A stretch of 34,124 nucleotides of DNA from IMG/VR virus record IMGVR_UViG_3300045988_106174. One strand, written 5' to 3'. This DNA is from a virus. Within the stretch, counting starts at the first letter, position 1. Every line of letters begins with the position of its first letter. The notes below the pieces were generated by a model. It was not told where the DNA came from and ran no database searches. It worked only from the letters and a program-made list of their open reading frames with translations. The translations under genes were made by a program, and so were the position numbers. Positions 1 through 34,124 of the stretch are shown one piece after another.

Positions 1-119
1 ACCGCCGCCGTCGCGATCCATCAAAAACGCCTTTGCCATCTTTGCGTAATAGTCCGGGCGATCCACGCCGTACTCGCGCGCGACCGCGCAATAGTCCGAG
101 TAGATCATATTCATCGCCG
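1..119. repeat. Terminal direct repeat, copy 1 (identical to 34006-34124)
   Basis: Base-by-base comparison of the first 119 nt with the last 119 nt shows no mismatch. Confidence 0.95.
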
Positions 120-432
120 CGTACCACGCCGCCGTGCCCAGCGCCTGCGCATCTACGCCGATGCTTCGCGCCGCTGCCGACGTCTGCTCCTGCGTCCAGT
201 GCTCTCCTGTGCTGCCGTCCTCGTTTTCCATTTCGGCCACCCACGCCCGCGCCTCGTCCTCAGAAAGCGCGTAGTGCTCCGGCTCCTCATGCTTTCGCCC
301 CGCGAGCATATCCAGATCGCACAGCAGCCCCGCGATGACGCCTGCCTCCTCGATATGTCCGAGCGTCATCGGCTCGTCGATGAGCTTGTGCAGCCGCTCG
401 TGGAGCCTGCGTTTGTATTCGCACTTTTCCAT
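1..432 (-). CDS. Hypothetical protein, N-terminal 144 codons of a gene that wraps around the contig junction (159 aa in total)
   Basis: The ATG at 432-430 overlaps the TGA of the upstream gene (ATGA). The frame runs off position 1 and continues at 34005 down to the TGA at 33960-33958 (MEKCEYKRRLHERL...AAYYRCIAEK). I recognise no family. Confidence 0.6.
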   Translation of the reverse strand, partial: MEKCEYKRRLHERLHKLIDEPMTLGHIEEAGVIAGLLCDLDMLAGRKHEEPEHYALSEDEARAWVAEMENEDGSTGEHWTQEQTSAAARSIGVDAQALGTAAWYAAMNMIYSDYCAVAREYGVDRPDYYAKMAKAFLMDRDGGG

Positions 433-773
433 CACAATTCCTCCTGCACCATGCTGTACAGCCTGTCCAAGTCGTTCACGTCAAACCGCAGTTCGCCGAT
501 GATTGGCACGCTGACCGGCAGCTTCTTGCCGTCCAGCTTCGGACGTGCGACACTGTACAGCTTTTCCACATCCACGTTGCCGCTCTCATCCATCACGCCC
601 ATCATCTGCACCACAGGATGCTCCCGCAGTGCAAGGAGCTTGTCTCTGCCGCCCTCCATCACGAGTGCCAGCAGAATGCCCGCTCCGATGCCCTTGCCGG
701 TCGGCAGGCGGGGTAAAACCTCATTGTCCGCAAAGCGCGTCACCGCGCGCATGATCTGGTCGATCGTCGCCAT
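432..773 (-). CDS. Hypothetical protein (113 aa)
   Basis: ORF track. GGAGG lies 6 nt upstream of the ATG (cgaaacGGAGGtagagtATG), and the stop overlaps the next start codon. Confidence 0.55.
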   Translation of the reverse strand: MATIDQIMRAVTRFADNEVLPRLPTGKGIGAGILLALVMEGGRDKLLALREHPVVQMMGVMDESGNVDVEKLYSVARPKLDGKKLPVSVPIIGELRFDVNDLDRLYSMVQEEL

Positions 774-793
774 ACTCTACCTCCGTTTCGTGC

Positions 794-822
794 GGGGCGG
801 CTTGTGCCGCCCCTTTTGCTTT
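794..822 (+). terminator. GC-rich hairpin plus T-tract, oriented as a plus-strand intrinsic terminator
   Basis: GGGGCGGC-ttgt-GCCGCCCC is followed by TTTTGCTTT on the plus strand. On the minus strand it has no U-tract. It sits between two minus-strand cargo genes. Confidence 0.35.
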
Positions 823-1297
823 AGGTCGTCGTCGTGCTCGTGGTCGGTGCCGTCCAGCTGTTATAGCGCTCCATCGGCTCGGGGCAGATGTTCCCGATGG
901 GAATGACCGTCTTGGTCATGCCCGCCAGCGTGGCAATCTCGTTCTGCATGCACGAGATATTCGCCGTAGTCTGCGCGTTGATCACGCGCTGCTGGCAAAG
1001 CTGCTCCTCGATCGACCGTGTTCTTCCGTCCATGTACTTGTACATTTCCAGCATCTTCTGGTCTGTGTAAGTGTTTGCGTCGCGCAGCTTGACCTCCGTC
1101 TCCAGTTCCGCGATCCGCGCCGCCTGCGTCGCCTCGTAGCGCGTCACAACATGGCTCTCACCGTTGTCCTCGCCATTCGGTGCGGCTGCTCTGCCTCCCA
1201 GCAGACCGTTCAGCGCACCGCCGAACACACTCAGCCCCGTGCCGATTGCGCCCAGCGTGACGCCCAGATTACCCTTGCCATTGCTTGCATATTCCAT
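821..1297 (-). CDS. Hypothetical protein (158 aa): Gly-rich hydrophobic N-terminus, coiled coil, Cys-containing C-terminus
   Basis: The internal ATG at 1297 is preceded by AAGGAGG at 8 nt (ccAAGGAGGaaaatagcATG). The upstream 30 codons of the tracked ORF lack a ribosome site. Confidence 0.6.
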   Translation of the reverse strand: MEYASNGKGNLGVTLGAIGTGLSVFGGALNGLLGGRAAAPNGEDNGESHVVTRYEATQAARIAELETEVKLRDANTYTDQKMLEMYKYMDGRTRSIEEQLCQQRVINAQTTANISCMQNEIATLAGMTKTVIPIGNICPEPMERYNSWTAPTTSTTTT

Positions 1298-1440
1298 GCT
1301 ATTTTCCTCCTTGGTATAAAGTAAGCCTTTCAGCTCCACCATCAGCTTACTCTTTTGGCTGGAATGTTGGGTGGCACGAATGTGCATTTACGCGGCGTTT
1401 ATGTGCAGGCATATTTTGAAGAAAAAGGCGTGGGATCGCG

Positions 1441-1476
1441 AAAAGCCCCGCAGTTCGTTTTGATGAACTGCGAGGC
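1441..1476 (-). terminator. Intrinsic terminator after the late/lysis operon
   Basis: A 12-bp stem (GCCUCGCAGUUC / GAACUGCGGGGC, one G:U pair) with an 8-nt loop starts 3 nt after the stop at 1480. It is followed by UUUU on the minus strand. T-runs on both sides suggest it may act bidirectionally. Confidence 0.55.
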
Positions 1477-1479
1477 TTT

Positions 1480-1725
1480 TCATAATTCCAATTTTTCAGC
1501 CACCCGGCACGCCCTTGTTATGATGCGATCCACTCTGCGGGATACGGTCGAGCGGTCCATATTGAGCTCGACCGCGATGTCGATCTGCGGCATTTGCTTC
1601 AGGATGTACAGCCGCGCGATCGTCGTGTCCTCCGCCCCCAAGGTTGCCTCGTCAAGCACGCGCTCCCAGTCACTTGCCAGCAGGTTTTCCAGCTCCTGCG
1701 GCAGCTTTAAGCGTGCTTTCGGCAT
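1480..1725 (-). CDS. Small sigma-70 region-4-like helix-turn-helix protein (81 aa)
   Basis: The segment ARLYILKQMPQIDIAVELNMDRSTVSRRVDRII looks like a sigma region 4 / ArpU-like HTH. AGGAGGG lies just upstream of the ATG. Confidence 0.55.
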   Translation of the reverse strand: MPKARLKLPQELENLLASDWERVLDEATLGAEDTTIARLYILKQMPQIDIAVELNMDRSTVSRRVDRIITRACRVAEKLEL

Positions 1726-1756
1726 CTGCCCTCCTTTCTGGCGTGCCGGGTGTTGT

Positions 1757-2416
1757 TTACTTTTTATGGCTCAAGGTTGCGATATTGCCCTGAAACCCCA
1801 CTTCCAGCCCCAGCGCCTTTGCAATGTCTCGGATCTTCACATAGTTCGTGCCATTTTTGAGGATGCGCTGCACCGGGACTTTCTTTCCGTCCACGATCAT
1901 GTAGCTGTCTGTGACCACCTCGCCCACCTCCTCTACCTGTCTGCGGAATTTTGCCAGCCCGTCGCCCTTGACCCAGTATGCCGGGCACAGCTTGCCCGTC
2001 ACGTCATAGTGCCGGATGATGTGGTCATACGGGATGCCGTACTGCTTGCACAGTGAATACACCAGCTCCGCCGCATTCTGGAGGGTCTTGTCGGTCGCCA
2101 TGACCCTGCCATCGCGCTTCGCGTCGCACAGCTCCACGCCGATAGAATTTGCATTCCGGCAATAGGGATGCTTATACGTCCGCGCCCCGCAGTGATACGC
2201 CACAAAGTCATCTGGCACGGACCGTGTGATCGAATCGTCGTCCACAAAGTAGTGCGCCGATGCGACGGGATTGAGCGGCTGCTGGAAGTACCGCCCGTTT
2301 GATTCGTCCGAATCGCCGTCATTAGCGGTGTAATGCATGACGATCCACTTGATCGTCTGTGTGCGCTTCCCGCCGTAATTGGAGCGGTGCGCAAGCTGCG
2401 TTTTGATCTGCACCAT
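1757..2416 (-). CDS. Endolysin: N-acetylmuramoyl-L-alanine amidase (Amidase_2/PGRP type) with a C-terminal wall-binding domain
   Basis: Motifs HYTANDGDSDESNGRYF, AHYFVDD, NSIGVELC and HYDVTGKLCP are present. The C-terminus (YMIVDGKKVPVQRILKNGTNYVKIRDIAKALG) resembles the copper-amine-oxidase-N-like repeat. The gene sits directly after the holins. Confidence 0.85.
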   Translation of the reverse strand: MVQIKTQLAHRSNYGGKRTQTIKWIVMHYTANDGDSDESNGRYFQQPLNPVASAHYFVDDDSITRSVPDDFVAYHCGARTYKHPYCRNANSIGVELCDAKRDGRVMATDKTLQNAAELVYSLCKQYGIPYDHIIRHYDVTGKLCPAYWVKGDGLAKFRRQVEEVGEVVTDSYMIVDGKKVPVQRILKNGTNYVKIRDIAKALGLEVGFQGNIATLSHKK

Positions 2417-2420
2417 AGCC

Positions 2421-2489
2421 TCACCCCCGCATCAGGAGAAACAGCATCGCACAGGCTGCGGCAAAGCACGCGATCCCCAGCCACATCAT
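2421..2489 (-). CDS. Possible 22-aa hydrophobic micro-protein (MMWLGIACFAAACAMLFLLMRG)
   Basis: Its ATG overlaps the holin TGA (ATGA), and its stop lies 5 nt before the endolysin ATG. It is too short to support by composition alone. Confidence 0.3.
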   Translation of the reverse strand: MMWLGIACFAAACAMLFLLMRG

Positions 2490-2698
2490 GCCTGCGTCCC
2501 TCCGTCCTTGTCCACGGCGTCCTGCATCTTCTGGCTCTGCGTGCCGAAGTAGAACGCGATGATGACCGCATAGATGGTCATGAAGTCTTGCGAGATCTTC
2601 CCGACGATCGCCATGTACGCGAACACCGCTGTCAGCACCAGCGTCACCAGCGACTTGACGCTCAGAAGATTCCCCAGCCGTTTCTTGATTTGTTCCAT
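2486..2698 (-). CDS. Holin (70 aa, two TM helices)
   Basis: Two hydrophobic helices (LVTLVLTAVFAYMAIV and IYAVIIAFYFG) and a charged C-terminus. It lies immediately upstream of the amidase. Confidence 0.7.
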   Translation of the reverse strand: MEQIKKRLGNLLSVKSLVTLVLTAVFAYMAIVGKISQDFMTIYAVIIAFYFGTQSQKMQDAVDKDGGTQA

Positions 2699-2950
2699 TT
2701 AATTTTCCTCCCCATCATTTTTGTCCTTTGCAAACACTCTCTTGAATGCCAGCAGCGCCAGCTCTCCGCCGAAGAACGCCCCGGCAAAGGTCAGCACGTC
2801 CGACAGGTCGCACGTCCAGTCCAGCACCGCGCACAGCGTCTTGAGCACCACCGCCCAGATCAGCACGCCCGTCAGAACGCGGATGCAGTAGATCACGATG
2901 GTCTTTGCCATTTCCCCCTTGCGCCAGCGGCGCTTGTTTCTGAGCATCAT
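2699..2950 (-). CDS. Second holin-like membrane protein (83 aa)
   Basis: The start is taken at ATG 2950, which overlaps the xhlA stop (ATGA). It has a basic N-terminus (MMLRNKRRWRKGE) followed by two hydrophobic helices. Confidence 0.6.
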   Translation of the reverse strand: MMLRNKRRWRKGEMAKTIVIYCIRVLTGVLIWAVVLKTLCAVLDWTCDLSDVLTFAGAFFGGELALLAFKRVFAKDKNDGEEN

Positions 2951-3246
2951 TTCAGCCCCAGCCGCACCAGTGCATACGCGATGAGTCCGCCCACAATCGC
3001 CGTCAGCGCCGTTTTGAGCACCGTGTCCCACGCCTTGCCGGGCTTGTCCCGCAAAGCCTGCACCGAGCTGTCCAGCCGCTCAAAGCGCGTGTTGAGCTGC
3101 TTGAGCTGCTCCGCCATCACCATCACCGAGGACGATAATTCGTGCAAAACCTTGTTGTCCTTCTCCAAGTCCTCGATCCTGCGCTTGTTCCCCTCGCTGA
3201 GTTTTTCCACCCGCGTCATGCGGTGCTCCATGTTGATCTCATCCAT
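2947..3246 (-). CDS. xhlA: XhlA-family protein (coiled coil plus C-terminal TM anchor)
   Basis: 99 aa with an N-terminal heptad-rich helix and a C-terminal TM segment (ALTAIVGGLIAYALV). It holds the typical first position of a Firmicutes prophage lysis cassette. Confidence 0.65.
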   Translation of the reverse strand: MDEINMEHRMTRVEKLSEGNKRRIEDLEKDNKVLHELSSSVMVMAEQLKQLNTRFERLDSSVQALRDKPGKAWDTVLKTALTAIVGGLIAYALVRLGLK

Positions 3247-3266
3247 CCCTTATCTCCTTTTGTTTT

Positions 3267-3713
3267 TTAGTCCGGCAGCTCTGCCCGGATTCCCGCCTTT
3301 GCCACCGCAATGAGCGTACTAAGCTCCTGCGCCCGCGCTGTCTGCCCCTCTGCCGAGTACGCAAGATACAGCTTGTTCGCCGCGTCCACCGTGAGCGTCT
3401 GCCCGTCATACTCCACACACGCCCGCGTCTCATACGCCTGCTCACGCTTTTCCTTGTTCGTCAGCTCCGGCGGCTCTTGTACCGGCTGCGTCTCCGGCAC
3501 ATTCGTCAGCCGGAAGCCCCCCGCGATCGCCTCCTGCCACAGATAGTCGCTGACATTGTCCTCGCCGATCTCAAACCCATCGTTGCGGTAGCGCTTTACG
3601 CTCCCCGCCGCCATGCCGATGCCCTCCAGCCCGTCCGCCGTATAGCTCACGCTCTGCTCTGTCCTGACCCGCACCGCGTTCTGATATGTGTTTCCGTTTA
3701 CTGTGATGTACAA
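3267..3713 (-). CDS. Hypothetical protein (148 aa) between the tail fibres and the lysis cassette
   Basis: ORF track. It has the same orientation and tight spacing as its neighbours. I recognise no family. Confidence 0.55.
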   Translation of the reverse strand: MYITVNGNTYQNAVRVRTEQSVSYTADGLEGIGMAAGSVKRYRNDGFEIGEDNVSDYLWQEAIAGGFRLTNVPETQPVQEPPELTNKEKREQAYETRACVEYDGQTLTVDAANKLYLAYSAEGQTARAQELSTLIAVAKAGIRAELPD

Positions 3714-3735
3714 ATAATCACCTCATTTTCATTTT

Positions 3736-4095
3736 TTATGTGAATGCAATATAGTTGTATTTTACGCCATTTGCGTTAAAGCCAAAGTATCCGTCTGAAT
3801 TTCGGAAGCCACCGACCACGAGAGTGCTCCCGTCTAATTTAGCCTGAAATCCTCCACTAAAATCAGCAAATGGCACTACATAAGTATAGGTGTCCCCTTG
3901 CAATATAATTGGCGTCCCACTTGTCGTTGACCTCTTTCCATTTGGGCAAAAAAGCATAACTGCTGTGGGTGTCACTGGAAGATCAATATTTCTCGTAGCG
4001 TGCGCTCCCGTTGAACCCGTAGCGTCATTTCCTGTGTAGCTCCCGATAACCACGCCGCCGCCACCAGCCAGGCTTCTAGCTAAATTTGCCTGCAT
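3736..4095 (-). CDS. Hypothetical tail-fibre-associated protein (119 aa) in an AT-rich patch
   Basis: GGAGGG lies 8 nt upstream of the ATG. The protein is Gly/Thr-rich and beta-like (GSYTGNDATGSTGAH...). The DNA is visibly more AT-rich than its flanks. Confidence 0.55.
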   Translation of the reverse strand: MQANLARSLAGGGGVVIGSYTGNDATGSTGAHATRNIDLPVTPTAVMLFCPNGKRSTTSGTPIILQGDTYTYVVPFADFSGGFQAKLDGSTLVVGGFRNSDGYFGFNANGVKYNYIAFT

Positions 4096-4109
4096 CCTTT
4101 ATTCCCTCC

Positions 4110-4928
4110 TCAATCATACGTCGTAACGCGAATCGGAATATTCACGGTCGGTGTGTCCACCGTCGCCGGGAATTTCACCGTCAGGCTGTCGGCTGCGGTG
4201 TCAGCAATTGCCGTTGCCGAAATGCCCAGCCACGCCGCCGCCAGCTCCGCGTCTGCCGCTGCGTCTGTGCCGCTCAGTGCCACGTCCACGAACGGCGCGG
4301 CGTTGTAGCTGGCTTTCAGTCCCGTCACCGAGACTGTCTGCGTTTTCCATGCCCCCGCCGTCGTCCAGCTGCTGGCGGTCAGGGCGGCCGAGTGCATCTC
4401 ACCAAGCGTGATGTTGGCGGAAAGCGCCTTGCCGTTGACGGTGCGGATCGTCGGCACGCGCGAGGTGTCCGTCGGGTGCCGGTGATTGCCGCGGGCGTAC
4501 GTCGTGCCGCTGCCGTAGCTGGCCGTCCCGTCCATCAGCGGCGTCGTCGTGCTGGCGTCCGGCACGCTCACTGTGACCGCGCCGGTCTGCCCGTTCACGC
4601 TGGTCACCGGCGCGCTTTGCAGCGCCGTGTCCGCCTTGCCAAGCGACGTCTGCACGTCCTCCGCAAGATCGGATTTTGCCGCCGTGGATTTGAACGCCAG
4701 GCTGCCGAGGTCGGCGAGCCACTTCGCGATCTTCCCGAACAGCACCGAGAGCTTTTCGCCCGTCGCAATGCTCGTCCGCGAGCTCGCCTTCGTGAACGCC
4801 GCCGTCACATTGGAGCCGTCTCCGATCTTGGCCAGCTTATCGTTCCACGCCTGCTTATTGTCCCGCACATCGGAAACTGCCTGGTCGATCTCTGCGCCGG
4901 TGTGAGAGCTATTATACAGATCAGCCAT
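4110..4928 (-). CDS. Tail fibre / receptor-binding protein (272 aa)
   Basis: Ser/Thr/Ala/Gly-rich. It contains YARGNHRHPTD, which resembles the conserved histidine box seen in many phage tail-fibre proteins. It sits in the distal tail block. Confidence 0.65.
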   Translation of the reverse strand: MADLYNSSHTGAEIDQAVSDVRDNKQAWNDKLAKIGDGSNVTAAFTKASSRTSIATGEKLSVLFGKIAKWLADLGSLAFKSTAAKSDLAEDVQTSLGKADTALQSAPVTSVNGQTGAVTVSVPDASTTTPLMDGTASYGSGTTYARGNHRHPTDTSRVPTIRTVNGKALSANITLGEMHSAALTASSWTTAGAWKTQTVSVTGLKASYNAAPFVDVALSGTDAAADAELAAAWLGISATAIADTAADSLTVKFPATVDTPTVNIPIRVTTYD

Positions 4929-4932
4929 GTTA

Positions 4933-5310
4933 TCACTCCTTCATGCAGAGGAATTCCCTGCCGTCTTTTGTCAGCATGGTCTTTGTCGTTCCGGACGGCA
5001 CAAAGCCATAGTTGTCGTTCCAGCCGCCGTCCTCGCCCTGCGCGAACAGCGAAATGCGGTACTCCCCATCCCCGGAAAGCAAAAAATCATCGTACACTTC
5101 AAAGGTTCGCTGCATGCCCGCCGGGGTCTGCGAGAAGGACGCGATCAAAGCGCCCTTCCCGCGTCCCCAATCCTCACCGGCTTTCGTCGCACGGCATTCG
5201 AAGGCCATGTAGGCGATGTCGGACGAAAACGAAACTGTGATCGAGTCAAACCCCGAGACTGCGGAGATTTTATTGCCCGTGATGGAAAACGTCAGCTGCG
5301 GCGAGGCCAT
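4933..5310 (-). CDS. Structural (tail-fibre region) protein, beta-rich (125 aa)
   Basis: The start is taken at ATG 5310, which overlaps the upstream TAA (TAATG). The sequence (ISAVSGFDSITVSFSSDIAYMAFECR) parallels the C-terminal half of the preceding protein (ISKVTGFDTCAFSFTVDVDFEEYIVKV). Confidence 0.55.
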   Translation of the reverse strand: MASPQLTFSITGNKISAVSGFDSITVSFSSDIAYMAFECRATKAGEDWGRGKGALIASFSQTPAGMQRTFEVYDDFLLSGDGEYRISLFAQGEDGGWNDNYGFVPSGTTKTMLTKDGREFLCMKE

Positions 5311-5972
5311 TACGCCACGCTCCACGTGCCGGCGGCGTTCCGCACAAAGACCTTGACAATCTTCGTGCCGTCGCCAGCGGAGGCCGTCGCGAGATCTGCG
5401 CCCTTGATGGTAACATCAATTGCTGTCGCTTTCTTATAGCCGCCAGCTGCGCCGCCGGTGTTGCTGGAGCCGCCGGTGGTCGGGATCTGCGTCCCGGCGT
5501 CGTGGAGGCTGCTGGTGGACGGCACGACCTTAACAATGTACTCCTCAAAGTCGACATCGACTGTGAAGGAGAATGCGCAGGTGTCGAAGCCGGTGACCTT
5601 GGAGATCTTTGACTTATCCGGGCCGGTGATCGTGACCACAGGAACTGCGGTGTTGACCGTGATGGATGCAGTGACCGCCGCAGACTCATTGCCGACGTCG
5701 TCACGCACCTTGATGTGCACAGTTTTGAGGCCATCTCCGTCTGTCAAAGCGATAGACTTGCTGGCCGCGAAGGTCTCCCAGGAGGCATCTGCTTCGGTCA
5801 CAGCTGCCTTTATGCCCCAGATCTGCATCTGGTAGCCGGTGGTGACCTCGTCGCTCAGAGTGATCGCCGCGGTCACTGTGTTGCTTGTTGCGTACGCTGC
5901 TCCGTTGTTGAGCGTTAAGGCAAGCCCGGCCGGTGCCAACGTATCAAGGATCAGATTGAAAAAACTTGCCAT
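5310..5972 (-). CDS. Structural protein with Ig-like repeats (220 aa)
   Basis: The ORF is Thr/Ala/Val-rich and beta-type, and sits within the tail-fibre block. Confidence 0.6.
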   Translation of the reverse strand: MASFFNLILDTLAPAGLALTLNNGAAYATSNTVTAAITLSDEVTTGYQMQIWGIKAAVTEADASWETFAASKSIALTDGDGLKTVHIKVRDDVGNESAAVTASITVNTAVPVVTITGPDKSKISKVTGFDTCAFSFTVDVDFEEYIVKVVPSTSSLHDAGTQIPTTGGSSNTGGAAGGYKKATAIDVTIKGADLATASAGDGTKIVKVFVRNAAGTWSVA

Positions 5973-5975
5973 GGA

Positions 5976-6119
5976 TTAAACCCCTTTCTTTTCGTTGAGT
6001 TCGATGTACAAAAAACCGCCCGGGCGGGTGTAGATCGTTTCTTCGCCGATGTAGGCATTTTTAATACCCATCTCGCCGACAAACTGCTCCTTAAGCTGCT
6101 CTTCGCCTACCGTGATCAT
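5976..6119 (-). CDS. Possible small protein (47 aa, MITVGEEQLKEQFVGEMGIKNAYIGEETIY...)
   Basis: It fills an otherwise empty 150-bp gap and has GGGGGTGA upstream of the ATG. It also contains CCGCCCGGGCGG+TTTTTT, which could instead be a weak terminator. Confidence 0.3.
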   Translation of the reverse strand: MITVGEEQLKEQFVGEMGIKNAYIGEETIYTRPGGFLYIELNEKKGV

Positions 6120-6123
6120 TCCG

Positions 6124-6312
6124 TCACCCCCGAATCAGATACAAAGTTCTGGAGTCTTTGATCTCCAGCGCGTCATATTCCGCGCGGTCGAGGGCGATAA
6201 TGGTGTCGATCTGGGCGGACGAGACATTGCCTTTTCCACCGCCGACCTTGACGTCGCTGACCTCAAAGCACAGCTGCGGTTTTCTGCCGATGTCAAAATG
6301 GATCGCCATCAC
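6124..6312 (-). CDS. Small structural-region protein (62 aa)
   Basis: Its ATG overlaps the upstream stop (ATGA). The ending ...AEYDALEIKDSRTLYLI is a motif often seen at the N-termini of phage fibre proteins. Confidence 0.45.
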   Translation of the reverse strand: MMAIHFDIGRKPQLCFEVSDVKVGGGKGNVSSAQIDTIIALDRAEYDALEIKDSRTLYLIRG

Positions 6313-6629
6313 AGCACCACCTTGCTGATGCTGTCGGCAACGTAGATGTCGCCGACATCGACACCGACCACGACCGGCGGGTCGCCCTTAAATTTCACGC
6401 GGATCTGGACGTGCTGCGACGAGCGCTGCACGGCGAACGTCTCCTGCTGCGTGAGCGGAAACAGGAACGTCCCGCCCTCATCCAGCACCACCTCGCCGGG
6501 GTACAGCTTCCGCATCTTGCCGATCACGAATTCGACTTTGTCGATCGTGGTCATGTCCAGCGGCTTGCCGTTCTGCTTGCCGATGATGGGGATAGCGTAC
6601 TGGTCACCCTGCATGATTATCAAGCTCAT
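6309..6629 (-). CDS. Hypothetical structural protein (106 aa)
   Basis: The start is moved to ATG 6629 (MSLIIMQGDQY...), which has AAGGAGG 7 nt upstream. The longer tracked ORF would have to begin inside the palindrome. Confidence 0.55.
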   Translation of the reverse strand: MSLIIMQGDQYAIPIIGKQNGKPLDMTTIDKVEFVIGKMRKLYPGEVVLDEGGTFLFPLTQQETFAVQRSSQHVQIRVKFKGDPPVVVGVDVGDIYVADSISKVVL

Positions 6630-6647
6630 GCCGCTGCCTCCTTTCTG

Positions 6648-6673
6648 CAAATTTCCCAACGTTGGGAAATTTG
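6648..6673. repeat. Perfect 26-bp palindrome CAAATTTCCCAACGTTGGGAAATTTG, copy 1 of 3
   Basis: It is self-complementary with no spacer. It lies in the 48-bp gap between the stop at 6678 and the start at 6629. The other copies are at 19981-20006 and 25715-25742. Confidence 0.95.
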
Positions 6674-6677
6674 ACGC

Positions 6678-6914
6678 TTATGCCGGGTTGCCAATCTTGC
6701 AGATCACGACCACGCTGCCGCTGACGCGGGCGATGAGCACCCGGTCACCGGCAGCCAGCGTGACCGCTGTGTTGCACTTATAATGCTTTGCCGTCGCCGC
6801 CGTCTGACCGGGAAAGATCAGGCTGACGCCGTCGGCATACTTCGCGCCCACCGTCGCAAGCCCGATCTGCCCGGAGCTAGGCGCGGCTTTTGCTGCGCTG
6901 AAGAGGTCCATCAT
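6678..6914 (-). CDS. Small tail-tip/baseplate-region protein (78 aa)
   Basis: ORF track. It overlaps the upstream stop (ATGA) and has a beta-rich sequence. The family assignment is uncertain. Confidence 0.5.
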   Translation of the reverse strand: MMDLFSAAKAAPSSGQIGLATVGAKYADGVSLIFPGQTAATAKHYKCNTAVTLAAGDRVLIARVSGSVVVICKIGNPA

Positions 6915-7957
6915 GCGATCACCGTCCTTTTTGCCGTATGCTGCATGAGCTGCCCGGTCGCCATGCTGAGCGTCCAGCCCGTCTCCTCGTAGATGCCGGA
7001 GAGCAGCGGGTCGTCGATGGAGATCGTATCGCCGATGCCGTGCCCCGGCTCGTTGAGCGTAGAAAAGCTGATCGTGCGCGCCGACAGCATCGACTCGTTC
7101 CGCGCCCGGTCCGCCGCCGCCTGAAGCTCACCCTGGCTGGCAATGTTGTCGAGTTGCTGCACGTCCACAATGCGCATCCCGCGGCGGAAGGTGGAGATGC
7201 TGGACGTTGGCGAGTCGTTGATCGAGGTCGCGACCATATCGGCATCCAGATCGGGATTCGAGCAGATCCGCACGAACACGTTCGGCGCGTTAAAATAGTC
7301 CGCCTCGTCGCTGTGATCGGGCGAGATCGGCTCCGCGCCGCGCAGATCGTTCGCGCTGTATGCGTGGTCGATGCGGTCGGCGCTCGGCGTTTTGTACGGC
7401 GACAGGTGCGCCAGCCCGCGCCCGTCGAACCACACGTCGCTGTAATTGATCTCGCCCAAAAGCTGATTGATGATCGTCAGATACGTCGTGCCGATGTCCC
7501 AATCCTCGCGGTCGCTGGCCAGCACCGCGTCCGACGGCGTAGCGAGGATCAGTTTGATCCCCGCCGCCGTCATCAGCTGCTGCACGACGGTCAAATACGC
7601 CGTTCCGGCGGAAAGGTGCAGGATGTTCTCCGTGCGCATATTTTGCAGCCGCCAGCAGCGATCATACGCCTCGATCTGCGTCAGCACGCGGTATCGGTCT
7701 GCGACTTGGCTGTGCGTTGCCGTCAGGAACACGCCCAGCGGCGTCTCTGCGCCGTTTACGACCATGACGGGCTGTATCTCGTCTGTGAGCAAATTGACGC
7801 CGTCAGGGACGCGGAAGCGCCCGGAGAAGCTCATCTTGATCTCGGAATCGCGGTCGGCGTATACGTTCGGCGCGTCGCCGCTCTCCCACTCAAGACGCGC
7901 CAGCTCCGCGCCGCCCCGCAGGACGTTGACGCGGTAGCTTACATCACGCCTTGTCAA
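6911..7957 (-). CDS. Tail tip protein (Tal-like N-terminal/hub type, 348 aa)
   Basis: It is the second gene after the tape measure, and its size and sequence style match siphovirus tail-tip hub proteins. I see no lysin domain. Confidence 0.55.
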   Translation of the reverse strand: MTRRDVSYRVNVLRGGAELARLEWESGDAPNVYADRDSEIKMSFSGRFRVPDGVNLLTDEIQPVMVVNGAETPLGVFLTATHSQVADRYRVLTQIEAYDRCWRLQNMRTENILHLSAGTAYLTVVQQLMTAAGIKLILATPSDAVLASDREDWDIGTTYLTIINQLLGEINYSDVWFDGRGLAHLSPYKTPSADRIDHAYSANDLRGAEPISPDHSDEADYFNAPNVFVRICSNPDLDADMVATSINDSPTSSISTFRRGMRIVDVQQLDNIASQGELQAAADRARNESMLSARTISFSTLNEPGHGIGDTISIDDPLLSGIYEETGWTLSMATGQLMQHTAKRTVIA

Positions 7958-9956
7958 TGTCGATCGCCTCCTTTACGTCTGCCTGCGCCACGTCGAAGCC
8001 GTAGGTCGAGAAAAAGTCGTCCGAAGTCTCCGAGAGGTTTGCGATATAGCCGGTGACCATATTGCCCTCCGGCGTCTTGACGCACACCAGATGCCCCAAA
8101 ATGGAGAGCATCCGCGCCCGGTCGGCGGCGGTGAAGCAGACGCAGGCGACGTGCAGCGAGCGCTGCACAAATTCGCTCCGCTCCGCCACGGGGTACGTCC
8201 GCCCGGAGAGCTGCATATATTGGATGTCCCGCGCCAGCGAGTACGCCGTGGAGCGGTGCGCGCTGGCGTCATAGCGGAGATCCACCCACTTTCCGGCGTC
8301 CAGATCGTAAAGGCAGACGCTCGGCGTGCTGACCGTCACCGTGACGGCGTCTGACAGGCTGTAGTTGGCGCTGGTGGCGTAGCAGCCGCGCACCTGATAC
8401 TTGATCTGTCCAATGGACGTGCGGTCCGTGTAGAGCGGCTCCGTCGTTCTGGCGATAGCCACACCGTCGCGGTAGACAATGTAGTAGTCAAAGCCGCTCG
8501 CCGTCCACGCGAGCGTCACCTCGCGCCCAGTTTCGGCGGTCAGCGTGATGGCGCTGCCGGGGGTGTTGATGATCTGGAGCGGCGCGACGCCCCAGGCAGA
8601 CCAGAAGCCGTACTCGTTTTGCACCCGGACGCGCACGGTGTAGTCGCCGTCCGTCAGATACAGCGGCGACTGCCACTGCTTATCTGTGCCGAAGCGCGTG
8701 CCGTCTGCGTAGACGCCGACCAGCTCCACCTGATACGCCTGCTGCCCCTCGACCTGCCACGAGATTTTCGGGCGGGGCGTACTATAAACGCTATCAATAA
8801 CAGGCGTGTTGGGCGCGCCGACGCAGAGGAATTTTGCTGCCGTACTCCATTCACTGGGCTTGCCGTCAAAATTGTAGGTGCGGACGCGCCAAAAGTTCTC
8901 CCCTACTGAAAAAATACCATCGCCGACGGCATAAGTCTGCGTCGCGCCCGTCACTGTAGCAAGGTCAGACCACGTTGTGCCATTTTTGGAGTATTGCAGA
9001 TCCGCGCGGGTCTGTTTTGTGCCCGTGTCAATGCTATGACTCCATTTAAGCGTGATGTCTGTTGTCCCAGACACCACCATATCTACCGGGCTAAGCGGCG
9101 TAGCGGTAGGAGTAGCATCCTCAAGATTGATCGTAAGCCATTTATCAGGGATATACGTTTGCAGATTACTGCTGTACACTTTGGGGCGCACTTGCACCTG
9201 TTTTTTCCCGGCGAACGTTCCCGCCGGAATTGTGACAATTCCGAGCGAATCGCCAGAAACCTCCACAGGAAGCTCGGTTACTGCGCCAGCAGCATTGTCG
9301 CGCCAGAGAATTGATACGGAGGCTGTCGTCACCTCGGCAAGACACGCAGCGGACGGTCGGGTCATCACGCCGCCTATCCGGATGTCAACTCCTGCAGATT
9401 TCGTTATTGACTTATCGCCCCAGTTTTTATCCCAGAAGTACGCCTCCATGCGCACAATTTGATCGTCATCTACGGTAAGCACCAGTTTAGGCGGGCTTCC
9501 TGCGGGTGGATTGTATACAGCGGCGGAATCTCCGTTGCTATTAAAATAGGAGCTAACGTAGAAGCCGTTTGCCAAGAAAGCACGCTCAGCTCCTGCAGGG
9601 ATTCGGACTTCCAAATCAACATATCCCGGCTGCCGCACCGAAGCTCCAAGGCTACCGCCGTATGTACCCGTCGGGCGATCGTTATATGTGAGACTATTCG
9701 GGTTAAACTCAGCCTTAAGGACATGCGAATATATATAGGCAATACCTTCTGATGGGGTTGCGACATACATTTGTGCTTTCGCAGCAGTAATTGCGCGATA
9801 CGCCCAAGCGACAGAAGAATCCACGGCAGGCTTGAGGTATAAATAGTTGCTTATACGCTTTACAAAGGTCGTACTTGCGGAGCTATGGTCATTTTTCGAC
9901 GGATTGCTCTCATAGGCAATCGCAAATCCCTCGAACAGTATTGTTCGTTCCGTCAT
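7944..9956 (-). CDS. Distal-tail-protein-like protein with a long N-terminal extension and FN3-like repeats (670 aa)
   Basis: It lies immediately after the tape measure (TAATG overlap). The central part has FN3-like segments (LKWSHSIDTGTKQTRADLQYSKNGTTWSDLATV..., FWRVRTYNFDGKPSEWS). The C-terminal ~130 aa look like a Dit-type domain. Confidence 0.6.
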   Translation of the reverse strand: MTERTILFEGFAIAYESNPSKNDHSSASTTFVKRISNYLYLKPAVDSSVAWAYRAITAAKAQMYVATPSEGIAYIYSHVLKAEFNPNSLTYNDRPTGTYGGSLGASVRQPGYVDLEVRIPAGAERAFLANGFYVSSYFNSNGDSAAVYNPPAGSPPKLVLTVDDDQIVRMEAYFWDKNWGDKSITKSAGVDIRIGGVMTRPSAACLAEVTTASVSILWRDNAAGAVTELPVEVSGDSLGIVTIPAGTFAGKKQVQVRPKVYSSNLQTYIPDKWLTINLEDATPTATPLSPVDMVVSGTTDITLKWSHSIDTGTKQTRADLQYSKNGTTWSDLATVTGATQTYAVGDGIFSVGENFWRVRTYNFDGKPSEWSTAAKFLCVGAPNTPVIDSVYSTPRPKISWQVEGQQAYQVELVGVYADGTRFGTDKQWQSPLYLTDGDYTVRVRVQNEYGFWSAWGVAPLQIINTPGSAITLTAETGREVTLAWTASGFDYYIVYRDGVAIARTTEPLYTDRTSIGQIKYQVRGCYATSANYSLSDAVTVTVSTPSVCLYDLDAGKWVDLRYDASAHRSTAYSLARDIQYMQLSGRTYPVAERSEFVQRSLHVACVCFTAADRARMLSILGHLVCVKTPEGNMVTGYIANLSETSDDFFSTYGFDVAQADVKEAIDIDKA

Positions 9957-11809
9957 TAGGATTCGCCCTCCATTCTGCGCACTCTGCGGCGGTTTTTGAC
10001 GATGCGGATGATGTCCTCGAACTCCTTAATGCTGCTGGCTGGGATGGTGATATTATAGGTATCACCGCCGCCTGCCTGACGGCTCTCCTGTGCGGTGAGA
10101 ATGCGCGTGCCCTGCGGCAGGATCGCCATTTCAGGACCATTTTCACCGATGAGCGTCCGCCCGCCGTACCAGTAGTCCGTGCCGGCGGCGTTGTAGCCGT
10201 GGAGCTGCTTCCAGTACTCATATGTTCCGACCGGGTTTTTCGCGTATTCGGCACGTAGCTCCGCCTCGGTATGCACGCCGGATTCGATCCAGCCCGCGGA
10301 CTCGGAATAGCGGTAGCCGCTATATGCACCACTCGCGACCTGCTGATGACTGAGCTGCCCTCGGCTGGCATTCCACCCGAGGGCGGTGCTGATTTTGTCC
10401 CCGTTGAGAGTGAGCATGCCGACGAGCACATCCATTGTGTCGGCGAGGAGCGCTACGGCTTCCACGATTGGCTTGAGTGCCAGCGAAAGTGCCGGGAGGA
10501 TCGTTGTGACGAGCGCGCCCAGTGGCTCAAGCAGCGACACCGACGATTCGAGGATGCTGCCGAATGCCTCGACCGCGCCGGAATCGATCAGCGCCTTTCC
10601 GACCTTTTCGATCAGCGCCCGGATGTCCTCCAACGCAGACGTGAGGTAGGGTGCGAACTCCGCCGCCATGTTGTTTTTTACAGCGTCCTGCGTCGTCTGC
10701 AAACGCTGAAAGCCGTCATCGACCGCGCCGAGTGCGCTCAACGCCTCGTTGTCGAGCACATAGCCCACGTTATGCGCCTCGTCTGCGTACTCACGCAGCG
10801 TGTCACTTCCCTGAATGATCAGGGGATTCAGGTCCTGCGCCGAGCGCCCGAAGATGTCCATGGAAAGCGCGTCGCGCTCTGTGGCGTTGCCCACCTTGCC
10901 GAGCGCGTCGATCGTTTCGTAAAATACGTCGTTGGCGGTGCGCATATTCCCCTCAGAATCCGTTACGGCAATGCCGAGCTGCTCAAAGGCTTTTTTAGCA
11001 TCGCCCGTTCCGTTCATGGCATTCTGCATATTGTTGGTGAGCTTGGTCAGCGAGGTTTGCAAGGTATCGACGGACACGTCGATCAGCTCGGCAGCGTAGG
11101 AAAATTCCTGAAGCTGCTCCGCAGACTGTCCAGTGGTCATGGACATGGTCAAAATGTCATCGGCGAATTTTGCTGATTCCTTTGTCACGTCGATCAGCGC
11201 CTTTTCCACCTTGACGATCGCTGTGACCAGCGCGGCAAGCCCAAACACCGCTGCCCCCGCCGCCACGTTCACGCCGCCAAGACCATTCACCGCCTCCTGT
11301 GCACCAGCGGGCAGCTGGATGCCGAGTTTGTCGGCAACGTCCTGCAGGGTCGTGCCGAAGCTGGCGGACTGCTCATCGACCGCGCCGGTCTTTTCGACGA
11401 GGTCCTCCATGCCGCCGGAGAAGTTATCCGCCTCCACGCCGGCGTCCTTGAGGGCGTCGGTGTTGTCGCGCAGCTCGCGCTCCATGTCGATGAGGGTGGA
11501 GTTTGCCTTGTTGAGCTGCTGCTGCCACTTCTGCGTGCGGGCGTCAGATTCGCCGTACTCCTGTGCGGCGTTTTTCAGCGCATCCTCCAACGCGGAGATC
11601 TTCTCCTTTTGGGTGAGGATCTTCTCGTTGAGGGCCTCGTTGATCTTCGTCAAGCCCTCGACATTGTCCTTGTTTTCAGCATAGGTGTTCTTCAGCAGCT
11701 TCAGTTTGCTGTCCAGCGTACCCAGCGCGGTGTTGATCTCACCGACTGCAGCCTTGTACTCCTTTTCGCCGTCCAGCTTGATATTGGTTTTAATGCTTGC
11801 CGTCGGCAT
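9956..11809 (-). CDS. Tape measure protein (617 aa)
   Basis: A long Ala/Leu/Glu-rich helical protein placed directly after the chaperone pair, with a Gly/aromatic-rich C-terminal third. Confidence 0.85.
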   Translation of the reverse strand: MPTASIKTNIKLDGEKEYKAAVGEINTALGTLDSKLKLLKNTYAENKDNVEGLTKINEALNEKILTQKEKISALEDALKNAAQEYGESDARTQKWQQQLNKANSTLIDMERELRDNTDALKDAGVEADNFSGGMEDLVEKTGAVDEQSASFGTTLQDVADKLGIQLPAGAQEAVNGLGGVNVAAGAAVFGLAALVTAIVKVEKALIDVTKESAKFADDILTMSMTTGQSAEQLQEFSYAAELIDVSVDTLQTSLTKLTNNMQNAMNGTGDAKKAFEQLGIAVTDSEGNMRTANDVFYETIDALGKVGNATERDALSMDIFGRSAQDLNPLIIQGSDTLREYADEAHNVGYVLDNEALSALGAVDDGFQRLQTTQDAVKNNMAAEFAPYLTSALEDIRALIEKVGKALIDSGAVEAFGSILESSVSLLEPLGALVTTILPALSLALKPIVEAVALLADTMDVLVGMLTLNGDKISTALGWNASRGQLSHQQVASGAYSGYRYSESAGWIESGVHTEAELRAEYAKNPVGTYEYWKQLHGYNAAGTDYWYGGRTLIGENGPEMAILPQGTRILTAQESRQAGGGDTYNITIPASSIKEFEDIIRIVKNRRRVRRMEGES

Positions 11810-12396
11810 TTACCCACCTCCCATCAGGTATTCGTACAACGACGTTCCGGCGGGCTGCTCCGTGGGTGCAGCATCAAAATGACGCCGGGGCGGTGCTGCG
11901 AGTTTGAAATACTCGCGGTATAAAGCCATGCACCGCGCCGGCGTCATTGTCCGCCAGAAAACGGTTTCGTCGTTTTTTAGGACATTGATCCAAATATTCA
12001 GATACCAGGCAAAGTTCAGTCCGTCGCTGCGGCTTCGCTGGTCTGTGCGTTTTTTTCGTTTCCCTCCGCAGGCTGGGCGGCGTCCTCATCATCGTCGGCG
12101 ACAGCTGCGAGGAGCATATCAAAAACGCGCTCCTTGTAGCGCAGGAAGCCCTTCCAGCCCAGCTTGCGCCCGATCTCCTTGTCGGTGTAGCGGACGTCAA
12201 GTCCGGCAATGTTCGCCTCCTCGTTGAGCATGGCAGCGACGATGCGGGTGAAGTTACGCATGATCGAGTCGGTCCTCATCACGCCCCGGAGCTCGCCGCA
12301 CTGCGTCTGAAGCTCCGCAAGGACGTTAAAATTGAGGATCAGGGAGTGCTGCTGTCCATCAAGATCCAAGATCATGGTCTGCGGTTGAATATTCAT
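11810..12396 (-). CDS. Tail assembly chaperone, frameshifted long form (G-T type) via a -1 slip at 12055-12049
   Basis: After A_AAA_AAC the -1 frame stays open for 79 codons (...NFAWYLNIWINVLKNDETVFWRTMTPARCMALYREYFK...). It stops at TAA 11812-11810, directly abutting the tape measure ATG at 11809. Confidence 0.55.
12016..12396 (-). CDS. Tail assembly chaperone, short form (126 aa, acidic C-terminus)
   Basis: It lies between the major tail protein and the tape measure, and its ATG overlaps the upstream stop. The acidic tail DDDEDAAQPAEGNEKNAQ contains the slippery site. Confidence 0.65.
   Translation of the reverse strand: MNIQPQTMILDLDGQQHSLILNFNVLAELQTQCGELRGVMRTDSIMRNFTRIVAAMLNEEANIAGLDVRYTDKEIGRKLGWKGFLRYKERVFDMLLAAVADDDEDAAQPAEGNEKNAQTSEAAATD
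12049..12055 (-). promoter_or_regulatory. Candidate -1 programmed ribosomal frameshift heptamer A_AAA_AAC
   Basis: There is a run of seven A on the minus strand (T 12050-12056 on plus). It is in the X_XXY_YYZ register of the chaperone frame, 11 codons before its stop. Confidence 0.55.
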
Positions 12397-12995
12397 CAGC
12401 TGCCCTCCGTCACTGCCGTGGGCGCGGTGGTGAATACCGCGTCACACCACGCCTTTGCATCCGCCTCGGTGTCGAGCGTCGCCACCTCCAGCAGGTCGCC
12501 GAGCTCATCCACGAGGAACTCGCCCGTCGTGGTCGGCGTCTGGAAGGTAATGTTTTCGCCCAGCGTCTGCCCGTTGGTGGAGGGCGGACCAAAGAGCACC
12601 TTGCGGACAAAGACCGCCGTGAATTTCTCAACGCCGTCGATCATATCCGGCATATAGAAGCTCCACCCGACATACTGCCCCGTGGAGCTTTTGCCAAAGG
12701 TGATACTCTTGACGGTGGCGCTGGATACGGTGCGCTGCTTCTCGTAAGCGCGGAACATGAGCTTCTGCGCGGCGATGGGGATGTATTTGACACCCGCGGA
12801 TGCCGTACCGCCCGTGGCTTTCTTCATGTATTCAGCGAGGACGGACTCGGCGTAGACGCGCCCCTCGGCAAAGCGCATTTCGAGCGAGACGGTCATCGCG
12901 TCGCCCATCGAGACGGCGGCGCCGTACTCCGTCACGCCCGCGCTCTTCTTCTTGTATTCTGCTACCTGCAGATACCTGAGATCAAACTTAGGCAT
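12396..12995 (-). CDS. Major tail protein (199 aa)
   Basis: Assigned by position (neck genes, this gene, chaperones, tape measure), size and beta-rich sequence. Confidence 0.7.
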   Translation of the reverse strand: MPKFDLRYLQVAEYKKKSAGVTEYGAAVSMGDAMTVSLEMRFAEGRVYAESVLAEYMKKATGGTASAGVKYIPIAAQKLMFRAYEKQRTVSSATVKSITFGKSSTGQYVGWSFYMPDMIDGVEKFTAVFVRKVLFGPPSTNGQTLGENITFQTPTTTGEFLVDELGDLLEVATLDTEADAKAWCDAVFTTAPTAVTEGS

Positions 12996-12996
12996 T

Positions 12997-13437
12997 TCAT
13001 TCTCCTTTCAGTTTTTGAGCCGCCACGTCGCTCATGGCGTCGTTTGCGGTTTTCCATGCGTTTTTGACTGCGGTGGACCAGTAATAGTCCGCCGCGATCT
13101 TTCCGCCCTTCCGGCGACCGTAGTTGAGGACGAACGCTTTTGTGCCATAGCGCTGCCCACGGCTATCCTTGCCGTTGAGCGTGACCTGCATATAGGGAAT
13201 GCCGTTTTTGTCACGCTTCACGGTGCGGCTGCGTGTGATGTGGCGGAATGTTTCTCCCGTCCGGCGATCGACGCCCGGTCGATTGTGCCCACTCTGAACG
13301 AAGGCAGACTTCACATCGCGCATCATGATCTCTGCCCCGGCATTCAGCATTGCCTTGATGTTTTCATCGCTATATAGGTCCGCCTTTTCAAGCTGCCGGA
13401 TTGCCTCACGCAGACCATCGGTCGCGACCTCTGCCAT
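12997..13437 (-). CDS. Neck/tail-joining protein, HK97 gp10-like (146 aa)
   Basis: The N-terminal pattern GLREAIRQLEK...NIKAMLNAGAEIMMRDVKSAF and a later ...VLNYG... resemble the HK97 gp10 family. It lies upstream of the major tail protein. Confidence 0.5.
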   Translation of the reverse strand: MAEVATDGLREAIRQLEKADLYSDENIKAMLNAGAEIMMRDVKSAFVQSGHNRPGVDRRTGETFRHITRSRTVKRDKNGIPYMQVTLNGKDSRGQRYGTKAFVLNYGRRKGGKIAADYYWSTAVKNAWKTANDAMSDVAAQKLKGE

Positions 13438-13772
13438 CAGATCACCTCGCAGGGGATGTCCGTGTAGTACGTGGCGGTGTCGGGGTCGTAGGAGTGCTCC
13501 AACGGCTGCATCGGGATGTGCGCCGTGCCGAGCGCCGCGATGACCTGCGCGGGCAGGTCGTCGTCCTCCGTCTGGGTCGCCACCGTCACCACCGCCTGAT
13601 ATGTCGTGGCAAACGGCGAACCCTCGGCGTTAAAAAACCGCTGCCCGGTCGGCGTCCAGACGAGATAGCGCAGCAGCGGCGAGCCGTCCTCCGCCGTCTC
13701 CGGCGCTTGCACCTTGTACACAGCGTCCGGCAGCACGGTTTTAAGCACCGTCTCGATCTTTGTATAGCTCAT
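13437..13772 (-). CDS. Neck/tail completion protein (111 aa)
   Basis: ORF track. It sits inside the head-tail joining block with an ATGA overlap downstream. The family is not certain. Confidence 0.5.
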   Translation of the reverse strand: MSYTKIETVLKTVLPDAVYKVQAPETAEDGSPLLRYLVWTPTGQRFFNAEGSPFATTYQAVVTVATQTEDDDLPAQVIAALGTAHIPMQPLEHSYDPDTATYYTDIPCEVI

Positions 13773-14094
13773 ACTTTCCCTCCGGCTCAGCGAGGCTGAG
13801 CGTCGTCGCGGGCAGCCCGTCGGGGTCGAGATCGCGCTGCGCCTGGTCGATGCGGTAGACGTTGCCGTCCTCCAGGATGCAGTACTGGTCTGCCTCGATC
13901 GGTGCGTCGTAAATGCTGCGCGGCAGCGTCACCATCCGCACCAGCTTGCTGCCCGCCTGCTTCCCGGCATAGTACCGGGAGGCGTAGACGGTGCGCTCGC
14001 AGTAGAAATGCGAGCTGACCTCTTCCAGCTTGCGCACGGCAGGCGAGCGCCCGGGGCGCAGCGTGCAGATCGTCAAAATCTTGTCGTAGATCAC
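13741..14094 (-). CDS. Head closure / head-tail adaptor-like protein (117 aa)
   Basis: Assigned by position and size. The sequence style (...ILEDGNVYRIDQAQRDLD...) resembles head-closure proteins. Confidence 0.5.
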   Translation of the reverse strand: MIYDKILTICTLRPGRSPAVRKLEEVSSHFYCERTVYASRYYAGKQAGSKLVRMVTLPRSIYDAPIEADQYCILEDGNVYRIDQAQRDLDPDGLPATTLSLAEPEGKYELYKDRDGA

Positions 14095-14381
14095 GGCGCA
14101 CCTCCCATTTTCTCATGGCAGATGCGGTCCTTGATTATCACGTCCAGATTCTTCGGCAGCGACGCCCGGTCGGTGCTGCCGCGCGCGCGGTACATCCACG
14201 CGGCGACAGAGCCGACAAGCAGGTCGTCTTCATCGCTGTTATCATCCAGCGTGACGCCGCGGCGGCGCAGGAAAGCGTCGGCTGCGGTCAGCAGCCCGCG
14301 CATATAAAGTTTCTGTTGATCAGCGCATTGCAGGATGCCGAGATCAACCATCATGTAAGTAAGACGCAGGTCTGCTGACAT
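14091..14381 (-). CDS. Head-tail connector protein, gp6-like (96 aa)
   Basis: It is the first gene after the capsid gene and is a small helical protein, which is the usual connector position in HK97-type modules. Confidence 0.55.
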   Translation of the reverse strand: MSADLRLTYMMVDLGILQCADQQKLYMRGLLTAADAFLRRRGVTLDDNSDEDDLLVGSVAAWMYRARGSTDRASLPKNLDVIIKDRICHEKMGGAP

Positions 14382-14398
14382 TTTGCAGCCTCCTTTCC

Positions 14399-16078
14399 TT
14401 AGCCCCCGGCTTTCGCAGTCACGCTGCCGGTGCCGACTGCGATGGCGCGCTTCTTGGCGTCCAGCTCCGCGACCGTGATGGTCTGGCCGGTGGTGGCGTC
14501 AATGGTCTTATTGGCCGGCAGATCCAGCCAATCCTTACCCAGCGTATCGCCGTTGCTGACGGGGATAGCCTGACCGGCGACACGATACTTAAGCGTGCCG
14601 GAGCCGTTACCGGCAACGGTCACGACGCTCTTGCCGTTGGCCGAGCCCGCAGCGGTCGTCACGATCAGCGTGCCGATCTGGTCGTTCGCGTAGTCCGGCG
14701 CGAAGGAGATGGTCGTCGTCGGCTCCGTGTTGTGGAAGTTGACGAGCACAAAGCCCTCGCCGCGGGCGGGCTTGCCGTCGTAGCGGCCGAGCGCGCGGAA
14801 CACGGTCATGTTGCGCAGGAACAGCGGGATGTCGGACGATGCGATTGCGAAGCCCTCACGCTCGACCATCCGCATCAGGCTGCCGAAGCCGCCAGCGATG
14901 TCGTTGTCCGCCATGAACTCCAGCTCGATGATGTCGCCGCCGACGATCGGGAAGGTGTTGTTGATACCGGCAGCCAGCGCGGCGGCGGAGTCGAATGCCA
15001 GAGCCTTCGCCATCAGGCGGATGTGGGTTTTGCGGTTCATAATCCAGAACACGCGGCCGTCGGAATACTTCGGGTCGGCAACGCCGAGCGCTTCGACCAG
15101 CGTGCCGAAGAACGCCGCGCCGGAGGTCGAGTCGATGTCCAGCTTAAGGATGTGGCTGGAGTGCAGGTCGGTAAATTCGCCCTGATCGTTGCCCCACCAC
15201 GCCGGCTGCGCCGTCGCAGCAAGGCGTGAGATGAAGCCGACCGGCATTTTCTTGCCGGTACCGTAGACGATCGCCTTATCCAGCGCGCGGGCATTTGCCT
15301 CGCCCATGGCGTTCAGGATGCTGGTCAGCAGCTGCAGATCGGCGTCATCCTGCAGGTACGCGTTGGAGATCGCCATGTAGCCGGAGAGCATATAGCCCTC
15401 GATCTCAAGCTGGGTAAAGTCGAGCGTGATCTCGTTGACGTTGCCAAGCATTTCGCTCCAGACGGCCTCCGCGCCGGTGCCGACAATGTTCTGGCGGGCA
15501 TGGCCGCGGACGAACTCGCTGTGCACATACGGCCACAGCTTGGAATTCTGGTACGTCAGGTCGCGCAGGATCGACATGAACTCGGTCGGGATGCCGAGCT
15601 CCGCGCCGTTCGCGCTGTTCTGCTGCGAGCGGAGCGCACGCACGCGCTGCAGGAAGTCGCGCGTATCATCGCGATGCAGCAGCGCGTCGCGCTCCTGATA
15701 GGTGAGGCCGAACCAGCGGCGCTCGGAATTGTTCATGGTCTGATAGCTCCTTTCGTTATTTCTTGCCTCCGGGTCGCCCGCGGGTGTCTCGGCCGGAGGC
15801 GGTGTCTGCGCAGCCTCCAGGCTGCGGATCTGCTTGTTGATCTCGTCGATCGCGCCCTGCACGCGGTTGAGCTCGGCGGTGTTGCTTGCCCGCTCCTGCT
15901 CAAACGCTTCCACGGCGGATTCGACGACGCTGCGCTCCTCATCGGTCTGCGCCGCCTCAATGTCGCGAGCCAGCTCCGCTTCGCGGGCGGCGAAGCCGTC
16001 CCGCACGCTTTCCAGTCCAGCGAGCTGCGTCTGGAGCGGTGCGAGCTTGCTGCGCAGCATCAGTACCTTCAATGCCAT
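14399..16078 (-). CDS. Major capsid protein, HK97 family, with an N-terminal delta domain and a C-terminal Ig-like extension (559 aa)
   Basis: It follows the prohead protease. The N-terminal ~110 aa are coiled coil (scaffold-like). The core is typical of HK97-type capsid proteins. The last ~100 aa (TLIVTTAAGSANGKSVVTVAGNGSGTLKYRVAGQ...) look like an Ig-like decoration domain. Confidence 0.85.
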   Translation of the reverse strand: MALKVLMLRSKLAPLQTQLAGLESVRDGFAAREAELARDIEAAQTDEERSVVESAVEAFEQERASNTAELNRVQGAIDEINKQIRSLEAAQTPPPAETPAGDPEARNNERSYQTMNNSERRWFGLTYQERDALLHRDDTRDFLQRVRALRSQQNSANGAELGIPTEFMSILRDLTYQNSKLWPYVHSEFVRGHARQNIVGTGAEAVWSEMLGNVNEITLDFTQLEIEGYMLSGYMAISNAYLQDDADLQLLTSILNAMGEANARALDKAIVYGTGKKMPVGFISRLAATAQPAWWGNDQGEFTDLHSSHILKLDIDSTSGAAFFGTLVEALGVADPKYSDGRVFWIMNRKTHIRLMAKALAFDSAAALAAGINNTFPIVGGDIIELEFMADNDIAGGFGSLMRMVEREGFAIASSDIPLFLRNMTVFRALGRYDGKPARGEGFVLVNFHNTEPTTTISFAPDYANDQIGTLIVTTAAGSANGKSVVTVAGNGSGTLKYRVAGQAIPVSNGDTLGKDWLDLPANKTIDATTGQTITVAELDAKKRAIAVGTGSVTAKAGG

Positions 16079-16669
16079 TTACGATTTACCTCCAATTCTG
16101 TTTTTCATTGTTTCGCGCCAGGCTTCCGCCTTGCGCTGCTGGATCTCGGCAAAGTCGCGCTGCCGGGCACTGACGGACGTTTCCTCATAGGCGGGGAACG
16201 TACACACAGACACCTCATACAGCGGGTCGACTTCTTCGATCTCCCAGCGATAGGTATTGTTTCCGAGATCTACAAAGGTCTCGCGTTTGATCTTAAAACC
16301 AAACGAGCACTGGTCGACGTCACCCCGCTGGACGCGGGCGTAGAGGTTCATGGCGTCAACGTCGTCCCGATTGATCTTAATACTGCCCCAAAGCCCGCGC
16401 TCATCCTGACGGAGCGTCAGCGTGCCGGCTTTCGTGCGTCCGAGCACAAGGCTCGAATCGTGATTGATGAGTGCGCGGACGTCGCCGGAAATGGAGTTCG
16501 TGAAAGCACCCGGCTTTACGATCTCAGTCGCGCCCTCCCAGAGTGGGTATTCGCTGTTGAACACGGCAAAATATCCCTCGATGTACAGATCGTTCCCGGC
16601 GTCGCGCGTCTGGAACTGCTGCATCACGCAGCGCACCTGGCGCTGCTCGCGTTCATTCGGCATTGTCAC
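16079..16669 (-). CDS. Prohead maturation protease, HK97 family (196 aa)
   Basis: Motifs YIEGYFAVFNSEY, VRALINHDSSLVLGRT and VDQCSFGF are present. It lies between the portal and capsid genes. Confidence 0.85.
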   Translation of the reverse strand: MTMPNEREQRQVRCVMQQFQTRDAGNDLYIEGYFAVFNSEYPLWEGATEIVKPGAFTNSISGDVRALINHDSSLVLGRTKAGTLTLRQDERGLWGSIKINRDDVDAMNLYARVQRGDVDQCSFGFKIKRETFVDLGNNTYRWEIEEVDPLYEVSVCTFPAYEETSVSARQRDFAEIQQRKAEAWRETMKNRIGGKS

Positions 16670-17837
16670 CGCCTCCTTGATCTAATTTTTTCTGGTCGCC
16701 GATCATGTCTCGCGGGATGTAGTTCTCCAAGATGACCAGCTTATCAAGCCCCTCCCGGGGGCTCAGCCCGAGCCAGTCGCGCGCCTCATTGCCGTCCATC
16801 AAGCCGCGGATGTACTGCGCGTCCGCGACCTCCGCCAGCTCCTTGAGCGTGTAGCTGTACAGGCGGCGTGTGGACATAGTGAAGTACATATCCTCGGAGA
16901 TCAGCAGTTTGCGCGTCAACTCATGGCAGATGATGTTCGCCAGTGTGACCGCCGTCGTGCGGATCATGTGATTGTGCTCGGCGTCCGAGTAGCTGCCGAC
17001 GCCCACCATGTACGGCGTCACGCCGACGATGGAGGCGATCTCGCGTTTATCCAGCTCAACGGAATCCTTCAGCGCCAAGTCGTTCAGGCTGAGGGGTTTG
17101 ACCTGCTGGACCTCCATCAGCTCCGCCGGAATGACCCAAGGATCGCCCGCGGCGCTGCCCGCTATGTATTCGTCGATAAGGCGCTTGCGCCCGGCTTCGT
17201 CGGCAAACTCCTCGGCGAGGGAATCCACCTTGACGATGACGCTCGGCTTCCACTTGTCGGACATAAAGCCCTTTTTGGTCGCCGCCGCCTGCCGGAGGTT
17301 TGCGGTCACATCCCGCAGGCTCACGCGCAGCCCTACACCGCGCCACGGCTGCATCGGGTCGCACCAGCGCTTAAAATGCAGCACACTGTCGGACTCGTAG
17401 CGCCGCCCGCGCCACATCACATAGTAGGTCTGCCCGAGGTCGTCGCTCATGGCGTAGGCGTCCGGCATCGGCTCAAGGTCCGACAGCAGCCCGTTTGCCG
17501 TGTGCGGCAGCATGAATGCACTACCGCAGGAGCTTGTCAGCATCGTCCAGACGATCCAGGACACGAGATCCTTGCGGCTGCCGTTGCGCCACGGCGCGAT
17601 GTCCATAAACCGCGAGAGTTGATTGCGCACGCGCACATCGCCGCTTGCAGTGTTCCGCATGAGCTGGATCGTCGCGTTCGATACGATGTCCGCCAGCCCG
17701 CCGATTGCCGCGAGCACGTCCGGGCTGTCGATCAGCCGCGTGTATCCGGGGACGGACAGCGTGTCCGAGCCCGCCAGCCCGATCATAAATTTTTGCAGCT
17801 CGCTCGAAGCATCGCGTCGCTGCGGTTTGACTCTCAA
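16653..17837 (-). CDS. Portal protein, HK97 family (394 aa)
   Basis: It lies directly after the terminase (ATGA overlap). Its size and sequence are typical of the Phage_portal family. Confidence 0.85.
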   Translation of the reverse strand: MRVKPQRRDASSELQKFMIGLAGSDTLSVPGYTRLIDSPDVLAAIGGLADIVSNATIQLMRNTASGDVRVRNQLSRFMDIAPWRNGSRKDLVSWIVWTMLTSSCGSAFMLPHTANGLLSDLEPMPDAYAMSDDLGQTYYVMWRGRRYESDSVLHFKRWCDPMQPWRGVGLRVSLRDVTANLRQAAATKKGFMSDKWKPSVIVKVDSLAEEFADEAGRKRLIDEYIAGSAAGDPWVIPAELMEVQQVKPLSLNDLALKDSVELDKREIASIVGVTPYMVGVGSYSDAEHNHMIRTTAVTLANIICHELTRKLLISEDMYFTMSTRRLYSYTLKELAEVADAQYIRGLMDGNEARDWLGLSPREGLDKLVILENYIPRDMIGDQKKLDQGGGDNAE

Positions 17838-19951
17838 TCGGCATCATCCTCTCTTGCTTTTTTGTCATACCAGCCAGCCGCCTTATTGCTGGCGGTGAGA
17901 TCTTCGAGATATGCGCACACGGCAAAAACAGAGGCGTCAAAAAGGTCGATGCGCAGATTCTGCTCGATCTTCTGATACATCACCATGTCGTCGGCTTTCT
18001 CAATACCGGCGACGTTCTGCACGCAGTACTCATACGGCTCGGCGTGCAGGTAGTAGAGTGTTCCCTTCTTCGCGCTGGCCTCCAAGTATCGGAAGCCCTC
18101 GGACTTCCGTGTGAAAAGCTGCGGCTGGTCTTTGATCGGGAAGCGCTCGTTTTTCATCTCCACGAAATACTCGCGGCAGAATTTTCGGTCGTGTCCGATC
18201 CGGCGGATCTTAAAGCCGGAGGCGCGCAGCTTTTTGTACCAGCACACCACGTCGTGATAGTTCGTGACGGCGTCGTTGGTCATATCCAGCCAGCCGTCCT
18301 CCTGCCAGCCGAATAGTGGGATCTGATCCTGCTGCGCCTTGATAACAGCCGCCGGGCGCGGAAACCACGCGTGCGGGATGACGATGTCCACGCCCTTGTA
18401 GTGCCCAAAAAGGCATCCAGCGGTCAGGTCGTGCAGCTTCGACAGGTCCGTGCCGCCGTACCAGCGGATCGGCAGCTTCGCGAGCTGCGCGATCGTCCAG
18501 TCGTATTTCTCATCGCTGCGGCGGAACTCCTGAATGTCGAACCACGCCTTGACGGCGTTCGTCGTAACGTTGAGGCTCTTATTCAAAAACTCCGGGCGGA
18601 GCGCGGGATTGTCCGCCGCCATGGCAGCGTCGTTGATCATGTCCTGCGGACGGATGGAATAGCCCCATCCGGGGGACGCCGCCTTCAGCACGGCAGGGTC
18701 GTGCAGGTCCACATCGCCGTTTTCCAGCGTCGGCGCGGAGCAGAGAAAGCAGAAGATCGAATCCGCCGCGTCGCCCGTGACCGTGCCGCGCAGGATTTTG
18801 CGGCAGTAGGCCAAATGCCCCAGCAGGAAGCCGCGTGCATTCGGACCGTTGGACGAGATGATAATGACGAGCTTATTCGTGTATGCCTTGGTCGCGTCCT
18901 TTAGGATCTGATACTGCTGCGGGCTTTTGTAGGTGTGCGCCTCGTCGGCGATGACGATGTTGCAGTTGAAGGAGTCCTGCTTGTCGGGGTTTGCCGCCAG
19001 AGCGTTGATGGAGATCATGCCGTCTCCGATGTCGCCGGAGATGGAGCACTCCATGTTGTTGTCGATGATGCGCAAGCCCTGATTCGGGTCGTCCTTCACC
19101 GTCACGCCGAGGCGGTTGAAGTTGTACTTGAGAAAGTCAAACCCTTCGAGTGCCTGCTTGAGCGCACCGCCGACCTCGTACACCTTCGAGCCGGACGCGC
19201 GCTCGTACATCGCCAGCGCGGCAGCGAGGGAGGCAGCGAACGTCGTTTTGACGTTTTTCCGCGGGATAAAATCAACGGCCTCCTTAAAGCGCCGGATTTT
19301 CGTGCCCGGCAGGTAGAAACCCATGATGTTGTAGACGATGAACTTGTGGTATGGCAGGAGCAGGAACGGCGTGCCGCGCAGCGGCGTCGCGTCCAGGAAC
19401 TCACCCTGCCGGTGACACATCATCGTCTCGATGATGGCAATGATGTCGTTCGCAGGCTCGGACCGAAATTCCCACTTGCCGCAGGCGAGATCTGCGACGT
19501 ATCGCTTGCAGGCAAGCACCGCGTCCTCGCATAGCCCGGACTCGCCGGACAGGACGGAGTTTACAAACGCGTCCACGTCGCGCTGGTACTGGGCAGCGTG
19601 CTCGATCGCATACTCGTGTGCACTCGCGAGGAGCTGCTCGATCTTGCTGTTTCCGGCTGCTGCTGGCTGGAGCTTGGAGCGCGCCTTGTTTAAGCCCGTC
19701 GGCGTCAAGCCGAGCTGATTGCGCAGCCCCTGCACCGTCGCGCGCAGGTCCTCGACCGCCGTCCAGTACGGGCTTTTCGCGGTGTACTCCGCGCCGGTCT
19801 TGTTGACCATCGTGCACACGCGCTGCCCGCCCTGCTTCTTCCACTCCTTTTCGGCGCGGGACAGCTCGCGCTCCGTCTTGGCAAGCTGTTTGATCGTCGG
19901 CTCAAAGATCGCGCCGTATGTGCCGACCAGCTCCATGTCCTTGCGGATCAT
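17834..19951 (-). CDS. Terminase: P27-type small-subunit domain fused in frame to a Terminase_1-type large subunit (705 aa from ATG 19951)
   Basis: The N-terminal ~115 aa (MIRKDMELVGTYG...GLRNQLGLTPTGLNKARSKL) look like a P27-family TerS. The rest (…VLACKRYVADLACGKWEFRSEP…LLPYHKFIVYNIMGFY…VIADEAHTYK…) is TerL. There is no stop codon or plausible internal start between them. The 83 upstream codons of the tracked ORF were rejected. Confidence 0.8.
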   Translation of the reverse strand: MIRKDMELVGTYGAIFEPTIKQLAKTERELSRAEKEWKKQGGQRVCTMVNKTGAEYTAKSPYWTAVEDLRATVQGLRNQLGLTPTGLNKARSKLQPAAAGNSKIEQLLASAHEYAIEHAAQYQRDVDAFVNSVLSGESGLCEDAVLACKRYVADLACGKWEFRSEPANDIIAIIETMMCHRQGEFLDATPLRGTPFLLLPYHKFIVYNIMGFYLPGTKIRRFKEAVDFIPRKNVKTTFAASLAAALAMYERASGSKVYEVGGALKQALEGFDFLKYNFNRLGVTVKDDPNQGLRIIDNNMECSISGDIGDGMISINALAANPDKQDSFNCNIVIADEAHTYKSPQQYQILKDATKAYTNKLVIIISSNGPNARGFLLGHLAYCRKILRGTVTGDAADSIFCFLCSAPTLENGDVDLHDPAVLKAASPGWGYSIRPQDMINDAAMAADNPALRPEFLNKSLNVTTNAVKAWFDIQEFRRSDEKYDWTIAQLAKLPIRWYGGTDLSKLHDLTAGCLFGHYKGVDIVIPHAWFPRPAAVIKAQQDQIPLFGWQEDGWLDMTNDAVTNYHDVVCWYKKLRASGFKIRRIGHDRKFCREYFVEMKNERFPIKDQPQLFTRKSEGFRYLEASAKKGTLYYLHAEPYEYCVQNVAGIEKADDMVMYQKIEQNLRIDLFDASVFAVCAYLEDLTASNKAAGWYDKKAREDDAD

Positions 19952-19980
19952 GTCCTCTCTCGCCAAACGATCACCTCGCT

Positions 19981-20006
19981 CAAATTTCCCAACGTTGGGC
20001 AATTTG
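19981..20006. repeat. Palindrome copy 2 (CAAATTTCCCAACGTTGGGcAATTTG, one mismatch at 20000)
   Basis: It matches copies 1 and 3 at 25 of 26 positions and lies 30 bp upstream of the terS start codon. Confidence 0.95.
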
Positions 20007-20314
20007 GCTTGCCCGGCGCTTTCGTGTTTCCGTCGAGGGCTCTGCCAGGCGCGGCTGTCTGCTACCGCGCCCAGTAGGAGGTCACTAACTATGGCGCGGC
20101 GGAAGCTGCCCGACTCCCGCCGCCCGGCACAGCCCTCGACGATCTCTCCGCAGGCGTGTCGCCTACGCCCTCGGTGCATCCCCGCAGGCGCGTCGATCAC
20201 GCCCGCGGTGTGTAATTCCTTGTCGCGCGCGGCCCGCGCGCCTTGCCGGTCTCGCGTTACCCCCTTCCCCGATTTTCCCGCAGTCGGAAAAGTGGGCCAA
20301 CCCCGGTGCTTTGG
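20007..20314. other. Non-coding GC-rich region between HNH and terminase: probable cos/packaging-recognition region
   Basis: I see no credible ORF here. There are two direct 14-mers CCGCAGGCG(T/C)GTCG (20148-20161 and 20182-20195), a related CCGCAGTCGG (20278-20287), and a 16-bp inverted repeat (20031-20046 with 20126-20141, 15/16). The HNH, cos, TerS order is typical of HNH-dependent cos phages. Confidence 0.35.
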
Positions 20315-20608
20315 TCAGAACGGCGGCGGCGAATTGGGAGGGGGGATCACTCGTCGCTGCCACGCGAGACCGCGATCGGTCAGCTTGCCGGTCGTGCGAT
20401 CGTGGAAGCTGTTGTGCGCCGCCTGACTGACCGCGATGAGATTCCAGGAGCACCACTGCCAGCCCGGGAAGTCCTCGACCGGGTAGACATGATGCACGGT
20501 CGTTGCCAGCTCGCGGCGACCGTAGCGCGCGGCATCGCGGCAGTTGAATTTATCGCGCCGCAGCACCGCATTGCGCAGGCGCAGCCAGCGCTTACTCTTG
20601 TAGTCCAT
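20315..20608 (-). CDS. HNH endonuclease (packaging-associated, 97 aa)
   Basis: The sequence MDYKSKRWLRLRNAVLRRDKFNCRDAARYGR...TVHHVYPVEDFP...NLIAVSQAAHNSFHDR is a typical phage HNH. It sits immediately upstream of the cos region and terminase. Confidence 0.85.
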   Translation of the reverse strand: MDYKSKRWLRLRNAVLRRDKFNCRDAARYGRRELATTVHHVYPVEDFPGWQWCSWNLIAVSQAAHNSFHDRTTGKLTDRGLAWQRRVIPPPNSPPPF

Positions 20609-20610
20609 GC

Positions 20611-20653
20611 AAAAACAAAAAGCGCCAAGACCTCTCAACGGAGATCCTGGCGC
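20611..20653 (-). terminator. Intrinsic terminator T2 (minus strand)
   Basis: The stem is GCGCCAGGA...UCUUGGCGC with an inner GAGA/UCUC helix. It is followed by UUUUUGUUUUUG, and the U-tract ends 2 nt before the HNH ATG. Confidence 0.55.
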
Positions 20654-20680
20654 TTATGCCATCCGGCTATCACCTCGGCT

Positions 20681-20734
20681 GCAAAACAAAAGCGCCAAAC
20701 GATCTACCGCCTTCACGGTCAAATCATTTGGCGC
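20681..20734 (-). terminator. Intrinsic terminator T1 (minus strand)
   Basis: The stem is GCGCCAAAUGAU...AUCGUUUGGCGC (12 bp, one G:U pair) with an inner CGGU/ACCG helix. It is followed by UUUUGUUUUG. The 5' arm includes the KTR stop codon. Confidence 0.55.
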
Positions 20735-20891
20735 TGGCTCTAAGGCTCTGGCTCATATTCACGTTTACGATCGACTCTCGCTTGCACAGCTTGCAGTACA
20801 GCGGGAAGTCCGTCAGCGTAGTGGACGGTCGCACGCGCTGTTGCGTTGGGCGTCCGCACAGCGGGCAAATCAGTTTACCCTCCGCTGACAC
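20724..20891 (-). CDS. Cysteine-rich KTR-domain zinc-ribbon protein (about 55 aa from GTG 20891; alternative TTG at 20924)
   Basis: GKLICPLCGRPTQQRVRPSTTLTDFPLYCKLCKRESIVNVN matches the CPxCG...FPLYCxxCK...NV pattern of the Cys_rich_KTR family. The start codon is uncertain because there is no in-frame ATG. Confidence 0.6.
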   Translation of the reverse strand: MSAEGKLICPLCGRPTQQRVRPSTTLTDFPLYCKLCKRESIVNVNMSQSLRASAK

Positions 20892-20895
20892 TAAC

Positions 20896-20924
20896 AGTAT
20901 ACCACGGCGTTCATTCGATTGCAA
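20896..20924 (-). promoter_or_regulatory. Sigma-A-type promoter with extended -10 (TTGCAA, 17 nt spacer, TGgTATACT)
   Basis: The -35 is at 20924-20919 and the -10 at 20901-20896, with TG at 20904-20903. The predicted transcript start falls at or next to the GTG at 20891. Confidence 0.45.
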
Positions 20925-20973
20925 GAGTTTTTGTCGCTCCTTCCCATTATTTATATATTGTTTCAAGTCAAAA

Positions 20974-21693
20974 TTATATGTGTGAAGTTGTGATTTCCGG
21001 GATTTCAAAGTCAAACGTCGTGAACGTTCCGAAGGTGTTCTCAATGCGTTCTGGGAATTTTGCGCCCTCGAACGCGGTCGCGCCGCTCGGCGGCTGGTAG
21101 TGCTCGCCCGGCGCAAGCTCGATGTCGTTGCGCTCCGGCTGGATCAACCCCTTGCTCGGCGTCCACATCCGAGCGCCGACGCGTAGTTTGCCGGTCTTGC
21201 GCGGTTCTTTGGTCATGTATCGCGCGACCGCGCGATAGCCGCCGAACTCGCCGATCGTCTGTATATCGACGTAGCCCTTTTGCCACAGATCAGCGAAGAG
21301 CTGCCGCGTATCGCCTGGTGCACGTTTGGTGACGAAGTGGTGATGTACACGATGCTCGCCGTGCAAGCCTTCCATAACATAGACATAATCAAACGGCAGC
21401 CCCGCGGCTCTGCGATGCGCGCGCAGCTTGCGGAAGTACGCCGGTTGATTTTTCCGCGCCGCGTCAAATCCGGGCGGCAGATGCCAGTCGTCATAGGTGA
21501 GCGTCACAAACCAGTCCGTCAGCGCGAAGTTTGCATAGAGCAAAAACTCCAACCGCATACACGCGGTCTTGATGTTGACAGCCTCCTGCACGAGGCTTGT
21601 TTCAAATTGCCGCGCCGCTCGCGTGCACGGGCGAGCCGGCGCGGACGCCAGCTCGATTGCCCGCACGCGGTTGCCTGCGCGAAGTTCGATCAC
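20974..21693 (-). CDS. HUH-type rolling-circle replication initiator-like protein (239 aa)
   Basis: Three motifs occur in the canonical order: FVTLTYDD (motif 1), RVHHHFVT (HUH-like motif 2) and AVARYMTKEPRK (catalytic Tyr motif 3). Confidence 0.6.
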   Translation of the reverse strand: MIELRAGNRVRAIELASAPARPCTRAARQFETSLVQEAVNIKTACMRLEFLLYANFALTDWFVTLTYDDWHLPPGFDAARKNQPAYFRKLRAHRRAAGLPFDYVYVMEGLHGEHRVHHHFVTKRAPGDTRQLFADLWQKGYVDIQTIGEFGGYRAVARYMTKEPRKTGKLRVGARMWTPSKGLIQPERNDIELAPGEHYQPPSGATAFEGAKFPERIENTFGTFTTFDFEIPEITTSHI

Positions 21694-21878
21694 TCTTGCG
21701 ATGATACCACCTCATTTCTGAGCTCGTCGCGCAGGCGTTGCCGATAAGCTACAATTGGCAACAAAATGAACAGCCTGTCAACGTTCTCGAGCTTACGCAA
21801 TATATCCAGCGCGCGATTGGCCTCATTGCGTGTTGAACCAAAGCCCATCAAGAGCTTAACCACTCGTTTCCTTTTCAT
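21690..21878 (-). CDS. Hypothetical protein (62 aa)
   Basis: ORF track. Its stop overlaps the next start (ATGA). Confidence 0.45.
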   Translation of the reverse strand: MKRKRVVKLLMGFGSTRNEANRALDILRKLENVDRLFILLPIVAYRQRLRDELRNEVVSSQE

Positions 21879-22221
21879 CGTTTATTACCTCCCTCGTCCA
21901 GCGTGTTGCCATTTTTGCGTGGCAGTTGCCGCAAACAGCATCGCCGTGGATCTGATCCAGCGCTTTTGTGCCGCAAACGGAGCAGACAAAATAATACAGC
22001 GGAGATTCAAAGGCAAGCTGCCATTCACCGCGCAGCTCTGCCTCGCGCTGCACCACTTTGCCAAGCAGCCCGTTCGGCAGCTCCTCCAGCGGCAGCTCCC
22101 TCCTGCGCTTAAATTCTCCCGCATCAAAGCCGCAGCGCCTGCACTCCGCCCCGTTGGGCGATACATACGCGCACCCGCCCTTCAGGCAGTTCCCCCGCGC
22201 CCGCTCTTCAGTTCCGCCCAT
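21856..22221 (-). CDS. Zinc-ribbon protein (121 aa, CxxC pairs)
   Basis: The start is taken at ATG 22221 (TAATG overlap, GGAGGAGG upstream). Cysteine pairs are CAYVSPNGAECRRC and CSVCG...CGNC. The longer tracked ORF is an Arg/Gly-rich out-of-frame artefact over the neighbouring gene. Confidence 0.55.
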   Translation of the reverse strand: MGGTEERARGNCLKGGCAYVSPNGAECRRCGFDAGEFKRRRELPLEELPNGLLGKVVQREAELRGEWQLAFESPLYYFVCSVCGTKALDQIHGDAVCGNCHAKMATRWTREVINDEKETSG

Positions 22222-22538
22222 TACGTCCTCCTCCCCGCGCCGGTCTTTTTCAGCCCCGGCTCTGTCCACTCCGCCGTCTCTTTGCCGACGTACTCGCAGT
22301 ACGCCCGCTCCAGCCGCGCGCCCGCGCTGTCTCCGGCGTCCGGCAGAAAGACCACGCAATCCGCCACATCGATCATCGCAAAGCAGATGCGCATATACTC
22401 TTCCTGCGTCATCCCCTCCGGCAGCTCCGCCGGATTCAGTACGATGTTTCCGCACATCCGCAACCCCGCCGCCGCCCTTCGGAATTTCGCCTGATACCCC
22501 TGATCGCCCGTGATCTTCCCGGCAATGTAAATCTTCAT
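22221..22538 (-). CDS. DUF4406 / nucleoside 2-deoxyribosyltransferase-like protein (105 aa)
   Basis: MKIYIAGKITGD...NPAELPEGMTQEEYMRICFAMIDVADCVVFLPD...S.GARLERAYC is the typical signature of this family. Confidence 0.6.
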   Translation of the reverse strand: MKIYIAGKITGDQGYQAKFRRAAAGLRMCGNIVLNPAELPEGMTQEEYMRICFAMIDVADCVVFLPDAGDSAGARLERAYCEYVGKETAEWTEPGLKKTGAGRRT

Positions 22539-22963
22539 GGCAATTCCTCCACATACCGCCAGCTCTGCGGCGGGCGGGTGACCGGCTTGGGTTTTGCCTT
22601 GAGCGCTACCTCTACCTCATTTTGCACAGCGTAAAATTCTCGCAGTTCGCGCGGGTGATCGTAAACGCGCAAATCTGAGATGTGCCAGCCATACATCGGC
22701 GACTGCATTGCATATGCCGCCGCATCGTATGCGCTCATGCAGGCTGCTCTGTAAAATTCTTCATTGTGCCCATACGTGCGATCTTCGATGATCTGATCGC
22801 ACAGAAATTCCCCGATGACTTTGCCGTTTCCGCATTTGTAGATGTAGCACTTAAACGTCGTATCCATCTTCGGGCGCGTCTTGCGCACCTCAATCGTTTT
22901 CTCACCGCTTATGATCTTCTCGCACCACTTCGGGCGGATGCTAATAAGTACCGCTTTGCTCAT
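22535..22963 (-). CDS. ASCH-domain protein (142 aa)
   Basis: The N-terminus KAVLISIRPKWCEKIISGEKTIEVRKTRPK is characteristic of ASCH/PUA-like domains. Confidence 0.65.
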   Translation of the reverse strand: MSKAVLISIRPKWCEKIISGEKTIEVRKTRPKMDTTFKCYIYKCGNGKVIGEFLCDQIIEDRTYGHNEEFYRAACMSAYDAAAYAMQSPMYGWHISDLRVYDHPRELREFYAVQNEVEVALKAKPKPVTRPPQSWRYVEELP

Positions 22964-23199
22964 GCTTCATCTCCCTCCAAATCGCCCAGCAGCTCCACCG
23001 TGACCATGACCCGCCCCGCGAAGCACCCGTTCCAGTCCTTTTTCGGCTTGAGCTTTTCCACCCCATCCATGACCGTTTTGATAATGTCCTGCGAGTTGCA
23101 GCTCAGGCAATCCTCCGTGTAAGACAGAACACCGCTCATTTCAATTCCCACGCGGGGACGCTGCTGATAAAGCCCCGTCATATAGTTCTTTTCATCCAT
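22960..23199 (-). CDS. Hypothetical protein (79 aa)
   Basis: The start is moved to ATG 23199 (MDEKNYMTGLY...), which has GGAGGG 9 nt upstream. This avoids a 50-nt overlap with the upstream gene. Confidence 0.5.
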   Translation of the reverse strand: MDEKNYMTGLYQQRPRVGIEMSGVLSYTEDCLSCNSQDIIKTVMDGVEKLKPKKDWNGCFAGRVMVTVELLGDLEGDEA

Positions 23200-23425
23200 C
23201 CTTTTTGCCCTCCATCCTTTCATATCGCTTGCACGGTCCATCGTTCACGCGATCTCTCAGCTCCTCCGCCGAAAGCCGCTCGCCCTTTTCCAGCAGACAG
23301 CGCCACGGGTAAACGTAATTCTCGCGGTGCTCAATGTGCCTGCACGATAAGCAGCACGGCGGCATCCTGATCTGCCCGCACCCCCGGAGCGAATACATCC
23401 AGTTCTTCATTCGATACCCTTGCAT
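23192..23425 (-). CDS. Hypothetical Cys-rich protein (77 aa)
   Basis: ORF track. It runs in series with the neighbouring early genes. Confidence 0.5.
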   Translation of the reverse strand: MQGYRMKNWMYSLRGCGQIRMPPCCLSCRHIEHRENYVYPWRCLLEKGERLSAEELRDRVNDGPCKRYERMEGKKDG

Positions 23426-23435
23426 TTTTCCTCCT

Positions 23436-23816
23436 TCACGGGCGTAGCACCCGCAGGAATGTTCTGTATTCCATCACATCCCGCAGCGGATCATAGGATG
23501 CCTTGATCTCAATCAAATTGCGGATCTCCTCGGCGTAAAACTGATACGCCGCCTGCCTTGATACCATCTGCCACGCCGCTGCGCCCTTTAAATTTGCAAG
23601 CGCCTCTCTTGTGAGGTGGAAATCTCTGTTCAGCGTGACTACTTCTCTGTGCTCTGTGCTGCGCTTTGTGCAGCTCTCGCTCCACCTCTCCAGTATCTTC
23701 TCATTTTCCTTTTCCGCCTCTCTTCTCCGCCTGTCGCAACCGCCGCGCACCATCCATCCGATCGCACCGCACACCAGCAGCGCGAGCACAAAAATCACCC
23801 AATGCATTTCAATCAT
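23436..23816 (-). CDS. Hypothetical membrane-anchored protein (126 aa)
   Basis: It has an N-terminal TM helix (WVIFVLALLVCGAIGWMV) followed by a charged soluble domain. Confidence 0.55.
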   Translation of the reverse strand: MIEMHWVIFVLALLVCGAIGWMVRGGCDRRRREAEKENEKILERWSESCTKRSTEHREVVTLNRDFHLTREALANLKGAAAWQMVSRQAAYQFYAEEIRNLIEIKASYDPLRDVMEYRTFLRVLRP

Positions 23817-24636
23817 GCTTATATCCCTCCATCGCCCGCTCTGCTTCCTCGCTTACCGCAGTAATTCTCCCATGTTTCACCAGATCACAGAACATATTGT
23901 AATCCATGTAAAACACAATTCCGGCACTGCTGCAATAGCGAATTGCAAGCCCTACATCCTTCATAAGCCGCAGACAGTCGATATTTTCCTCGCATAGCAA
24001 AGTGCGTCCATTGGTAAATGGCAGCACCGCCACGCGCCCCTCTTTGTCCGCCACATGTAGATCGTGCGCACGCTCGACTCTGGATTTATCATGGTCAAAC
24101 GCCATTTCGATGACTTCTTTCATCCAAACGACCTGTTCCGGCGTCACGCCGGGGTCCTCGTAGTCGGCGAGACGATCCTGAAGCATACAAATCCATTCTT
24201 CCGTCGTGTATTTTCCCTCGTGCTCTGACGCCATGAGGACGCCCCCAGTTTTAGTTCGCTTTGTCAGTCGTTCCATTACGTTTCCTCTTCCTCCCGTTCG
24301 AAACGAATTTTCATCTGTTCCTGGCACAGGTCTACCTCTGGTCGGCGCTTTCCCGTCCAGCGAATCCGCCTGCCTGTCCTCCGCAGCCAGCTCCCGCAGG
24401 CGCTCCGGCGTAGTCTCCAGCGCCTGCGCCGTCAGCTTGATAAGCGCGTCCTTCGTAATGGCGCTTTTGATTTCCTCCGGCGTCAGCCCCGTGTCCTCGT
24501 ATGCGGCGAGCTTATCCACGGCTTCGCCCGCTCTCCAACAGGTAGTACATATCCCATCACATTCATTTTCACGCAGCTCTACGCAAGCCAGATAAGCCTC
24601 GCCGTCATCAATTCGCTTTTTTGTCAGTCGTTCCAT
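23809..24636 (-). CDS. Hypothetical protein with an internal duplication (275 aa)
   Basis: There are two modules, each starting MERLTK(K/R) and containing LA(A/D)YED(T/P)G(L/V)TPE(E/Q), at residues 1 and about 121. Confidence 0.6.
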   Translation of the reverse strand: MERLTKKRIDDGEAYLACVELRENECDGICTTCWRAGEAVDKLAAYEDTGLTPEEIKSAITKDALIKLTAQALETTPERLRELAAEDRQADSLDGKAPTRGRPVPGTDENSFRTGGRGNVMERLTKRTKTGGVLMASEHEGKYTTEEWICMLQDRLADYEDPGVTPEQVVWMKEVIEMAFDHDKSRVERAHDLHVADKEGRVAVLPFTNGRTLLCEENIDCLRLMKDVGLAIRYCSSAGIVFYMDYNMFCDLVKHGRITAVSEEAERAMEGYKHD

Positions 24637-25013
24637 TCGTCATCCTCCTCCGGCAAGGGCGGCAGCGGCATCCAGTTGGTGACGGTGCGTCCTGCCGCGT
24701 CGTGCCAGAGCCTGTAATCATCATATCTTCGCCATGAATCCGCGCTTGTGCGGTAAGCCTCGCCGACAAACACGCCATCCGTAGCAATAACGCGCTGCCC
24801 TGCCGGAGCTCGTCTATCCGCGTCCTTCACGCTGACCCACTGCGGCACCTTCTCCCGCAGCGCCGCGTTCTCGGCAACCAGTCGTTCAATGGCGGCGGCG
24901 GCGGACACATTTACATGGTCGATGCAGTTTTCATCTTGCCGGGAAGGGCATTTTTCGCACACACATCCGTACGAACAGCACCGCAGCGCCTGCACGATCT
25001 CGTCATATGTCAT
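24624..25013 (-). CDS. DUF551-like protein (129 aa)
   Basis: The C-terminal part (WVSVKDADRRAPAGQRVIATDG...VTNWMPLPPLPE) matches the DUF551 pattern. The N-terminus is Cys-rich. Confidence 0.6.
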   Translation of the reverse strand: MTYDEIVQALRCCSYGCVCEKCPSRQDENCIDHVNVSAAAAIERLVAENAALREKVPQWVSVKDADRRAPAGQRVIATDGVFVGEAYRTSADSWRRYDDYRLWHDAAGRTVTNWMPLPPLPEEDDEWND

Positions 25014-25016
25014 CGC

Positions 25017-26045
25017 TCAGCCCTCCTTTTCCAGCGCTGCCGCCATTTTGGCGACTGCGTCCCGCGAGAAACGCAGGAGCTTGTCGGCTTTGTCGGCATC
25101 ACGGAGTTTGACTTTGGTGAGCAGGCCGCAAGCCTTGTTAAAATTCTCAAGCGTTGCCTGGAAAAAGCTCTGGAACACAGCGACGTCGGCATCCGACTGG
25201 ATACTGCTTTCCTTCTGCGCCTTGTTGGCATCTGTTCTGACCCGCTCCAACTCCTTCTGGAGAGCAGCGAGTTTCGCGTTCAGCGCATCCTCTTTGAGTT
25301 TTCCGCTGTTCACATCACTCATAGCCCTTGCGACTTCCGCCTGAAGCTCCACTTGCTTCTTCTCTGCCGCTTTTCGTAGGCGCTCGGCGGAGTCCAGCGC
25401 AGCCTTGTGCTTTTTCTCAGCGGCGGCGAGCGCCTCGGCGACGGCCTTTTCGATCTCTGCCGGGTCGGCTACCTGCACGGCAACTTCTACAGGGCGGTTT
25501 TCCAGCTCGCGGATCTGCTCCGCCTGCTTTTCCGTCCGCTCCGTGAGCTGCACTGCGGCGCTTTGCGCCTCTTCCAGCGCCTTGCGCGCCTCATCGCGCT
25601 CGCGGATCGCCTGCTCCAGCTCACGGGAGGACAGGTGCTCGGCGTCTACCGTCTGTGCAAACTCTTCGCGCTCATCCTCGGGCACTGCCAGCAGCCGCAA
25701 AGCATTGGAAACGCTCAAATTTCCCAACGTTGGGAAATTTGACGTTTTGCCGCCGTATTCCCGCGCGATCTGCATAAAACGGTTAGCCGACGAACTCGAA
25801 AACTCTGTTTCATTTTTCAAAAAATCAAGCCATCCGCCATGACCGACCATTTCCTTTGCCTCGGCGAGGCGCTTACCGATCTCCACGCCGAACCACACCG
25901 TCATGCTCTTCGCCTGCGCGGAGAGGTAGCGGATCTCGCTGCCGAGCGTCTCGGGCGAGCGCGGCACATCGACCGCCTGCCCCGGATGCACCTGCATATC
26001 CTTGCGGGTCTCGTCGGCAAAAATACTCGATACGTCAAATGCCAT
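25017..26045 (-). CDS. DUF3102-domain protein with a long C-terminal coiled coil (342 aa); candidate centromere-binding partner of ParA
   Basis: IGKRLAEAKEMVGHGGWLDFLKNETEFSSSSANRFMQIAREYG matches the DUF3102 signature. The gene begins 4 bp after the parA stop and contains palindrome copy 3. Confidence 0.7.
   Translation of the reverse strand: MAFDVSSIFADETRKDMQVHPGQAVDVPRSPETLGSEIRYLSAQAKSMTVWFGVEIGKRLAEAKEMVGHGGWLDFLKNETEFSSSSANRFMQIAREYGGKTSNFPTLGNLSVSNALRLLAVPEDEREEFAQTVDAEHLSSRELEQAIRERDEARKALEEAQSAAVQLTERTEKQAEQIRELENRPVEVAVQVADPAEIEKAVAEALAAAEKKHKAALDSAERLRKAAEKKQVELQAEVARAMSDVNSGKLKEDALNAKLAALQKELERVRTDANKAQKESSIQSDADVAVFQSFFQATLENFNKACGLLTKVKLRDADKADKLLRFSRDAVAKMAAALEKEG
25715..25742. 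repeat. Palindrome copy 3 (perfect 28-bp TCAAATTTCCCAACGTTGGGAAATTTGA), inside the DUF3102 gene
   Basis: It is self-complementary over 28 bp and encodes ...SNFPTLGNLS... in the DUF3102 frame. Confidence 0.95.
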
Positions 26046-26048
26046 TGC

Positions 26049-26849
26049 TTACGCCCCCTCTCTCAAAAGCTCATCCATCGTGACCGGCGGCGCAATGTAC
26101 TCCTGCACGAATGCGCGGTAGTCATATCCGGCAGCGCTGCGCGGGGAGTACAGTGCGATCGGCTTGCGCTCAAAGGTCATTTCATCCACCTTGTCGGTGC
26201 GGCGGATGACCGTCTGGAATACCGGCAGAATGTTGCAGCCGCGCAGGCTGCTCTCTGCCTGGAGCACGACCGGCGTGTTGCGCCACATCGTGATGAGTGC
26301 CCCGGCAATGCGAATGCTGCTGTTGATACGCTGAATGTTGTCGATTTGTCGCGCCACGTTGGCGAGCCCGCGCACGGAAAATGCGTCGAGCTTGATCGGG
26401 ATGATGACCTCATCCGCGGCAAGCAGCGCTGCGGCGCTTGCGGCGTTAAATGCCGGCGGGCAGTCGAAGATCACAAAGTCATACGCGTCATCCTCCCGGA
26501 TCGCCGTGCACAGATCTGCGAGGACGCGCCCGTGCACGCGGTTGTCAGCGATGTGCGACATATCGAGGTCCATCAGCTCATCCGATGCCGGGATCATGTC
26601 CAGCCCCGGGTAGTCCGTCGCGTACACGTTTTCGGGGTAGTACGGCTCGGCGTCACCGCGCAGGATGTCATCCAGCGTCGAGCCGTCCACGGAGCGCAGA
26701 CCGAAAAATTCGGTTGCATTGCACTGGCTGTCGCAGTCTACCAGTAGCACGCGCTGCTTATGGTCGGCGCACAGGATGTGCGCCATATTGACGGCGGTGA
26801 CGGTCTTGCCGACGCCGCCCTTCAGATTCAAGATTGCAATTGCTTTCAT
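26049..26849 (-). CDS. parA: ParA/Soj-type partition ATPase (266 aa, short type without an N-terminal HTH)
   Basis: It has the deviant Walker A MKAIAILNLKGGVGKTVTAVNMA and the motifs LLVDCDSQCN and FVIFDCPPA. AGGAGG lies upstream of the ATG. Confidence 0.9.
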   Translation of the reverse strand: MKAIAILNLKGGVGKTVTAVNMAHILCADHKQRVLLVDCDSQCNATEFFGLRSVDGSTLDDILRGDAEPYYPENVYATDYPGLDMIPASDELMDLDMSHIADNRVHGRVLADLCTAIREDDAYDFVIFDCPPAFNAASAAALLAADEVIIPIKLDAFSVRGLANVARQIDNIQRINSSIRIAGALITMWRNTPVVLQAESSLRGCNILPVFQTVIRRTDKVDEMTFERKPIALYSPRSAAGYDYRAFVQEYIAPPVTMDELLREGA

Positions 26850-26858
26850 AGCTTCCTC

Positions 26859-28208
26859 CTAGTTGTTTTTGAATACCTCTTCCGCTTCATGCCCGGGCAG
26901 CAGCTTGAAGCCCATCTGGTCAAGCTCTGGGTCGTGGGGTTTTTTGGGCGCGGGCGGCAATGCCTGGCTTTGCCGGAAGGTTTGTGTTACGCCGTCAAAT
27001 TCGAGCAGCACGGCGCGGTTTGCAATGCCGTCTTTGTTTTTTACAACGTTCAGCACACGCTTGGACTTTTCCGCCAGAGGGTCTTCGCGGAATAGCAGCA
27101 TGATCGCGTCCGCGTCCTGCTCGATCTGTCCCGAGGACCGAAGGTCCTGCATGGTCGGTGGCTTCGGGCGGGCGTTCCCTTTGCCTTTTTCGCGGCGGGA
27201 GAGCTGAGACAGCGCCACGATCGTCGCCCCGGTCTGCTTGGCGAGATTTTGCAGCAGCGACGAGATCGCGGTCACGCGGGCAAACTCGTTGTACGCGTCG
27301 CGCATTCCATCGGGTGCTGCGATCTTTTGCAAGTAGTCCACAAAAACCACCTCGTACCGCTTGGAGGCAGCGTATGCCCGGATGTCGCTCACCGTCATAC
27401 CGTTCGCCATGATGAGATCGAGCTTGGGCTTGATGATGTCCGTAGACATCGCCGCGACCGTGTCCCAGTCGTGCGCGCCCATCGCGTTGAGCTGCATCTT
27501 GGGCAGCCCGATCTGCGTCGTCATTGCCATCAGGCGATCAAAGAGCTTCGCGTCGTCGGTCTCATAGCTGAAAAATCCGACGCGCTTTTTCTGCGCCATA
27601 CGCTGCGCGAAGGTCAGCGCCAGCGTGGTCTTGCCGTCGGACGGATAGCCGCCGATGACGACAAAATCGCCGCCGTGGATGTTGAGCACGCCGTTGATGC
27701 CGCCAAAGCGCCAGTCTAAGAACTCCGGCTTGACCGTTTCGGCGTGACGGTCGTAAAATTCTTGGAGCGCCTGCTTCATGCCGACGCAGCGCACATCGGG
27801 ACGATCCACCAGCAGCTCGTTTGCTCGCTCAAGCGCCTTGCGGACGCTCTCCTCATCCTCGGCAAGGTTGATCTGCTCGCCGAGCGATCGCAGGGCGTAA
27901 AGCCGCGCGCGCTTTTTGAGCAGCTTGGCGTACTCGGCGTAGTTCGCCGCACTGGGTGTAACGGTCATGATCTGCGCCAGCAGGTCAGTCTGCTTGCCGC
28001 CGAGCCGGTCGTTGATCGTCACCGGGTCGATGTGCTCGCCTGTGTTGAACATCGAGCGGATCGCCTCGAATATCATGCGATAGGTCGGCTCGGTAAAATC
28101 GCTGGCGCGGACCGTCTGCAAGATCGGTCCGACTGTATCGGCGTCGATGACCATGCAGCCGAGGACGGCGGTCTGCGCATCCAACAGAAGATCGCGTGCA
28201 TTGCTCAT
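26859..28208 (-). CDS. dnaB: Replicative DNA helicase, DnaB family (449 aa)
   Basis: It has a DnaB N-terminal domain (AVLGCMVIDADTV...F..PTYRMIFEAI), the Walker A GGYPSDGKTTLAL, and C-terminal motifs (LSQLSRREK and QIEQDAD). Confidence 0.9.
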   Translation of the reverse strand: MSNARDLLLDAQTAVLGCMVIDADTVGPILQTVRASDFTEPTYRMIFEAIRSMFNTGEHIDPVTINDRLGGKQTDLLAQIMTVTPSAANYAEYAKLLKKRARLYALRSLGEQINLAEDEESVRKALERANELLVDRPDVRCVGMKQALQEFYDRHAETVKPEFLDWRFGGINGVLNIHGGDFVVIGGYPSDGKTTLALTFAQRMAQKKRVGFFSYETDDAKLFDRLMAMTTQIGLPKMQLNAMGAHDWDTVAAMSTDIIKPKLDLIMANGMTVSDIRAYAASKRYEVVFVDYLQKIAAPDGMRDAYNEFARVTAISSLLQNLAKQTGATIVALSQLSRREKGKGNARPKPPTMQDLRSSGQIEQDADAIMLLFREDPLAEKSKRVLNVVKNKDGIANRAVLLEFDGVTQTFRQSQALPPAPKKPHDPELDQMGFKLLPGHEAEEVFKNN

Positions 28209-29020
28209 ACGAACACCAGCCCTCCAAGATCGACTGCCGTGTCGCTCTCAGGCACTGCACTTGCTGCCGACCGGCGCAGGCGCTCCCGTGCCGCGGCGAC
28301 CTCGTCGCTCTTCGGCGGGTAGACGCTGGGGTAGCCCTTTTCCGCTGAGTACAGCAGGCAGCTCTCCGCCAGATACGGGTTAAAGCCCTCGCCGTCATCC
28401 GCGCAGGATGACAGCTTGCGGTAGAGCGTCTTTGCGGCAGTCAAAGACGGCATCGGATTGCCCGCCTCGTCGCGCGCATCCAGCATCAGCGTGAGTGCAG
28501 ACAAGACTTGCGGATACGCCGCAAAAACCTGCGCAAAATAGCTGTCGATCTGCGCGCGGTTTTCGCGCGCTTTTTCCTTTTCCTTTTCTTTTTTCTTTTT
28601 ATTATTTGACGACCGGGAAGTTTGTCCCTCTACCCCGGGATTTTTGTCCCCGTACGTACCGGGACATTTATCCACGTACGTACCGGGACATTCGTCCCCG
28701 TTGTCGTCAGGAACGGCTAGGTCTGGCGGCTTCGGCAAAGCCGGGAAAATATAGCGCCGCTTTCCGCCGATCTTGCGATCCGGCTCGATATGGACGGTAA
28801 TATGCCCCGCCTCAGCCAGGGCGGAGACCCAGCGTTTGATCACGTCCTCGGAGCAGTGCATCGCCTCGGCGAGCTGGGCGTTACGGGCGTAGCAGTAGCC
28901 TTTCCGCTTGGTCAGCGTGGAGATCACCCCATAGAGGATCTTCGCGTTGGCGGGGATGCTCATGTCCTCCAGTACCGTTGCTGGGATGACCGCCCAAAAC
29001 GCTCTAAAATCTTCGCTCAA
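28205..29020 (-). CDS. Replication initiator / organiser with an N-terminal winged-helix domain (271 aa from TTG 29020)
   Basis: FWAVIPATVLEDMSIPANAKILYGVISTLTKRKGYCYARNAQLAEAMHCSEDVIKRWVSALAEAGHI is typical of phage and plasmid replication HTH proteins. The stop overlaps the dnaB ATG (ATGA). TTG 29020 has GGGGGTGA upstream, whereas the tracked GTG at 29047 has no ribosome site. Confidence 0.6.
   Translation of the reverse strand: MSEDFRAFWAVIPATVLEDMSIPANAKILYGVISTLTKRKGYCYARNAQLAEAMHCSEDVIKRWVSALAEAGHITVHIEPDRKIGGKRRYIFPALPKPPDLAVPDDNGDECPGTYVDKCPGTYGDKNPGVEGQTSRSSNNKKKKEKEKEKARENRAQIDSYFAQVFAAYPQVLSALTLMLDARDEAGNPMPSLTAAKTLYRKLSSCADDGEGFNPYLAESCLLYSAEKGYPSVYPPKSDEVAAARERLRRSAASAVPESDTAVDLGGLVFV
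28570..28698. repeat. Candidate replication origin inside the initiator gene: a pyrimidine/AT-rich tract plus iterons
   Basis: A 39-nt T/C tract (28570-28608) is followed by an 18-bp direct repeat CGTACGTACCGGGACATT (28651-28668 and 28675-28692, 24-bp period). There are five GGGAC/GTCCC half-sites in both orientations. Confidence 0.45.
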
Positions 29021-29139
29021 AATCCATTCACCCCCTTGCCAAACCACCGAAGCGGTGATATAATAATGGTGCTTTCATAGCCGCCTTTCTGGCTGCTAGG
29101 AGATTCGCTCGGTTGTTCGCAGCAGCCGGGCGTTTCTTT

Positions 29140-29598
29140 TTACCCTTTTGCATCGCTCGTTCCCTCCGCATAGCGCAGCGTATATGCCGCTGAAATAATA
29201 TCGTTCAGTTCGCGCACGATCTGGTCATAGGTCGGGCGCTCTTTTTCATCGATCACGCCATCGTCGGCGATCTGAAGCAGCTCCTTGTCGCGGTTTCGGT
29301 CGGCAAAGCCGATGATGCGGTTGACGAGCTGGATGACCGCCATCGGCAGCGATTGGCGCACTGTGTCCGGCAGGACGGCAAGCCCGTCCGACGTCTGCTG
29401 CAAATGCTTGTACGCAAAATACGCGTCGCCGCACAGATCGACCATCAGGCAGACGTGGTAGTTGCTCGGAATACGCCGGTCTCCCTCCCACGCCTTGACC
29501 GTCTCCACAGACACATAGAGCGCCTCTGCCCACTGCTCCTGGGTCATATGTGCCTTTTTCCGACACGCCGCGCAGATGTTGATGTATGCTTCCTGCAT
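29140..29598 (-). CDS. XRE-family HTH protein with an uncharacterised C-terminal domain (152 aa)
   Basis: The N-terminal part KKAHMTQEQWAEALYVSVETVKAWEGDRRIP is an HTH_3-type motif. Confidence 0.6.
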   Translation of the reverse strand: MQEAYINICAACRKKAHMTQEQWAEALYVSVETVKAWEGDRRIPSNYHVCLMVDLCGDAYFAYKHLQQTSDGLAVLPDTVRQSLPMAVIQLVNRIIGFADRNRDKELLQIADDGVIDEKERPTYDQIVRELNDIISAAYTLRYAEGTSDAKG

Positions 29599-29633
29599 GG
29601 CTAAATTCCTCCTGGTGTGGGATAATATGTGTG

Positions 29634-29837
29634 TCAGTTCCCTTCCAAATAGCGGAGGAAGGACACGCGGTGTATCTTGATGTTCCGACCGCTCTGGATC
29701 GTATCAAATCCGAGCTTTTCGGGATACTCCCGCACCATCTGTCTGATCCAGTGCGGATTGACTCCCAGCAGCGGTGCAGCTTCGCAGGGCGAAATAAAGC
29801 ACTTCTCGCAAGCACGAAGCTCTTCCAGCGTTGACAT
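29634..29837 (-). CDS. Small HTH DNA-binding protein, excisionase-like (67 aa)
   Basis: ISPCEAAPLLGVNPHWIRQMVRE...IKIHRVSFLRYL resembles excisionase/MerR-type HTH_17 domains. AAGGAGG lies upstream of the ATG. Confidence 0.55.
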   Translation of the reverse strand: MSTLEELRACEKCFISPCEAAPLLGVNPHWIRQMVREYPEKLGFDTIQSGRNIKIHRVSFLRYLEGN

Positions 29838-29851
29838 GATCTAGCCTCCTT

Positions 29852-29956
29852 TTAGATAAGATTCAACACGCCGATCGTTGCGGCGATCAGCTCGATCGCG
29901 CAGCCGAGCAGCTCCAGCAGCATCACGCGAAGCTGCCGCCCGCCGTCAGTGAGCAC
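29852..29956 (-). CDS. Possible 34-aa hydrophobic peptide (MLTDGGRQLRVMLLELLGCAIELIAATIGVLNLI)
   Basis: The GTG start has AAGGAGG 6 nt upstream. It fills the gap in the early operon and was missed by the ORF track because of its size. Confidence 0.35.
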   Translation of the reverse strand: MLTDGGRQLRVMLLELLGCAIELIAATIGVLNLI

Positions 29957-29970
29957 TTGCGTTCCTCCTT

Positions 29971-29999
29971 TTGACTTCCATCTGCTTCCATGGTAAGAT
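29971..29999 (+). promoter_or_regulatory. Near-consensus plus-strand promoter (TTGACT, 17 nt spacer, TGgTAAGAT)
   Basis: The -35 is at 29971-29976 and the extended -10 at 29991-29999. It lies 22 nt upstream of the ATG at 30022 and points against the early minus-strand operon. Confidence 0.5.
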
Positions 30000-30021
30000 G
30001 CAGGCGGAAGGGGGTGTAAAA

Positions 30022-30258
30022 ATGCAATTTCCCGATTTTGCTGATTTCAAGCAATATCTACAAGAGTTTGAGCCTGAGATCAATGCGTGCACACGGAGCC
30101 AGAAGCTCTATCAGATCAAAAGCATGACGCCGGAAAACGTAGCTGCTTTTGCATCTGACATTGCGGCAGACACGCTGCACGCCGCGAAAGTCACGTCGCT
30201 TTGGTATCTGACTCTGTATCATCAGTGGCTGGCGGATTATTTCGATGCCTCCGAGTAA
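30022..30258 (+). CDS. Hypothetical protein (78 aa) encoded opposite to the early operon
   Basis: The ATG is preceded by GGAAGGGGGTG. Its composition is AT-richer than its surroundings. The 3' end overlaps the convergent minus-strand ORF 30191-30397 by 68 bp. Confidence 0.5.
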   Translation: MQFPDFADFKQYLQEFEPEINACTRSQKLYQIKSMTPENVAAFASDIAADTLHAAKVTSLWYLTLYHQWLADYFDASE

Positions 30259-30397
30259 ACTCGCCGAGCCTCTGCCAGTCCACCGGGGCGATTGCCCGGG
30301 GAGCGACTTCGATGCTGACCTCGCTCGGTGTCAAGAGCGCTTCCAGTGCAGCGATTCGGCGCTCAAGCTGGCGCAAGCGTTGTCTGCGTACTTTCAT
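30191..30397 (-). CDS. Possible small coiled-coil protein (68 aa, MKVRRQRLRQLERRIAALEALL...)
   Basis: GGAGGG lies 8 nt upstream of ATG 30397. The first half is a plausible helix. The last third is low-complexity and antisense to the plus-strand gene, so the true end is uncertain. Confidence 0.4.
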   Translation of the reverse strand: MKVRRQRLRQLERRIAALEALLTPSEVSIEVAPRAIAPVDWQRLGEFTRRHRNNPPATDDTESDTKAT

Positions 30398-30596
30398 CCG
30401 TGCTTCCCTCCTCGTAGAGATCGTCGATGCTGCATTGCAGCGCCTTCGCCAGCGCTGGGAGCTGGGACGCGCGCGGGTACGCCGCGCCGATCTCCCATTT
30501 TGCGACGGTGCTCCGCTCGACATTCAGCAGATCAGCGAGTTCCTGCTGTTTGAGCTTCGCCCGTTTTCGCATACGGACCAGTCCTTTCGTATACAT
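30363..30596 (-). CDS. Cro-like XRE-family HTH regulator (77 aa; may start at the internal ATG, MRKRAKL...)
   Basis: KLKQQELADLLNVERSTVAKWEIGAAYPRASQLPALAKALQCSIDDLY is a canonical HTH_3. It is the first gene of the leftward operon, divergent from the CI-like gene. Confidence 0.7.
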   Translation of the reverse strand: MYTKGLVRMRKRAKLKQQELADLLNVERSTVAKWEIGAAYPRASQLPALAKALQCSIDDLYEEGSTDESTQTTLAPA

Positions 30597-30628
30597 CCCT
30601 CCTTTAAAATAACATCGGCATCGTTAAT

Positions 30629-30643
30629 GTGATTGTTAATCAC
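30629..30643. promoter_or_regulatory. Operator O1: GTGAT-N5-ATCAC (GTGATTGTTAATCAC)
   Basis: It has perfect inverted half-sites and lies just downstream of the -10 of the leftward promoter, around the predicted transcript start. Confidence 0.55.
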
Positions 30644-30650
30644 TATCTGG

Positions 30651-30679
30651 AATATAGCATGCTTACTCACATTTGTCAA
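30651..30679 (-). promoter_or_regulatory. Leftward early promoter (TTGACA, 17 nt spacer, TATATT)
   Basis: On the minus strand the -35 is at 30679-30674 (perfect TTGACA) and the -10 at 30656-30651. Confidence 0.6.
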
Positions 30680-30686
30680 CAGAAAA

Positions 30687-30725
30687 GTTATTAAAAATCA
30701 CAATTGAATTGTGATGATTATTCAC
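30687..30725. promoter_or_regulatory. Two further operator-like sites (GTTAT-N5-ATCAC at 30687-30701; GTGAT-N5-TTCAC at 30711-30725), sharing a 19-bp palindrome at 30697-30715
   Basis: They have the same half-site and spacing as O1. ATCACAATTgAATTGTGAT is a perfect palindrome overlapping the -35 of the rightward promoter. Confidence 0.5.
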
Positions 30726-30732
30726 TTATACT
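30704..30732 (+). promoter_or_regulatory. Rightward (lysogeny) promoter (TTGAAT, 17 nt spacer, TATACT)
   Basis: The -35 is at 30704-30709 and the -10 at 30727-30732, 18 nt upstream of the repressor start codon at 30750. Confidence 0.5.
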
Positions 30733-30749
30733 TAATTCAGGTGATTCCG

Positions 30750-31076
30750 ATGAACAATTTTAGAAGATTCCGCGAAGCAAACAATGAATCACAACAGGAA
30801 ATTGCCGATTTTCTCGGTATCGGCAGAACCACTTACACAAAATATGAAACCGGGCAAATCAAGCCGCCGTACTCAAAGATTGAGAAGATGGCGCAGCACT
30901 GGAGCACAACGGTAGCAATCCTGATGGGCACGGAGGAAACTAAAAACCCCATCGGTGCATCCGATGAGGTTATCAGTGTTGCTGAGGCATTTATGCGCCT
31001 GCCGCCTGAGGCGCAGAAGGAAGCGCGGGCGTATCTCGACTACCTGAAGCAGCGATATAAGCGGCAAAAAGGCTGA
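30750..31076 (+). CDS. CI-like XRE-family repressor (108 aa, no peptidase domain)
   Basis: The start is at ATG 30750 (AGGTGA 5 nt upstream). It has the HTH_3 motif SQQEIADFLGIGRTTYTKYETGQIKPP and a short helical C-terminus. It is the first gene of the plus-strand lysogeny module. Confidence 0.7.
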   Translation: MNNFRRFREANNESQQEIADFLGIGRTTYTKYETGQIKPPYSKIEKMAQHWSTTVAILMGTEETKNPIGASDEVISVAEAFMRLPPEAQKEARAYLDYLKQRYKRQKG

Positions 31077-31270
31077 GTCCTTCCGTGGATAAAGATTCAA
31101 GGTCACGGATCAAATTCTCATCCAATGCGGCACTTCCTTTCTCTCACAAGGTGTTTATTATTTTAGAACAATTGTACGCTATAATCAATTGACATTTTGC
31201 CAAAATCCACAAGCGTATTTTTGGCAGCCAAGAATTTATCAAGAGAGTTTTAAGGGACAGGTGATGTGAT

Positions 31271-31867
31271 ATGGAGTATTCGACCAACGAATACGGCAGC
31301 CTAAAAATCAGAACTCAAATTGTCGGCGTCACATTCGACAACGAGGACGGCACAAGCCGTCAAGAGATTCTATCCGGCATTTCGCTTGATGGTTTTTATG
31401 GCGACATTGCGCTTCAGCGATACACATATAAAGGCGATCCAGCATATCGCGTCCTATGCGATGACCAAATTGTAGGGAATCTTCCTGCGGAGCTTTCCGC
31501 CAAAATTGCACCTATGGACGATAACGGGGCGGTCATTGTTGCGGATGACTTTGTCGTGTACGGCGGTCCTGATGAAGAAAACCCCGAGAAATCATATGGG
31601 GCTGCGCTAACGCTGAAAGTGCTGTCCTCAGCGGAAAGCGATCATATCTGGAAAAGGATACATGAATGGTCAGACCAGGCAAAGTGGTCGCGGGACGAAA
31701 CGCCAACGCAAACCGTCAAAAAAGGACTGTCAAGGGATGAGTATGAACGCGCAGTCTCCACGCCCAGGAAGGTACGAAAGATAGTGCTTATCGTCTTGGT
31801 GGCGTTGGCAGCGGCGGGTGTTGTATTTTTTAAGATAAGAGATGTTCTTTGGTCCATCGCATGGTGA
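31271..31867 (+). CDS. HIRAN-like domain protein with a C-terminal transmembrane anchor (198 aa)
   Basis: IVGVTFDNEDGTSRQEIL...IALQRYTYKGDPAYRVLCDDQIVGNLPAELSAKIAPMDDNG fits the HIRAN pattern. The C-terminal IVLIVLVALAAAGVVFF is a TM helix. AGGTGA lies upstream of the ATG. Confidence 0.55.
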   Translation: MEYSTNEYGSLKIRTQIVGVTFDNEDGTSRQEILSGISLDGFYGDIALQRYTYKGDPAYRVLCDDQIVGNLPAELSAKIAPMDDNGAVIVADDFVVYGGPDEENPEKSYGAALTLKVLSSAESDHIWKRIHEWSDQAKWSRDETPTQTVKKGLSRDEYERAVSTPRKVRKIVLIVLVALAAAGVVFFKIRDVLWSIAW

Positions 31868-31913
31868 AAACGTCGAAAAAGAGAAGGGCGACACCGTGAA
31901 ACCTGAGAGATTC

Positions 31914-31952
31914 GCCCCGCGCCAGCGTGTCATCGCTGACACGGGGCTTTTT
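31914..31952 (+). terminator. Probable intrinsic terminator after the HIRAN gene
   Basis: GCCCC...GTGTCA-tcgc-TGACAC-GGGGC is followed by TTTTT. The stem has a 5' bulge, so the fold is uncertain. Confidence 0.4.
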
Positions 31953-32087
31953 GCGACAAGCGACTGGGAACGCCTGTATCTGCATAGTACCTGATACTGG
32001 ATGAATTTGTAAAACCCACTTTGCACATCTTCGCACACAAGAACGTGTGTTTTATGCTGAGAAAACGACGAAAGAAGGACAAAATTT

Positions 32088-32564
32088 TTGAAACCTCGAA
32101 TTTCAGAGCTTTGCAGAAAGAACAAAGATACGATGAATCCGCGCAGGACCAACGAGGATCTGGCAGAGCGCACAAACCTGAGCCTGAACACCGTGGCGGG
32201 CTTCCTGCGCGGCGAGGTCTCAAATCCGGGCGTCTATACCGCCGGACCGATCTGTCGTGAGACCGGCGTGTCGCTGGACGACTACTTCGACATCACCACG
32301 CCAAGCCGCGAGGCGAGCGAGGAAGCCCGGCAGCTCGCCTCGGAGGTAGCGCTGCTCAAGGCAAAGAATGAGGGCTTGCAGCACGAAAATGCGAATCTGC
32401 GCGTCTCGCTGCGGATGCACCGCTTCACGACCGGCGTGCTCCTTTGTATCGTTGCTGCGGCGGCGATCGCTCTGCTGGTCGACGTCCTCAACCCCGATGT
32501 CGGCTGGATTCGCCGCGCGCTGACGCGTACGCAGCAGGTACTACAGGGGGTGCAACATCTGTGA
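32088..32564 (+). CDS. Membrane-anchored XRE-type HTH protein (158 aa: HTH, coiled coil, TM helix)
   Basis: The TTG start has AAGGA 8 nt upstream. It has the HTH NEDLAERTNLSLNTVAGFLRGEVSNP, a heptad region (ASEVALLKAKNEGLQHENANLRVSL) and a TM helix (GVLLCIVAAAAIALLV). Its stop overlaps the integrase GTG (GTGA). Confidence 0.6.
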   Translation: MKPRISELCRKNKDTMNPRRTNEDLAERTNLSLNTVAGFLRGEVSNPGVYTAGPICRETGVSLDDYFDITTPSREASEEARQLASEVALLKAKNEGLQHENANLRVSLRMHRFTTGVLLCIVAAAAIALLVDVLNPDVGWIRRALTRTQQVLQGVQHL

Positions 32565-33601
32565 GCGCAAAGCCTAAAAATCGCGGCAATAGCACCGGCA
32601 GCGTCTACAAACTGCCCAACGGCACATGGTGCGCAGCCGTGACGCTGGGCTATGAGATCATGCCCGGCGGCGAGCAAAAGCGCCGCACCCGCAAAAAGGG
32701 CGGGTTTAAAACAAAACGCGAAGCGCAGGAGTATATCCCGCAGCTTCGCGTGACGCCGCCCGGCATCGACCCGGAGATCACCTTCCAGCAGCTCTATACG
32801 GAGTGGTTTAAGTTCCATTCGCAGCTTCGCAGCAAGGACACGATGAACTGCTATGCCGCCGCGTACAAGTACTACAAGCCCGTCTGGTGGTGCAAAATGC
32901 GCGACCTCAAGACCGCCGCGCTGCAAGCCTGTCTTGACGCGTGCCCGCGCGGCAGGCGTACGCAGGAGAATATGAAGGCCCTCGGGACAATGCTGTACCG
33001 CTACGCCATGCGTGACGACATTGTCACGCGTAACTACGCCGAGCTGCTGCGCGTCGGAGGCGGCAAACAAGCGCCACGCGAGCCGTTCACCGCCGACGAG
33101 CTGGAAAAGATGCGAAAGGCGGTTGGCACTGTGCCCAAGATCGAGCTGGTGCTCATCCTGTGCTATACCGGCTTCCGACTGGAGGAGTTCCTCCAGCTCC
33201 GCGACACCGATCTGCATTACGACGAGATTGTCAAGGGCTATTATTTTATCGGCGGCGAAAAGACGGAGGCCGGCATCAGCCGCATCGTCGCCGTCAGTCC
33301 GAAGATCCTGCCGTATGTGCAGAGCTGGCTCAAGCCCGGCTATATCTTTTCGGAGGACGGCAGCCGCAAGGTGCAGCAGAAGAAATTCCGCAACGAATGG
33401 TACTACCCTGCCCTGGACGCTGCGGGCGTCCGCAGGCTCGTGCCGCACTGCTGCCGTCATACCTTTGCAACGCTTATGAAGGAAGTGGACGCGCCAGACG
33501 CCGACAAAGCCGCCATGATCGGACACACCAAAATCGACATGACGTACAAATACACGCACACGGATGTCAAATCGTCGTCCAATATCGCGCAGAAAATATA
33601 A
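32561..33601 (+). CDS. int: Tyrosine integrase (346 aa from GTG 32561)
   Basis: It has an arm-binding-type N-terminus (GSVYKLPNGTWCAAVTLGY) and a catalytic region with ...GFRLEEFLQLR..., HCCRHTFAT, GHT and YKYTH (the R..HxxR..Y pattern). The upstream 39 codons of the tracked ORF overlap the preceding gene. Confidence 0.9.
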   Translation: MSAKPKNRGNSTGSVYKLPNGTWCAAVTLGYEIMPGGEQKRRTRKKGGFKTKREAQEYIPQLRVTPPGIDPEITFQQLYTEWFKFHSQLRSKDTMNCYAAAYKYYKPVWWCKMRDLKTAALQACLDACPRGRRTQENMKALGTMLYRYAMRDDIVTRNYAELLRVGGGKQAPREPFTADELEKMRKAVGTVPKIELVLILCYTGFRLEEFLQLRDTDLHYDEIVKGYYFIGGEKTEAGISRIVAVSPKILPYVQSWLKPGYIFSEDGSRKVQQKKFRNEWYYPALDAAGVRRLVPHCCRHTFATLMKEVDAPDADKAAMIGHTKIDMTYKYTHTDVKSSSNIAQKI

Positions 33602-33620
33602 AAACAGCCTCTTGAAATGA

Positions 33621-33644
33621 GTGCAATAGCGAGTGCAATAGCGG
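33621..33644 (+). promoter_or_regulatory. Tandem arm-type repeats GTGCAATAGCG(A/G) x2 (candidate integrase arm sites, P arm)
   Basis: Two adjacent 12-mers lie 20 nt after the int stop. The same 8-9-mer recurs twice at 33932-33954, on the other side of the tRNA-like core. Confidence 0.5.
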
Positions 33645-33708
33645 AGATTTTTAGAGTTCATCCCTGTATTTTACAATTTAAGCACGTTCAAAAAGTTCTG
33701 AGCGCATA

Positions 33709-33748
33709 GAAAAAGCACCGTAAAACACATGTTTTACGGTGCTTTTTT
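33709..33748. terminator. Bidirectional intrinsic terminator (13-bp stem)
   Basis: AGCACCGTAAAAC-acat-GTTTTACGGTGCT is flanked by an A5 run and a T6 run. It lies downstream of int on plus and directly after the tRNA-like 3' end on minus. Confidence 0.65.
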
Positions 33749-33797
33749 GGTCCGAGTGACTGGATTCGAACCAGCGGCCTCTTGAACCCCATTCAAA
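33748..33797 (-). other. attP core: 3' 50 nt of a tRNA-Pro(GGG) (anticodon arm to CCA), not a complete tRNA
   Basis: The minus strand reads TTTGA-ATGGGGT-TCAAG (anticodon arm with U33, anticodon GGG, G37), then AGGCC, then GCTGG-TTCGAAT-CCAGT (T arm), then CACTCGG-A-CCA. The implied C1:G72 pair is typical of bacterial tRNA-Pro. No D arm or 5' acceptor strand lies upstream. Confidence 0.65.
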
Positions 33798-33931
33798 TAC
33801 GCGCGTCGCAGACTTGTTTGAAAATATGCTCGTATTGTAGCATATTCCCCGAAAATCATCAATATACCATCAGTATTTGTCGCTTTTTATTCCGAAGTTT
33901 ATACAACACAAAAAGCGATAAACGACATCGG

Positions 33932-33954
33932 GTGCAATACGGGTGCAATAGCGA
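33932..33954 (+). promoter_or_regulatory. Arm-type repeats GTGCAATAC / GTGCAATAGCGA (candidate integrase arm sites, P' arm)
   Basis: They have the same motif and orientation as 33621-33644, placed about 135 bp beyond the core. Confidence 0.5.
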
Positions 33955-33957
33955 GCG

Positions 33958-34124
33958 TCATTTTTCCGCGATGCACCGATAATACGCCGCGATTTTCTTT
34001 TCCGTACCGCCGCCGTCGCGATCCATCAAAAACGCCTTTGCCATCTTTGCGTAATAGTCCGGGCGATCCACGCCGTACTCGCGCGCGACCGCGCAATAGT
34101 CCGAGTAGATCATATTCATCGCCG
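33958..34124 (-). CDS. C-terminal part of the wrap-around hypothetical gene (see 1-432); 34006-34124 duplicates 1-119
   Basis: The TGA is at 33960-33958. The frame is continuous with the minus-strand frame that leaves the window at position 1. Confidence 0.6.
   Translation of the reverse strand, partial: AMNMIYSDYCAVAREYGVDRPDYYAKMAKAFLMDRDGGGTEKKIAAYYRCIAEK
34006..34124. repeat. Terminal direct repeat, copy 2 (identical to 1-119)
   Basis: Exact 119/119 identity with the window start. Confidence 0.95.

Follow-up and report, generated by a model that had tools for sequence, protein, structure and literature searches.

A long palindrome found three times in the genome of a virus from IMG/VR (record IMGVR_UViG_3300045988_106174) is probably the cognate DNA site of dimers of the DUF3102 protein encoded by the same genome, and protein and site would thus be inherited as one unit. 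One copy lies within the DUF3102 coding sequence itself, and in more than 200 DUF3102 genes the homologous codons carry differing palindromes of 23-24 bp built on the template AAAT-N5-AACGTT-N5-ATTT. The motif tracks DUF3102, the one constant partner, and not ParA and not HUH. From these patterns we infer the binding of DUF3102 to the palindrome, its dimeric form and the effect of binding. Throughout, the window denotes the whole stretch of DNA that was analysed (34,124 nucleotides).

Three palindromes in a circular phage genome

The assembly is circular, with a 119-nt terminal repeat in the window, and the genome of 34,005 bp contains exactly three copies of the palindrome (Table 1). A pattern search of the whole window with the 24-mer AAATTTCCCAACGTTGGGAAATTT returned exact matches at 6649-6672 and 25717-25740 and a third match at 19982-20005 with one mismatch (A to C at 20000); no further copies were found in the window, even when 6 mismatches were allowed. 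The chance expectation for such matches is 0, and they were present in 0 of 100 dinucleotide-preserving shuffles. These results bear out the preliminary description, made from the sequence alone, which had considered three such long palindromes too many for chance and had reported no others; the flanks that it described as shared between copies are also present on direct reading. It was right to place copy 1 between genes, but it overlooked that copy 3 lies within the DUF3102 coding sequence.

Table 1. Coordinates of the palindrome copies and of associated features in the window
Feature	Position	Strand	Description
Copy 1	6648-6673		26-bp perfect palindrome; tail-gene region, in the gap that separates a 78-aa ORF (stop codon) from a 107-aa ORF (Shine-Dalgarno sequence)
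Copy 2	19981-20006		26 bp, palindromic but for a single internal mismatch (C at 20000); HNH-terminase gap
Copy 3	25715-25742		28-bp perfect palindrome; inside the DUF3102 ORF
107-aa tail-region gene	6309-6632	minus	Ribosome-binding site 7 nt downstream of copy 1
TerS-TerL fusion gene	17834-19951	minus	Pfam Terminase_4, TerL_ATPase, TerL_nuclease
Terminator hit	19993-20018	plus	Different stem, overlapping the right arm of copy 2
DUF3102 gene, 342 aa	25017-26045	minus	Pfam PF11300, E 1.3e-37
DUF3102 codons 1-28, N-terminal extension (MAFDVSSIFADETRKD...)	25962-26045	minus	Disordered, residues 1-26 with pLDDT <50
ParA-type Walker ATPase gene, 266 aa	26049-26849	minus	KGGVGKT; Pfam AAA_31 7.9e-40, CbiA; PHROG 164 'ParA-like partition protein'
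XRE-type HTH gene	29140-29598
XRE-type HTH gene	30363-30596
XRE-type HTH gene	30711-31076
XRE-type HTH gene	32088-32564
tRNA T-arm fragment	33762-33772		Typical of attP

Copies 1 and 2 both precede genes. The tail-region gene behind copy 1 has no family match in Pfam or PHROG. Copy 2 is located 30 nt upstream of the TerS-TerL ATG (19951), in a non-coding gap of ~360 bp that follows the HNH gene and is presumed to be the cos or late-operon start. As the preliminary description had argued for copy 1 from the missing U-tract, these palindromes are not ordinary terminators: at copies 1 and 2, a terminator scan found no site that uses the whole palindrome as its stem, and the sole nearby hit uses a different stem (Table 1). 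A promoter scan detected no sigma-70-like promoter at either copy, which leaves a transcriptional role without direct support.

The distribution of these two copies in other genomes is narrow. Copy 1 is found exactly in 8 further contigs, some of which encode a downstream protein that is just 72-74% identical, and it is missing upstream of a 42%-identical homologue of the downstream tail gene; with tail-gene homologues as anchors, the viral collection contained two loci, the distant one being that without the palindrome. The copy 2 site was also detected in contigs 071693 and OIYO01000396 and in MAG L097, and it is not present in the relatives of the 64% identity tier (L001 and L007). A search of relatives with the pattern AAATTATTCA(A/G)CG(T/C)TGAATAATTT yielded one in-gene copy per contig and no others at the tail and terminase positions. 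A search of GenBank for near-identical phage genomes returned short unannotated fragments only. Because copies 1 and 2 are confined to the closest relatives, in a region that is locally well conserved, their conservation says little about selection. The best reading is that both are lineage-specific additions and that the in-gene copy 3 is ancestral and family-wide.

Palindrome alleles in DUF3102 genes and satellite arrays

The DUF3102 protein matches PF11300 over residues 29-150 with 129.3 bits (cut-off 24.4), compared with 35.6 bits for a Streptococcus-phage homologue. A predicted ParB/Noc-like helix-turn-helix domain at the N-terminus (aa 29-150) is followed by a long coiled coil and, at the C-terminus, by a helical domain. 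Pfam finds DUF3102 only, and the N-terminal CTPase domain of the ParB/Srx type is absent. With the AF2 model of the N-domain (pLDDT 89.7), Foldseek retrieved Spo0J, a Spo0J-parS complex, ParB and a Noc-DNA complex (1vz0, 4umk, 7bnr, 6y93) at probabilities of 0.92-0.99 and TM scores of ~0.50-0.6 but with weak E-values of 0.1-0.7; the top match, Raf1, does not bind DNA. The best PDB sequence match by HMM was the ParB HTH 'STVANALRLLALP', likewise weak (E=0.1), and a fold search with the full-length model returned coiled-coil noise only. A 28-aa N-terminal extension (Table 1), which among the sequences aligned is confined to ParA-linked lineages, is a candidate ParA-contacting peptide. Our literature search on DUF3102 yielded incidental mentions and no functional study.

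Copy 3 spans approximately codons 101-109 and reads TCA AAT TTC CCA ACG TTG GGA AAT TTG on the coding (minus) strand, corresponding to S-N-F-P-T-L-G-N-L. These residues form the loop and short helix directly preceding the ParB/Noc-like recognition helix, and the peptide NFPTLGNL is spelled in rare codons (P=2.6e-6). DUF3102 genes with the palindrome template occur in Oscillospiraceae phages, Streptococcus phages, Bacillales plasmids and an E. coli Mu-like prophage. In 147 DUF3102 loci chosen by protein similarity, we found 69 distinct 24-mers at the homologous codons, 9 of them perfect palindromes and 16 with 11/12 complementary positions; 50 of the 112 palindromes of at least 11/12 that were detected in 2.37 Mb fall exactly at these codons. 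The two arms covary: on average 10.5 of 12 positions are complementary, and re-pairing of arms from different genes lowers this to 7.5±0.2; for the variable positions 5-10 the values are 5.26 of 6 and 2.97±0.19, respectively. Each variable arm position displays 3-4 Watson-Crick pair types, and G·T accounts for just 12 of the 69 non-Watson-Crick pairs. A point against reading of the arms by DUF3102 is that the recognition helix is near-invariant across alleles with differing arms. Since G·T is not dominant and the peptide is encoded by rare codons, selection appears to act on DNA, not on RNA or protein. In line with the earlier proposal of a site for a dimeric DNA-binding protein, the palindromes seem to behave as DNA-level sites.

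An independent replication is provided by 80 Streptococcus-phage DUF3102 genes, which were retrieved by peptide patterns outside the palindrome. They carry 16 alleles, of which 8 are perfect and none falls below 10/12, and protein variability is highest in the residues that the palindrome encodes and in the helix before them; no extra copies of the cognate allele were found within ±6 kb of these genes. The in-gene site of the E. coli Mu-like prophage is the perfect palindrome AAAACGCTCAGCGCTGAGCGTTTT, and the same feature is present in Bacillales plasmids. In large PcfJ-linked clades the palindromes have decayed (8-10/12) and the DUF3102 gene is kept, indicating that the site is dispensable for some members.

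Palindromes of the same template also occur outside DUF3102 genes. Streptococcus satellite prophages, for example L185 (Javan373), contain non-coding arrays of ~5-9 differing palindromes upstream of int or cargo genes, with ~9 different arms side by side in one array. Of 17 phage alleles, 14 match arrays at no more than 3 mismatches, compared with 20 of 200 random-arm controls, and two palindromes of the arrays have exactly the sequence of an in-gene allele, which speaks for recognition in trans. We also considered whether the arrays are CcpA cre or LacI-family operators and rejected this, as one member fits the cre consensus and most do not. Rfam showed nothing relevant in the satellite loci, and our literature searches on satellites with ParB or palindromes returned nothing relevant. 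A suggestive side observation is that prophage L265 and satellite L185 reside in the same genome, the L265 allele being within 2 mismatches of an array member.

Neighbouring genes and competing explanations

The preliminary description had favoured a centromere-type site for a ParA/DUF3102 pair, naming a target of the HUH Rep-like protein or an operator of a phage HTH protein as alternatives. The comparison of motif and candidate proteins in relatives that it had suggested was carried out, and its outcome favours DUF3102 and goes against ParA and HUH: the palindrome goes with DUF3102, as the centromere proposal implied, but ParA is found at just 31 of 136 Oscillospiraceae-type loci (PcfJ, 109/136; HUH, 94/136), and none of the three genes within ±6 kb at any of 80 Streptococcus-type loci. 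In a strict centromere reading, the three palindromes would be parS-type sites whose main job is the ParA-driven segregation of a plasmid-like prophage, DUF3102 being the centromere-binding protein. The ParA gene indeed lies directly upstream of DUF3102 in one operon, ending 4 nt before the DUF3102 start, and a palindromic site is present in this operon, copy 3 falling within its second gene; a parS in or next to the par operon is known, as are dispersed phage-plasmid sites such as IR1-4 of N15 (PMC7205306). The predicted ParB/Noc-like fold, the circular assembly of the contig, the N-terminal extension of ParA-linked lineages and the palindromes of at least 11/12 in 31/31 ParA-linked loci all fit as well. 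However, the palindrome belongs to DUF3102 genes of which the majority have no ParA beside them (105/136 Oscillospiraceae-type and 80/80 Streptococcus-type loci), and most of these loci keep the in-gene palindrome; ParA-bearing relatives at 64% identity have the single in-gene copy only, and DUF3102 has no CTPase domain. In addition, the window encodes a tyrosine integrase and contains the attP-typical T-arm fragment (a tRNA scan found no complete tRNA gene in the window), and the ParA-DUF3102 relatives are integrated prophages, one of them inside a 148-kb host contig. The phage thus seems to be integrative and would have less need of partition, and we regard the strict centromere as unlikely.

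Other readings replace DUF3102 as the reader of the site or change what is read. A cruciform, or a hairpin formed in ssDNA at replication, could be recognized by its shape and its constant centre and ends by a nuclease, a recombinase or the HUH Rep-like protein. Such a reader, too, would be expected to leave arms that covary next to a centre and ends that change little, and the arm sequences do vary freely, whereas palindromy, the central (A)ACGT(T) and the outer AAAT/ATTT persist; the array with its ~9 arms, the HUH Rep-like gene in the window and at many Oscillospiraceae-type loci, and the RecU or RusA resolvases near some loci are further points in its support. Yet HUH homologues are absent within ±6 kb of the Streptococcus-phage loci, which have the best palindromes, so that the HUH target proposed earlier did not hold up; allele-specific arms matched one by one in satellite arrays would be expected from reading of sequence, not shape, and the constant location in the DUF3102 gene is left unexplained. 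We consider a structure-specific target improbable. The chances are slimmer for an origin within its initiator gene, as in lambda O/ori, with DUF3102 as the origin-binding protein, the in-gene palindrome as the phage origin and the satellite arrays as captured origins. Here, the position of the site in a linker-like segment of the presumed binder's gene, the type-specific hypervariability shared with lambdoid O/ori and the location of DUF3102 in or beside the replication module are weighed against the single palindrome per gene, with neither an iteron array nor, on reading the sequence, an adjacent AT-rich unwinding element, and against the placement of copies 1 and 2 in late-gene gaps. Moreover, a separate initiator or replisome organiser and a helicase or loader are present in every context examined (HTH_36 and DnaB in the window, Phg_2220_C and an IstB-like protein in Streptococcus phages). 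An mRNA hairpin that governs how the messages of DUF3102, terminase and the tail gene are translated or processed, or how stable they are, is very unlikely, even though copies 1 and 2 lie 7-17 nt before a Shine-Dalgarno sequence on the transcribed strand, hairpin stems of 11-13 bp are predicted and the in-gene context reaches z=-4.3: z is -1.7 for the context of copy 1 and -1.3 for that of copy 2, G·U is not enriched at non-Watson-Crick positions, there is no U-tract, Rfam 15 has no family at gathering score in the window, and an RNA hairpin needs no perfect palindromy with zero spacer. We give hardly any credence to an operator of one of the XRE-type regulators (Table 1). Palindromic operators are typical of XRE dimers, and homologues of the regulator encoded at 29140 are 80% identical in relatives sharing the same 24-mer; against this, none of the three copies lies in the regulatory region between the XRE-type genes, and the motif is kept at one DUF3102 position across phyla where XRE-type regulators are not conserved. 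No gene other than DUF3102 is constant across the family, which speaks against the earlier suggestion of another phage HTH protein.

Proposed role and likeness to known systems

In the reading that we prefer, with DUF3102 dimers recognizing the palindrome, the primary copy would be written into the DUF3102 codons directly before the recognition helix. Because the site lies within DUF3102's own codons, site and reading head would be inseparable by recombination and would diversify together as specificity alleles. The present lineage would have gained two copies, ~30 nt before the terminase gene and ~7 nt before the ribosome-binding site of the tail gene, and early-expressed DUF3102 would occupy three places on the 34-kb circle. 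Together with the adjacent ParA, this may allow a double use similar to that of KorB/IncC, in which phage DNA is marked for ParA-dependent positioning and the bound protein acts as a roadblock or regulator heading the late genes. By analogy, such a ParA-coupled, KorB-like role is plausible in this lineage.

More tentatively, and with considerable doubt, DUF3102 and its in-gene palindromes might constitute a 'self-addressed' system of recognition that is widespread in temperate phages and plasmids and diversifies fast. Satellite and prophage arrays would then be multi-allele sensors or decoys that capture the early DUF3102 of helper or invading phages upstream of the integrase or of Fic/Abi-type cargo, either switching on excision or defence or titrating the phage protein, and the allele diversity would record an arms race of phages with their satellites. 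DUF3102, a domain of unknown function with more than 1,500 homologues that is widespread in Bacillota phages and plasmids and extends to E. coli Mu-like prophages, hereby gains sequence-specific palindrome binding as a candidate job. The natural allele series, which comprises 16 alleles in closely related phages of Streptococcus and dozens more in phages of gut Oscillospiraceae, may reveal how a ParB-like fold reads DNA, and the 24-bp template can be used as an annotation marker for DUF3102 systems. Arrays that mirror phage alleles hint at an unrecognised route by which satellites and prophages sense, exploit or block helper phages, and helper-satellite specificity in streptococci becomes directly testable.

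Several known systems share parts of this arrangement. In lambda, the ori is located inside the gene of its own binding protein O, in a segment tolerant to change, and protein and site co-vary in a type-specific manner in related phages. The cis site inside the gene of the presumed binder DUF3102 resembles this; however, lambda has four iterons, an AT-rich region and O as initiator, whereas the DUF3102 gene has one palindrome, and initiator and helicase are encoded by other genes. The arrays of Streptococcus satellites may have a parallel in satellite P4, whose promoters respond to Ogr of P2; there, a control region of the satellite contains sites for a DNA-binding protein of the helper. P4 has single sites for one activator family, in contrast to arrays of what would be ~5-9 specificity alleles.

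Regarding chromosomal ParB (Spo0J)/parS and Noc/NBS, the DNA-binding fold may resemble that of the modelled N-domain of DUF3102, and the sites are palindromic as well. It was within spo0J itself that a parS was first described, and the outer half-site ATTTCCC of the DUF3102-linked palindrome is the same as the Noc half-site of ATTTCCCGGGAAAT. The half-sites of the DUF3102 site are 6 bp further apart than those of Spo0J and Noc, and DUF3102 differs by its lack of a CTPase domain, its long coiled coil, its different C-terminal domain and the absence of ParA next to most members. Some palindromic sites of N15 lie in the late-gene region. The Sop system of this temperate phage-plasmid comprises a ParA/ParB-type pair and palindromic sites at several separate places, IR1-IR4 (PMC7205306). 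The N15 prophage is always a linear plasmid and its SopB is a genuine member of the ParB family, whereas the phage in the window has an integrase and its relatives are integrated.

KorB of the IncP-1 plasmid RK2 has a ParB-type HTH, the ParA partner IncC encoded adjacently and short OB palindromes dispersed upstream of and inside genes, and it serves both partition and gene control. It differs from DUF3102 in having a ParB/Srx CTPase domain and in its OB of 13 bp, compared with the 24-28 bp of the DUF3102-linked palindrome; unlike the DUF3102-linked site, OB does not lie within the codons for the DNA-binding domain of its own reader, and KorB is not known to have an allele series. With its ParA neighbour and dispersed palindromes, KorB/IncC/OB nevertheless offers the best analogy for the three copies in the window.

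Three palindrome copies in a circularly closed assembly

Scanning the window with the 24-mer AAATTTCCCAACGTTGGGAAATTT returned two exact occurrences and a third with one mismatch. None was found in 100 dinucleotide-preserving shuffles, and no fourth copy appeared with six mismatches allowed, in agreement with the preliminary description, which had reported three copies and no others. Read directly from the sequence, perfect self-complementarity extends over 26 bp in copy 1 and 28 bp in copy 3, while copy 2 spans 26 bp with one internal mismatch. Genes of the window lie mostly on the minus strand. Copy 1 does occupy a gap in the tail region, as had been described, and a 348-aa ORF that matches a tail protein adjoins the two ORFs flanking it. 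Copy 3 reads in frame as TCA AAT TTC CCA ACG TTG GGA AAT TTG (S-N-F-P-T-L-G-N-L), and the ParA-type gene beside its DUF3102 gene is preceded by DnaB and by an HTH_36 initiator-like gene. The terminase fusion next to copy 2 combines a small-subunit domain (Terminase_4, residues 6-87), the TerL ATPase and the nuclease in one 705-aa ORF.

Palindrome copies and associated features in the window, and array loci in Streptococcus satellite prophages
Feature	Coordinates	Setting
Copy 1	6648-6673 (24-mer 6649-6672)	Between stop codon of 78-aa ORF (6678-6914) and Shine-Dalgarno of 107-aa ORF (6309-6632)
Copy 2	19981-20006 (24-mer 19982-20005, one mismatch)	30 nt upstream of ATG of TerS-TerL fusion gene; within ~360-bp non-coding gap after HNH gene
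Copy 3	25715-25742 (24-mer 25717-25740)	Inside 342-aa DUF3102 gene (25017-26045; Pfam E 1.3e-37), not intergenic
TerS-TerL fusion gene	17834-19951
HNH gene	20315-20638	Upstream of terminase fusion
ParA-type ATPase gene	26049-26849	Directly upstream of DUF3102 gene
Terminal direct repeat	1-119 and 34006-34124	Exact, 119 nt
Terminator-like palindrome ACCGTAAAACACATGTTTTACGGT	33717	Downstream of integrase gene, followed by T-run
tRNA T-arm fragment GGTTCGAATCC	33762-33772, minus strand	After terminator-like palindrome
Array, L185	1220-1565	Template AAAT-N5-AACGTT-N5-ATTT
Array, L184	7900-8095	Same template
Arrays, L186-L189, L240		Same template

The window, a metagenome contig from ENA, has a terminal repeat as long as the assembler k-mer (the contig name begins k119); it is therefore a circularly closed assembly, with a genome of 34,005 bp and exactly three copies. 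It encodes a tyrosine integrase, and a tRNA scan found no complete tRNA in it. The layout of integrase, terminator-like palindrome and T-arm fragment (33717-33800) is typical of attP, with a tRNA gene as the likely integration target. Relatives carry ACCGCAAAACGTATGTTTTGCGGT. One relative, in which the gene order is ParA-DUF3102-x-PcfJ, lies integrated beside host cotJ and TGT genes on a 148-kb contig. In another ParA-DUF3102 relative (L241/L242, 1992-3443), a large serine recombinase takes the place of the tyrosine integrase, and its locus adjoins cotJA/cotJB and a 35-aa Mn-catalase (cotJC-like) fragment, which suggests insertion in a sporulation gene. The circular assembly could reflect an episomal or replicative form.

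Copies 1 and 2 were found only in the closest relatives, namely IMG/VR 071693, the metagenome contig OIYO01000396 (copies 1, 2 and 3 all present), the MAG L097 and several short contigs. Copy 1 remains unchanged even next to a downstream protein of only 72-74% identity; as its immediate surroundings are conserved too, this argues only weakly for selection. Phages with a 64%-identical DUF3102 carry the same in-gene 24-mer and ParA and lack copy 2, and variant in-gene alleles occur once per contig. Scans of copies 1 and 2 found no sigma-70-like promoter and no terminator built on the palindrome, which upholds the earlier view that copy 1 is not an ordinary terminator. As RNA, the copies would form 11-13 bp hairpins, and only the in-gene context is set apart from shuffles. 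Four relatives (L003, L204, L211, L213) have a 43-nt insertion right after the copy 1 equivalent, with a second, unrelated inverted repeat (GATGTTTTGTTG...CAACAAAACATC).

The in-gene palindrome across the DUF3102 family

DUF3102 loci were fetched by protein similarity from viral contigs and one genome per species, and the DNA was read at the codons homologous to copy 3. The 147 loci yielded 69 distinct 24-mers (9 perfect, 16 with 11/12 and 14 with 10/12 arm pairs) with the common template AAAT-N5-(C/A)A(A/C/G)CG(T/G/C)T(G/T)-N5-ATTT. Arm variants include TTCCC/GGGAA, TATTC/GAATA, TCGTC/GACGA, CCGTC/GACGG, CCCGC/GCGGG and TCGCA/TGCGA, and the encoded peptides vary with them (SNFPTLGNL, ANYSTLNNL, TNSSALTNL, ANPSPVTDL, PNPAPVRDL, RNSQALANL). 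Arm complementarity is 10.5/12, compared with 7.5±0.2 when left arms are re-paired to right arms of other genes; at the variable positions 5-10 it is 5.26/6 versus 2.97±0.19, with 3-4 Watson-Crick pair types per position. Palindromes of at least 11/12 number 112 in 2.37 Mb of DUF3102 loci, 50 of them exactly at the homologous gene position, and encoding NFPTLGNL in exactly these codons (CCA 8.5%, TTG 8.8%, GGA 12%) has P=2.6e-6 under phage codon usage. These measures rule out chance and mark the in-gene palindrome as a DNA element that covaries throughout the family. An RNA helix is argued against because the non-complementary arm pairs are not dominated by G·T (12/69).

In an uncultured Oscillospiraceae MAG (L111, 10290), the exact window 24-mer lies in a PcfJ-linked, not ParA-linked, DUF3102 gene whose N-domain is only 54% identical; this allele is thus shared by distant backgrounds. 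At loci L134 and L139, a Cys-rich domain is joined to the N-terminus of DUF3102.

A relaxed pattern search gave the related palindrome AAATTACCCAACGTTGGGTAATTT in low-GC contigs, and 80 Streptococcus-type DUF3102 genes were fetched with peptide patterns outside the palindrome. Their proteins are 77-100% identical to one another, and the genes hold 16 distinct palindromes, none below 10/12 and eight of them perfect; amino-acid variability is highest at residues encoded by the palindrome (75, 76, 79 and 80) and in the preceding helix (47-71). The pattern is in this way replicated independently in a second host group. In-gene versions are also present on Alicyclobacillus plasmid p1 (AAATACGACAGCGCTGTCGCATTT, 11/12) and a Cytobacillus plasmid (10/12). 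In an E. coli Mu-like prophage (L331 3872-4792; plasmid pF16EC0470-1, CP088398), the DUF3102 gene is flanked by ner-like HTH genes on one side and by genes for a DDE transposase and an AAA ATPase on the other; its homologous codons, which encode K-R-S-A-L-S-V-L, form the perfect 24-bp palindrome AAAACGCTCAGCGCTGAGCGTTTT.

DUF3102 as candidate binder and the satellite arrays

By HMM co-occurrence, 136 Oscillospiraceae-type DUF3102 loci include ParA at 31, a PcfJ-like gene (PF14284) at 109 and an HUH Rep-like gene at 94, and the 80 Streptococcus-type loci (±6 kb) include none of the three. Only the DUF3102 gene is constant across both sets, which strengthens its earlier nomination as candidate binder. 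The best structural matches of its modelled N-terminal domain (pLDDT 89.7, pTM 0.78), bar Raf1, come without exception from ParB-family DNA-binding domains (Thermus Spo0J, the Helicobacter Spo0J-parS complex, Myxococcus ParB and the site-bound Noc DNA-binding domain), with probability 0.92-0.99 and TM about 0.5-0.6, but E only 0.1-0.7. The top PDB sequence-profile match, a weak one (E=0.1), pairs a ParB HTH 'STVANALRLLALP' with DUF3102 'SVSKALALLAVP', and viral structure matches beyond the family include proteins annotated as ParB-like. Pfam detected no ParB/Srx CTPase domain in the DUF3102 of the window, the remainder of which is modelled as a long coiled coil and a helical C-terminal domain. 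The palindrome-coded residues make up a loop plus a short helix, modelled with low confidence, that connect a long helix to the helix 'SVSNALRLLAVP'.

PcfJ-like genes also accompany DUF3102 on Cytobacillus and Clostridium butyricum replicons (loci with this neighbour include L046, L072, L111, L136, L120, L241, L329 and L332), and an AcrIIA9-family gene adjoins the PcfJ-like gene on the Cytobacillus plasmid. An ORF6C-domain protein is encoded directly downstream of DUF3102 in Streptococcus phages and Alicyclobacillus plasmid p1 (L247, L330).

Streptococcus satellite prophages carry non-coding arrays of ~5-9 different same-template palindromes, ~30-100 bp apart, either in the stretch separating a cI-like repressor gene from int or upstream of Fic/Abi-type cargo and int. 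Two array members are identical to in-gene phage alleles, AAATTACCCAACGTTGGGTAATTT and AAATCGTTCAACGTTGAACGATTT, the latter found inside DUF3102 genes in 20 contigs. Within three mismatches, 14/17 phage alleles match arrays, versus 20/200 random-arm palindromes of the same template. The array locus L185 corresponds to Streptococcus satellite phage Javan373 (MK448458), a record of equal length that is identical throughout the array region used as query, and it has an allele in common, within two mismatches, with prophage L265 of the same host genome. The arrays provide evidence that the palindromes are presumably read in trans, allele by allele.

Reading of the palindrome and relation to known systems

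The evidence best supports a reading in which DUF3102, a putative dimeric protein with a ParB/Noc-like DNA-binding domain, has the palindrome as its cognate site; binding, dimer stoichiometry and downstream effect are what we infer. The ancestral copy is embedded in codons beside the putative recognition helix, so that protein and site would be inherited and diversified as a unit, and in this phage two further copies would put DUF3102 at the start of the terminase gene and of one tail gene. The main rival, structure-specific recognition of an extruded hairpin by an enzyme other than DUF3102, fits the free variation of the arms. It does not account for satellite arrays that match phage alleles one by one, or for Streptococcus loci (±6 kb) in which HUH appears to be missing; the latter also counts against the HUH hairpin target proposed earlier.

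Putative recognition by DUF3102 leaves the role of ParA to be weighed, since the preliminary description had favoured a ParA/DUF3102 centromere. All 31 ParA-linked Oscillospiraceae-type loci keep palindromes of at least 11/12, and a disordered N-terminal extension (MAFDVSxI..., ~25 aa) is confined to ParA-linked lineages among the sequences aligned; both observations speak for some ParA coupling in the window lineage, which is plausible. Decayed palindromes (9/12 or fewer) occur at 51 loci, with ParA in none and PcfJ in 49, a tracking of palindrome quality with neighbour gene that may be a clade effect. As a general account the centromere is not supported, with ParA at a minority of loci in one set and at none in the other (±6 kb), and the data do not call for partition of a plasmid prophage, because the window has an integrase and attP-like layout and a relative is integrated.

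The Bacillus Noc-binding site, ATTTCCCGGGAAAT, has half-sites identical to the outer half-site ATTTCCC...GGGAAAT of the window (25717-25740), but those of the window are separated by an extra AACGTT. Systems in which a ParB-like DNA-binding protein has a palindromic site within its own gene are already known in kind. Given the neighbouring ParA gene, the closest working analogy is KorB/IncC with dispersed OB sites on RK2, and the nearest phage precedent is N15 SopB with separate IR sites (PMC7205306). In the literature searched, neither the function of DUF3102 nor these palindromes were described. Three features appear to be new: the site is built into codons of the recognition module, DUF3102 palindromes form an extensive series of alleles, and satellites carry mirror-image arrays of them.

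Follow-up and report, generated by a model that had tools for sequence, protein, structure and literature searches.

A predicted promoter-terminator gate at a zinc-ribbon gene, between the early and late operons of a temperate gut phage

The timing of late genes in temperate phages of the dominant gut Clostridia is the wider subject here, and the virus record IMGVR_UViG_3300045988_106174, a stretch of 34,124 nucleotides analysed whole and here called the window, raises the question of how RNA polymerase reaches a late operon that appears to have no promoter of its own. At the junction, a promoter, a small gene for a Cys_rich_KTR zinc-ribbon protein (KTR), two intrinsic terminators (T1 and T2) and an HNH endonuclease gene follow one another on the minus strand, at the place that an earlier note had given (20611-20924). 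We compared this gate region across about 100 related loci; the window has no DNA similarity to deposited phages, and a scan of genome contigs with the KTR alignment returned only four loci. All related KTR phages share the promoter-terminator arrangement, among them Cormatin, a cultivable Flavonifractor phage whose host is the OMM12 model strain Flavonifractor plautii YL31, and it is present in dozens of gut viral contigs. We read the junction as the gate between early and late transcription in a temperate siphovirus of Oscillospiraceae that packages its DNA by cos, an explanation that, taken whole, seems to us possible rather than probable. Judged from sequence, its central part, that late-gene expression is gated by terminator read-through, is rather probable; that KTR would be the factor that opens the gate is a tentative proposal.

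Two sources of transcription lead into T1 and T2, an early operon of about 10 kb and a conserved sigma-A-type promoter, P_KTR. The features on this side of the terminators are:

30651-30679, minus strand: early promoter TTGACA-17-TATATT, upstream of the cro-like gene, with 11 of 12 consensus matches and a TG
30363-30596: cro-like HTH gene
20974-21693, minus strand: last early gene, encoding an HUH rolling-circle Rep-like protein (PF23343, E = 2e-13; phrog_3584, replication initiation protein, E = 3e-44)
20937-20942, minus strand: Shine-Dalgarno sequence AAGGAG, 12 nt upstream of the TTG of the 66-aa KTR
20896-20924, minus strand: P_KTR, with -35 TTGCAA, a 17-nt spacer and extended -10 TGgTATACT
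20724-20924, minus strand: Cys_rich_KTR zinc-ribbon gene (PF14205, E = 1e-14), with stop codon TGA at 20726-20724

The earlier claim of a near-consensus, extended -10 promoter firing into a KTR gene without an ATG holds (20924-20896; PF14205, 54.5 bits against a cut-off of 25.5 bits). The -35 hexamer TTGCAA (20924-20919) doubles as the TTG start and a Gln codon of KTR, and with the TG (20904-20903) and the -10 TATACT (20901-20896) the promoter sits inside the KTR gene, in an N-terminal extension. The canonical KTR genes that we compared have neither this extension nor an internal promoter. Because the genome holds 14 promoter-like sites against 6.9 ± 2.9 in shuffles, a single match such as P_KTR is not above chance, and conservation is what counts. 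Of the 19 loci, which represent at least ten clades, 18 retain the pattern TTGC(A/G)(A/T)-17 nt-TA(T/A)A(C/A)T, with unrelated spacers; the -10 variants TATACT, TAAACT, TATAAT and TAAAAT encode IL, KL, IM and KI, respectively, so that the residues vary while the exact 17-nt spacing is constant. P_KTR carries no CI-operator-like words in common with the immunity region, and it therefore looks constitutive; CI control of the promoter was rejected on the same ground.

The KTR frame comprises 66 codons from the TTG at 20924, the start used by gene callers, or 55 from a GTG at 20891, and its homologues are called as 66-72 aa. Most clades have a purine-rich Shine-Dalgarno sequence 5-12 nt before the TTG, as in Cormatin (GGAGGTGA-6 nt-TTG); in L080 the distance is 0 nt, and the called ORF starts further upstream there. 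This purine-rich block precedes the -35 and might be where an activator binds, not a Shine-Dalgarno sequence, and that counts against our explanation. In seven clades, no in-frame ATG, GTG or TTG occurs from the predicted transcription start to the first Cys. The window's clade has an in-frame GTG at or near that start, and its P_KTR transcripts might encode the 55-aa KTR; this counts against a gate with KTR as its opener, since a constitutive P_KTR encoding the 55-aa protein would mean that the regulator is made in lysogens. The likely source of read-in transcripts able to translate full-length KTR is the early promoter ahead of the cro-like gene.

KTR has two CxxC pairs with the invariant cysteines C20, C23, C44 and C47. 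In place of the canonical CGNKTR it has CGRPTQQR, the KTR tripeptide after the first CxxC being missing, and it is, judged by these residues, a divergent phage subfamily of PF14205. The AlphaFold model is a four-stranded zinc ribbon (mean pLDDT 70), for which a PDB structure search gave generic zinc-ribbon matches only (best E = 0.79); a PDB profile search gave nothing below E = 0.03, KTR has no PHROG match, and its Pfam matches are limited to PF14205 and generic zinc ribbons, with none to the Ltr families. Nucleic acid binding by KTR is a supposition of our explanation, and the structure model is a generic zinc ribbon with no significant structural or profile match; both points count against that explanation. 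The literature on 'cysteine-rich KTR' gave nothing on function, and the Cormatin ORF is annotated as a 'translational regulator'. A comparison by hhalign with Com, the translational activator of Mu, gave a probability of 8% over 10 columns, and we rejected kinship of KTR with it. We also rejected KTR as an accessory of Rep, which occurs without KTR in L061, as KTR does without Rep in Tn916-type loci.

The KTR slot is the one that late regulators of the sigma-r4/DUF1492 type occupy in the relatives L061, L074, L076 and L079, and in relatives with a DUF1492/sigma-r4-like gene a comparable extended -10 motif is present, as is a hairpin ahead of HNH. The sigma-r4-like protein of the window itself, which the earlier note had listed as a candidate antitermination factor, is an HTH protein of 81 aa with a weak Sigma70_r4 match (E = 0.018); its gene (1483-1725) lies at the opposite end of the late operon.

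The KTR gene runs into the two terminators:

20683-20735, minus strand: T1, intrinsic terminator with a hairpin at 20735-20691 and a U-tract to 20683 (-31.1 kcal/mol, z = -5.5)
20610-20655, minus strand: T2, intrinsic terminator with a hairpin at 20655-20620, a 15-bp stem and a U-tract at 20619-20610 (-27.8 kcal/mol, z = -5.1)

Both had been proposed as intrinsic terminators with a shared motif, and their folding energies bear this out, as none of 200 shuffles of either folds as stably. No other minus-strand terminator candidate of the genome is as strong as T2. T1 shows compensatory changes between clades, and T2 has six different stem sequences, all of which fold. RNAalifold on a MAFFT alignment recovered the outer T1 stem alone; T2 was misaligned between clades, and the stems were therefore compared clade by clade. 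The KTR stop codon is located within the T1 5' arm, which reads AGCGCCAAAUGA... in the RNA. T1 and T2 share GCGCCA...TGGCGC-TTTT, with AGCGCCA around the embedded stop codon common to both, and this sharing reflects a duplication. By comparison between clades, T2 is a clade-specific copy of the 5' part of T1, inserted between the ancestral HNH Shine-Dalgarno sequence and the HNH ATG; it is absent in L063, L077 and Cormatin. The 5' arms of T1 and T2 vary in step from clade to clade, and in each of the eight clades the T2 5' arm pairs with the 3' arm of T1 (-29 to -38 kcal/mol, z -2.4 to -4.8), an attenuator-like geometry. This match of the arms may be a mere relic or by-product of the duplication, which counts against our explanation.

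From T1 onwards, the region leads through the start of HNH and across cos into the structural operon:

20663-20682, minus strand: element (UGCA)CCGAGGUGAUAGCCGG, a small stem-loop presenting the perfect Shine-Dalgarno sequence AGGUGAU (20675-20669)
20654-20662, minus strand: start-stop mini-ORF AUG-GCA-UAA, 7 nt after the Shine-Dalgarno sequence, its stop overlapping the first bases of the T2 5' arm
20315-20608, minus strand: HNH endonuclease gene, the first past the gate and the last before the virion DNA end (phrog_119 and phrog_144, E = 1e-15)
20296-20314: cos region and physical end of the genome, about 9 nt beyond the HNH stop codon, the end falling directly after ...TGACCAAAGCAC
17834-19966, minus strand: fused small (P27-type) and large terminase ORF, the start of the structural operon (PF05119, PF03354 and PF20441 in one ORF)

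The HNH ATG at 20608 stands 2 nt past the T2 U-tract without an adjacent Shine-Dalgarno sequence, as had been described. The earlier statement that HNH lacks such a sequence altogether needs correction, however: a perfect one, AGGTGAT, is conserved 57 nt upstream, ahead of T2, and directly abuts the HNH start in L063, L077, L090, L093, L095 and Cormatin. The element that presents it is invariant in nearly all of about 55 loci, with variable flanks, and it is the ancestral HNH ribosome-binding site. The mini-ORF that follows begins with ATG or GTG in the window's clades and with ACG or CTG in the L030 and L034 clades; in L008-type loci it stops at a UGA within the T2 arm, which parallels the position of the KTR stop in T1. 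Numerous related contigs, 36-38 kb long, terminate at cos, with L018 and L035 running straight on into Illumina adapter sequence, and relatives carry the same small-large terminase fusion.

No sigma-A-type promoter was found after T2, and the 350 nt that separate HNH from the terminase gene are GC-rich and hold no promoter-like site, which sustains the view that the terminators leave no room for a late promoter beyond them. With no such promoter after T2, and with cos following HNH, the late genes are most likely gated by read-through: lacking a promoter of its own, the HNH-cos-terminase-structural-lysis operon would be transcribable only by RNA polymerase that passes T1 and T2. In relatives with T1 only, the Shine-Dalgarno sequence and HNH ATG come directly after the U-tract, so that read-through appears unavoidable there too. 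We rejected a late promoter between T1 and T2, because relatives without T2 have the conserved element there as the ribosome-binding site of HNH; a leaderless HNH promoter in the T2 tail, which offers no acceptable -10 sequence; and a gene-60-like translational bypass from GCA to GCA across T2, whose landing frame does not match HNH. Neither operon contains a strong internal terminator; the 20-kb late operon has weak terminator-like sites near the shuffle expectation, and the terminator counts of the genome are likewise near it.

On the explanation that we favour, P_KTR transcripts would begin downstream of the TTG and form a short terminated leader unable to encode full-length KTR, which would be made from early read-in transcripts only, after induction. 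KTR, a basic zinc ribbon, would act on the nascent arms of T1 and T2 at the AGCGCCA that they share around the embedded stop. The terminators would then fail to form, or pairing between the T1 3' arm and the T2 5' arm would replace them, and P_KTR-driven transcription would extend into the late genes. Such terminator-specific antitermination would follow a lambda-like logic, with an early regulator, a constitutive late promoter and a terminated leader, built from unrelated parts.

The earlier note had likened the junction to lambda PR'/tR' and suggested processive antitermination. The architecture supports the likeness: as in the lambda system of Q, PR', the 6S leader and tR', a regulator gene lies at a late promoter that looks constitutive, a leader of about 200 nt (here about 200-280 nt from P_KTR to the terminator or terminators) ends at an intrinsic terminator, and an apparently promoter-less late operon would be transcribed across cos. 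The processive part is not supported by the sequence, and we hold it to be the least likely of the explanations weighed here. It would have polymerase that started at P_KTR modified by a phage protein, in the manner of lambda Q, or by leader RNA such as put, conAn2 or Tn916 canT, and so ignore T1, T2 and later terminators. In its favour, beyond the order of promoter, short leader, terminator(s) and long operon, the whole leader folds more stably than shuffles (z = -4.9), and RNA or bipartite antiterminators are documented at the starts of long operons in Gram-positive mobile elements (PMC8191782; PMC11658703). Yet Pfam searches of the window's ORFs, in one case judged by the 25 most frequent families listed, gave no match to PF06530 or another Q family, nor to PF17362, and the sole match to the Q family (PF06530) is a weak one (E = 0.033) in a DUF1492-like protein of a relative. 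Nothing in the window reached the gathering score of an Rfam family, the matches in the region from a relaxed scan (E up to 5) being all far below it, a negative limited by the possible absence of canT and conAn2 from Rfam. For the Q-binding element and the sigma-dependent pause signal of lambda, the clades compared yielded no conserved counterpart: TAAACT, which might serve as a -10-like pause element early in the transcript, occurs at about +15 to +20 in the window and the L034 clade only and is not conserved in other clades. Here, moreover, the promoter lies inside the candidate regulator's ORF and the terminator over that ORF's stop codon, and nothing indicates processivity, which a 20-kb late operon free of strong internal terminators would not require. 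RNA acting in cis alone would give constitutive read-through from an apparently unregulated promoter. The conAn element of pLS20 and canT of Tn916 resemble the present locus in that a cis-acting element heads a long operon of a mobile element from Gram-positive bacteria, and conAn consists of a small protein together with the RNA downstream of its gene (PMC8191782); they bypass many unrelated terminators, which is not indicated here, where there is also no match to ConAn1 (PF17362) and the leader is much shorter than conAn2 (260-600 nt). The geometry of the locus points to control at the hairpins themselves, with a stop in the T1 5' arm, the alternative T1/T2 pairing and a mini-ORF on the T2 5' arm.

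Such control might need no dedicated protein factor. In ribosome-coupled attenuation, a ribosome at the KTR stop or on the mini-ORF would block the 5' arms, the T1 3' arm and T2 5' arm would pair, and both terminators would fail; untranslated transcripts, for example from P_KTR, would terminate, and late expression would track translated early read-in. We judge this unlikely, even with the evidence that speaks for it: the stop codon in the T1 5' arm, found at this position far more often in KTR loci than in controls (17/29 against 1/107); the four-segment geometry in eight of eight clades, with 2:3 pairing at -29 to -38 kcal/mol; the perfect Shine-Dalgarno sequence, 7-nt spacer and AUG-GCA-UAA that abut T2; and the L008-type mini-ORF ending at UGA within the T2 arm. 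A trp-type attenuator likewise has four segments, with two terminator-type hairpins, an alternative 2:3 pairing and an upstream ORF that ends in segment 1, but here a conserved folded domain stands in the place of the 'leader peptide', hairpin 1:2 forms a full terminator by itself and there are no regulatory codons. Attenuation would leave KTR, a conserved folded Pfam domain, without a role beyond that of leader peptide, and the strongly conserved P_KTR without any, and the mini-ORF start is ACG or CTG in two clades in which the Shine-Dalgarno sequence is invariant. The host is a Firmicute, and Firmicutes are not known to couple transcription closely to translation, which also counts against attenuation. 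About equally unlikely, in our estimate, is ordinary insulation, whereby T1 and T2 would merely end the early operon and the KTR gene, KTR would have an unrelated function, and the late genes would be expressed through constant leaky read-through amplified by replication or from a type of promoter that the scans do not recognise. Terminators between phage modules are common, a hairpin and T-tract stand directly before HNH also in relatives without KTR, and the genome's near-shuffle terminator counts fit this account. However, relatives whose conserved element abuts the HNH start rule out a promoter between T1 and T2, and the GC-rich 350 nt past HNH contain cos and no promoter-like site. Insulation would also leave unexplained the conservation of an intragenic promoter, a duplicated terminator with co-varying arms and the family-wide linkage of KTR to terminators.

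That linkage was seen across PF14205. A terminator accompanies 22 of 29 KTR loci against 12 of 107 neighbouring genes, and the 17 KTR loci with the stop codon in a terminator 5' arm, against a single neighbouring gene, include the Tn916 orf6 position. The phage clades examined have the stop in the T1 5' arm, except for the L094/L086 type, in which the hairpin starts 1 nt past the stop. Stop codons that overlap terminators can reflect genome compaction, which counts against our explanation.

Among known late regulators of Gram-positive phages, the Ltr superfamily (RinA, LtrA/Sigma70_r4, LtrB/DUF1492, LtrC and ArpU) comprises activators encoded upstream of terS (PMC3753634). KTR resembles them in lying directly upstream of packaging genes, here HNH and terminase, with a terminator between regulator and packaging genes. 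It differs in being an unrelated zinc ribbon and in gene order: the Ltr arrangement is gene, terminator and Ltr-dependent promoter, whereas here promoter, gene and terminator(s) follow one another with no promoter after the terminator.

Tn916 orf6 is also a small zinc-ribbon ORF of PF14205 with its stop codon in a terminator arm. It lies at a junction where downstream regulatory genes are proposed to be turned on by read-through, and activation of the element is proposed to begin with transcription that reads through from Ptet (bioRxiv 10.64898/2026.10.01.756105). Canonical orf6-type genes differ from the phage gene in having a normal Shine-Dalgarno sequence and ATG, a single terminator, no internal promoter and a conserved tail, EPDAKTQSR, and the known antiterminator of Tn916, canT, is a separate RNA element elsewhere in it. 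We speculate, with considerable doubt, that Cys_rich_KTR proteins could form a new family of antiterminators or read-through switches, small zinc ribbons whose target would be the terminator at the 3' end of the gene that encodes them. Many gut phages of Oscillospiraceae would then use the module, joined to an internal late promoter, as their master late switch; in Tn916-type elements (orf6) it would control the resistance-gene read-through with which excision and transfer begin. Should the unit of KTR and terminator prove to be such a switch, it would provide a function for PF14205, a widespread uncharacterised family whose member orf6 lies on the proposed read-through path to transfer of a clinically important resistance element, and would add a compact read-through control device, with a promoter inside the regulator gene and a terminator over its stop codon.

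One further motif, probably not part of the gate, lies between Rep and KTR:

20958-20970, minus strand: conserved motif GACTTGAAACAAT in the AT-rich Rep-KTR spacer

Within it, CTTGAAA(C/T) is kept in all clades, and in several a GC-rich palindrome precedes the motif, which is probably a Rep nick site or origin.

All features of the passage into the late genes lie on the minus strand, in the following order:

HUH Rep-like gene (PF23343, phrog_3584), minus strand, end at 20974
AT-rich spacer, minus strand, between the Rep end and the promoter
Sigma-A-type promoter (P_KTR), minus strand, -35 TTGCAA at 20924-20919, 17-nt spacer, extended -10 TGgTATACT to 20896
Cys_rich_KTR zinc-ribbon ORF (PF14205, E = 1e-14), minus strand, stop TGA 20726-20724
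Terminator T1, minus strand, hairpin 20735-20691 and U-tract (-31.1 kcal/mol, z = -5.5)
16-nt element CCGAGGTGATAGCCGG, minus strand, 20678-20663
Terminator T2, minus strand, hairpin 20655-20620, U-tract to 20610 (-27.8 kcal/mol, z = -5.1)
HNH start ATG, minus strand, 20608, 2 nt after the U-tract of T2

The promoter (20924-20896), zinc ribbon, tandem terminators and 2-nt gap before HNH had all been described in the earlier note, and each description holds. The folding energies that it had asked for are listed with the hairpins; for each of T1 and T2, none of 200 shuffles folded as stably. Of all minus-strand terminator candidates in the genome, T2 is the strongest, and no second strong terminator besides T1/T2 was found in the early or late operon. 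Downstream of HNH lie a terminase ORF that fuses the small and large subunits, then head and tail genes and an amidase; no promoter-like site was found in the GC-rich 350 nt from HNH to the terminase start (TTG 19966). As read from this layout, the late genes would be transcribable only through T1 and T2, and read-through of the pair is probably the regulated step.

The ends of the window overlap by 119 nt, and the assembly is therefore circular and complete, at about 34.0 kb. The phage is temperate, encoding an integrase and a CI-like repressor, and a near-consensus early promoter (30679-30651) lies upstream of its cro-like gene; the early genes, including DnaB, ParA, DUF3102 and others, are all on the minus strand. 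Many related 36-38 kb contigs terminate 9-11 nt past the HNH stop, at ...TGACCAAAGCAC (L018, L035, L022, L023, L030, L037, L038; window equivalent about 20296-20314), and two related contigs pass straight into Illumina adapter sequence at the same end. These contig ends and adapter junctions place the virion DNA end (cos) at about 20306, a physical end that separates HNH from the terminase gene. The right arm has HNH as its last gene, and late transcription must cross cos, like in lambda and HK97.

Using an HNH-based search, we collected 80 viral loci, of which about 59 carry KTR directly 5' of HNH; Oscillospiraceae genomes supplied more KTR prophages. The window's order of Rep, KTR, terminator and HNH recurs in Cormatin, a deposited Flavonifractor phage known as an induced prophage of F. 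plautii, an OMM12 strain (PMC10197239). Because related sequences are not independent, clade counts rather than locus counts carry the argument.

Comparison among these relatives indicates that P_KTR is selected as a promoter. In 18/19 loci, from at least 10 clades, a -35 of TTGC(A/G)(A/T) is followed by a spacer of exactly 17 nt and a -10 of TATACT, TAAACT, TATAAT or TAAAAT, usually with the extended -10 TG, while the spacer sequences are unrelated from clade to clade and the -10 codons vary among IL, KL, IM and KI. No CI-operator-like words were found at P_KTR, which looks constitutive. The TTG of the -35 lies in the KTR frame, and most clades have a purine-rich Shine-Dalgarno (SD) sequence 5-12 nt upstream of it, which Cormatin carries as a perfect GGAGGTGA 6 nt from the TTG. 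Gene callers place the start at this TTG, giving a protein of 66-72 aa; start codon and -35 hexamer thus coincide. The predicted transcript start falls about 30 nt into the ORF, and in seven clades this transcript has no in-frame ATG, GTG or TTG ahead of the first Cys. In the window's clade a GTG coincides with the predicted transcript start or lies close to it, corresponding to the 55-codon form of the earlier note. Canonical KTR genes, sampled from 200 Clostridia genomes, have an ordinary SD and ATG 6-8 codons before CxxC, with neither N-terminal extension nor promoter found; the phage extension therefore seems to exist for housing the promoter.

The association of KTR with a terminator is family-wide. 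Taking as terminators hairpins of -10 kcal/mol or stronger that carry a T-tract and lie no more than 95 nt from the stop, we found one in 22/29 KTR loci from Clostridia genomes and in 12/107 neighbouring ORFs of the same loci; the stop codon lay in the 5' arm in 17/29 and 1/107, respectively. For canonical members, the outer stem consists of the final codons (...CAG AGC CGA TAA; protein tail EPDAKTQSR). The 3' end of these genes, about 30 nt before the stop in L096-L121, shows nucleotide-level conservation as GAGCCAGACGCAAAGACGCAGAGCCGA-TAA, contains a tandem AGACGCA repeat, and is kept despite an earlier stop or another reading frame (L107, L109, L118, L124); it may constitute an independent RNA or DNA element. 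One canonical locus has the Tn916 regulatory layout, with an EF-G-like ribosomal-protection gene, KTR, a convergent HTH gene, the Rfam element SQ2397 and a Sigma70_r4 protein. KTR here corresponds to orf6 of Tn916, for which current models of activation have Ptet read-through reaching orf7 and orf8 (sig7-8) (bioRxiv 10.64898/2026.10.01.756105). Other canonical KTR genes lie 3' of MATE, ABC, MFS or tet genes. Rfam SQ2397 and pemK RNA motifs were seen near KTR in Tn916-like contexts, and c-di-GMP-I riboswitches adjoin KTR upstream in L117 (1318-1406, plus strand) and downstream in L120 (1311-1399, minus strand); the loci with such RNA elements further include L096 (2078-2307), L106 (839-1076), L100 and L105.

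T2 is evidently a clade-specific duplicate of T1. In L063, L077, L090, L093, L095 and Cormatin only T1 is present, and GGAGGTGATAGCC(C) and then the HNH start come directly after it. The window's clade has about 55 nt more, T2 and its U-tract, between the old SD and the HNH ATG; where HNH once started there is now a mini-ORF, AUG-GCA-UAA, with a stop codon that overlaps the 5' arm of T2 in its first bases. This arm copies that of T1 (GCGCCA-UGAU...), stop-codon context included; a longer duplication in L080 takes in the KTR 3' end. The SD element is invariant, although two clades have drifted to ACG or CTG at the mini-ORF start. A single clade (L019, L025-L029, about 2990-3003) has a second SD of its own, GGCGGTGA, after T2 and ACG rather than ATG at the HNH start position; in its member L025 the upstream SD element is mutated to GAAATGA. 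The window's HNH has no SD next to its start; we infer that the ancestral SD and mini-ORF, which lie ahead of T2, may load ribosomes that re-initiate at HNH across the folded hairpin.

The two hairpins hold up as real structures: each of six distinct T2 stem sequences folds, as do several versions of the T1 stem (-22 to -33 kcal/mol), and RNAalifold found compensatory columns in T1. The T1 3' arm also pairs with the T2 5' arm and loop in 8/8 clades (segment energy -29 to -38 kcal/mol, z -2.4 to -4.8), with the SD stem-loop at the apex, and from clade to clade the 5' arms of T1 and T2 vary together. T1 and T2 thereby present as a four-segment system, whose pairing may be either selected or a by-product of duplication.

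KTR occupies the slot of known late regulators. Relatives without KTR (L061, L074, L076, L079) encode, directly 5' of HNH, a DUF1492/Sigma70_r4-type protein of 128-151 aa (Pfam E = 9e-5 in L076, weaker or absent in the others), which we assign to the LtrB/LtrA class of late activators in phages of Gram-positive bacteria (PMC3753634). The same four loci have an extended -10-like motif, GTGRTATTATG, similar to the window's CGTGGTATACTG, then a hairpin and T-tract immediately 5' of HNH. L056-L060, also without KTR, have an approximately 430-nt non-coding stretch 5' of HNH (about 2570-3000), behind a small HTH gene, with a very stable predicted fold (-188 kcal/mol). The sigma-r4-like protein that the earlier note had listed among candidate antitermination factors is a poor candidate because its gene comes after the endolysin, in the distal part of the late operon; it is an 81-aa HTH protein (1483-1725, minus strand) with weak sigma region-4 similarity (Pfam E = 0.018).

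We tentatively favor a model, judged somewhat less likely than not, in which KTR is the late regulator acting on the terminator arms of P_KTR transcripts. KTR would be made solely from early read-in transcripts, since RNA from the late promoter lacks its start codon, and would target the nascent arms of RNA begun at P_KTR, which looks constitutive, probably in a hairpin-specific rather than processive manner. The logic would be that of lambda, with an early-made regulator, an unregulated late promoter and a terminated leader, but with components unrelated to lambda's. We found no biochemical information on KTR proteins in the literature, and structure and profile searches returned generic zinc ribbons only. 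Ribosome-coupled attenuation without a protein factor is an unlikely account of T1 and T2, and plain insulation with leaky read-through is about as doubtful. True processive antitermination of the conAn or canT kind (PMC8191782, PMC11658703), exerted by some protein or by an RNA in the leader, seems less likely again. Of these readings, KTR acting on the arms remains our preferred one.

Elsewhere in the window, the gene for the 81-aa HTH protein is followed by a terminator (about 1441-1476) and three genes without known function. A DUF7841 gene is split over the window ends (1-435 and 33958-34124, minus strand). The small terminase domain (P27-type) and the large one form a single ORF (17834-19966, minus strand), a fusion of about 710-735 aa also seen in L004, L009, L031, L040, L053 and L063; in Cormatin the subunits are two separate genes. 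This integrase-bearing phage also encodes a partition-like pair, a ParA-type ATPase and DUF3102 (25017-26849, minus strand), and both DnaB-based and Rep-based replication sets. Just past Rep lies an (AT)CTTGAAA(C/T) motif (20958-20970, minus strand), conserved upstream of KTR in L081, L087, L080, L090 and L093 and preceded in several relatives by a GC-rich palindrome; it is likely a Rep nick site or origin.

Follow-up and report, generated by a model that had tools for sequence, protein, structure and literature searches.

In canonical ParABS systems (Spo0J/ParB, Noc, and KorB), ParA is encoded upstream of its partner, the site is palindromic and has CG at its center, and the partner harbors a ParB-type helix-turn-helix (HTH) fold together with a ParB_N/CTPase domain. 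One parS of Bacillus subtilis lies inside spo0J. In the phage-plasmid N15 (SopAB, centromere sites) and in RK2 (KorB, operators), one palindrome is scattered in several copies. Those Sop sites of N15 that neighbor control elements of the late genes affect late expression, and both KorB and N15 SopB perform partition as well as regulation. The Leptospira plasmid-prophage LE1 replicates as a plasmid, and its parA-orf4-rep region, in which a small protein follows ParA, supports stable maintenance.

The closest known system to the one described here is ParA-ParT-parS of SCP2, a Streptomyces coelicolor plasmid (Sukhoverkov et al., PNAS 2025; PMC12260392). ParT is encoded directly after parA, and its N-terminus stimulates ParA (PMC12260392). 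It lacks a CTPase domain, and its parS has been shown experimentally to reside within parT (PMC12260392). The initial annotation of our locus had proposed a new partner class for ParA; that class is preempted by ParT, which is already a CTPase-less, ParB-like partner with parS in its own gene (PMC12260392).

The locus is part of a gut phage DNA of 34,124 nucleotides (IMG/VR record IMGVR_UViG_3300045988_106174), the whole of which is referred to as the window. The contig is circular with a 119-bp terminal repeat, and the genes relevant to this analysis are as follows.

28205-29047, minus strand: replication initiator (HTH_36), in the same operon as ParA and upstream of it.
26859-28208, minus strand: DnaB helicase, same operon, directly upstream of ParA.
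26049-26849, minus strand: ParA, 266 aa, ATPase with a deviant Walker A motif (KGGVGKT) and without an N-terminal HTH.
25017-26045, minus strand: DUF3102 protein, 342 aa, predicted CTPase-less ParB/ParT-like site-specific DNA-binding protein.
32561-33601, plus strand: tyrosine integrase (PF00589, 3.8e-15, plus Arm-DNA-bind_4).

ParA is, as first described, a short Walker-type protein: its deviant Walker A motif, NLKGGVGKT, occupies residues 8-16, and an N-terminal extension is absent. The protein matches AAA_31 (7.9e-40) and CbiA (6e-20) in Pfam as well as PHROG 164 (“ParA-like partition protein”, 1e-57). Against NCBIfam NF041546 (ParA_partition) it scores 78.7 bits, which is under the equivalog cutoff of 180, and the NCBIfam search provided no informative name. 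By these sequence matches, ParA is a member of the ParA/Soj-type (small, type Ib-like) family and not the named equivalog. Its stop codon is separated from the DUF3102 start by 3 nt, not by the 4 bp first given. The integrase bears out the description of an integrase-carrying phage, while the “tRNA-type attP” is not confirmed, as an ARAGORN scan of the window yields no tRNA gene.

Consistent with the initial annotation, neither a ParB_N nor an RHH protein is found among the window ORFs scanned or pre-annotated. In the closest cultured-phage homologues of this ParA, a ParB_N protein is encoded directly downstream, at the position where DUF3102 sits here. Flavonifractor phage Cormatin has the same gene order, initiator-DnaB-ParA-X, in which X is a ParB_N protein, and the ParA partners of phages Cormatin and Saumur both match ParB_N. 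Since ParB_N proteins follow the homologous ParAs, DUF3102 fills the ParB slot in syntenic modules.

The DUF3102 protein matches PF11300 over residues 29-150, covering the whole model (129.3 bits against a gathering cutoff of 24.4, E 1.3e-37). Three regions of the protein can be distinguished.

25959-26045, minus strand: N-terminal peptide, residues 1-29, with the motif MAFDVSSIF, low pLDDT, candidate ParA-interacting region.
25755-25832, minus strand: helix-turn-helix, residues 72-97, WLDFLKNE / SSSSANRFMQIARE, putative recognition helix.
25023-25628, minus strand: C-terminal long helical/coiled-coil region, residues 140-341, presumed dimerization module.

In the AlphaFold2 models, residues 1-26 have pLDDT below 50, a long helix spans residues 31-66 ahead of the HTH, and the tail is built of helices 140-182, 195-246, 252-283, and 286-341, in line with the coiled-coil tail first assigned to this 342-aa protein. 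The HTH was placed from the AlphaFold2 secondary structure of the full-length and N-domain models, the latter having a pLDDT of 87. Both models were searched with Foldseek, and the N-domain retrieves from the PDB almost exclusively the DNA-binding domains of ParB, Noc, Spo0J, and SopB, with probabilities of 0.8-0.99 and TM scores of 0.5-0.65 but weak E-values of 0.3-2. The structure prediction that had been suggested as a check on the protein yields an HTH that resembles ParB-type folds at these weak E-values. PDB searches by sequence return coiled-coil proteins alone because the tail dominates the DUF3102 profile.

DUF3102 is like canonical ParB in having a central CG in its palindrome and a ParA gene upstream, and its predicted HTH resembles that of ParB at the weak Foldseek E-values given above, yet the C-terminal architectures differ and PF02195 (ParB_N/CTPase) has no match in DUF3102 at E up to 0.01. 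In the absence of this domain, a CTP-gated clamp cannot operate. A type Ib RHH centromere-binding protein (ParG, omega) was considered and rejected, as DUF3102 is all-helical, has no beta strand in its DNA-binding part, is 342 aa long, and has no RHH Pfam match. LE1 Orf4 was likewise rejected as an experimental precedent. Its match to DUF3102 is sub-threshold (E 5.6e-4, below the Pfam cutoff), it shows a weak structural match to the DUF3102 N-domain model, it has just 140 aa vs 342 aa, and a search of orf4 and its surroundings gave no palindrome.

The DUF3102 gene contains a perfect 28-bp palindrome, as originally reported, and two further copies are present in the window.

25715-25742, no strand: perfect 28-bp palindrome inside the DUF3102 gene, predicted parS-like loading/binding site.
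19980-20007, no strand: second copy, 26/28 matches (2 mismatches).
6647-6674, no strand: third copy, 27/28 matches (1 mismatch).

The genic palindrome, TCAAATTTCCCAACGTTGGGAAATTTGA, encodes the segment SNFPTLGNL (residues 102-110), a low-confidence loop in the AlphaFold2 model. The copy at 19980 lies 28 nt upstream of a minus-strand ATG at 19951, the start of a terminase ORF whose N-terminal part is terS-like. The copy at 6647 occupies a 46-nt gap between two minus-strand tail-module genes (6678-6914; ATG 6631), directly upstream of the ribosome-binding site AAAGGAGG. In 100 dinucleotide-preserving shuffles of the sequence, no palindrome match occurs. As the contig is circular, the two copies are 5.7 kb and about 14.9 kb from the genic palindrome; the distances of about 5.7 and 15 kb first reported hold, but both copies are imperfect. 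The terminase-proximal copy was considered as a cos/pac site and rejected, since three copies per genome, one of them within an early gene, would be incompatible with unit-length packaging.

The extra sites are conserved over a short range. The copy at 19980 is kept in place in three relatives, L081 (96% identity), L217 (87%), and contig 071693 (89%), the last of which also keeps the copy at 6647; two to three palindrome sites are seen in each of the relatives of 87-96% identity. Searches of about 200 related loci for extra copies in their own genomes (±10 kb) found none beyond the subclade of the window, and exact-pattern scans of IMG/VR with two palindrome variants likewise showed no dispersal. 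A single site is found in the ParA-linked clade at 65% identity and in all other homologues examined outside the subclade. The conserved feature is, therefore, the single intragenic palindrome, and only relatives that share at least 87% identity have the extra sites. The dispersed centromere that the initial annotation had read into the three palindromes does not hold as a general arrangement. The window is like N15 and RK2 in having one palindrome in several scattered copies, one of them beside the start of the late genes, but differs from them in that the dispersal is limited to a narrow subclade, in that its binding protein has no ParB N-domain, and in that its phage encodes an integrase. 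In other phages, orphan palindrome copies are flanked by HNH and terS or by the integrase and cI genes.

In Oscillospiraceae and Streptococcus phages, about 150 homologous genes carry a palindrome of 22-30 bp at the equivalent loop-coding position, and it falls on the same codons in homologues of 25-99% identity; some DUF3102 genes, as in Staphylococcus and B. thuringiensis, have none. The arms occur as TTTCCC/GGGAAA, TTATTC/GAATAA, and TTACCC/GGGTAA with ACGT or GCGC centers, and Streptococcus phages add more than 12 arm variants. These arm changes are Watson-Crick compensatory, and all of them alter the encoded peptide. Across 48 distinct sites, each arm position shows 3-4 Watson-Crick pair types with G·T nearly absent, and 85% of positions pair vs 67% in shuffles, a value reached in 0 of 2000 shuffles. 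Of eight palindrome codons that were tallied, five have a synonymous codon entropy of 0 and the others values of 0.19-0.96; at invariant residues flanking the palindrome it is 1.3-1.9.

These patterns bear on whether the palindrome acts as an mRNA hairpin (in processing, pausing, or translation control) or merely results from conservation of the encoded peptide. The transcript could form a 12-14-bp stem, and the peptide xN[FY]PTLGNL is conserved within part of the DUF3102 family. However, the pairs are strictly Watson-Crick, G·U-type pairs occur at 0-4 of 48 sites per position, and imperfect sites have C·A mismatches on the mRNA strand. Moreover, the amino acids vary so that the symmetry persists, synonymous variation is absent or very low inside the palindrome and high in its flanks, and the encoded segment is modeled as a low-confidence loop. 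At neither of the two extragenic copies does an annotated gene of the window encode such a peptide. An RNA or peptide origin of the palindrome is thus highly improbable.

Selection on the DNA sequence would agree with a protein-binding site. Hypervariability of DUF3102 is limited to the HTH and the palindrome-encoded loop. Recognition helices of the FS[KS]S[SG]A type pair with TTTCCC arms and those of the FSQPxA type with TTATTC arms in several lineages, and in the Streptococcus set the correspondence between helix and arm variants is near one-to-one. Only about 40 bp separate the recognition helix from the palindrome, so that the association could reflect linkage or recombination blocks and not co-adaptation.

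It is also conceivable that the intragenic palindrome is part of a replication origin, bound by the initiator or by DUF3102 as an origin organizer. The gene is located in an initiator-DnaB-ParA-DUF3102 operon, and phage origins are frequently found inside replication genes. In contrast, two of the three window copies are in late-gene regions, the site consists of one spacerless palindrome and lacks the iterons that origins typically contain, and the arm variants follow the HTH of the same gene and not the initiator. The DUF3102 gene of Streptococcus phages belongs to the lysogeny/early-regulation region, with the annotated replication genes lying about 2 kb downstream. Taken together, an origin function is improbable.

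Linkage to ParA divides the family. A survey of ParA-DUF3102 pairs for palindromes, proposed at the outset, covered 24 loci (22 from IMG/VR plus L218 and L244), and all have a perfect 24-mer core except L217 with its one mismatch. For the N-terminal peptide sought as a ParA contact there is a candidate as well: the motif [AP]FD[VI][SA]x[IV][FL] is common to all ParA-linked homologues, including L244, which represents an independent ParA-linked lineage at 35% identity, and is missing from ParA-less homologues, including one at 59% identity (P0083). The family comprises about 4000 clusters at 50% identity, and most DUF3102 genes have no ParA nearby, as in Streptococcus, Staphylococcus, and Bacillus phages and a gut clade at 40% identity; therefore, partition cannot be the general function of the family and appears instead to be a clade-specific use of DUF3102. 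Against the INPHARED phages, tblastn with full-length DUF3102 returns nothing and with the N-domain alone two weak matches; homologues in that set were reached only via a Streptococcus-type DUF3102 query.

In temperate phages of Streptococcus, Staphylococcus, and Bacillus, the DUF3102 gene follows cro and precedes the antirepressor, without ParA. This placement is consistent with DUF3102 being mainly a transcription regulator, for which the palindrome in its own gene would be an autoregulatory roadblock and the adjacency of ParA incidental or secondary. The other sites in this phage would then be operators, one where the late operon begins, before terminase, and one inside the tail operon. Their positions just before the terminase start codon and the tail-module ribosome-binding site fit such a role, as do the orphan copies in other phages and a strong terminator (20620-20655) that closes the early operon upstream of the terminase-proximal copy. 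However, no sigma-70-like promoter was found to overlap the palindrome sites, and regulation leaves unexplained the 3-nt coupling to ParA, the ParA-specific peptide, and the replacement of ParB_N in syntenic modules. As the main role of DUF3102, regulation is rather unlikely. It is not exclusive of partition, because KorB and N15 SopB perform both.

A comparison with ParT places the ParA-linked DUF3102 proteins closest to the SCP2 system. In both cases, parA is followed by a tightly coupled partner (parA and parT overlap by 4 nt, vs the 3-nt gap in the window) that lacks a CTPase domain. Both partners are laid out as a disordered N-terminal peptide, a long confident helix, a ParB-like HTH, and a C-terminal dimerization region, and both harbor within their own coding sequence a spacerless inverted repeat with a CCAA..TTGG core, located at codons 143-149 in ParT and 102-110 in DUF3102. 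When the two families are compared with hhalign, their HTHs line up, and so do the peptides that the sites encode, which directly follow the recognition helix; the match is marginal (E 0.0022, probability 13%, 50 columns). Both families have homologues with and without ParA, the ParA-linked ones being distinct at the N-terminus.

There are also several differences between the two. In place of the linker and small C-domain of ParT, DUF3102 has a coiled coil of roughly 200 residues. The N-terminal motif is a basic SRR in ParT and the non-basic AFDVSxIF in DUF3102, and the site is 18 bp in SCP2 and 24-28 bp for DUF3102. ParT occurs on plasmids of Actinomycetota and Cyanobacteriota, and DUF3102 in phages of Firmicutes. 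The DUF3102 profile does not match the single ParT sequence, and neither ParT (PF11300 included) nor a cyanobacterial ParT-like protein from the ParT lists has a Pfam match; DUF3102, phages, and Firmicutes are all absent from the supplementary ParT lists. Loading at parS, NTP-free diffusion along DNA, and activation of ParA by the N-terminus are features of ParT that DUF3102 may share, the restriction of its conserved N-terminal motif to ParA-linked members being an indirect indication.

DUF3102 very probably binds the palindrome, because of its predicted ParB-type fold, the nucleotide-level selection with its compensatory changes, and the tracking of arm variants by helix variants; the confinement of the N-terminal peptide to ParA-linked members is counted as a fourth line for this binding. 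It is hypothesized, with a probability of roughly 0.6, that a ParT-like DUF3102 binding the palindrome of its own gene and coupling to ParA constitutes a ParA/ParB-like/parS module. A DUF3102 protein consisting of a disordered N-terminal peptide, a long helix, a ParB-type HTH domain, and a coiled-coil dimerization tail would recognize, as a dimer, the 28-bp palindrome in the loop-coding segment just past its own recognition helix and, in this phage, the near-identical copies upstream of terminase and in the tail operon. The DNA-bound dimer would offer its AFDVSxIF peptide to the co-translated ParA ATPase, and the module would position or segregate phage genomes as an excised or replicating circle, possibly in a plasmid-like state. 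By analogy to KorB or N15 SopB, the late-gene-proximal sites may additionally afford DUF3102 a regulatory role. The comparative analysis shows the similarity in fold, the nucleotide-level selection on the palindrome, its conservation and co-variation across the family, and the N-terminal peptide specific to ParA-linked members; physical binding, the stimulation of ParA, and the biological output are what we infer for this protein.

Two proposals of the initial annotation have to be qualified accordingly in scope. DUF3102 as the centromere-binding adaptor of ParA is favored by the predicted palindrome binding (fold, selection, and co-variation) and by the ParA-linked peptide, but most of the family is without ParA. 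A dual phage-plasmid lifestyle does not stand as stated: the ParA-DUF3102 phages carry integrases, and one ParA-DUF3102 relative is integrated within a 148-kb chromosomal contig, so that a segregation role is not obviously needed. A plasmid lifestyle is a conjecture.

A broader reading, which is tentative and possible at best, is that DUF3102 represents a phage family of nucleotide-independent ParB/ParT-like clamps, each loading at a private, fast-diversifying palindrome in its own gene. Such a cassette of protein plus site would mark the DNA of the phage itself, and its use would depend on the partner (ParA, PcfJ, or antirepressor), extending to genome positioning, early/late gene control, and incompatibility or exclusion when phages co-infect. 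In that case, helix and site would be under diversifying selection because related phages compete with each other.

If the ParA/ParB-like/parS assignment is true, it raises the question of what role such a module has in phages that also integrate. The pairs of helix and palindrome variants form a natural specificity series for how ParB-type HTH domains read DNA. The concept of CTP-independent ParB-like systems was set out in 2025 for one Streptomyces plasmid and was thought to apply mostly to Actinomycetota; these systems would extend to Firmicutes phages. The large phage DUF3102 family, with frequent members among gut Clostridia phages as well as the genetically tractable, well-studied dairy phages of Streptococcus thermophilus, would thereby gain a likely molecular function.

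The window is a circular assembly of ~34 kb (G+C 58%) and is a temperate tailed phage, encoding a terminase, portal-side genes, a major capsid protein, tail genes, cI/cro-like HTH genes, and, as first annotated, a tyrosine integrase. An identical 119-bp direct repeat occupies both ends (1–119 and 34006–34124) and marks the window as a circular k=119 assembly of ~34,005 bp; ENA contig ERZ27229742:k119_276846 is the same sequence. The hosts are Oscillospiraceae and other Clostridia from gut metagenomes. The window contains no tRNA gene, and the tRNA-type attP could not be confirmed. The genes of interest are:

32561–33601 (+), tyrosine integrase
28205–29047 (−), HTH_36 replication initiator, early operon
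26859–28208 (−), DnaB, early operon
26049–26849 (−), ParA (266 aa), early operon
25017–26045 (−), DUF3102 protein (PF11300 match, 1.3e-37), early operon

In agreement with the initial annotation, the deviant Walker A motif of ParA (KGGVGKT) lies close to the N-terminus, and an HTH extension is missing. DUF3102 does follow ParA directly, but at a spacing of 3 nt from stop codon to start instead of 4. The absence of a ParB_N or RHH protein was likewise confirmed among the window ORFs scanned.

The DUF3102 gene harbors the perfect 28-bp palindrome TCAAATTTCCCAACGTTGGGAAATTTGA at 25715–25742, and further copies occur at 6647–6674 (one mismatch) and 19980–20007 (two mismatches). Chance is an unlikely origin for these sites, with no match in any of 100 shuffles. 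The genic copy encodes SNFPTLGNL (residues 102–110), which AlphaFold2 models with lower confidence as a loop leading from the putative recognition helix (84–97) to helix 112–120. The 6647 copy occupies the 46-nt gap between two tail-module genes, directly before a ribosome-binding site. The ATG at 19951 (−) that starts the terminase ORF, terS-like in its N-terminal part, follows 28 nt after the 19980 copy, which itself lies ~640 nt downstream of the strong intrinsic terminator closing the early operon (20620–20655, −; 15-bp stem and T-run); no gene is called between terminator and copy. A REP_ORF2-G2P protein (PF23343) of the rolling-circle Rep type is encoded at 20974–21693 (−) and keeps this place, after the early genes and before the terminase gene, in the window and its relatives L081, L085, and L133. 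Extra copies are found at the same positions in relatives of 96%, 89%, and 87% identity, yet there are none in the 65% ParA-linked clade or elsewhere among the homologues examined; the proposed dispersed centromere is not a general feature. The two extra sites are best read as a recent elaboration, which may add late-gene control by analogy with KorB or N15 SopB. Half-sites ATTTCCC and GGGAAAT (25719–25738) are identical to those of the B. subtilis Noc-binding site, ATTTCCCGGGAAAT, but have an additional AACGTT between them; the match may be coincidental or may reflect half-site recognition common to ParB-type proteins.

The full-length AlphaFold2 model of DUF3102 (pLDDT 77) comprises a disordered N-terminus (1–26), a helical N-domain (30–135), and ~200 residues of long helices. 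Modelled alone from 58 diverse homologues, the N-domain reaches a pLDDT of 87 and shows one helix of 36 residues leading into an HTH bundle. Its Foldseek matches in the PDB were nearly all DNA-binding domains of the ParB family (ParB of Myxococcus and Bacillus, Spo0J of Thermus and Helicobacter, SopB, and the Noc DNA-binding domain bound to DNA), with probabilities of 0.8–0.99 and TM-scores of 0.5–0.65 but weak E-values (0.3–2). The full-length model gave the same picture. No ParB_N/CTPase domain was found in DUF3102, a family of 4023 clusters at 50% identity.

ParT, the partner of ParA on Streptomyces plasmid SCP2, is encoded just after parA and is ParB-like without a CTPase domain (Sukhoverkov et al., PNAS 2025, PMC12260392). 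Its parts are a flexible peptide at the N-terminus, a long confident helix, an HTH domain, and a dimerisation domain at the C-terminus. ParT loads at an inverted repeat of 18 bp (parS) within its own coding sequence, diffuses along DNA free of NTP, and activates ParA via its N-terminus (PMC12260392). Its homologues are reported mainly from Actinomycetota and Cyanobacteriota, and the supplementary lists hold no Firmicutes or phage entries (PMC12260392). ParT matches no Pfam family and does not belong to DUF3102. When profiles of the two families are compared, the similarity is marginal (E 0.0022, probability 13%); in the alignment, the two HTH domains lie opposite each other, as do the parS-encoded SPIGDI of ParT and the PTLGNL of DUF3102. 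SCP2 parS and the palindrome also have a CCAA..TTGG core in common. We found no publication that connects DUF3102 with ParT or with DNA binding. On the best reading, DUF3102 is ParB/ParT-like, lacks a CTPase domain, and binds the palindrome in its own gene, with a probability of roughly 0.8 for the binding.

Selection on the palindrome is visible at the nucleotide level. In 80 IMG/VR loci of related gut phages, it lies at the same codons, and differences between lineages involve both arms:

AAATTTCCCAACGTTGGGAAATTT, encoding NFPTLGNL
AAATTATTCAACGTTGAATAATTT, encoding NYSTLNNL
AAATTATTCAGCGCTGAATAATTT, encoding NYSALNNL
AAATTACCCAACGTTGGGTAATTT, encoding NYPTLGNL

Judged by these variants, DNA symmetry is maintained at the expense of the encoded peptide. 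Among sequences sharing the majority residue, five of the eight palindrome positions tallied show one and the same codon throughout (e.g., Thr ACG 68/68, Pro CCA 41/41, and Asn AAT 70/70) and three vary at low to moderate levels (entropy 0.19–0.96), while invariant residues a few codons outside use 4–5 codons. DUF3102 genes of Streptococcus phages, about 25–30% identical and without ParA, carry a 22–30-bp palindrome in the same place, in which a constant frame (AAAT...ACGT...ATTT) encloses symmetric inner arms of more than 12 kinds. More variants came from Oscillospiraceae, Desulfosporosinus, and other genomes. Over 48 distinct sites, 85% of positions pair, versus 67% in shuffles (maximum 71%; 2000 shuffles), a pattern to be expected of duplex DNA bound by a symmetric dimer. 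An RNA structure is unlikely, as a hairpin does not fit sites with 3–4 Watson-Crick pair types per arm position and almost no G·T pairs; a coding by-product does not fit the pairing pattern either. An origin of replication, which the initiator and DnaB genes of the same operon might suggest, is likewise an unlikely identity for the palindrome.

Family members from Staphylococcus and B. thuringiensis lack the intragenic palindrome, and one from a Cytobacillus plasmid shows only a weak 16-mer with a CAATTG centre. Some Streptococcus-phage loci (L141, L151–L153, L171, L178, L186, L187, and L194) keep an outer AAATT...AATTT frame and have lost inner-arm symmetry (e.g., CCAAATTTGGGAACGTACACAAATTTGG); these sites may be decaying or asymmetrically read. 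Further IMG/VR phages also have palindromes of the same type (AAATT[TA]CCCAACGTTGGG[AT]AATTT) that are not part of a DUF3102 gene (L091 5930; L103 2334; L093 7907; L095 1329; L099 1481; L115–L117), in HNH/terS, primase/HNH, PGDYG/Fic, and integrase/cI intergenic settings, with no DUF3102 gene in the examined parts of these contigs.

Variants of the palindrome arms track those of the putative recognition helix, whose codons lie ~40 bp upstream. Within the gut set, TTTCCC arms go with FS[KS]S[SG]A helices and TTATTC arms with FSQPxA helices, the latter pairing recurring in at least four distinct backgrounds; nearly all helix variants of the Streptococcus set are matched by a palindrome of their own. 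Hypervariability is limited to helix 2, the turn, the recognition helix, and the palindrome-encoded loop, with nearly invariant flanks. Jointly diversifying DNA-binding specificity would produce such co-variation, which is not proof of binding because helix and site are tightly linked.

A ParA gene directly upstream of DUF3102 is restricted to the clade with 63% identity or more (all 22 such IMG/VR loci, along with L217 and L218) and to a single independent lineage, L244 (35%). In a 40%-identity gut clade, the gene usually adjoins a PcfJ gene (before or after) and not ParA, and in Streptococcus, Staphylococcus, and Bacillus phages the order is cro, DUF3102 gene, antirepressor. The main rival reading, in which DUF3102 is a regulator only, would suit the ParA-less settings between cro and antirepressor. 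Where the two genes co-occur, the evidence points to ParA. The closest cultured-phage relatives of the window ParA encode a ParB_N protein right after it; the ParA of Flavonifractor phage Cormatin is 47% identical, in the same initiator–DnaB–ParA order, and that of Clostridium phage Saumur 36%. ParA-linked DUF3102 proteins, including L244, have in common an N-terminal motif, [AP]FD[VI][SA]x[IV][FL], on a disordered extension of 20–30 residues, which ParA-less proteins lack, even P0083 at 59% identity. All ParA-linked loci have perfect 24-mer cores except L217 (one mismatch), while many ParA-less loci have 2–4 arm mismatches. The ParB_N protein in the same slot, the ParA-specific motif, and the perfect cores together tie DUF3102 functionally to ParA where they co-occur.

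In the window's clade, the palindrome-binding DUF3102 would thus be the partner of ParA. Activation of ParA by DUF3102 is slightly favored, and true plasmid-type segregation is less probable than activation. The plasmid lifestyle once suggested is not indicated, given the integrase of the window and a 62%-identity ParA–DUF3102 relative, L134, which sits in a 148-kb contig, integrated by a large serine recombinase. The L134 element adjoins cotJA/cotJB and a Mn-catalase fragment (L134 1–3443) and may be a prophage interrupting a sporulation gene.

Proteins with a PcfJ domain (PF14284) are repeatedly encoded close to DUF3102, in elements with and without a linked ParA (L025 5202–6881; L123 2451–3983; L133/L134 11422–13233; L263 7412–9238), and a functional link is possible; on a Cytobacillus plasmid, an AcrIIA9-family gene adjoins the PcfJ gene. 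In the plasmid-prophage Leptospira phage LE1 (L216 388–1541), ParA is followed by a 140-aa ORF just below the DUF3102 threshold (20.6 bits against 24.4), with no palindrome found at this locus and a separate ParB_N protein 1.2 kb beyond the ORF.

The proposed role would assign a function to a large phage protein family, which offers a striking natural series of co-varying helix/site pairs.
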